The position numbers and the translations under genes are program-made. A stretch of 32,000 bases of DNA, taken from contig NC_007614.1 of the NCBI RefSeq assembly GCF_000196355.1, positions 2,580,001-2,612,000 of the forward strand, written 5' to 3'. The notes beneath the pieces were generated by a model. It worked only from the letters and a program-made list of their open reading frames with translations. It had not been told where the DNA came from and searched no databases. The stretch is from Nitrosospira multiformis ATCC 25196. GTDB lineage: Bacteria > Pseudomonadota > Gammaproteobacteria > Burkholderiales > Nitrosomonadaceae. Shown here one piece after another: positions 1 to 32,000 of this stretch (its first letter is position 1; each line of letters begins with the position of its first letter).

Positions 1-599
1 CTGGCCTGAGTCTCGGCATCCGGCTCATCCATATTCATCAGTTGAGCGATGCGATCCAGTTCATCGTTGTTCGCCTTAACGATATCGGCATGCCGCAGCG
101 ACCAGTCCAGTCGTTCGCCATAAATCCAGGGATCGCGCAGATTGACATCAAAAAAACGTTGGCCGCTGGTTGCACGCAGCATATGACGCAGAGCGCGATG
201 CGAGTCGGCGCGCTGAGCCAGCGTTCCGAAATAGACCATTTCCGGGTTTGCCGCGAGCGCAGCCATTCGTGCCAGACGTGGATGAATATGATCGTAAGCC
301 TGGTTAGGGACAATATCGAATCGATGCCCTTCCGCCCCCAGATGAACCGCTACCACGCCTGTAGGATAAACCGAGTCAAGCTGTATGCCATGCGTACTCA
401 ATCCGGCACTCTCCATCGTCTGCAACAGACGCGCCCCCTCCGCATCCTGGCCTATCCGACTTACAAGAACAGGCGCACAGCCAAAAGCGCGCAAATGGCA
501 GGCTACATTAAGAGGTGCGCCACCGAGCACGTCCCCGCCGGGGAACCGGTCTATCAGTATTTCGCCAAAAAGAAGCACTGAGTGACGAACCTCGATCAT
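1..599 (-). CDS. PfkB-family carbohydrate kinase (fructokinase-like), N-terminal part; 3' end lies beyond the window start
   Basis: Absent from the ORF track because it runs off the edge. Reverse-strand translation from ATG 599..597 (adjacent in-frame ATG at 602..600) reads MIEVRHSVLLFGEILIDRFPGGDVLGGAPLNVACHLRAFGCAPVLVSRIGQD... and stays open to position 1. LFGE-x-LID and GGAP-x-NVA form the N-terminal PfkB/ribokinase-family signature. Listed + ORF 42..581 is its antisense shadow. Confidence 0.8.
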   Translation of the reverse strand, partial: MIEVRHSVLLFGEILIDRFPGGDVLGGAPLNVACHLRAFGCAPVLVSRIGQDAEGARLLQTMESAGLSTHGIQLDSVYPTGVVAVHLGAEGHRFDIVPNQAYDHIHPRLARMAALAANPEMVYFGTLAQRADSHRALRHMLRATSGQRFFDVNLRDPWIYGERLDWSLRHADIVKANNDELDRIAQLMNMDEPDAETQA

Positions 600-844
600 C
601 ATGATAGCTCGAAAAAAATCGTCGCGAATCTACTCCGGGTTCGCCGACGCACATGAGCGGGCCTTCCTTATACTTCCGTGTGAAGCCATGGGAAAAGAGG
701 GATATTGCCTGCTATACCAGCCCCTCCAGCAACGCCTGTCCGAAGCTTATTTAAAGCGGGTGCAATGGCACCGATTCAGAAGCTTATTACCTTCCTTTCC
801 TCGCTGTGAATAAAGGAAGAAGGAAGCATCAGGAGAAAATTCAG

Positions 845-871
845 GGAAAAAATGAAGAGCGCTGCGCTCTT
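845..871 (-). terminator. Putative Rho-independent terminator downstream of ubiE
   Basis: AAGAGCGC(855-862) / GCGCTCTT(864-871) is a GC-rich inverted repeat. Read on the minus strand it is followed by a T6 run (complement of A847-852). It lies ~140 nt downstream of the ubiE stop. Confidence 0.5.
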
Positions 872-1009
872 ATTTGTAATGATTACCGCTTCTTTTGCCT
901 CTTTTCCATCCCCTGTGAAACGGAGTGACCAACAATATTATCAGCTCCGGAAAGATTTCTGTGCAATAGCAGACATACGTCGCGAGCGCGCAACCAATGC
1001 TAACGGGTC

Positions 1010-1744
1010 CTAAAACTTGTATCCGCGGTGCAATGCTACGGCGTTTGCAGCAAGATTGAAATATTGCACGCGCTCGAATCCGGCTTTCTGCATCATTTGC
1101 TTCAACTCCTCCTGGCTTGGATGTACGCGAATGGATTCGGCAAGATACCGGTAGCTATCCCGGTCCTTTGCAACGAGACCCCCCATCGCGGGAAGCACCT
1201 TGAACGAGTAAAGGTCGTAGAGCCGTTGCAGGGGTTTCCATATCCTGGAGAATTCGAGCACGATAACGCAGCCCCCGGGACGTAATACGCGCAGCATCTC
1301 TTTCAGCGCGACATCCTTGTGCGTCATGTTCCTCAGACCAAAAGCAACGCTTACGCAGTCGAAGTAATTGGTAGGGAATGGCAGTTTTTCCGCGTCGCAT
1401 TGGGCAACCGGCACCGCAGTACCTTCATCCAGCAGGCGATCGCGACCAATGGTCAGCATGGAATTGTTGATGTCGGTCAGCCACACCTCTCCCCTGCTCC
1501 CCACCTGCTCAAGGAAGAGCGAGCTCAGATCCGCCGTTCCCCCGGCAATATCCAGTACACGCTCCCCTGTCCGAACTCCGCTCACCTCAATCGCAAATCG
1601 TTTCCACAGACGATGCATGCCCCCCGACATGAGGTCATTCATCAGGTTGTAACGTTCCGCGACAGAATCAAACACACCTGCTACCTCGCGTGCTTTCTCC
1701 GTTTCCGACACGGTCTTAAAGCCGAAATGGGTAGTTCTCGTCAT
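1010..1744 (-). CDS. ubiE: Ubiquinone/menaquinone biosynthesis C-methyltransferase UbiE
   Basis: 244 aa. N-terminus [12 protein letters not shown]...[33 protein letters not shown] and SAM motif [12 protein letters not shown] are the classic UbiE/MenG pattern. Confidence 0.95.
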
Positions 1745-1799
1745 CGATATTCAAACTTAAATAAAGGGTAAAGGGAGAAGAAGCCTTGTTCCGGATAGC

Positions 1800-2219
1800 T
1801 CAGCTTTTTACCGCTGGTTTCCCGTTCCAGTCCGATAAATACCCGGGCCGTTCCCGACTGGCTCCCGCTTCTTCCATTCGGCGCAGGTAGCGCTGCCACA
1901 TTTCATCCTGGTGCAGCCCATACTCGTAGAGCAGATCCCAGGAATAAAGCCCGGTATTATGGCCATCAGAAAACGTCAGTTGGATCGCATAGTTGCCTAC
2001 CGGATCGATACGATTGATATTCACCTCTTTCTTGCCGGTCTGCAGCACTTCCTGGCCGGGACCATGACCTCGCACTTCTGCCGAAGGCGAATACACCCGC
2101 AGGAACTCGCTGGTGTACCGGAAAGTCTTCCCATCGCTGAAAGTGATTTCCAGCAGCCGTGATTTTCGGTGCAGTTTGATTTCAACGGGAACAGGCGTGT
2201 TTTTACTCAAGCCGGCCAT
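1800..2219 (-). CDS. DUF971 family protein (gamma-butyrobetaine hydroxylase-like N-terminal domain)
   Basis: 139 aa, LEITFSDGKTFRYTSEFLRVYSPSAEVRGHG...IDPVGNYAIQLTFSDGHNTGLYSWDLLY. GGAGAAAGG Shine-Dalgarno before the ATG. Sits immediately upstream of ubiE, a commonly seen pairing. Confidence 0.85.
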   Translation of the reverse strand: MAGLSKNTPVPVEIKLHRKSRLLEITFSDGKTFRYTSEFLRVYSPSAEVRGHGPGQEVLQTGKKEVNINRIDPVGNYAIQLTFSDGHNTGLYSWDLLYEYGLHQDEMWQRYLRRMEEAGASRERPGYLSDWNGKPAVKS

Positions 2220-2562
2220 TGCCTTTCTCCAGTTTGATCCCGGTGAGGAATGGCGAATGATAAACCAGTAGGAGCCAAACTAAAACCTTGACGGCAAATT
2301 GGATGTGATTTTCAGCAGAAAAACCAGGGGCAAAAGGGAAGTATTCGGAAATAGACCGGCAGGATTCCAGCGATCTCCGACAGTTAAAAGAACCGCCTGT
2401 CCGCCCTCACCTTTGCCATTGGCGCGCTGAGGATCAATGCAAATTATCTGCCGACAAGATCCTGTGCAGCGTATGCGACTTTCACTGTTCCTCGTCGTTG
2501 TGCGAGGCTACCTTTCCCATTCACCTCGCAGCAATTTTAAAGCGCCGGTGGCGCAGGGCCGC

Positions 2563-3075
2563 TCACGGAAAGGCGGGCTGTTTCGGTTCGGTTCCTTCAA
2601 TCTCTATAGTAGGCAAATGATTTTTTATGCGCGCCTCGATCTCCTCGACACGACCTTTTGGCACATCAGCCAGCACAAGCAGCTGACCTGCCTCGATCGC
2701 CTGTTCAAACTGCTTAATTCTAGAGCTTGCCGTACTCACACCAATCAGGCTTCCCGCCCAGGCGCCGACACCTGCTCCTGCAAGCGCGCTTCCCAGCACG
2801 ATACCCCCGGCGATTACCGTGGATGCCGGCGGCAGAACGACCGCAACCAGTCCGGCCAGGGCGCCCGCGGTACCGCCTACCGCCAGTCCCCTTTCCACCG
2901 CGGGAATGAAATCGGTCTTCTGCAACAGGTTGGCCTCCGGCAGATCCTCGAGCTCGGTACCGCGCCTGGCGACCACATGAATGTGTTTTTCCTCTATTCG
3001 GGATAGAAGCAACTCATCGACAATGCGCTTGGTCGTCGGAATGTCGGGAACCAGAAAGTATATTCTTCGCATCAT
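2563..3075 (-). CDS. Hypothetical membrane protein with a glycine-zipper hydrophobic core
   Basis: I place the start at MMRRIYFLVPD (ATG 3075..3073), preceded by AGGAG; the track ORF starts further upstream at 3108. The central Gly/Ala-rich segment GLAVGGTAGALAGLVAVVLPPASTVIAGGIVLGSALAGAGVGAWAGSLIG is flanked by two small soluble segments. No family recognised with certainty. Confidence 0.65.
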   Translation of the reverse strand: MMRRIYFLVPDIPTTKRIVDELLLSRIEEKHIHVVARRGTELEDLPEANLLQKTDFIPAVERGLAVGGTAGALAGLVAVVLPPASTVIAGGIVLGSALAGAGVGAWAGSLIGVSTASSRIKQFEQAIEAGQLLVLADVPKGRVEEIEARIKNHLPTIEIEGTEPKQPAFP

Positions 3076-3280
3076 GATCTCCTGATAGTAGTTAACAAGG
3101 CAAATCACCAGCGTGCAGAATATTCAAAATATTCAAAACCGGCTGATTTCAGCATAGGACAGGCCAACCGAAAAAGCAAACCGGCACTCCGAGCGGGGAT
3201 AAGAAAATGAGGGATACCGATTATTCATACCTCGTTTTCGTACCTCATTTGTAAGTCGCCCGCTTCCTCCTGCATACTAG

Positions 3281-4438
<1,158 letters not shown>

Positions 4439-4475
4439 TCTGTACGGTTTCCGTTAACCGCAAAGGTTTGTATCC

Positions 4476-5345
4476 ATGAATCAGAATCCAGAGGAGTTGC
4501 AATTTCTCTCATCGCATCGTTCGTTCGACGGATGGCAAAAACGCTACAGACACTTTTCGCCATCGCTGAACTGCGAAATGAATTTTTCCATCTATCTTCC
4601 ACCGGCGACAGACCAGGGCGAAAAGGTGCCCGCTGTCTACTGGCTGTCCGGCTTGACCTGCACGGACGAGAACTTCACGATTAAGGCCGGGGCGCAGCGA
4701 GGGGCGGCAGAATATGGCATCGCGCTGATCATGCCAGATACCAGTCCGCGGGGAGAAAAAGTGGCGCGAGCAATCGATCATGCCTACGACTTGGGCCTGG
4801 GCGCGGGTTTCTACGTGAATGCCACGCAGGAGCCATGGAGCCGGCATTACCGGATGTATGACTATATCGTCGATGAGTTGCCGGCCCTGATGGAGAAACA
4901 CTTTCCACTCGATGACCGGCGATCGATCAGCGGTCATTCGATGGGGGGGCATGGCGCTTTGATGATCGCCTTGCGCAATCCGCAGCGCTATCGGTCAGTA
5001 TCCGCCTTTTCACCTATTGTGAATCCCACCACCAGTCCGTGGGGCATAAAGGCTTTCAGTCACTATCTGGGAGATGACGTCAAGAACTGGTGGAACTATG
5101 ACGCCTCTTTGCTTATAGAATCTGCACGTCCACGGGAGTATCTCCCCATGCTGATCGACCAGGGGTCTGCTGATGAGTTTCTGGCCGAGCAACTGAAAAT
5201 CGAACGCTTTATCGCAGCATGTAATACAGCGAATTACCCTGTGCAAATCAACATGCGCGAAGGCTACGATCATAGCTATTTCTTTATCAGCACGTTTATC
5301 GGAGAGCACTTGCGTTTTCACGCACGCGCCCTCAAGAATCCTTGA
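4476..5345 (+). CDS. fghA: S-formylglutathione hydrolase (esterase D family)
   Basis: 289 aa with nucleophile elbow GHSMGGHGAL and the DQGSADEF and YDHSYFFI motifs. Directly downstream of adhC, the conserved glutathione-dependent formaldehyde detoxification pair. Confidence 0.93.
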   Translation: MNQNPEELQFLSSHRSFDGWQKRYRHFSPSLNCEMNFSIYLPPATDQGEKVPAVYWLSGLTCTDENFTIKAGAQRGAAEYGIALIMPDTSPRGEKVARAIDHAYDLGLGAGFYVNATQEPWSRHYRMYDYIVDELPALMEKHFPLDDRRSISGHSMGGHGALMIALRNPQRYRSVSAFSPIVNPTTSPWGIKAFSHYLGDDVKNWWNYDASLLIESARPREYLPMLIDQGSADEFLAEQLKIERFIAACNTANYPVQINMREGYDHSYFFISTFIGEHLRFHARALKNP

Positions 5346-5521
5346 ATAGATTTCCTGAACCTGTAAACGGAATATTCCCGTCCCCATCCCCTACGATAAG
5401 GGTGCGACAATTTGCCACATTCCCAGAGGGGTGAAAATCCATTATTCTGCCTGTGACTTCTCCTTGAAGTTGCCAGTAGTAGTACCGTGTTTGTTTTACG
5501 CATTATTTTCCTTCTACATTT

Positions 5522-5568
5522 GGGCTCGTCACACATCACCCCACGTGTCACGAGCCCTTTTCTTTTTC
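5522..5568 (+). terminator. Rho-independent terminator
   Basis: GGGCTCGT(5522-5529) pairs with ACGAGCCC(5550-5557), with inner ACAC/GTGT pairing, followed by TTTTCTTTTTC (5558-5568). Lies ~175 nt after the fghA stop. Confidence 0.6.
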
Positions 5569-5739
5569 TGATAATGCCCTAGAGAGCGACTGTTCTCTAC
5601 CCGAACCCACTGAATCCACCCTGTCAATGAGAATTCCCCCTGTCCGAAAGAGTCGGATCATACGCCTCCCAGCCTGAGGCAGCGCGCTGCTTCCTGTATA
5701 ATCCTTTTTATTCCCTTCATACTTTGAAAGCATTTTTTC

Positions 5740-6844
5740 ATGGAAGCAGAACACGTCAACGCTCTCACCCACCAGCTCGGCGATCTGGATAGCCGGGCAG
5801 CAGAACTGCGGAGGTATCTTTGACTTCGATACCCAGAAAACACGCCTGACCGAGCTTAACCGGCTGACGGAAGATCCCGCTGTCTGGGATGACAACAAGC
5901 GTGCCCAGGAATTGGGGCGCGAAAAAAAAATCCTGGAAAGCGTGGTCATCAACCTGGAAACAATTTCCCGCCAGCTACAGGATGCGCGGGAGCTGTTCGA
6001 GATGGCGGAAGAAGAGGATGACGATGCCACTCTTCAAAGCGTGGCGCGCGACATCAGTCATTTGGAAAAAGCAGTGTCGGACATGGAATTCCGACGCATG
6101 TTTTCCAATCCCATGGATACGAATAACTGCTTCGTGGATATCCAGTCGGGCTCGGGCGGCACTGAAGCGCAGGACTGGGCTGCCATGTTGGAGCGCATGT
6201 ACTTGCGTTATTGCGAGCGCCGCGGTTACCAGGTGGAAGTAATGGAAGAATCGCCGGGAGAAGTGGCGGGAATCAAGAGCGCGAGCCTCAAAATATCGGG
6301 GGAGTATGCCTATGGCTACCTTCGGACCGAAACCGGCGTTCACCGCCTTGTCCGCAAATCCCCATTCGATTCCGGCAATCGCCGTCACACCTCGTTTGCA
6401 AGCGTATTCGTCTATCCGGAGGTGGATGAAACCATCGAAATCGACATTAACCCGGCGGACCTGCGGGTTGATACCTTTCGTGCTTCCGGGGCGGGTGGAC
6501 AGCACATCAACAAGACTGACTCGGCAGTCCGGATTACACATAACCCTACCGGTATCGTCGTTCAATGCCAAAGCGGTCGTTCCCAGCATCGTAATCGCGC
6601 GGATGCGATGGCGATGCTGAAATCGCGCCTTTATGAAGCGGAACTGCGCAAACGCAATGAGGAAAAGCAGGCGATAGAAGATACGAAAACCGATATCGGC
6701 TGGGGACATCAGATCCGCTCCTATGTGTTGGACCAGGCGCGCATCAAGGACCTGCGAACGGGGGTGGAAAGCGGCAACACCCAGGCTATCCTCGACGGGG
6801 ATCTGGATGATTTTATCGAAGCAAGCTTGAAACAAGGCGTATAA
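5740..6844 (+). CDS. prfB: Peptide chain release factor 2, requiring a programmed +1 frameshift (join 5740..5820, 5822..6844)
   Basis: Frame 0: [27 protein letters not shown] then TGA (5821-5823). The +1 frame continues [39 protein letters not shown]... into track ORF 5912..6844, which carries SPF (KSPFDS) and [16 protein letters not shown]. Confidence 0.95.
5810..5824 (+). promoter_or_regulatory. RF2 autoregulatory +1 frameshift site
   Basis: GGAGG TAT CTT TGA C: an internal Shine-Dalgarno-like GGAGG (5810-5814), slippery CTT (5818-5820), and the weak stop context TGA-C. This is the canonical prfB recoding signal. Confidence 0.9.
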
Positions 6845-6859
6845 AAGGACCGATCGGAG

Positions 6860-8383
6860 ATGGATGAGGCTTTAGAGAAAGATTCGGAGGAAACGAATCG
6901 GTTTCAGGCAGAGATCAGGCTCGTCGAGGAGCGGCGAGCAAAACTGGATGCGCTGCGTGCAACGGGCAATGCCTTTCCCAATGACTTTCCCCGCGAACAT
7001 TTTTCGGCGGACCTTCATAACACGTATAGCGAACACTCCACCGAAACACTGGAGGCAGAACCGGTACCCGTGCGCGTGGCTGGCCGGATGGTCCTCAAGC
7101 GGGTCATGGGCAAGGCAAGCTTTGCCACCCTGCAGGATATGCGCGGTCGCATCCAGCTTTACATTGCAAAGGATGTAGCGGGCGACAGCGCTTATGGCGC
7201 ATTCAGGCATTATGATCTTGGGGACATATTGGGTGCGGAGGGTACACTGTTTCGGACCCGCACCGGGGAGTTGTCGGTACGGGTGACAAACCTGAGATTG
7301 CTCACGAAATCGCTGCGCCCACTGCCGGAAAAATTTCATGGTCTGAGCGACCAGGAGCAGAAGTACCGCCAGCGCTATCTCGACCTCATCACGAATGAAA
7401 GCAGTCGCAAGGTGTTTATCGCGCGCTCCAGGATCATCCAGGCCATCCGCGAATTTCTGGTCGGGCATGGCTATCTGGAAGTCGAAACGCCCATGATGCA
7501 TCCTATCCCGGGGGGGGCGGCTGCACGCCCTTTCATCACGCATCACAACGCGCTGGACATGCAGTTGTATCTGCGTATCGCACCCGAGCTTTATCTCAAG
7601 CGTCTGGTAATAGGCGGATTGGAAAAAGTATTCGAAATAAACCGCAGCTTCAGGAATGAGGGGATTTCCACTCGGCATAACCCCGAATTCACGATGCTGG
7701 AGTTTTACGAGGCCTACCGGGACTATGCGTATCTGATGGATCTTACCGAAGCTCTGTTGCGGGAAGTAACGCTAAAGGTGCTGGGCGCTGCCAGCTTCAC
7801 GTATCAGGAGCGCGAGCTGGATCTGGCCCAGCCCTTCGCGCGCCTGACCATCACCGAGGCTATCCGGAAATTTCATCCCGAATATACGGAGGCGCAGCTC
7901 GACGATCGTGCATTCCTGATCGACAAGTTGCAGGAACTCGGAATTCCTTATAAACCCGGGGACGGCGTAGGCGGATTACAGCTTACCCTGTTTGATGAAA
8001 CTACCGAGCATCTGCTGTTCGACCCTACCTTCATTGTCGATTATCCGGCGGAAGTCTCGCCGCTTGCGCGTCGCAACGACAGGAATCCGGCAATAACCGA
8101 CCGGTTTGAGCTCTATATAGCCGGGCGTGAGATTGCAAACGGATTCTCAGAGCTGAATGATCCGGAGGATCAGGCGGTGCGCTTCCTGGAGCAGGCAAGA
8201 GCCAAGGAAGCAGGCGATGCGGAAGCCATGCACTACGATGCCGATTATATCCGCGCCCTCGAATATGGCCTGCCTCCCACCGCCGGGGAAGGCATCGGCA
8301 TCGATCGGCTGGTCATGCTCCTGACCAATAGCCCGAGTATCCGCGATGTCATTCTGTTCCCCCAATTGCGGCGGGAGGATTGA
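6860..8383 (+). CDS. lysS: Lysine--tRNA ligase, class II
   Basis: 507 aa with class II motifs ([20 protein letters not shown]; [19 protein letters not shown]; [13 protein letters not shown]). Conserved prfB-lysS arrangement. Confidence 0.96.
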
Positions 8384-8852
8384 ATCTCGATCGTTTTCGG
8401 CTGTCCAGGGCCTGTTTTTTGAAAGGCTGCGTAACAAATACACTCTTCAATCTACTCTTCAGGCAGCTGAACTGCTCCTGACCTCATCTGGCGGAGCTTG
8501 AGTTTTGCCTCAACAGCGCTGGATGCAGCATTCCCGGGCTTGCTTTCCCCAAGCTTGTCCGCATCGGGAAACGCATTTCATCCTTCGCCATCTTTTTCAG
8601 GGTGAACGATGAAACCATCTGCCTGAACCTTTTACTCCATTCCCTGCCAAAGTTTAGATACCATGCCCGGGTATTCGCAATCTGTGGAGCAAAATGAAGG
8701 TTCATCGAATTCGCATTGAGAAAATTCGGAACACATTACAAACCCTTGCAGGTGGGGCGCGGGCGCGAGCAAGTGACGAAAGGCAGGCCATTCCGAGGAA
8801 TATGACAGCTAAGGGGGTGTAACAATTAAGGGAATTTGACAACCGAAGGGAT

Positions 8853-8881
8853 TTGACATATACCCCTATAGGGTATAAAGT
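8853..8881 (+). promoter_or_regulatory. Putative copA promoter with an embedded CsoR-type palindromic operator
   Basis: TTGACA (8853-8858), a 17-nt spacer, then TAAAGT (8876-8881). The spacer is filled by the inverted repeat TATACCC-CTATA-GGGTATA (8859-8877, 7-5-7 perfect). A csoR-family gene closes the same operon. Confidence 0.6.
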
Positions 8882-8908
8882 TTGGCTGACCGTTTTGGAG
8901 ACGCCATC

Positions 8909-11314
8909 ATGAGTTCTCTTACTCTCAGGCATATCGAACTGCCCATCGAAGGCATGACTTGTGCAGCATGCGCGACCCGGATCGAAAAAAACCTCAACAA
9001 GCTCCCCGGTGTCCAGGCAGCAGTAAACTTCGCCAACGAAAAAGCCCGGATCGAATTTGACACTTCGGCCACTCAGCCGCAAGACCTGGTCCACTCCATT
9101 GAAAAAGCAGGTTTTCATGTCGCCCCTCAGTCGGTGCAATTGCAAATCACTGGCATGACCTGCGCGGCATGCAGTGGGCGGATCGAGAAGGCATTGAGCA
9201 AGCTTCCCGGTGTTGCCGCCTCCGTCAATCTGGCAACTGAAACAGCGCATGTCAGTTACAACCCCGCCATGGAAACGGTGGAAGATATCATCAACGCTGT
9301 CGTCAAAACCGGCTATGGCGCCCGGGAACTCAGCGATACCAGTCGTGCCGAAGAGAAAGCCCGCAAGCTGGCTGCCTATCAGGCGGAGCTTCGCATGTTC
9401 TGGATTTCCGTGGCACTCAGCGCGCCGCTGCTGGTGCAGATGGGGCCGATGTTCTGGGGCGGTGAGATGGAACTGCTGCCGCGCTGGCTCCAGTTGCTGC
9501 TGGCCACGCCGGTACAGTTCTGGATAGGCAAGCGCTTCTATGTGGGTGCCTGGCACGCATTGCGGGGTGGTGGCGCGAATATGGATGTACTCGTCGCGCT
9601 GGGCACCAGCATGGCTTATCTTTTCAGCGCGATGGTCACTTTGCTGGGGTTGGATCAGCATGTCTATTTCGAAGCGAGCACGGCCATCATCACTCTGGTG
9701 CTGCTCGGAAAATTGATGGAAGCGCGTGCCAAAAGCAGGACTTCCGCCGCCATCGAGGAACTTGTCAAGCTGCAACCCAGGACCGCGCGTGTGGAGCGCA
9801 ACGGCGAGATCATCGAGGTGGACGTGAGTACGCTCGAGGTGGGGGATATTTTTCTGGTGCGCCCGGGCGAGAGCCTGCCGGTAGACGGCGTCGTCCTCGA
9901 AGGCGCATCCAGCATAAACGAAGCGATGCTGACGGGGGAAAGCCTCCCCGTGGCGAAGCAGGCCGGCGCCACGGTATACGCCGCCACTGTAAACCAGCAG
10001 GGCATGCTGAAATGCCGCGCTACGGGCGTCGGCGCACATACCCAGCTCGCCGCCATTATTCGCCTGGTTGAGGAAGCCCAAGGCTCGAAAGCGCCTATCC
10101 AGCGCCTCGCGGACACCATATCCGGTATCTTCGTGCCAATCGTGACTGCCATCAGCGCCCTGACTTTTATCCTGACATGGTGGCTGGCGGGCAACTTTGT
10201 CCCGGCCCTGGTCAGCGCCGTGGCGGTACTGGTGATCGCCTGTCCCTGCGCCCTTGGACTGGCGACCCCGACCGCCATCATGGTAGGCGTGGGCCGCGGC
10301 GCGCAGAGCGGCGTACTGGTCAAGAATGCCGCAGCGCTCGAGCATGCCGGAAAAATCGAGACGCTCATCCTGGACAAGACAGGGACGCTCACCGAAGGGA
10401 AACCAGCGCTTACAGATGTCGTTACTGCCGGATCCTTTACAGAACGAGAACTGATGCGTGTTGCGACGGCCCTTGAACAGGGTTCGGAACACCCTCTGGC
10501 AAAAGCAGTCATGGAACATGCCAGCAAAACGGGTATTCAACCGGAATCTGTAACGAATTTTCAGGCTGTCACCGGCAGCGGCATCACTGGCAATATTGGC
10601 GATACCGGGTATATTCTCGGCTCACCTGGATTCCTGCGGGAACACGGGGCGCGGATTGATGAGAACGCGGTATCCGCTCTCCAGTCCGAAGGCAAGACGG
10701 TTATAGGTCTTGCCGCCGTGAAGACGCCTTCTGACAAGGAATCCGCCGAGGTGCTGGGCTATCTCGCCATCGCCGACCAGCTCCGGATAACTTCAGCACG
10801 GGCGGTGGCGCGATTAAAAGCGATGGGTATCGAGGTTGTGATGCTCACCGGCGACAATGCGCCAACCGCGGCTGCAATCGCAGGGCAGGCGGGGATAACC
10901 GCGTATCGGGCCGAAGTGCTGCCGCAGGACAAGGCTGCAGAGGTGGGCAAGTTGAAGGAAAGTGGCAAAGTTACGGGCATGGTGGGCGATGGAATCAATG
11001 ACGCGCCCGCACTGGCAATGGCTGACGTAAGTTTTGCCATCGGCGCGGGTTCGGATGTTGCGATCGAGGCAGCCGACATCACCCTCATGCGCGATGATTT
11101 GATGAGTGTGGTCGACGCCATCTCGCTTTCGCGCAGGACATTGGGAAAAATCCGGCAGAACCTTTTCTTTGCCTTTTTCTACAATGTCCTGGGCATCCCG
11201 CTTGCAGCAATGGGTCTGCTCAACCCTGTCATTGCAGGTGCGGCGATGGCAATGAGCTCGGTGTCGGTGGTAAGCAATTCGCTGTTGTTGAAGCGCTGGC
11301 GTGCCAGTGCCTGA
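8909..11314 (+). CDS. copA: Copper-translocating P1B-type ATPase
   Basis: Two N-terminal HMA domains ([24 protein letters not shown]), TM CPC motif ([12 protein letters not shown]), DKTGTLT, and [14 protein letters not shown] 8 nt upstream favours ATG 8909; the track ORF starts at a TTG at 8882. Confidence 0.95.
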
Positions 11315-11368
11315 GCTTCAGCACCTGATGAGAGGCTAATAACCTCAGCCAACCAAAGGAGGCAGGAA

Positions 11369-11578
11369 ATGCAAGCAGAAGTCGTAAAAATCAAAGGAAT
11401 GACCTGCATGGGCTGTGTCAATAGCGTGAAGAATGTGCTGGAAAAGATACCTGGCGTGAGCAATGCAAATGTCTCTCTGGAACAGCAGCAGGTGACCATC
11501 GAGTATGATGCTTCCAGGGCTCATACCGATCAATTCAGAGAGGCGATCAAGGATGCGGGCTTTGAAGTCGAAAACTGA
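11369..11578 (+). CDS. copZ: Heavy-metal-associated domain copper chaperone
   Basis: 69 aa, KIKGMTCMGCVNSVKNVLEKIPGV (MxCxxC ferredoxin-like HMA fold). AAAGGAGG Shine-Dalgarno. Confidence 0.9.
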   Translation: MQAEVVKIKGMTCMGCVNSVKNVLEKIPGVSNANVSLEQQQVTIEYDASRAHTDQFREAIKDAGFEVEN

Positions 11579-11594
11579 GAAGAAACCTTGCCAC

Positions 11595-11873
11595 ATGCCC
11601 ACTGCGGTGGTACAGCCGGATAAGGAAGCGTTGATAAAACGCCTCAACCGCATCGAGGGTCAGGTACGCGGCGTGGCGAAAATGATCACTGAAGACCGTT
11701 ATTGCGTCGACATTCTGAACCAGGTATCCGCGCTTCAGTCCGCGCTCGACGCTGTGGCGATGCGTCTCCTTGAAAATCATACGCATGGCTGCATGCAGAG
11801 CGCGATCAAGTCGGGAGACGGAGACGCAGCAATCGATGAGCTGATGACGGTGGTGCGCAGATTCGCCCGCTAG
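11595..11873 (+). CDS. csoR: CsoR/RcnR-family metal-sensing transcriptional repressor
   Basis: KEALIKRLNRIEGQVRGVAKMITEDRYCVDILNQVSALQSALDAVAMRLLENHTHGC. The Cys ... His-x3-Cys ligand pattern matches Cu(I)-sensing CsoR. The start is uncertain: ATG 11595 is chosen, and in-frame ATG 11553 would overlap copZ. Confidence 0.85.
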   Translation: MPTAVVQPDKEALIKRLNRIEGQVRGVAKMITEDRYCVDILNQVSALQSALDAVAMRLLENHTHGCMQSAIKSGDGDAAIDELMTVVRRFAR

Positions 11874-11941
11874 CGTATTTCCGATCGAGGATAATTTTTT
11901 ATTGCAACGGTCGCAATCCCTTACAAGAAGAACTTCTCACA

Positions 11942-12673
11942 ATGAGTCCTCCTATCCTCGTTAAATCAGCCCTGATCGTCCTGCTGTTCATTGGGTTGCC
12001 TGCTATAGCCCGCGAGATTCCGGACACAACGGAAGAACGTGTGAAGGCATGCATCATTTGTCATGGCCCGGAAGATAAAAAGGGTAGAGATGAATATTAC
12101 CCTCGCATCGCCGGCAAACCGGAAGGCTATCTCTTCAATCAGTTACGGAATTTTCGGGATGGCCGCCGTCACTACCGGCCCATGGCCCTGCTGCTCGAAG
12201 GGCTGCCCGATGGCTATCTGTGGGAGATGGCCGAATATTTCTCCTCGCTAAAACAAGCCTTTCCCCCACCGGAACCAATGCGGGCTTCATCGCCCAAAGT
12301 CAAAATAGCGCGCAAACTGATCGATCATGGTGACGCAGGCCGGAATATACCGGCCTGCGTCGGTTGCCACGGCAAGGATTTGATGGGAATAGCACCGTTT
12401 ATTCCCGGCCTTCTTGGCCTACCGCGCGTATATATCATGGCCCAGTTCGGCAACTGGCAGCATGGAGCGCTGATGCGCGGACGAACGCCCGACTGCATGT
12501 CGGAAATAGCAAAGAAGCTTACCACCGAAGAGGTAAGCGCTGTCGCCATGTGGCTGGCCGCGCAACCTGTTCCGGATTCGGAAGAGAGGCATGCAGGCGC
12601 GGGAGTAGAACTACCCAAAAGGCTGGCAAGACGCTGCGCCAGCATCATTCCACAAGCGAACTCTCCCAAATGA
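11942..12673 (+). CDS. Dihaem c-type cytochrome (c4-like), exported
   Basis: 243 aa with an N-terminal hydrophobic signal (ALIVLLFIGLPAIA) and two CxxCH motifs (CIICH, CVGCH). Confidence 0.88.
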   Translation: MSPPILVKSALIVLLFIGLPAIAREIPDTTEERVKACIICHGPEDKKGRDEYYPRIAGKPEGYLFNQLRNFRDGRRHYRPMALLLEGLPDGYLWEMAEYFSSLKQAFPPPEPMRASSPKVKIARKLIDHGDAGRNIPACVGCHGKDLMGIAPFIPGLLGLPRVYIMAQFGNWQHGALMRGRTPDCMSEIAKKLTTEEVSAVAMWLAAQPVPDSEERHAGAGVELPKRLARRCASIIPQANSPK

Positions 12674-13959
12674 GATACGGCTTCGTCACAATCCTGATCG
12701 CCGGGTTTACCGGCCTGAGCATTTTGCTGGTCCCCCCCGTTACGCTGTCACCCGCAGCTGAAAAGCCGGAGGTAGCGGGGATACGCGATACTGCCGAAAT
12801 CGAGGCGCAACGAGCACGCGGTGCTTATCTGGCCCGCATTGGGAACTGTCTAGGTTGTCACACGGCCTATAGCGGACTCCCATACGCTGGAGGACACCTC
12901 CTCGATACTTCGATCGGCGTATTCATCACGCCTAATATCACATCTGATAAAGAAACGGGTATCGGCCTCTGGAGCGAGGAAGATTTCTGGCGGGCTCTCC
13001 ATAATGGGAGGGGGCGCGATGGAAATCTCCTGTACCCGGCATTTCCGTATTCGGAATATACCAAGGTATCGCGCGAAGATTCCGATGCCATCTTTGCCTA
13101 CCTTCAATCACTTCCACCCGTGAGGCAGCGCAATGCGCCCAACCGCATCAATTTCCCCTTCAACTGGCGTCCACTGCTGCAGGTCTGGCAGCTTATTTAT
13201 TTTTCTCCCGGCATATATCTTCCCGATACGCTGCAGGATGACGAATGGAACCGGGGGGCCTACCTCGTGCAGGGGCTCGGGCATTGCAACGCATGTCATA
13301 CCCGGCGCAACTTGTTGGGAATAAGCAAAGGAGATATCCTGGGAGGAGGTCAGCTGATGGGTTCAAACTGGTATGCGCCATCACTGACTTCCCTGCAGGA
13401 AGCCAGTACCGCGGATTGGCCGATCGAAGACATTACGCGATTGCTGAAAACCGGATCCGCTTCGCGGGCTGTAACTACCGGACCGATGGCGAATGTCGTC
13501 AGCCAGAGTCTCCAGTTCCTGACAGAAGACGACGCACGGGCGGTGGCGAAATATTTGAAGTCTTTGCCCGAAACCGAGCCTCGCTCCCGTGGAACCGCCC
13601 CTCCTCTTACCGAAGAAGTCGACAAGCAGCTTAAAAAAGGGGGACAGATTTACGAAACCTATTGCCAGGACTGTCATGGAAATCTGGGGGAAGGTGCCCC
13701 GGGAAGCTATCCGGCGCTTGCCGGCAACCGTGGGGTGACAATGGCATCCCCGACCAACGCGATCCGCAGCGTTCTCAATGGCGGATATGCTCCTGTCACC
13801 GAGGTCCAGCGGCGTCCCTACGGAATGCCGCCATTTGCGCAAGTGCTACCCGACAAGGAGATTGCACTGGTGCTATCGTATATCCGTAACTCATGGGGCA
13901 ACCGGGGAAGCCTCGTTACCCCGGAACAGGTGGACCGAAGCCGAAAAGGCGCACAGTAG
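12670..13959 (+). CDS. Trihaem c-type cytochrome (dehydrogenase cytochrome c subunit-like)
   Basis: Start placed at MRYGFVTILIAGFTGLSILLV (ATG 12670), overlapping the upstream stop as ATGA. Three CxxCH motifs (CLGCH, CNACH, CQDCH). The track ORF start at 12364 lies inside the previous gene and is rejected. Confidence 0.85.
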   Translation: MRYGFVTILIAGFTGLSILLVPPVTLSPAAEKPEVAGIRDTAEIEAQRARGAYLARIGNCLGCHTAYSGLPYAGGHLLDTSIGVFITPNITSDKETGIGLWSEEDFWRALHNGRGRDGNLLYPAFPYSEYTKVSREDSDAIFAYLQSLPPVRQRNAPNRINFPFNWRPLLQVWQLIYFSPGIYLPDTLQDDEWNRGAYLVQGLGHCNACHTRRNLLGISKGDILGGGQLMGSNWYAPSLTSLQEASTADWPIEDITRLLKTGSASRAVTTGPMANVVSQSLQFLTEDDARAVAKYLKSLPETEPRSRGTAPPLTEEVDKQLKKGGQIYETYCQDCHGNLGEGAPGSYPALAGNRGVTMASPTNAIRSVLNGGYAPVTEVQRRPYGMPPFAQVLPDKEIALVLSYIRNSWGNRGSLVTPEQVDRSRKGAQ

Positions 13960-14013
13960 AACGCGTCGGCGAGTCCACCTCGGCATTATCAGTGAGTCGA
14001 TGAAATATCCGGC

Positions 14014-15006
14014 CTAGCCACAGTAACCGTTGGCCTGGAACCAGTTCATTGCATCCTCGAGCGCAGCCGCAGCCGGGCGATAGCGATAACCCAGTTCTCT
14101 TACCGCCTTGTCGCTGGAGTAGAACATCTTTTTCTTTGCCATGGAGACGCTGTCCACGGTAGCGCGCGGTTCAACCTTGGTAACGGTGGACATTTTTTCC
14201 ATCAACCAGGCAGCGGGCACCATCAGCTTGACGGGAAGGCCAAGCCGCCTGATCCGCCTGCCTCTTATCTCATCGATTTTCTGCAGAATCTGCAGCAAGG
14301 TCATGTTTTCCCCCCCGAGGATGTAACGTTCGCCGGGTTTTCCATGCTTGTATGCCAGCAGATGGCCTTCAGCGATATCGTCAGCGTGCACGATATTCAA
14401 GCCGGTATTCACGTATGCCGGCATTCGATTGCGCAATGTATCCACCACGAGGCGGCCGGTGGGGGTTGGCTTGATATCACGCGGTCCTATCGGCGTGGAA
14501 GGATTGACTATGACCATGGGTAGGTCATGTTCCCGTGTCATCTGCTGAACAATTTCTTCAGCCATGAATTTCGATCGCTTGTAGTGTCCGCACATCGATC
14601 CCAGGCTGGAAGGCGTATCTTCGTCGGCAGGAACGCCATTTTCAGCCGTCCCCAGGGTCGCCACACTGCTGGTATAGACCATGCGTTTCATTCCAGCTTC
14701 GGCGGCTGCAAGAACCAGTGCCCGGGTTCCCTTTACATTGATTTCGTACATGGTATCCGGATTGGGTACCCACAGGCGGTAGTCTGCCGCCACATGAAAC
14801 AAGTTATCGCACCCGGCGACCGCCCGTTTCAGCGAGGAAGCGGAACGCAAATCACCCTCCGAAATTTCAACGGGCAACTTATCAAGATTTCGCCGGTCGC
14901 TTCCCGGGCGGACAAGACAGCGCACCTCATGGCCCGCTTCCAGTAAACAGCGCGTTACTGCGGAGCCGACAAATCCATTGGCTCCGGTTATTAAAGACTT
15001 AGTCAT
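14014..15006 (-). CDS. NAD-dependent epimerase/dehydratase family protein (dihydroflavonol-reductase / HpnA-like SDR)
   Basis: MTKSLITGANGFVGSAVTRCLLEAGHEV (Rossmann GxxGxxG) and an extended-SDR YxxxK (YKRSK). Start moved to ATG 15006 from the track start at 15051. Confidence 0.85.
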   Translation of the reverse strand: MTKSLITGANGFVGSAVTRCLLEAGHEVRCLVRPGSDRRNLDKLPVEISEGDLRSASSLKRAVAGCDNLFHVAADYRLWVPNPDTMYEINVKGTRALVLAAAEAGMKRMVYTSSVATLGTAENGVPADEDTPSSLGSMCGHYKRSKFMAEEIVQQMTREHDLPMVIVNPSTPIGPRDIKPTPTGRLVVDTLRNRMPAYVNTGLNIVHADDIAEGHLLAYKHGKPGERYILGGENMTLLQILQKIDEIRGRRIRRLGLPVKLMVPAAWLMEKMSTVTKVEPRATVDSVSMAKKKMFYSSDKAVRELGYRYRPAAAALEDAMNWFQANGYCG

Positions 15007-15347
15007 ATCTGACCCTTTCGACGTCTGGATTCGGGGGGAACCTGCGAGCAATCACTCGCTTCGTTGTCGTTCAGCGATGAATGCTGCTCCTGTCAGAGCC
15101 CACCACAGTTCGCAATGATCGAGGATCAGATGGCGGCGGACTCGAATCCGCAGAGGCGTTGCCTCGGGATGTTGCGCACTTACACAGCCTTCCATTTGAG
15201 GAAGAAGTAAAGTTCTTTATACGGGAATTCTGGATAATTCAGCAATAGATCATTATGTCTGAACCAGAACAAACGAAGCGTTACAAAGAACAAAATGCGA
15301 TCAACAGTATAAAATCTCTCTTCGCTCCACCTGCCAATCCCCTTCAA

Positions 15348-16991
15348 CTAGCTGCGGCTGGCCAGGTGCTTTTCCACATCTTCCTTACTGAAACCCAGGG
15401 CAGCCGCAACCCGATCCGCATGACTCACCCGGGAAACACCCGGAATCAGTCGATAGGTCGGGCCCTGCAGCGAAAATTCACCCTGGAGATAGCGGCCTAT
15501 CCCCTTGTCCTGCAAGCGCTCGCATAGCTCGTGGTTATGGGTAACCAGCAAGGTGCTTGCGCCAAGCTTGTAAAAACCAGCGAGAACGTACTCCGAGAGA
15601 TCCATCTTCTCTTCGAATGTCGTTCCCTCCGAAAGCTCATCCAGCACGACGAGACTGCGCGGCGTGGAATTGAAGAAAATTTCGCGCGTGCGTTTCAACT
15701 CGTGGCCAAAGCGCCCCATGCCCTCATCCAGATGGCCGGGGTCCGGTACCTGGTAGAAAACATGCTCAGCCAGCACCAGCCACCCGGCAGCGGCGGGAAT
15801 ATAGCAACCTATCTGTCCCAGCAGTTGAATCTGGACGACTGTCTTGCAATACGCAGTTTTGCCGCCGCTGTTGGGTCCGGTAATGACCAGCAAGCGGCCG
15901 GCATCATCGAGCGAAACATCATTCGGCACATAATTGGAGTTGGTCCTCGCGAGTACGGGATTCCGCGCTTCCCTGACTTCCAGGGTGTGCCGCTCGCTTT
16001 CCGATATTTCCGGCAAAGTCATCTTGCCGCCGAAGGCTGCCGAATAGCGATGGAAGGATAGCAGTTCGTCGAGCATTCCCAGCACATCCACCAATCGTGC
16101 CAGTTCAGGGCTGTGCTTGAACAGCTTGCGCAGTGGATAGATGACAGTATCGCGATCGGAGGCGGCAATTGCGATCAGAACAACGGGTAAAATCGGCACT
16201 GCCAGCACAAGTATCCCATAGCCGAGATAAGCGATGCCGAAACTCGCCATTAACCCCTGAAAAAAATAAAGCGCCGCACCGAGCGCAGCCACAGCGAAAA
16301 ATACCGGAATCGGCTTGAACATGGAGGGCGTGAAGCGCGAAAGCGGCAGATAGTGCGGTTTTTCTTCCCGGGTCTTGAATTTTCCTTCCGAGACATAGAC
16401 CGGGCCGCGCATCAGAGAATAAATCCTCGATTTGCCAAAGTCGCGAACAGCCTGAAATAGCTCCCGGAGATAAGCACTTTGCGGCTGAGGTAGATTTTCC
16501 ATCGTCTCGACCATGTCGATTGCAAATCCCGTGCCATCGATGAACTGGTGGTAGCCGTAACCGCTGAATTCCATTTCATCTTTACCGCCCCTGGAATTGT
16601 CTATGGCAATTCCCCCGGTAAAAGTACCGTAGAGTAAATGATAAAGAGACCGTTCTCCCCCTTTCATCGTATCGACGAAGTGCTGAAGCGCTTCACGAAG
16701 CATTGAATTTGACGCAAGTTCCCTTACTGCTTCCTGTTTCTTCTGAATCAGCGCCGCATCTGTCTCTGGTCGCGCAAGCGAGCGATAGAGCACGGATTGC
16801 CCCGCATGAGTAATAGCGTGATTGACCGAATCGAATAACTCATCGGCTTCGATTGCATCGAACGTTTTCGCATCCAGTACACTGTAGTCGTCTTCCTTCG
16901 GCCGGCTGTCTCGAATACCGCTGGGCTTCTGTCCACTGGAGAGAACAGGTTTTTGATTCCAGTATGAATTGGGAGCAGAGGGCGAATTCAT
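15348..16991 (-). CDS. MutS-domain ATPase with internal transmembrane segment (MutS-related, no mismatch-binding domain)
   Basis: 547 aa. N-terminal MutS core-like segment (LDAKTFDAIEADELF...THAGQSVLYRSLARPETDAALIQKKQEAV). A ~50-aa hydrophobic block spans aa ~227-278 (PIPVFFAVAALGAALYFFQGLMASFGIAYLGYGILVLAVPILPVVLIAIAA). C-terminal MutS domain V has Walker A ITGPNSGGKT, Walker B VVLDELSEGTT, and THNHEL. Confidence 0.85.
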   Translation of the reverse strand: MNSPSAPNSYWNQKPVLSSGQKPSGIRDSRPKEDDYSVLDAKTFDAIEADELFDSVNHAITHAGQSVLYRSLARPETDAALIQKKQEAVRELASNSMLREALQHFVDTMKGGERSLYHLLYGTFTGGIAIDNSRGGKDEMEFSGYGYHQFIDGTGFAIDMVETMENLPQPQSAYLRELFQAVRDFGKSRIYSLMRGPVYVSEGKFKTREEKPHYLPLSRFTPSMFKPIPVFFAVAALGAALYFFQGLMASFGIAYLGYGILVLAVPILPVVLIAIAASDRDTVIYPLRKLFKHSPELARLVDVLGMLDELLSFHRYSAAFGGKMTLPEISESERHTLEVREARNPVLARTNSNYVPNDVSLDDAGRLLVITGPNSGGKTAYCKTVVQIQLLGQIGCYIPAAAGWLVLAEHVFYQVPDPGHLDEGMGRFGHELKRTREIFFNSTPRSLVVLDELSEGTTFEEKMDLSEYVLAGFYKLGASTLLVTHNHELCERLQDKGIGRYLQGEFSLQGPTYRLIPGVSRVSHADRVAAALGFSKEDVEKHLASRS

Positions 16992-17226
16992 GATCAGGTT
17001 ATGTTGGAGTGATCAATTTCCGGGATAAGATTGGCAGCCTTTCTGAAATGAGGGATGCCCGGAGGAGAAGGCAGGGGCCTGAAAAGCAGTTTACGGCAGT
17101 GTAGCATCCCTTTGGTGGAAGGGCTGCTTCGACTGCGTGCCCATCGCTGTGCATGGCCACCTTTGACGTTTCAGTGAGAAAAGGCGATATCTTCCACTGA
17201 AAATCTACCACCGGGGCAGCCGCCCG

Positions 17227-18669
17227 TCAATGCGCGGCGAGCGGTGACTGGAGGGGACCCGGGGATTGGGGTCGAAACAGCGCATCGTTCACCTCCTTCA
17301 AATCCTCCTCGTCCAGTTCTCCCGCCTCTGCCTTCAACCGCAAACGTGACATGAGAAAATTGTAGCGCGCCTGCGCGAGATCCCGCCGCGCGGAATAATA
17401 CAATTGCTGGGCATTCAGCACGTCCACCTCGGTTCTGACGCCTACTTCCTGGCCAAGTTTGGTGGAATCGACCTGGCTCTGACTGGATACCAGCGCCTGC
17501 TTCAGCGCCGTTACCTGTGCAATGCCGTTGGTGACATTGAGATACTGCTGGCTTACCTGCAGTACGCTGTTGCGGCGGGTATTGTTCAGGTCCTGCAACA
17601 CCTTTTCCTGGATAGCCACTGCTTCGCGCACGCGCGACTGCACGGCAAAACCCTGAAACAGCGGAAAGCTGAGCTGTACCCCGATTTCTTTTGAGGTCAG
17701 ATCAATGGGACGCCCTGTGATCGTACCCCCCACCCCTTTCTGGTCGCTGTATATCGCAACGAGATCGAGCGTCGGATAATGCCCCGCCTGAGCCCGTTCA
17801 ACGTCCTTCTTTGCAATCTCGTACACCGCCTCCTGGACCTTCAGCGCGAGATTGTTCTGTTCGGCCACGCTGATCCAATCCTGCATCCTGGGGTACTTCA
17901 GCGTAAGCAGGTCGGAGGGTGTCTCCGTGGGATGGGCCAGATCTTCCGGTATCCGCCCGATGATCTGTTCGAGCGTTCTTTTACGCACTTCAAGTTCATT
18001 CAGTGCGCCTATTTCCAGCGCAGCCGTCAGATCGAAACGCGCCTGAGCTTCATGAGTATCGACGATGGTAGCAGTCCCGACTTCGAAGTTGCGCTTTGCC
18101 TGTGCAAGTTGCTCGCTGATGGCTTTTTTCTGCGCCTCTGCAACCTCCACGTTTACTTCCGCCAACAGAATATCCAGATATGCCTGCGCTACCCGCAGGA
18201 TCAGATCCTGCGCCGCCATGATGAACTCCGAATCGGCCTGTGCAACCTGAAGCTTCGATTGTTCGTAGATCGCGAAATTCTCCTTGCGATAGATCGGCTG
18301 AGTGGCGGTAATGGTCAGGCTCTGGTTATCGATGACAACTTCGGAAGGCCTGACGGCCACCCCCGTTCCAGTCGCGGTTCCAGTTCCGCCGATTCTTTCT
18401 ATATCGATCCACTGCCGGCGGCGCACACCCGCCAGCGTTACCGTGGGCAGCAGACCCGCCCGGCCCTGGGGCAGCTTTTCCTGGGCAGCCTGGTGCGTGA
18501 AGCGGGCTGCGCGAAACTGCGCGTCATTTTCCAACGCTTCATGATAGATGTCCATCATGTCCGCAGCTCGCAGCGGAGTGCTCAGCGCTCCGATAAACAG
18601 GAGCGCATGGACGTACGGCGCAATCTTGGATTTAGTTCCGGATTGCCTTGCGCTGCGTGAAAGGAACAT
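17227..18669 (-). CDS. tolC: TolC-family outer membrane efflux/type I secretion channel
   Basis: 480 aa with a signal peptide (ALLFIGALSTPLRA) and the duplicated OEP repeat architecture (YHEALENDAQFRAARF..., NLALKVQEAVYEIAKKDVERAQAGHYPTLDL...). Confidence 0.9.
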   Translation of the reverse strand: MFLSRSARQSGTKSKIAPYVHALLFIGALSTPLRAADMMDIYHEALENDAQFRAARFTHQAAQEKLPQGRAGLLPTVTLAGVRRRQWIDIERIGGTGTATGTGVAVRPSEVVIDNQSLTITATQPIYRKENFAIYEQSKLQVAQADSEFIMAAQDLILRVAQAYLDILLAEVNVEVAEAQKKAISEQLAQAKRNFEVGTATIVDTHEAQARFDLTAALEIGALNELEVRKRTLEQIIGRIPEDLAHPTETPSDLLTLKYPRMQDWISVAEQNNLALKVQEAVYEIAKKDVERAQAGHYPTLDLVAIYSDQKGVGGTITGRPIDLTSKEIGVQLSFPLFQGFAVQSRVREAVAIQEKVLQDLNNTRRNSVLQVSQQYLNVTNGIAQVTALKQALVSSQSQVDSTKLGQEVGVRTEVDVLNAQQLYYSARRDLAQARYNFLMSRLRLKAEAGELDEEDLKEVNDALFRPQSPGPLQSPLAAH

Positions 18670-18764
18670 CTTCGTTGACTACAGTTAAAGATAGACGGAT
18701 AGCTATAGGAGAGTACCCCTGGATACGTCGCGTGGACGGCAATCCTGAAGTGCGGGCCGAAAGA

Positions 18765-19436
18765 TCAGAATGTAAATCTTGCCGGCTGCTTCGCATTTCT
18801 GAGTGGCGCAATACAGGTTTCGAACAGGCCGACCGTGCTATACGCGCCCCCGCGCCCGTTTTCCTCCTGGGCCACGCAAGTAACCAGAAGAGCCTGCATT
18901 ACCGGTGGATCGCCCACTACAGCAAAGAGACGCCCGCCGGTTTTAAGGCTTTTCTGAAATCCCTCCGGCAGCACCGGAGTGGATCCGGTCAGGACGATAA
19001 CGTCATAGGGACCGTGCTGGCCCCAGCCGCGGGCAGCATCGCCATTTTCTATCAGAACGTTGGCAATCTGGTGGTTCCGCAGGTTTTTTTCGGCCATGGC
19101 TGCCAGTTCCGGCACAATCTCCACGCTATGGACAAACTTCCCCTTTTTAGCAAGCAGCGCAGTCAGGTAGCCACTGCCGCTCCCTACCTCCAGAATTCTG
19201 TCAGTATTATTGATTCTCAACTCCTGCAGAATCCGCGCCTCAACCTTGGGGGCAAGCATTACCTCGCCGTATCCCAGCGGAATTTCCATATCGACGAATG
19301 CAAGTGAACGGTAAGCTGCCGGGACAAATTCCTCGCGCCGCAGCTCGAACAATAGTTGGAGAACCTCCTGATCCAGCACTTCCCACGTGCGAATTTGCTG
19401 CTCCACCATGTTATACCGGCTTTGTTCGAGATCCAT
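18765..19436 (-). CDS. Protein-L-isoaspartate O-methyltransferase family protein
   Basis: MDLEQSRYNMVEQQIRTWEVLDQEVL... with SAM motif ILEVGSGSGYLTALLA. Start moved to ATG 19436. Lies upstream of tolC on the same strand, an arrangement seen in many proteobacteria. Confidence 0.85.
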   Translation of the reverse strand: MDLEQSRYNMVEQQIRTWEVLDQEVLQLLFELRREEFVPAAYRSLAFVDMEIPLGYGEVMLAPKVEARILQELRINNTDRILEVGSGSGYLTALLAKKGKFVHSVEIVPELAAMAEKNLRNHQIANVLIENGDAARGWGQHGPYDVIVLTGSTPVLPEGFQKSLKTGGRLFAVVGDPPVMQALLVTCVAQEENGRGGAYSTVGLFETCIAPLRNAKQPARFTF

Positions 19437-19513
19437 ATCCAACCATCTGCTCCTATATGAAATGTCATAACAAACTTGCAATTATTCCACATTTCCGTTA
19501 GCTTCACAGCAGC

Positions 19514-21612
<2,099 letters not shown>

Positions 21613-21622
21613 GCGACATGAC

Positions 21623-21640
21623 AGCCGGCTTGTGCCGGCT
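21623..21640 (+). terminator. Hairpin after thiC (possible terminator; no T-tract)
   Basis: AGCCGGC-TTGT-GCCGGCT is a perfect 7-bp GC-rich stem 10 nt after the thiC stop, but it is followed by TGCCGTTG rather than a U-run. Confidence 0.4.
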
Positions 21641-21911
21641 TGCCGTTGAAAAAGCAAAAGAGGAAGGCGGCAGGAGAATGCGGGCGAGATTCCATTGCCA
21701 GGACCTTCTCCTGCACGTTTCCCCCAAAAGCGTCGCAAGTATTCTCAAACCGAAGCGGTTTGATGCGATAATATCGAAAAAATAAACAGCCGCGGCTCGG
21801 CGTTACTTCTCTACTGGATATCCATTGCCTGTATTCCTTGGTAACACCATGGTTCATCCCCGTTCGTTCCCGGTTCCCCGCGGTCTCCCGGCTTCTGCCG
21901 GATAATCTGGA

Positions 21912-22733
21912 ATGGACTGGTTTCTTCTCCTCAAGGGGCTCATCCTTGGCATAGTCGAAGGTCTGACGGAATTTCTCCCGATTTCGTCCACGGGCCACCT
22001 GATTCTGGTCAGCGACCTGCTCAACTTCAATGACGAAAAGGGCAAGGTATTTACCATCGTCATTCAGCTTGGCGCGATTCTGGCGGTATGCTGGGAATAT
22101 CGCGTCAAGCTGCGCCATGTAGTGACGGACATCGGATCCCGCCAGGACGCAAACCGCTTTGTGTTGAATCTCTTGATCGCGTTTCTGCCCGCCGCAATTC
22201 TGGGTTTGCTGTTCATCAAAACCATCAAGCAATACCTGTTTCATCCGGTACCGGTCGCGCTGGCATTCATAGTCGGCGGCCTTCTAATTCTTTGGGCCGA
22301 GCGCCGGCCACATGTGGTGGACGTGGAACGGGTCGAAGACATGGACTGGAAGCATGCCTTGAAGGTGGGATTGGCTCAGTGCCTGGCGCTCATACCCGGC
22401 ACTTCGCGCTCGGGCGCCACCATCATTGGCGGCCTCTTCTTCGGCCTGTCGCGCAAAGCCGCTACTGAATTTTCATTTTTCCTCGCGATTCCGGTTATGT
22501 TCGCGGCGACTTTTTATGATCTTTACAAGAATCGCGATATCCTTCATCTGGATGATGCGAGCGTGTTCGCGATCGGGTTCGTGGCATCCTTTATCAGCGC
22601 TCTCCTGGCGGTACGAGGTTTACTCCGCTTTGTCAGCCAGCATGATTTCTCCGTTTTTGCCTGGTATCGCATCGGGTTCGGGATTATCGTCCTGATTACG
22701 GCCTACTCCGGGATGGTTCAGTGGTCGGGGTAA
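21912..22733 (+). CDS. uppP: Undecaprenyl-diphosphate phosphatase
   Basis: 273 aa polytopic protein with [20 protein letters not shown] and [10 protein letters not shown], the BacA/UppP signature motifs. Confidence 0.95.
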
Positions 22734-22882
22734 GAAGCATTCCTTTCCAATGAGTTTTGCTCATGCACTGACGCTCTCCATTATTTTCCAGGTTATTGTC
22801 ACCGCGATAAGCACGTTCTGAACTTCTCTAGGGTCAGGATGAACAGGAGGTTCTAACTCAGAGCGATGGAAACGAAAGGCCC

Positions 22883-23341
22883 TCAACTCTGCACCCAAGG
22901 TAGTCCCGCCGCCTTCCAACCGCCCTTGGTACCGCGATGGCCGGTTGCATCTTTCTCACCTTCGAATCCTTCGAGAACGTTGTAGCAATTCGTATACCCC
23001 AGTTCGGAAGCAGTAGCTGCGGCCTGATGCGAGCGCCCTCCCGTACGGCAGATGAACATGACCAGCGATTCCTGATCTACCTGGCTGGAAAGATAGTTGA
23101 TGAAATCAGGGTTGGAACGCATTCCCGGATAAGACTGCCATTCGATTTCCACTGCACCGGGAATTCTTCCTACCCAATCCCATTCCGCGCGTGAACGCAC
23201 ATCCACCAGTTTCGCAGCCGGCGCTTCCTGGAGCAGGGTAAGCGCCTCGGCTGGTAACAGTGCCCCTTGGTAGGGCAGGTCCATTTCCTCGGCGCGCTTA
23301 TGCGCCCTTTCGAGTATTGCAGTAATTGTTTCGGTTTCCAT
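22883..23341 (-). CDS. Single-domain rhodanese-like sulfurtransferase
   Basis: LVDVRSRAEWDWVGRIPGAVEIEW and active-site loop CRTGGRS. Start placed at METETI (23341); the upstream extension to 23512 has no family-like sequence. Confidence 0.8.
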   Translation of the reverse strand: METETITAILERAHKRAEEMDLPYQGALLPAEALTLLQEAPAAKLVDVRSRAEWDWVGRIPGAVEIEWQSYPGMRSNPDFINYLSSQVDQESLVMFICRTGGRSHQAAATASELGYTNCYNVLEGFEGEKDATGHRGTKGGWKAAGLPWVQS

Positions 23342-23603
23342 ATGTTTACCATGACACGAATGAAATAATATGTAATGGTAATCGATTTTCAGCCATCTGG
23401 ATGCCTGGAAAACTTCAATCGAGGGACAGGATGCAACAAACCCTGTCTCCTCCAACTTGCGGTATTTTATTGCTGAGGGAATGGCCACTCCCCTCCTGGG
23501 ATATAATATCAATTCTGCAAATTCCCTTTATATGGGGACACTCCGCTTTTTAAAAGGAAGGCGCTTTCGCACGCTTGCATATTGATATGGTTTGGAGACT
23601 GAA

Positions 23604-25013
23604 ATGGCGGTAGCCGATGTTCTGAAAATGATTCAGGACAACGAAGTCAGATTCGTTGATCTACGATTTACCGATACCCGCGGTAAAGAACAGCATGTAA
23701 CCCTGCCCGCTCACGCCGTCGATGCGGACAAACTGGAGGACGGTCATACATTCGATGGCTCTTCCATCGCCGGCTGGAAGGGCGTGCAGGCGTCGGATAT
23801 GCTCCTGATACCGGATACCGGTACTGCCCGGATGGATCCGTTCATGGACGAGGCCACCTTGTTCATCACCTGCGATGTGGTGGAGCCTGCGGATGGGAAG
23901 GGTTACGACCGGGATCCCCGTTCCCTGGCAAAACGCGGCGAAGCCTACCTCAAGTCGACCGGGATCGGCGATACCGCGTTTTTTGGTCCGGAGCCTGAAT
24001 TCTTCATTTTTGATTCCGTAACCTGGCACGCCGACATGTCCGGCTGTTCCGTAAAAATCGAGTCGGAAGAAGCAGCCTGGAGTTCGGGAGTAAAATATGA
24101 GGGTGGCAATATCGGGCATCGTCCTGGTATCAAAGGGGGCTATTCCCCGGTTCCCCCGATCGATTCCTTGCACGACATCCGGTCGGCGATGTGTCTTGCA
24201 CTTGAGGAAATGGGTATCGAAGTTGAAGTGCACCACCACGAAACGGCGACTGCCGGCCAGTGTGAAATAGGCACCAAGTACAGCAGCCTGGTGAAGCGTG
24301 CCGACTGGACGCAGGTATTCAAATACGTGGTGCACAACATTGCCCGCTCGTATGGAAAAACCGCCACCTTCATGCCAAAACCCATTGTAGGTGACAATGG
24401 CTCCGGGATGCATGTGCACCAGTCGATCTGGAAAGGCGGACGAAACCTGTTTTCCGGAAACGGGTATGCCGGGCTTTCGGAAATGGCAATGTATTATATT
24501 GGCGGAATCATCAACCATGCCAAGGCATTGAATGCCATTACCAACCCGGGGACCAACTCGTACAAGCGCCTCGTTCCAGGCTTTGAAGCACCCATCAATC
24601 TTGCATATTCCGTAAGTAACCGTTCGGCCGCTATCCGCATTCCTTATGCCAACAACCCCAAAGGCCGCCGGATCGAGGTGCGCTTCCCCGACCCTACCGC
24701 GAACCCTTACCTTGCATTTACTGCCATGCTGATGGCGGGGCTGGATGGAATCCAGAACAAGAGTCACCCGGGCGATCCGATGGACAAGAATCTCTACGAC
24801 CTTCCACCCGAGGAGGCTGCCAGAATTCCCAATCCTTGCGCTTCCCTGGATGAAGCACTGGACAGCCTGGATAAGGATCGTAATTTCCTCACTCGCGGCG
24901 GGGTGTTTTCGAATGATATGATAGATGCCTACATCGAACTCAAGATGGAAGAAGTTACGCGCTTCCGGATGACGACGCACCCGGTCGAATTCGATATGTA
25001 CTACAGCTTGTGA
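23604..25013 (+). CDS. glnA: Glutamine synthetase type I
   Basis: [22 protein letters not shown], and the adenylylation-site context [14 protein letters not shown] 6 nt upstream supports ATG 23604. Confidence 0.96.
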
Positions 25014-25072
25014 GCACTGTTTCTCACGCTCGGACCGCTCATGCTGTTTCATTGATCAGGACATAATATCCG

Positions 25073-25738
25073 ATGAAAATTCTTTTTGTTACATTGCTCG
25101 CGCTGCCAATGCTCATGCTTGCCGGGTGTGGTCAGAAAACAGCGAAGGACGCGGAGAAACCGGGTGGGCAGCAGGCGCAACTGCCGGATGAGTTTACTTC
25201 CGAGAAGCAAATGCCATCAGTGCTGGAAGAAAGCCTCAGCCCGGAAGAGAAGTCTGCAATATTGAAAGAAATCATGCCGGCCGGGTCTGAGAGCGATTCC
25301 ACACCCGAGGAAAAATTCCTGCAGTTGAAAAAAGACGCGGAGGCTGGCGATCCCAAAGCCCAGACCGGCCTCGGCGTTATGTACTATACGGGTGAAGCGA
25401 TATCCAAGGATGCTTCGGGCAAAATCCTGAGTAATGACCCCGCTACCGCCGCCGCCTGGTTTCATCGCGCAGCTGAGCAGGGCTATGCGGATGCGCAATT
25501 CAACCTGGGGTTGCTGTATGCGAACGGCGAGGGGGTTCCTAAAGATTCCGTCAAGGCGTTCGGGCTGTTTCAAAAAGCGGCTGAACAGGGCAATGTTGAC
25601 GCGCAAAATAACGTGGGGGTGATGTATTATTCGGGTGAAGGCGTGCCTAGAGACGAAGCCAAGGCGAAAGAATGGTTCAAGAAAGCCGCGGCCCAGGGTA
25701 ATGCCGATGCCCAGGCAAACCTGGATGTAATGAAATAA
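25073..25738 (+). CDS. Sel1-repeat (TPR-like) lipoprotein
   Basis: Lipobox MLMLAGC. An acidic/Ser-rich linker is followed by at least three Sel1 repeats (AQTGLGVMYYTGE, AQFNLGLLYANGEGVPKD, AQNNVGVMYYSGEGVPRDEAKAKEWFKKAAAQG). Confidence 0.85.
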   Translation: MKILFVTLLALPMLMLAGCGQKTAKDAEKPGGQQAQLPDEFTSEKQMPSVLEESLSPEEKSAILKEIMPAGSESDSTPEEKFLQLKKDAEAGDPKAQTGLGVMYYTGEAISKDASGKILSNDPATAAAWFHRAAEQGYADAQFNLGLLYANGEGVPKDSVKAFGLFQKAAEQGNVDAQNNVGVMYYSGEGVPRDEAKAKEWFKKAAAQGNADAQANLDVMK

Positions 25739-25959
25739 GAGCTTGGCTGTTTGTTTTGAAAATCGGGCATCTCCGTAATGCAAGGGCCGTATTACGGTGT
25801 GTTACCACAGAGGGTGGTTATTCGTCATTATATCGGCATATTCGGTCAACCTTCGATAGCTCTGAGAGTTTCACTCCACAAGGACATAAGCAGATTCCTG
25901 TCCGGCTAGGTTGCTGTATTCCATCCTCTCACCCTCAAATCCTTACCATATAAAGGGAG

Positions 25960-27225
25960 TTGGTGACACCTTCAACAATTCAGATAATCAGCGCAGCGCT
26001 ATTCGTGGTTGCACTCCTGCATACGTTTTCCACCAGATTTTTTGAGCGATTGGCAAACGCACGTCCCGCCCACGCGGGGATATGGCATTTATTGGGTGAA
26101 GTAGAAGTCGTGTTCGGCTTCTGGGCCATGATTCTCATACTGTTCATGTTTGCGGTGGAAGGTCGTGACAGCGCAATCCATTACCTGGATTCGCGTAACT
26201 TTACGGAACCCATGTTCGTCTTTGCGATCATGGTCGTCGCTGGAACAAAGCCGATCCTCCAGCTTGCCATGCTCTCGGTACGCGCCGTGGCGCAATTCAT
26301 TCCGCTGTCACGCGCGATCGTTTTCTACTTTACGACGCTTTCCCTCGTTCCACTGCTCGGTTCCTTCATCACCGAACCGGCGGCCATGACGCTGGCTGCC
26401 CTGATTCTTCGGGACAATTACTTCTCGCGCGGAATTTCGCCCAAGCTTAAATATACTACGCTCGGGGTTCTGTTCGTCAATGTCTCCATCGGGGGCACCT
26501 TGACCTCCTTCGCTGCCCCTCCCGTGCTCATGGTGGCGGGGAAATGGGGATGGGACATCTGGTTCATGATATCCACGTTCGGTTGGAAAGCAGCTATCGT
26601 CGTGATAGTGAATGCGGCGAGCGCCACGTTGCTATTTCGCCGCGAATTGTCCCAAGGCGGGCTCGGGCAGAATTTATCTGATCGTGGAGAGAAAGCGCCA
26701 GGTCTTCTTGTAGCTGTGCACCTCATCTTCCTGATCGGAATAGTGACGTTTGCTCACCATCCTGCCGTCTTTATGGGACTTTTCCTGTTTTTTCTTGGCA
26801 TCGCCCATGCATATCAAAAATATCAGAACCGGTTTATCCTGCGGGAGGGTTTGCTGGTGGCATTTTTCCTGGCCGGTCTGGTAGTGCTGGGCGGACAGCA
26901 GCAGTGGTGGTTGCAGCCGCTGTTGCTGGGAATGAGCAGCGAGGCAGTATTCTATGGCGCTACGCTGCTGACCGCAATAACGGATAATGCGGCCCTTACC
27001 TATCTTGGCTCGCTTGTAGAGGGGCTCTCAGATTCCTTCAAATATGCGCTGGTTGCAGGCGCGGTTACAGGGGGGGGACTCACGATCATCGCGAATGCGC
27101 CCAATCCTGCGGGAGTCGCCATTCTGCGTGATAATTTCGAGGACGGGACCATTCACCCGTTAGGTCTGCTGACAGCCGCAATACCCCCGACTATCGTGGC
27201 TCTCTTGGCATTCCGCTTGCTCTAG
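25960..27225 (+). CDS. Polytopic inner-membrane transporter-like protein (resembles the putative Na+/H+ antiporter family formerly DUF1504; family recalled from memory, unverified)
   Basis: 421 aa, hydrophobic throughout (about 10 or more predicted helices). GGGAG at 25955-25959; the start is TTG 25960 or GTG 25963. The stop TAG (27223-27225) lies inside the CTAG insertion site of the mobile element. Confidence 0.8.
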   Translation: MVTPSTIQIISAALFVVALLHTFSTRFFERLANARPAHAGIWHLLGEVEVVFGFWAMILILFMFAVEGRDSAIHYLDSRNFTEPMFVFAIMVVAGTKPILQLAMLSVRAVAQFIPLSRAIVFYFTTLSLVPLLGSFITEPAAMTLAALILRDNYFSRGISPKLKYTTLGVLFVNVSIGGTLTSFAAPPVLMVAGKWGWDIWFMISTFGWKAAIVVIVNAASATLLFRRELSQGGLGQNLSDRGEKAPGLLVAVHLIFLIGIVTFAHHPAVFMGLFLFFLGIAHAYQKYQNRFILREGLLVAFFLAGLVVLGGQQQWWLQPLLLGMSSEAVFYGATLLTAITDNAALTYLGSLVEGLSDSFKYALVAGAVTGGGLTIIANAPNPAGVAILRDNFEDGTIHPLGLLTAAIPPTIVALLAFRLL

Positions 27226-27241
27226 GGTCTGTTGACGTTTT
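27226..27241. repeat. Left terminal inverted repeat
   Basis: GGTCTGTTGACGTTTT, 81 nt upstream of the transposase ATG. Confidence 0.85.
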
Positions 27242-27321
27242 GATCTAAGGTTTGTCATTAGGAAGAAAACTCGTATTGTTAAAGCTCTCATACAGTAACA
27301 ACACGAGTTTTCGATGCCCCG

Positions 27322-27621
27322 ATGCTCAGTGACGAGCATTGGTCGAAGCTGCATAAGATTCTGCTGCAGAAGACCATCTACGACAAGCCTGATCTGCGCA
27401 TGACCGTCGAGGCCATGCTCTACCGGATACGCACAGGCTGTCCCTGGCGAGATCTGCCGCAGGCGTTTGGCTGCTGGAACAGAATTTACAAGCGCTTCAA
27501 TGCCTGGTCTACCGCGGGCAAGTGGATCGAGATTTTCAAGGCGCTTGTGGTCGAACCTGACCTGGAGTGGGCTTTTATCGATGGCAGTTATGCCAAGGCA
27601 CACCAGCATAGCTCGGCCGCC
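27322..27621 (+). pseudogene. IS5-family transposase, N-terminal ~100 codons only (DUF4096-type N-domain)
   Basis: MLSDEHWSKLHKILL...MLYRIRTGCPWRDLPQAFGCWNRIYKRFNAWSTAGKWIEIFKAL...FIDGSYAKAHQHSSAA matches the conserved IS5/IS427-type N-terminus. Similarity ends at ~27620, and the track ORF tail (to 27789) is out-of-frame Rhs sequence. Confidence 0.8.
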
Positions 27622-27628
27622 TCACGGG

Positions 27629-28543
27629 ATGATGGATCCTTCCGGAACAACGGTCTGGAGCTACGATACCCAGGGCCGGATTATTGGAAAAACCCAGGTT
27701 GTGGATGGTGCCAGCCTGGTTACCAGTTACGTTTACGATGGCGATGGCCGGCTCGCCAGCCTCACCTACCCTTCGGGGGAAGTCATTAATTACAGCTGGT
27801 CCAATGGCCAGCTGACGGGCATTTTCCGGGGAACCTCCCTAATTGCTTCTGGAATCACCTGTCACCCGTTCGGGCCGGTCAAATCCTGGACGCTCGATAA
27901 CGGGCAGAACATCGTCCGCAACTTCGACCTCGATGGGCGCATCACAAGCTACAGCCTTGGATCGCTTGCCTACGATGCGGCCTCCCGCATCACCGGCATA
28001 TCCCGGGGCGGCATCAGTATCCTCGGCAACAGCAAGACTTACGGCTATGATGCCACGGATCGGCTGATTTCCTTTAGCGATGGAACCTCGGCCGAGACCT
28101 ATGCTTATGATGCGTCCGGCAATCGGACTGGCCAGACCATCAACGGCATGGCCTACACCTACTCCGTGAGTTATGCCAGCAACCGCCTGGATGCGATGGC
28201 CGGTCCGGGAAGTTCCCTGCACTACAGCTATGATGCCAACGGCAGCTTGGTCAATGACGGCCAGAGGAGCTTTGGCTACGATGCCAGTGGACGCCTGAGT
28301 GAGGCGGTCGGCCTCGCAAGCTACAGTTTCAACGGACTGGGCCAGCGGGTCAAGAAAAATGCCGGTACGGTTATCATGTTTGTCTTTGACGAGGGCGGAC
28401 AGTTGATCGGAGAATACGGCGCAGCAGGCAATCCCATCCAGGAAACCGTCTGGCTGGACGACGTTCCCCTGGCTGTCCTCAGGTACGGCACCACCTACTA
28501 CATCCATACCGATCACCTCAACACCCCCCCGGCAGATTCATGA
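27629..28543 (+). pseudogene. Rhs/YD-repeat protein fragment (5'-truncated, frameshifted at its 3' end)
   Basis: YD repeats: YVYDGDGRLASLTYPSG, YGYDATDRLISFSDG, YAYDASGNRTGQT, YSYDANGSLVNDG, FGYDASGRLSEA. It ends ...YYIHTDHLNTP and then leaves the frame at a C7 tract (28524-28530). No N-terminal Rhs region or start context. Confidence 0.85.
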
Positions 28544-28574
28544 TGCCATCGGGCAAGCAGTGTGGGTATAGGAC

Positions 28575-29138
28575 ATGGGACCTTTCGGCGCCAATCCGCC
28601 GAACCAGAACCCCTCAGGACTGGGAACGTTCAGCTACAATCTGAGATACCCCGGCCAGTATCATGATGCCGAAACTGGCCTGTACTACAACTACTTCCGG
28701 GATTACGATCCGAAGACGGGGCGCTATATCCAGAGTGATCCGATTGGGTTGGTGGGCGGGATTAATACCTACGCATATGTTGAAGGCAATCCGGTCAGCA
28801 AGGTTGACTCGACAGGTGAGTTTGCGATTGCGATACCCGCCACTCCAGCGGTTATCGAAGCAATTTCTTACGTTGGAAGTGCAGCGGCAGCGGCGTATGC
28901 TGCGCATAAAGTTACTCAACAATGTGATGATGATAATGATCGGTGCAATAAGGCAAAGAGCGATGCTCAAAGACGTTATCAAAAGTTGGTGAATAAACGC
29001 ATTCCTCAGTACTTATCGGGTGGAACCAAGGGCCCTGATGAAAATTACTACGATTCGATACTTCAGCTTCAAGATGGGCTGAAGGACGCAATACGACGTG
29101 TACGGCTTTACTGCAAACCTCTGCCGCCTGATCTCTAA
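28575..29138 (+). pseudogene. Rhs core end plus unrecognised C-terminal (toxin-position) domain; continuation of the disrupted Rhs gene
   Basis: PFGANPP...[62 protein letters not shown] is the conserved Rhs core terminus. It is followed by a 105-aa tail ([46 protein letters not shown]...[13 protein letters not shown]). Only AGGA 1 nt from the ATG, so independent translation is doubtful. Confidence 0.75.
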
Positions 29139-29595
29139 CTTCTCAAGGCACCAATATTTCGAGCCTTCACCCCCACTTTAATCCTGCGCCAAGTTATACC
29201 GGGCCTGTCATCCAGGATTTTTGCACGTGTGAAATGGATAACTGTTCTTCCAACTACTGCTCAAGCTATCTGAAACAACGCTGCAACAAATCTGATCAAT
29301 TTCATTAGATTGAGCTGAAACAGAGGTTTAAGAGACTTATCCACAACCTATCCCGGGTCTATCCCCGGTAACAGGGGAAAACGGCATGGTGTCATGGTCG
29401 GCTTCCCAGAAAACTCATCATTGGCGGAATTGACTGGCAGACTCCATGAATCCGGCAAGATTGCTTCGGCGGCGTGCGATGGACCTTGCGGCCTGCTGGA
29501 AGTGAAACTGAGCTGACGTCATCCCCAAAAACTGTAGCAGTTCTAAATTAGAGTAAAGTCGCCTTCTGGCTCCCTTATTGAAGGAGTATGAAGCG

Positions 29596-29741
29596 ATGAA
29601 GAAATCCCGATTCACCGAGGTTCAAGTAGCGTATGCGTTGCGGCAGGCAGAGGCGATCTGGGCGCAAGCGAGGTCAGGCGATTGCGCCAGCTTGAGGAAG
29701 AGAATGCAAGGTTGAAACGGGTGGTGGCTGATCTGACCCTG
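29596..29741 (+). pseudogene. IS3-family transposase orfA remnant with internal deletion/frameshift
   Basis: MKKSRFTEVQVAYALRQAE (the typical IS3 orfA N-terminus) is joined out of frame to ...GASEVRRLRQLEEENARLKRVVADLTL (the leucine-zipper end of orfA). The HTH middle part and all of orfB are missing. Confidence 0.7.
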
Positions 29742-29764
29742 CATGATCCGCTGGCTACCAATGT

Positions 29765-29780
29765 AAAACGTCAACAGACC
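29765..29780. repeat. Right terminal inverted repeat
   Basis: AAAACGTCAACAGACC, a perfect reverse complement of 27226-27241. Confidence 0.85.
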
Positions 29781-29805
29781 CTAGGGAACCGCTGAACAAA
29801 TCCCT

Positions 29806-29831
29806 TGCAAGCCCCGTCCCGTGGGGTTGCA
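29806..29831. terminator. Hairpin between convergent genes (probable bidirectional terminator)
   Basis: TGCAA(G)CCCC-GTCCCGT-GGGGTTGCA: a 9-bp stem with one bulge. On the minus strand it is followed by GGGATTTGTT, 36 nt after the lapA-like stop. Before the IS insertion it also lay ~25 nt after the transporter stop. Confidence 0.5.
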
Positions 29832-29866
29832 GCAAAATCGAGCCTGGCCGATTTCGAACCGTATCT

Positions 29867-30169
29867 TCAATAACCTTCCGGGACAGATGCTTCGTTCTGC
29901 TTCAAGGCGCGCAAGCCGTCATTTTCGACACGTAACGCTTCGACCTCCTTATGCAGTCTTCCTATCGCCATATGTTCGCGCAACATGGTCGGCAGCGTAA
30001 CGAGCGCTCCTATGAGCGCCCCCAGACCGAAGCAGACTGCGATCACAACGGCAAGCGATGCATCTGCACGCCAAAGCAAGAATATGACGCTTACCTCAAC
30101 AGCGTTCTGAACCGCAAACGTGACAATGAGGAAAACGATGACGAGTGCTGCAATCAATTGCAATTGCAT
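29867..30169 (-). CDS. LapA-domain (DUF1049) small inner-membrane protein
   Basis: MQLQLIAALVIVFLIVTFAVQNAVEVSVIFLLWRADASLAVVIAVCFGLGALIGALV followed by a coiled-coil tail. AAGGAG 5 nt upstream supports ATG 30169; the track start is 30244. Confidence 0.8.
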   Translation of the reverse strand: MQLQLIAALVIVFLIVTFAVQNAVEVSVIFLLWRADASLAVVIAVCFGLGALIGALVTLPTMLREHMAIGRLHKEVEALRVENDGLRALKQNEASVPEGY

Positions 30170-30415
30170 AACAACTCCTTTCCGGACACCCGTACCCGAA
30201 TCGGGGAAAACTCCTTCGCCCCCGCAAGAAGCACGATATATCAAATACGAACGTGGAAGACCTGGCGGGCGATACCTGCTGGTTCCGGTTGTAAAAGGTG
30301 ATGGAAAGAGAGCGTCCGAAGACTGGTCCGAACGCGATTCCGTACACTTGAATCAGCAAAAGGATGATTGAACAAAAGTGGCGCTATCCTCACGGCAAGC
30401 AGGCCACTTCACTCG

Positions 30416-31252
30416 CTAACCGCGTATTTTACGGGTGAACCCGGTTTCCAGCCATTTCTTGATACGATTGGCATCGCCAATCCGGGAATTCTTTCCCCAG
30501 GAATCGAGCAGCACGATTATGGTCGGCTTGCCTGTGATATTTGCATGCATCACCAGACAGCGCCCCGCCTCGCTGAGAAACCCTGTTTTGGATATCCCGA
30601 TATCCCAACTGCTGCTCCTTACCAACCTGTTGGAATTGACGTAATTCAGGTTGCGGCTGCGTACCTTCCCCATGGATGCCACCTCGTGGGCAGCGGTCGT
30701 GGAAAATACGCGGATGAGGCGGTACCCGTGTGCCGCCTTGACCATCTTTGCCAGATCGCGGGCGGTGGAGACATTACCGCTGTTCAAGCCGGTCGAGTCA
30801 ACGAAATAGGTGCTGCCCATTCCCAACTGGAATGCCTTGCGGTTCATGGCTGCAACAAACGCATTCAGGCCGCCGGGATAGGTACGTCCCAGCGCTGCAG
30901 CAGCGCGATTCTCCGAAGACATCAAGGCCAGCCGCAACAATTCTCCGCGGGTGAACTTCGTTCCTACCCTCAGGCGGGAACGGGTATACTTGATGACATC
31001 GACATCAGCCGAGTCGATGACTATTTCCTGGTTCAGCGGCAGTTTTGCATCGAGCACAACCATTGCGGTCATGAGTTTGGTAATCGAAGCAATCGGCATG
31101 ACACTGTCTGCGTTCTTGTGGAAAAGAACCTGTCCCCGCTGTGGATCCACAACCAGCGCCGAGTTGGACCGGAGAGACAAGTCGGCCGGTTTTGCAAAAG
31201 CGCCTCCCATAAACGCAAGCGTGGCACAAACTACCAATATGGCGTTCTTCAT
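30416..31252 (-). CDS. pbpG: D-alanyl-D-alanine endopeptidase (PBP7/PbpG-like, S11 family)
   Basis: Signal peptide, SxxK (ASITK), SxN (SSEN), KTG (SKTG). 278 aa, the typical low-molecular-weight PBP size. Confidence 0.88.
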   Translation of the reverse strand: MKNAILVVCATLAFMGGAFAKPADLSLRSNSALVVDPQRGQVLFHKNADSVMPIASITKLMTAMVVLDAKLPLNQEIVIDSADVDVIKYTRSRLRVGTKFTRGELLRLALMSSENRAAAALGRTYPGGLNAFVAAMNRKAFQLGMGSTYFVDSTGLNSGNVSTARDLAKMVKAAHGYRLIRVFSTTAAHEVASMGKVRSRNLNYVNSNRLVRSSSWDIGISKTGFLSEAGRCLVMHANITGKPTIIVLLDSWGKNSRIGDANRIKKWLETGFTRKIRG

Positions 31253-31422
31253 TTGTCATTATCCAATGGAGTTGTCCGCCCTCCCTGCGGACTGGGCCTA
31301 CCGCCGATAAAGTACCAAATATCACGAGCTAGGGAAAGAGCTATGTTCAGGGGGGCGCACACGGAGAGAATTTTTCTAGGAGGAAAGCAAATGAGAATGG
31401 AGACTCGGTGAGGGACGGGGAC

Positions 31423-32000
31423 TTACTGCTCGGCGCAAATGCCGTTGCTCATTGACAGACGGTAGCCACCCATGAGCACTTTGGATGCGCCCTCGAGCGG
31501 CAAAGGCTGGGAAAAATAGTAGCCCTGCATTTCGTCGCATCCGTGCCTTATCAGAAACTCCAGTTGCGCCCTTGTTTCGACGCCTTCAGCCACTACTTTC
31601 AACCCGAGGCTGTGCGCGAGCTTGATCATGGCTACGGTAATGGTTGCATCGTCGGGATCCGTCGTGACATCGCGGATGAAAGCACGGTCGATCTTGAGTA
31701 CATCCAGAGGAAAGCGCTTGAGATAGGCAAGACTGGAATAGCCGGTACCAAAATCGTCCATCGATATCTGGACACCGAAGGCTTTCAGATTCTGCAAGGC
31801 GTTGGCGGCCATCTCGGCCTCCTTCATCAATACTGACTCCGTAAGCTCGAATTCCAGCAGACGCGGATCGATGTTCGTAGCCCTCAGCGTTTCCCCGATA
31901 ATGCTATCCAGATCCTGTTGCTGAAACTGCCGGGCTGACAGATTGATGGCGATGGGATGCAACACCAGCCCCTGGCCCTGCCATTCCCTGATCTGCTCAC
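31423..32000 (-). CDS. EAL-domain c-di-GMP phosphodiesterase, C-terminal part; 5' end lies beyond the window end
   Basis: The frame stays open upstream of the track start (…EQIREWQGQGLVLHPIAINLSARQF). EAL-family motifs present: EFELTES, DDFGTGYSSL, KIDRAFI, AEGVET, QGYYFSQP. Confidence 0.88.
   Translation of the reverse strand, partial: EQIREWQGQGLVLHPIAINLSARQFQQQDLDSIIGETLRATNIDPRLLEFELTESVLMKEAEMAANALQNLKAFGVQISMDDFGTGYSSLAYLKRFPLDVLKIDRAFIRDVTTDPDDATITVAMIKLAHSLGLKVVAEGVETRAQLEFLIRHGCDEMQGYYFSQPLPLEGASKVLMGGYRLSMSNGICAEQ

Follow-up and report, generated by a model that had tools for sequence, protein, structure and literature searches.

Within the 32,000 nucleotides of Nitrosospira multiformis ATCC 25196 DNA that we analysed (the window), a perfect inverted repeat, 20 nt long when the CTAG abutting each copy is counted (27222-27241 and 29765-29784), encloses a 2.56-kb block which includes part of an Rhs gene. 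The block has the ends of an insertion sequence (IS) and an interior which is largely something else. This raises the question of whether it was brought to this site as one piece by its ends, Rhs fragment included, or whether an IS landed here and other DNA took the place of its body afterwards.

Ends of the block and insertion site

The 16-nt sequence GGTCTGTTGACGTTTT is found on the forward strand at 27226-27241 and as an exact reverse complement at 29765-29780, both copies beside CTAG, as a preliminary description of this DNA had reported, and no further match occurs in the 32-kb window even when up to 3 mismatches are allowed (mean in shuffled sequences: 0.20). The true terminal inverted repeat is 17 nt long, GGGTCTGTTGACGTTTT, with its left copy at 27225..27241 (forward strand); the same ends are present on a full-length IS in metagenome contig L039 and on ISPa67 in L049. 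Compared with the two ends of the L039 IS, the perfect 17-nt repeats agree at 14/16 and 15/16 positions; they also align with the ends of ISPa67, and they belong to an ISPa67-like IS5-family element. Elements of this kind, with DUF4096 and DDE_Tnp_1 domains and often two ORFs, belong to what we take to be the IS427-like subgroup. From end to end the element (27225-29781) measures 2557 bp, compared to 852 bp for the L039 IS, and as an IS of this group is expected to be ~0.85 kb long the block is a derivative and not an IS.

The left copy of the target duplication is a TA at 27223..27224, within the CTAG at 27222-27225, and the right copy is a TA at 29782..29783, both being placed from the sequence, the empty site of relatives (where the left copy corresponds to a single TA in contigs L050 and L051) and miniature elements with the same ends. 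These miniature elements are always flanked in the form xTA/G...C/TAy, and among the 20 end pairs listed for Agitococcus and related Moraxellaceae loci, 16 lack duplication of the outer bases. The duplication is accordingly 2 bp (TA), and it is the palindromic CTAG that makes it resemble one of 4 bp. It had been proposed that the CTAG/TA flanks were a target duplication at a YTAR-type site; a genuine insertion at the TA of a YTAG site is indeed seen, but the 4-bp size and the YTAR detail are wrong for this IS group. It should be noted that duplication of TA is a property of the ISPa67-like group and that CTAG, being a palindrome, imitates a 4-bp duplication. Separately, identical 17-nt ends drive a family of miniature inverted-repeat elements (MITEs) in Agitococcus, a distant gammaproteobacterium, indicating that this pairing of ends and transposase is widely shared.

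The block lies between two convergent host genes, a putative Na+/H+ antiporter gene (25960..27225, forward strand; PF07399, E = 1.6e-193) and a gene for a LapA-domain membrane protein (29867..30169, reverse strand; PF06305 and gene calls). With the interval removed the window reads ...TTGCTCTAGGGAACC..., and an uninterrupted site is found in two related Nitrosospira metagenome contigs, L050 and L051, as ...CCGCTTGCTTTAGGGAACC..., with ~90% nucleotide identity in both flanks; the empty site of these two contigs reads ...TTGCTTTAGGGAACC.... The empty site in L050 and L051 shows that the block entered at one single TA. The TAG stop codon of the antiporter gene (27223-27225) consists of the TA of the left duplication plus the G with which the IS begins, leaving the reading frame unaltered by the insertion; the orthologues at the empty sites finish ...CTT TAG GGA.... 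The preliminary description had held that deleting the interval restores the transporter stop followed by a shared hairpin. The restored site is the one seen in the two contigs, whereas the hairpin downstream of the insertion folds no better than shuffled sequence (z = -0.28).

The other runs' short-read contigs break inside 29543-29625, which indicates that a repeat is present there and could be taken as a sign that the junctions are assembly chimeras. However, protein ABB75584.1 of ATCC 25196 (3.18-Mb contig) crosses the left junction with 100% identity to the window, and both junctions are covered identically by a second strain and by several independent short-read assemblies, in agreement with the GenBank proteins. 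Nor does the inverted repeat behave as a generic intergenic repeat unconnected with transposition, as it matches the termini of a full-length IS and of miniature elements flanked by TA, and the site is empty in relatives. Both of these explanations are effectively refuted, and we give them almost no credence.

Contents of the block

The left part of the IS body, ~nt 18-396 of the 852-bp element, occupies 27242..27621 (forward strand; 93.2% identity to L039 550-962, with Pfam and alignment support). It contains a leader hairpin (27265-27312) which is maintained via 4 compensatory pairs, the original ATG at 27314 and ~100 codons of the N-terminal DUF4096 domain of an IS4/IS5-type transposase (PF13340, E = 1.4e-22), in line with the earlier statement that the first ~100 codons of an IS5-family transposase survive. 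A 4-nt deletion after codon 3-4, just past the original ATG, shifts the frame. At the right, where only the inverted repeat was thought to be left, the final 43 nt of the IS (29738-29780) in fact persist, within a right-end segment at 29738..29781 (forward strand; 91.7% identity to L039 1368-1415) that includes the right inverted repeat at 29765-29781. The surviving pieces (~nt 1-396 and 810-852) do not overlap and together amount to less than one IS; ~405 nt of the body, including the entire DDE catalytic part, are gone, and 2.1 kb of foreign debris stands in their place.

An intact IS with such termini does exist: the L039 contig carries a full-length 852-bp relative, 93% identical, with near-identical ends, CTAG flanks and the two reading frames OrfA and OrfB. 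Through a -1 shift at G GGA AAA G these give a 249-aa transposase which is 80.7% identical over its full length to that of ISPa67 and has both domains (DUF4096 and DDE_Tnp_1), whereas the stub in the window keeps DUF4096 alone. ISPa67 itself is 76.6% identical to the window over the left 391 bp and has the same type of ends and flanks. What the block has in common with ISPa67-like elements is therefore the GGGTCTGTTG...-type ends in CTAG, the DUF4096 N-terminus and the leader hairpin; it differs from them in its missing DDE part, frameshifted stub and foreign interior.

Most of that interior is an Rhs pseudogene. The C-terminal third of an Rhs (YD-repeat) shell together with the core end lies at 27622..28831 (forward strand; PF05593, E = 4e-21, and strain comparison), with the core-end motif DPIGL at ~28737-28751, and is followed by a toxin-type C-terminal tip at 28832..29132 (forward strand; 97.3% identity to L043 309-608). 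The cassette described at this place is thus real. The shell piece has no N-terminus; in 1409-aa Rhs proteins it corresponds to residues ~896-1194, with 41-43% identity. A TGG-to-TAG nonsense codon (28569-28571) is common to both strains, and one extra C in the C-run at 28524-28530 occurs in this strain only. The tip, for which a Pfam search returned no family match, is low in GC, variable and placed after the DPxGL core-end fragment. It is cut at 29132, 17 codons short of its natural end; in L043 the tip runs on to ...PPEITEWERAANQFIPPQH, with a 180-aa ORF after it. The block has no immunity gene.

In enterobacteria, orphan Rhs C-terminal cassettes are silent rhs-CT/immunity modules located downstream of main rhs genes. 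The fragment has their layout, with a core end, the DPIGL motif and then a low-GC variable tip, and a second Rhs remnant lies ~90 kb away on the same contig (437 bp shared at 89% identity), so it might be regarded as a working toxin cassette, a cellular reserve able to recombine into a main rhs gene. We consider this very improbable. Unlike orphan cassettes, the fragment adjoins no rhs gene, lacks an immunity gene, ends in a truncated tip and is enclosed by IS ends; it carries the nonsense codon in both strains, to which the frameshift has been added in this one. As for a recombination partner, no close parent was found in N. multiformis or elsewhere, the best full-length Rhs proteins being 41-43% identical.

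Between the tip and the right end lies a 381-bp filler with no recognisable gene (29133..29513), for which there was no Pfam match in any frame and no similarity to the fetched loci or plasmids. What is probably the left end of an IS3-family element follows at 29514..29741 (forward strand), recognised by an HTH_Tnp_1 match and by DNA similarity to IS3-family transposase genes (80-88% over ~50-70 nt to annotated genes). Its inverted repeat probably starts TGACGTCATCCCC, the start being placed by inference, and its orfA, with an ATG at 29597, is internally deleted and cut off after ...VVADLTL. The reconstructed 52-aa fragment scores 23.9 bits against HTH_Tnp_1 (E = 5e-5), just below the cutoff of 24.1. 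The IS3-family piece and the right end of the IS5 element meet in a shared CCTG (29738-29741), which may represent microhomology. At least 3 illegitimate junctions are present inside the block, as would fit repeated deletion on DNA free of selection.

Decay in place or movement as a unit

The unit was found at the same site and with the same junctions in assembly GCA_900107715.1 and in runs SRR4235492, SRR4235482, SRR9437466 and SRR9437467, and in every reachable N. multiformis assembly it is single-copy at this one identical locus. Compared with the second strain, the 2.56-kb unit shows ~14 differences and the left flank 35 over 5.9 kb; the block has diverged as much as its flanks and has been inherited vertically. 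Protein clusters spanning the unit hold N. multiformis entries from this locus only, with one ABB accession per protein (the GenBank annotation of ATCC 25196), and no junction-spanning protein was found elsewhere among 5.8 billion protein clusters. A scan of a genome collection returned no ATCC 25196 locus although both ends of the unit fit the pattern, so this collection evidently does not include the ATCC 25196 genome. The search for a close intact IS in N. multiformis was indirect, using protein clusters and a match list limited by protein length, and found none; beyond the remnant itself the best OrfA match in this length-limited list was a metagenome protein at 94%, and the nearest named nitrifier proteins were ~70% identical, with no N. 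multiformis OrfA exceeding that level apart from the remnant. Another remnant of the left end of the IS was found in a Nitrosospira metagenome-assembled genome (L015), which suggests that the IS was formerly active in the Nitrosospira lineage.

The block is an immobile, non-functional fossil of one transposition event, and on balance we favour, by a little better than an even chance, the view that its debris accumulated in place. In an ancestor of N. multiformis, an ISPa67-like element of ~852 bp with 17-nt ends entered the TA where the antiporter gene has its stop codon, duplicating that TA. Other mobile DNA, probably including an IS3-family element, may then have inserted into or recombined with the body of the resident IS, after which several short-homology deletions would have trimmed the sequence between the two ends. 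Deletions running outward would strike the antiporter or lapA genes and so be lost, which would explain why both IS ends survive. An intact IS at this TA was not seen in any strain, which leaves this route with no observed intermediate. As none of the inner boundaries of the block is the end of a mobile element, nested insertion must be assumed and then taken to have been erased by deletions.

There is an appreciable, if lesser, chance that the block moved here as one piece by means of both IS ends, either as a transposase-less mobile insertion cassette (MIC) served in trans by an intact copy or as a decayed composite transposon (IS - Rhs/IS3 segment - IS, the inner halves of the two IS having been deleted afterwards). 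The perfect 17-nt ends, the retained last 43 nt and the clean TA duplication are what a mobilisable element requires. The same ends bound many 265-bp, transposase-less, TA-duplicated elements in Agitococcus, making mobilisation in trans feasible for this IS group, and an internal-deletion derivative of a related IS was also found (P0003). The L015 remnant also speaks for this reading. No close parent of the Rhs cargo is present in the host, and the tip matches a cassette from an unrelated contig at 97% identity, suggesting import, which is explained more easily if the cargo was already between IS ends. On the other hand, the sole known copy is always at one locus, the protein clusters contain no further instance of its junction-spanning proteins, and the search for a close intact IS in N. 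multiformis found none. The cargo is junk in which several internal deletion junctions can be seen, and as many ad hoc deletions would be required for a composite origin as for decay in place. The related proposition that the block, or a larger IS-flanked precursor, was carried into the N. multiformis lineage, where an ISPa67-like transposase inserted it by way of both ends, we regard as possible but rather unlikely.

The suggestion that these IS ends are a vehicle for the spread of polymorphic-toxin cassettes is not borne out: further copies of the 2.56-kb unit at other sites were sought in the N. multiformis assemblies and protein clusters and none was found, no close intact IS came to light there, the Rhs piece, broken at several points, is a pseudogene without an immunity gene, and the unit has been inherited vertically.

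Relation to known elements and significance

MICs consist of IS-type inverted repeats around passenger genes, contain no transposase and are moved in trans (PMC3129680; an example is given in PMC5444012). Like them, the block has IS ends, a target duplication, DNA unrelated to transposition inside and no working transposase, its stub being truncated and frameshifted. However, it is known from one copy, shows no sign of movement and has no cognate transposase found in the host, and its "passengers" are pseudogene fragments, the 100-codon stub and IS3-family scrap betraying decay. With the 265-bp Agitococcus MITEs it shares the 16-17-nt termini and TA duplications, but at 2557 bp it is single-copy with foreign DNA inside, and only the terminal ~17-20 nt are common to both. 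A composite transposon would have two IS copies, whereas the two end pieces here are non-overlapping parts adding up to less than one. The block also resembles nested or scrambled IS remnants ("IS graveyards"), which also join pieces of two IS families and gene debris internally; the intact outer ends and target duplication of the block are unusual among these and give it the look of a cassette.

By either route this is a known kind of event, a scrambled IS on the one hand or a MIC or composite transposon on the other, and as cargo moved by IS ends already has a category of its own (PMC3129680), no new principle would be involved. Were the block carried in, an orphan Rhs toxin cassette would have passed between genomes by means of IS5-family ends, a MIC route for shuffling polymorphic toxin tips, with the present copy as one of its dead ends. 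If another copy of the mosaic ever came to light, it would document mobilisation of an Rhs cassette by IS ends, still within the MIC concept. Taken by itself the block, an ordinary genomic fossil, is of little importance. It nevertheless illustrates neatly how the ends and target duplication of an IS can outlast its body, and such relics can pass for cargo-carrying cassettes and mislead annotation, as with the pseudogene pieces here which are annotated as "RHS repeat-associated core domain" proteins (ABB75584/ABB75585).

Terminal repeats and insertion site

The unit, a 2.56-kb block, is bounded by the 16-mer GGTCTGTTGACGTTTT at 27226-27241 and its exact reverse complement at 29765-29780, and together with the abutting CTAG these form a 20-nt perfect inverted repeat. 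The pair reported in the preliminary description was borne out by the window sequence and by a scan at ≤ 3 mismatches, which found no further copies of the 16-mer in the window (shuffle mean 0.2). The preliminary description also proposed comparison with an empty site in relatives, and this was seen in two Nitrosospira-like metagenome contigs (L050 and L051), which have ~ 90% identity to both flanks and in which the flanks are joined directly as ...CCGCTTGCTTTAGGGAACC..., so the entire interval is one insertion at a single TA. The reading frame and TAG stop codon of the putative Na+/H+ antiporter on the left were unbroken by the insertion.

The termini were searched for as a degenerate 20-mer in species-representative genomes, a set to which ATCC 25196 evidently does not belong. 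This gave 34 loci, mostly miniature elements (MITEs) of Agitococcus and other Moraxellaceae, plus scattered single matches which are probably due to chance. Among the genomes scanned, the exact 16-mer was not seen on any intact IS and, except for a degraded remnant in locus L015, no related transposase lay within 8 kb of any of the 34 loci. The MITE family, found in Agitococcus lubricus DSM 5822 and related Moraxellaceae MAGs, has termini (GGGTCTGTTGACGTTTT) identical to those of the unit. Among the fetched loci (L004, for example at 218-482, L007, L011, L012, L014, L016, L017, L021, L023, L032, L033 and L036) it comprised twelve 265-bp copies and shorter ones of 46-158 bp, each with a TA duplication at its flanks and none of them with a related transposase within 8 kb.

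CTAG on both sides had been read as a target duplication, but the MITE flanks indicate otherwise: flanks of the form xTAG...CTAy, with mutually unrelated outer bases, were seen in 16 of 20 listed end pairs, so only TA is duplicated and each inverted repeat measures 17 nt. We therefore rejected a 4-bp duplication, which CTAG mimics because it is palindromic, and the element proper spans 27225-29781 (2557 bp). A “shared hairpin” or terminator described downstream of the insertion was also dropped, as it folded no better than shuffled sequences and no terminator was called.

An ISPa67-like parent element

We found that window positions 27217-27621 and 29738-29785 match a metagenome contig (L039, from ERZ27298539) at 93% and 92% identity, respectively, and that in L039 they form the termini of an 852-bp element (559-1410). 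This element has CTAG on either side, ends GGCCTGTTGACGTTTC / GGTCTGTTGACGTTTC, and genes for a DUF4096 OrfA and a DDE_Tnp_1 OrfB, which a -1 shift at G GGA AAA G joins into a 249-aa transposase with 80.7% full-length identity to that of ISPa67. In ISPa67 the equivalent transposase is encoded in a single frame. As far as we could tell, the 852-bp IS has no name. ISPa67 itself, taken from a Raoultella plasmid, shares 76.6% identity with the unit over the latter's left 391 bp, has ends similar in style and is also flanked by CTAG.

From these alignments, the window retains IS nucleotides ~ 1-396 and the last 43 nt. Approximately 405 nt are missing, including the whole catalytic domain, and the remaining transposase stub has a 4-nt deletion directly after its ATG. 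A leader hairpin with a 17-bp stem (27265-27312), ending 2 nt upstream of this ATG, is kept in the window, L039 and ISPa67 with four compensatory pairs, and is probably a structure which masks translation initiation on read-through transcripts. The unit, which differs from ISPa67-like IS5-family elements in its length and incomplete transposase, is thus a derivative of such an element and not a working member. It is firmly established that an ISPa67-like element transposed once, into a TA, and later lost its function to leave a now immobile relic.

Remnants of this group were also seen elsewhere. A related IS5-family transposase (P0003) has a clean internal deletion of the DDE core (...SKIHL|VENAFARLKHY...), and internal-deletion derivatives evidently arise readily in this IS group. 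The remnant in L015 (546-686), a MAG labelled Nitrosospira multiformis, is a solo 141-bp left end of the same IS (88% identity) with neither a TA flank nor a transposase, and is evidence for past activity of the ISPa67-like IS in the lineage.

Contents of the interior

The interior (27622-29737) contains several inactivating mutations. Its largest part is a C-terminal Rhs fragment (27622-29132) that lacks the N-terminus. It has YD repeats and aligns with residues ~ 896-1194 of Rhs proteins some 1400 aa long, after which come the DPIGL core end and a tip of low GC content. A TGG-to-TAG nonsense codon at 28569-28571 is present in both sequenced strains, while an extra C in the run at 28524-28530 is, in this two-strain comparison, only found in ATCC 25196; the annotated 187-aa “protein” begins at an internal ATG past the nonsense codon. 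The tip (28832-29132) belongs to a conserved family without a Pfam model, with the motif ...KRIPQY.SGG.RGPD...LYCK...EWER.AN, which is also present in the proteins P0122-P0124. It ends at 29132, whereas in the L043 region 292-1214 a 97%-identical tip extends for 17 codons more, with a 180-aa ORF of no Pfam family, a probable immunity gene, next to it downstream. The unit has no immunity gene and no open frame, and in both respects differs from an orphan Rhs module.

A word-indexed protein search for the Rhs donor returned only self matches and others at ≤ 48% identity. This search seems to list proteins only up to ~ 1.75 times the query length, so that full-length Rhs proteins and fused transposases fall outside it, and it was therefore repeated exhaustively; no parent was found, the best full-length Rhs proteins having 41-43% identity. 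A second Rhs remnant lies at about 130 kb on the window's own contig, FNVK01000006.1 (L040 9280-12443), with 89% identity to window 28389-28825 and a different tip of 207 aa. Its frame is broken too, within the corresponding C-run stretch ahead of the core end, and downstream of it are a 123-aa ORF, an MqsR toxin gene and two MqsA antitoxin genes. This remnant is in an AT-rich island adjoining a tRNA-like sequence with a partial duplicate, which on reading by eye appears to be tRNA-Ser.

The Rhs fragment is followed by 381 bp of filler (29133-29513) with no recognisable content: it had no Pfam match in any frame and no DNA match among the fetched loci or plasmids. Next is a piece (29514-29741, orfA ATG at 29597) that is probably an IS3-family left end, the orfA of which has an internal deletion and ends abruptly after ...VVADLTL; this piece appears to meet the IS5-family right end inside a shared CCTG. 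Contigs from other N. multiformis short-read runs (L038, L045 and L046-L048) all end inside the IS3-like piece, at 29543-29625, which suggests that those genomes contain more copies of the IS3-family element. The make-up of the interior implies at least three illegitimate junctions.

Age and origin of the relic

The window is 100% identical over 7 kb to the ATCC 25196 contig FNVK01000006.1 (L001), and the two “Rhs” ORFs are deposited in GenBank as ABB75584.1 and ABB75585.1 from a 3.18-Mb contig of the same strain. Strain GCA_900107715.1 also has the unit with identical site and junctions, as do short-read assemblies from four further runs. Compared to GCA_900107715.1 there were ~ 14 differences over the 2.56 kb of the unit and 35 over 5.9 kb of the left flank; as site and junctions are shared and the differences resemble those of the flank, the unit predates the strain split and was vertically inherited. 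The independent assemblies agree with the GenBank protein which spans the left junction, ruling out the assembly chimerism against which the preliminary description had cautioned; the junctions are real. Protein clusters over the unit contained only N. multiformis entries of this locus, each protein having a single GenBank accession in ATCC 25196, and by this measure the unit is single-copy. The protein homologue lists, which are limited by protein length, showed no close intact OrfA for N. multiformis; the best non-self match was a metagenome protein (94%), and named nitrifier proteins had ~ 70% identity. Text searches of the literature returned nothing on this locus.

Of the two origins offered in the preliminary description, we lean slightly towards replacement of the interior in place. 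Mobile DNA from elsewhere, probably with the IS3-family element among it, would have inserted into or recombined with the resident IS, and later deletions would have trimmed the added DNA, those tolerated being the ones confined between the two host genes. This is favoured because the unit is single-copy, no transposase source was found and decay is pervasive, a sign of long residence with repeated deletion. The same three observations argue against the other origin, in which the IS ends enclosed the debris, or a larger Rhs/IS3 segment, from before the insertion, forming a mobile insertion cassette or composite transposon that was inserted by transposase supplied in trans. We consider this feasible but somewhat less likely. 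In its favour, the Agitococcus miniature elements show that such ends work in trans, and the Rhs piece looks foreign, with no parent above 43% identity.

It is already established that IS ends can carry passenger DNA, as in mobile insertion cassettes (PMC3129680). The unit fits the structural definition of these cassettes but differs in mobility, judged by copies at other sites. The earlier interpretation of a gutted IS with IS5-family ends, inserted at TA, stands; the proposed spreading of toxin cassettes is not supported, given the single copy and decayed Rhs. The relic offers no evidence that toxin cassettes spread via IS ends; it is a scrambled IS relic of a familiar kind which happens to have kept both of its ends.

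Follow-up and report, generated by a model that had tools for sequence, protein, structure and literature searches.

A 187-aa ORF on the forward strand of the Nitrosospira multiformis ATCC 25196 genome (28575..29138 of the window, i.e., of the whole 32-kb stretch of DNA analyzed here) starts with the end of an Rhs core and finishes in a tail that no immunity gene follows. In a preliminary description, this ORF was viewed either as an orphan or decayed toxin cassette that had lost its immunity gene or as a tip with an unconventional function, such as that of a membrane-inserting peptide. A key question is what this stretch of Rhs-coding DNA is and whether it can still work. The ORF is present as earlier described, and the descriptive points made about it, its core end and its tail all check out. 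Its surroundings and its relatives indicate that, with high probability, it belongs to a dead Rhs remnant that carries the tip of a real family, has no partner gene and lies inside the ends of an insertion sequence (IS). The 32-kb window otherwise contains housekeeping genes, which are lysS, thiC, uppP, glnA, pbpG and the genes for a copper ATPase and a Na+/H+ antiporter, and neither another rhs gene nor T6SS genes are found in it.

The 187-aa ORF is the final piece of a longer Rhs frame. TIGR03696, the Rhs-associated core family, covers residues 3-81 of the ORF (E = 2.6e-25 in the NCBIfam scan), and the same stretch is also matched by Rhs cores in a profile search of the PDB. The core end (28530..28817, + strand) contains DPIGL and, in place of the second motif DPxG, VDSTG, the cleavage-site region at which the tip starts. 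Immediately upstream is a YD-repeat shell fragment (27626..28529, + strand), which was delimited with Pfam, NCBIfam and tblastn and corresponds to residues ~890-1390 of full-length relatives. Its YD/RHS repeats (Pfam RHS_repeat, 1.3e-20, six stretches; TIGR01643, 9.3e-16) are carried by an upstream ORF of 358 codons (27467..28543). In tblastn comparisons with full-length carriers of the tip, the Rhs homology is in frame 2 from 27626-27656 and in frame 3 from ~28520, and it ends at ~29117. The homology sets in at residues ~890-1000 of relatives that are 1429-1646 aa long; about two-thirds of the Rhs protein are missing from the N-terminus, any delivery domain included, and the Rhs frame directly abuts a truncated transposase.

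The remaining frame is broken at two positions. The switch from frame 2 to frame 3 was placed at 28518-28528 by tblastn, and a run of seven C (28524..28530, + strand) there accounts for the +1 frameshift, as a sister strain (L016, GCA_900107715.1) has six C at the same run (gap at 28524) and an unshifted frame. Shortly downstream, an in-frame TAG (28569..28571, + strand; TGG to TAG) replaces the Trp of ...VWRWD..., as seen in the translation, the homologues and the gene calls of the sister strain. The translation across the nonsense codon reads RQIHDAIGQAVWV, the stop and then DMGPFG, and the nonsense mutation is common to both strains. The ATG at 28575 is the next, internal Met of the Rhs frame, located just after the nonsense codon. 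A complete and uninterrupted rhs gene with an N-terminal delivery region (~1400 aa or more) is not found at this locus; what remains from 27626 to 29138 is the 3' part of an rhs polymorphic-toxin gene and is non-functional. The broken frame from 27626 had escaped the preliminary description, as had the shortened end of the tip, the many homologues and the IS ends that are described below.

The tail after the Rhs core consists of 106 residues from E82 (nucleotides 28818-29135) and matches nothing in Pfam, NCBIfam, PADLOC or PDB. Profile and structure searches of the suggested kind, the latter with a model of an intact tip, returned neither a toxin domain nor a fold, so the view that the tip is of unrecognized type holds with regard to curated families and solved structures. 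The AT-richer DNA that had been noticed by eye was also confirmed by measurement: the GC content is 57.0% in the Rhs shell and core (27626-28817) and drops to ~44% in the conserved tip domain (measured value of 44.3% for 28911-29138); 29139-29393 has 45.9%, and the mean of the window is 54.4%. Alignment with homologues and hydropathy divide the tail into a hydrophobic Ala-rich linker (28818..28922, + strand) and a truncated conserved tip domain with its stop codon (28923..29138, + strand), which retains 71 of ~87 positions (alignments A1, A2 and A5 and the 101-member alignment). The linker is variable in sequence, yet it is present and Gly/Ala-rich in all full-length carriers; its hydropathy maximum of 1.49 over 19 residues is below the usual transmembrane level. 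The conserved tip domain is strongly hydrophilic, with a mean Kyte-Doolittle value of -1.17.

Homology searches place the window tip in a family of Rhs C-terminal domains that comprises ~100 protein clusters and is characterized by an all-helical domain of ~85 aa. A word-seeded search found nine close proteins with 49-72% identity to the tail; a search carried out exhaustively yielded 85 representatives at E <= 1e-3, among them Rhs proteins that are 1429-2519 aa long, and 43 clusters were recovered with a profile. In the tip, the Rhs cleavage region gives way to a variable, hydrophobic and Gly/Ala-rich linker and then to ~87 conserved residues, which extend to the last residue of the protein in 93 of the 101 members. 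The consensus is C..x..C.KAK.DA...Y..L..KRIPQY.SGGT.G.D..HY..I.Q.Q..L.DAIRRV.LYC.PLP.EL..WER.AN...P..H, in which C9, A16, L23, H43, L54, P69 and W75 are invariant among 48 aligned sequences. For an intact tip (P0003), AlphaFold predicts from a 37-sequence alignment a long helical hairpin with a short third helix, with a pLDDT of 82.8 overall and >90 in the domain. When placed from the secondary structure of the model, the conserved Cys pair falls where the hairpin closes, and the conserved Arg, Asp, His and Gln are near the loop.

Intact tips match no family in Pfam, NCBIfam or PADLOC. With a tip-only profile, the best PDB match has an E-value of 0.2; it is a bleomycin hydrolase and was taken as a chance match. 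A PDB search with the whole-protein profile finds the Rhs core only, and a Foldseek search with the tip model finds generic helical bundles (best E-values: 0.9 in PDB, 0.5 among viral structures). An HEPN-like Rx4-6H motif in ..RRVKLHC.. was considered and rejected, as the His is Tyr in most members. The family is named in neither of two Ralstonia/Rhs surveys, one of which is bioRxiv 10.1101/2025.05.08.652813.

Measured against this family, the window copy is incomplete. Its tip ends at ...PLPPDL, 15 residues (..PxWERxANxxxPxxH) short of every intact relative, and the invariant W75 is absent with the lost C-terminal residues. At the invariant H43, codon 29046-29048 (TAC) encodes Tyr. The other five invariant positions (C9, A16, L23, L54 and P69) are kept, so that the copy has neither all seven invariant residues nor the full length to ..PxxH that are found in alignment A5. 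At the 3' end, the tip HMM matches its positions 45-73 of 87 only and nothing downstream, and the missing end scores no better than control DNA in a profile-HMM search of all six frames of 29050-29800.

The intact relatives also show what normally follows this tip. The loci compared are from metagenomes, Ralstonia nicotianae, Methyloversatilis universalis, Cupriavidus basilensis, C. pauculus and Burkholderiaceae and Steroidobacteraceae MAGs. A conserved ORF of 176-189 aa is found directly after the tip in 10 of 12 related loci, with its first ATG at -4 to +22 nt relative to the stop codon of the tip. By tblastn, these ORFs are homologous to one another (E <= 8e-12 in L001-L003, L005-L010 and L013). 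In the two remaining loci, that of Simplicispira (L012) gives a weak partner match only, and that of Kangiella (L011) has an ORF of 128 aa after the tip without detectable similarity to the partner. A thirteenth locus, located on a plasmid of Cupriavidus malaysiensis (L015), encodes a hypothetical protein of 161 aa after an 'RHS repeat protein' and stands outside the count of 10 of 12. The possibility raised for refutation, that full-length homologues would reveal the tail as a degenerate extension with no conserved partner gene, is thus contradicted by the full-length Rhs genes with the same tip.

A profile of the partner recovers 73 clusters, all annotated as 'hypothetical' and free of Pfam domains, and many of them are from the Ralstonia solanacearum complex. 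The partner is predicted by AlphaFold to be an all-helical bundle (pLDDT 92.2). Partner proteins match nothing in Pfam, NCBIfam or PADLOC; the best E-value of the partner profile against PDB is 1, and that of the partner model in Foldseek against PDB is 0.5, again with generic helical bundles. The partner has a hydrophilic N-terminus and neither a signal peptide nor an N-terminal membrane anchor, and its hydrophobic last helix (1.7-2.0) is packed within the confidently modeled bundle. We presume that this helical protein of 176-189 aa is the immunity protein. Together, the tip and partner families are a predicted and so far unannotated toxin-immunity pair of a well-known kind of system, and to that extent modestly new.

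In the window, no partner gene is found directly downstream of the tip, in agreement with the earlier observation that no immunity gene follows it. Neither tblastn nor profile HMM detects the partner in the six frames of 29050-29800, where the profile-HMM scores are -1.4 or lower and those in control DNA reach 0.5. The longest ATG ORF on the + strand of 29139-29400 has 24 codons (29234..29308). Since the homologues keep a conserved partner, the window copy has lost this gene; its absence is not a trait of the family as a whole. An immunity function could also have been present and missed if it were encoded by a tiny ORF or on the opposite strand, if it were exerted by an RNA or if its gene were located at another site in the genome, and small ORFs of 24-36 codons do occur on both strands of 29139-29460. 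However, none of them matches any family, Rfam finds nothing in 27000-30400, a dead toxin needs no immunity and, with the conserved partner in 10 of 12 loci and a weak match in an eleventh, an unconventional replacement is unnecessary. From these searches within the 32-kb window, we consider a missed immunity function exceedingly improbable and favor loss of the partner gene.

The low-GC stretch at 29139..29393 is where the partner gene would be expected, and it has no ORF, no detectable homology and no DNA match in a plasmid database. Its GC content is like that of the tip, and it could be cassette DNA that has decayed beyond recognition. Next to it is an ORF of 40 codons (29394..29516, + strand), which is a called gene in the sister strain and is probably another gene scrap. 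A Pfam match of this ORF to DJ-1/PfpI (E = 0.24) is unsupported, as nothing remains of it once the frame is extended. Further downstream, 29578..29751 (+ strand) contains what is left of an orfA of the IS3 family (MKKSRFTEVQVAYALRQAEA ... RRLRQLEEENARLKRVVADLTL), in scraps that carry an internal deletion and a frameshift: the identity of 29670-29741 to annotated transposase genes of the IS3 family reaches 88% at the DNA level, and HTH_Tnp_1 matches a spliced reading of the scraps (E = 0.0012).

Comparison with the sister strain bears on whether any of this DNA is still in use. The same block is at the same place in that strain with 99.5% identity. In the flanking housekeeping genes, the window and the sister strain differ by 26 synonymous and 3 non-synonymous substitutions, whereas in the Rhs remnant they differ by 1 synonymous and 5 non-synonymous ones (Fisher p = 0.0009, a test in which the Rhs remnant contributes only six changes). 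The Rhs remnant evolves without purifying selection. The 187-aa ORF could in principle be a working stand-alone protein, such as a membrane-active peptide, a decoy or a domesticated regulator, for which an immunity gene would be unneeded, and it is indeed open and 98% identical in both strains and includes the hydrophobic Ala-rich segment. Such a protein is, however, highly improbable here, as all four changes in the ORF between the strains are non-synonymous, the invariant His and Trp are lost, the hydrophobic segment is a sub-transmembrane version of the linker that varies among all carriers, the start codon is an internal Met directly after a nonsense codon, and a scan found promoter-like and terminator sites at a frequency not above chance. 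A truncated product could still be expressed from the open frame. The membrane-inserting peptide envisaged earlier is not supported, in view of the same observations and of the hydrophilic nature of the conserved part of the tip. The window copy is, in all likelihood, a fossil, i.e., an ordinary decayed cassette, and neither a working nor an unconventional toxin.

The vehicle in which this fossil is found is the unusual part. A perfect 20-nt inverted repeat, CTAGGGTCTGTTGACGTTTT, is formed by 27222-27241 and 29765-29784, where none is expected by chance. Its left arm is composed of a CTAG (27222..27225), the TAG of which also terminates the reading frame of the Na+/H+ antiporter (25960..27225), and a 16-nt terminal inverted repeat (27226-27241), which is part of an ISPa67-like end. 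The left ~400 bp of an ISPa67-like element of the IS5 family (27226..27625, + strand) were recognized by DNA identity, Pfam and inverted repeats (I1 and I2); from the first base, 391 bp share 76.6% DNA identity with ISPa67. Within this left end are a hairpin of 17 nt (27265-27312) and the start of a transposase gene (~101 codons, 27322-27624, + strand; DUF4096, Pfam 3.1e-22), which represents the N-terminal third of an IS4/5-type transposase. On the other side, the last 29 bp of the element (29752..29780, + strand), identified by identity to ISPa67, include the right terminal inverted repeat (29765-29780) and are followed by the right CTAG (29781..29784); 33 nt at this end (29752-29784) are 88% identical to the right end of ISPa67. 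An ordinary ISPa67 copy is ~857 bp long and flanked by CTAG. In the window element, ~430 bp of the IS interior are replaced by 2.1 kb of scraps, which are the Rhs 3' end, the 255 bp of low-GC DNA, the 40-codon ORF and the IS3-family orfA pieces, giving a unit of 2,555 bp in a block of 2.56 kb (27226-29784). Thus, the terminal inverted repeats and the CTAG duplication of an ISPa67-type element are present, and the intact DDE transposase (~249 aa) and the unit length of ~860 bp are not. The loaded element is unable to move by itself.

A more distant relative (L018, ~91% identity) provides the empty site. In this strain, the end of the antiporter gene reads ...GCTTGCT-CTAG and is followed by GGAACC..., which is the sequence after the right CTAG of the window, so that a single CTAG takes the place of the whole block. 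This identifies the two CTAG copies as a target-site duplication and the 2,555-bp block plus one CTAG as a precise IS-type insertion, and as both flanks are intact, the Rhs DNA cannot derive from a local rhs locus. The ISPa67-like element inserted at the CTAG that overlaps the stop codon of the N. multiformis antiporter gene. The simplest reading is that an already loaded unit, from left to right inverted repeat, may have been mobilized in one piece by a trans-acting transposase, and that the rearrangements that built this unit may have cut off the tip end and the immunity gene. Alternatively, the interior of an ordinary IS copy could have been replaced in place. A second copy of the loaded unit was not found in an exact-match scan of metagenome contigs, in which the junction between transposase and Rhs has 0 matches.

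The insertion also bears on whether the copy is a silent reserve cassette, i.e., a classical orphan Rhs-CT module that is kept so that its tip can be swapped, by homologous recombination, into a main rhs gene at another genomic site. Orphan modules of the same tip family do exist downstream of main rhs genes, for instance in Kangiella (L011), and the ~1.2 kb of Rhs core-coding DNA upstream of the window tip could serve as a recombination substrate. Nevertheless, such modules consist of a core fragment, a tip and an immunity gene downstream of a main rhs gene, whereas the window copy lacks an immunity gene and is located in a housekeeping region inside IS ends. Its tip is truncated and mutated at invariant positions, so a swap would yield a dead toxin, and its substitutions look neutral; we regard a reserve cassette as very unlikely. 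Of the two states proposed in the preliminary description, decay is therefore borne out by the truncation at both ends, the frameshift, the nonsense codon and the missing partner, and the classical orphan module is not, as there is no main rhs gene nearby and the DNA is inside an IS5-family element.

How the intact relatives work can be approached from their domain composition. Scanned with Pfam, the carriers of the tip contain RHS repeats and DUF6531 as well as domains of the Ig-like, cadherin and laminin-G types; neither a PAAR nor a VgrG domain is found among the carriers scanned. By eye, many of them start with Sec-type signal peptides. Because Sec-type signals are present and PAAR and VgrG markers are not, delivery probably does not follow the classical PAAR-Rhs type VI route. 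This agrees with a survey in which lineage-specific Rhs families of Ralstonia and Xanthomonas are tied to type II secretion (bioRxiv 10.1101/2025.05.08.652813). In the intact proteins, the Rhs shell would enclose the tip, and self-cleavage at the DPxGL region would release it. As the partner has no signal peptide, it probably neutralizes the toxin by direct binding in the cytoplasm of the producer, which suggests a cytoplasmic target. Our best guess, which we hold weakly, is that the tip is a small enzyme or tight binder that acts in the cytoplasm on nucleic acid or the translation machinery rather than a pore former. It is conceivable, if rather unlikely, that the ~85-aa three-helix tip and the ~180-aa helical partner differ in fold and mechanism from any characterized toxin-immunity pair, that PAAR-independent Rhs proteins with Sec signals use them in Beta- and Gammaproteobacteria, and that Rhs tip DNA can be captured and transported by IS5-type elements. 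If this were true, the capture by IS5-type elements would be one route by which such cassettes are spread or scattered.

For the N. multiformis genome itself, the remnant matters little. Its proper annotation is that of an Rhs pseudogene fragment in a defective ISPa67-like element and not that of an 'RHS repeat-associated core domain-containing protein'. The by-product of the analysis is a testable candidate toxin-immunity pair: the tip family (~100 clusters) and the partner family (73 clusters) are unannotated and without fold match, and they occur in strains of the Ralstonia solanacearum complex, Cupriavidus, Methyloversatilis and others. In addition, the precise empty site makes the locus a well-defined case in which one pair of IS ends encloses Rhs DNA.

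The closest known systems are the Rhs polymorphic toxins, among them the orphan Rhs-CT/immunity modules, of E. coli, Salmonella and Dickeya, which likewise have a YD-repeat shell, a core ending in DPxGL, a variable tip of low GC content and a small cognate gene directly downstream, as is found in the relatives of the window tip. Compared with them, the window copy lacks an immunity gene, a delivery domain and a nearby main rhs gene, and it is broken in four ways. No named toxin domain is matched by its tip family, and the full-length carriers have signal peptides without a PAAR or VgrG marker. Tse5-CT of Pseudomonas aeruginosa is a pore-forming Rhs tip that also has a Gly/Ala-rich hydrophobic segment after the Rhs cleavage site. 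The conserved domain of the window family would differ from it in being hydrophilic, with conserved Cys, His, Asp, Arg and Gln. The partner of the window family would differ in having neither an N-terminal signal nor a membrane anchor, and the window family has no match in sequence or fold among the curated families and solved structures searched. N-terminally truncated Rhs pseudogenes are common; 132 of 294 Ralstonia Rhs sequences are counted as pseudogenes, and 69.6% of the Rhs tips in a survey of plant pathogens are uncharacterized (bioRxiv 10.1101/2025.05.08.652813). With regard to the vehicle, the window element shares with ISPa67 both ends, the type of inverted repeat and the CTAG flanks, and has an empty site in a relative; it differs from ISPa67 in that the catalytic half of the transposase, within the ~430 bp of interior, has been replaced. 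T6SS auxiliary clusters flanked by IS1021 are found in Ralstonia (PMC11481896). Cargo-carrying IS derivatives and composite transposons likewise hold toxin-related DNA between IS ends with a target duplication; in contrast to composite transposons, where cargo is enclosed by two complete IS copies, the window element encloses its dead Rhs cargo within the single inverted-repeat pair of one IS.

The CTAG target of the insertion sequence lies at 27222-27225 in the window, and the Na+/H+ antiporter gene (25960-27225) ends in its last three nucleotides, which form the stop codon TAG. Because duplication of the CTAG target restores this stop codon, the antiporter open reading frame (ORF) was left unharmed by the insertion. 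At the left end of the element, a hairpin with 17-nt arms (27265-27312) is found just 5' of the transposase start, and a similar hairpin is present at the equivalent position (about 1250-1300) of the ISPa67 copy carried by a Raoultella plasmid (L014). This hairpin upstream of the transposase may be a regulatory structure of the ISPa67-type group of insertion sequences. Directly after the ISPa67 copy of the Raoultella plasmid (about 2062-2160), there is also a long (CTAGAAG)n tandem repeat that begins at the CTAG target site.

Comparison with the sister strain L016, which carries the same block at the same place, separated shared from strain-specific damage in the Rhs remnant. The TAG nonsense codon is common to both strains, and the frameshift at 28524-28530 is strain-specific, as the C-run there is C7 in the window but C6 in L016. 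The two strains also differ by a 1-nt indel at 27625, precisely at the transposase/Rhs junction. Within the island, the density of substitutions and indels between the two strains is highest in 29139-29784, at 9.3 per kb, where four of the six differences lie in the 255-bp low-GC (45.9%) stretch at 29139-29393. No ORF was found in this stretch, nor any match at the protein level, at the DNA level or in Rfam.

A gene 1.5 kb upstream of the island (25073-25738) encodes a protein with Sel1 repeats whose N-terminus is lipoprotein-like, and the type VI secretion system immunity proteins of the Ralstonia atlas include Sel1 repeats (PMC11481896). The gene is also found in the related strain whose site is empty, and its product is therefore probably unrelated to the island.

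Damage to copies of the window-type tip, the uncharacterised C-terminal Rhs domain, is also seen in other genomes. In a Steroidobacteraceae metagenome-assembled genome (L008, 5419-5670), the stop-free stretch before the tip stop is only 17 codons long. In Methyloversatilis universalis (L006, 983-6327), the ORF that contains the tip encodes 456 aa and has a start resembling a signal peptide, and two ORFs of 1190 aa and 118 aa lie just upstream of it on the same strand. In Ralstonia nicotianae (L005, 1-287), a fragment of a DUF4096 (IS4/5-type) transposase adjoins the pair of tip and downstream partner at a contig end, which could be a coincidence or could reflect a recurrent association of the cassette with IS5-family elements. 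A metagenome contig (L002, 523-1041 and 3128-5170) bears several Rhs tip cassettes in an array, in which an Ntox44 tip and the small ORFs downstream of it are followed by the window-type tip with its partner and then by another YD-shell fragment. This arrangement looks like a classical orphan-module array.
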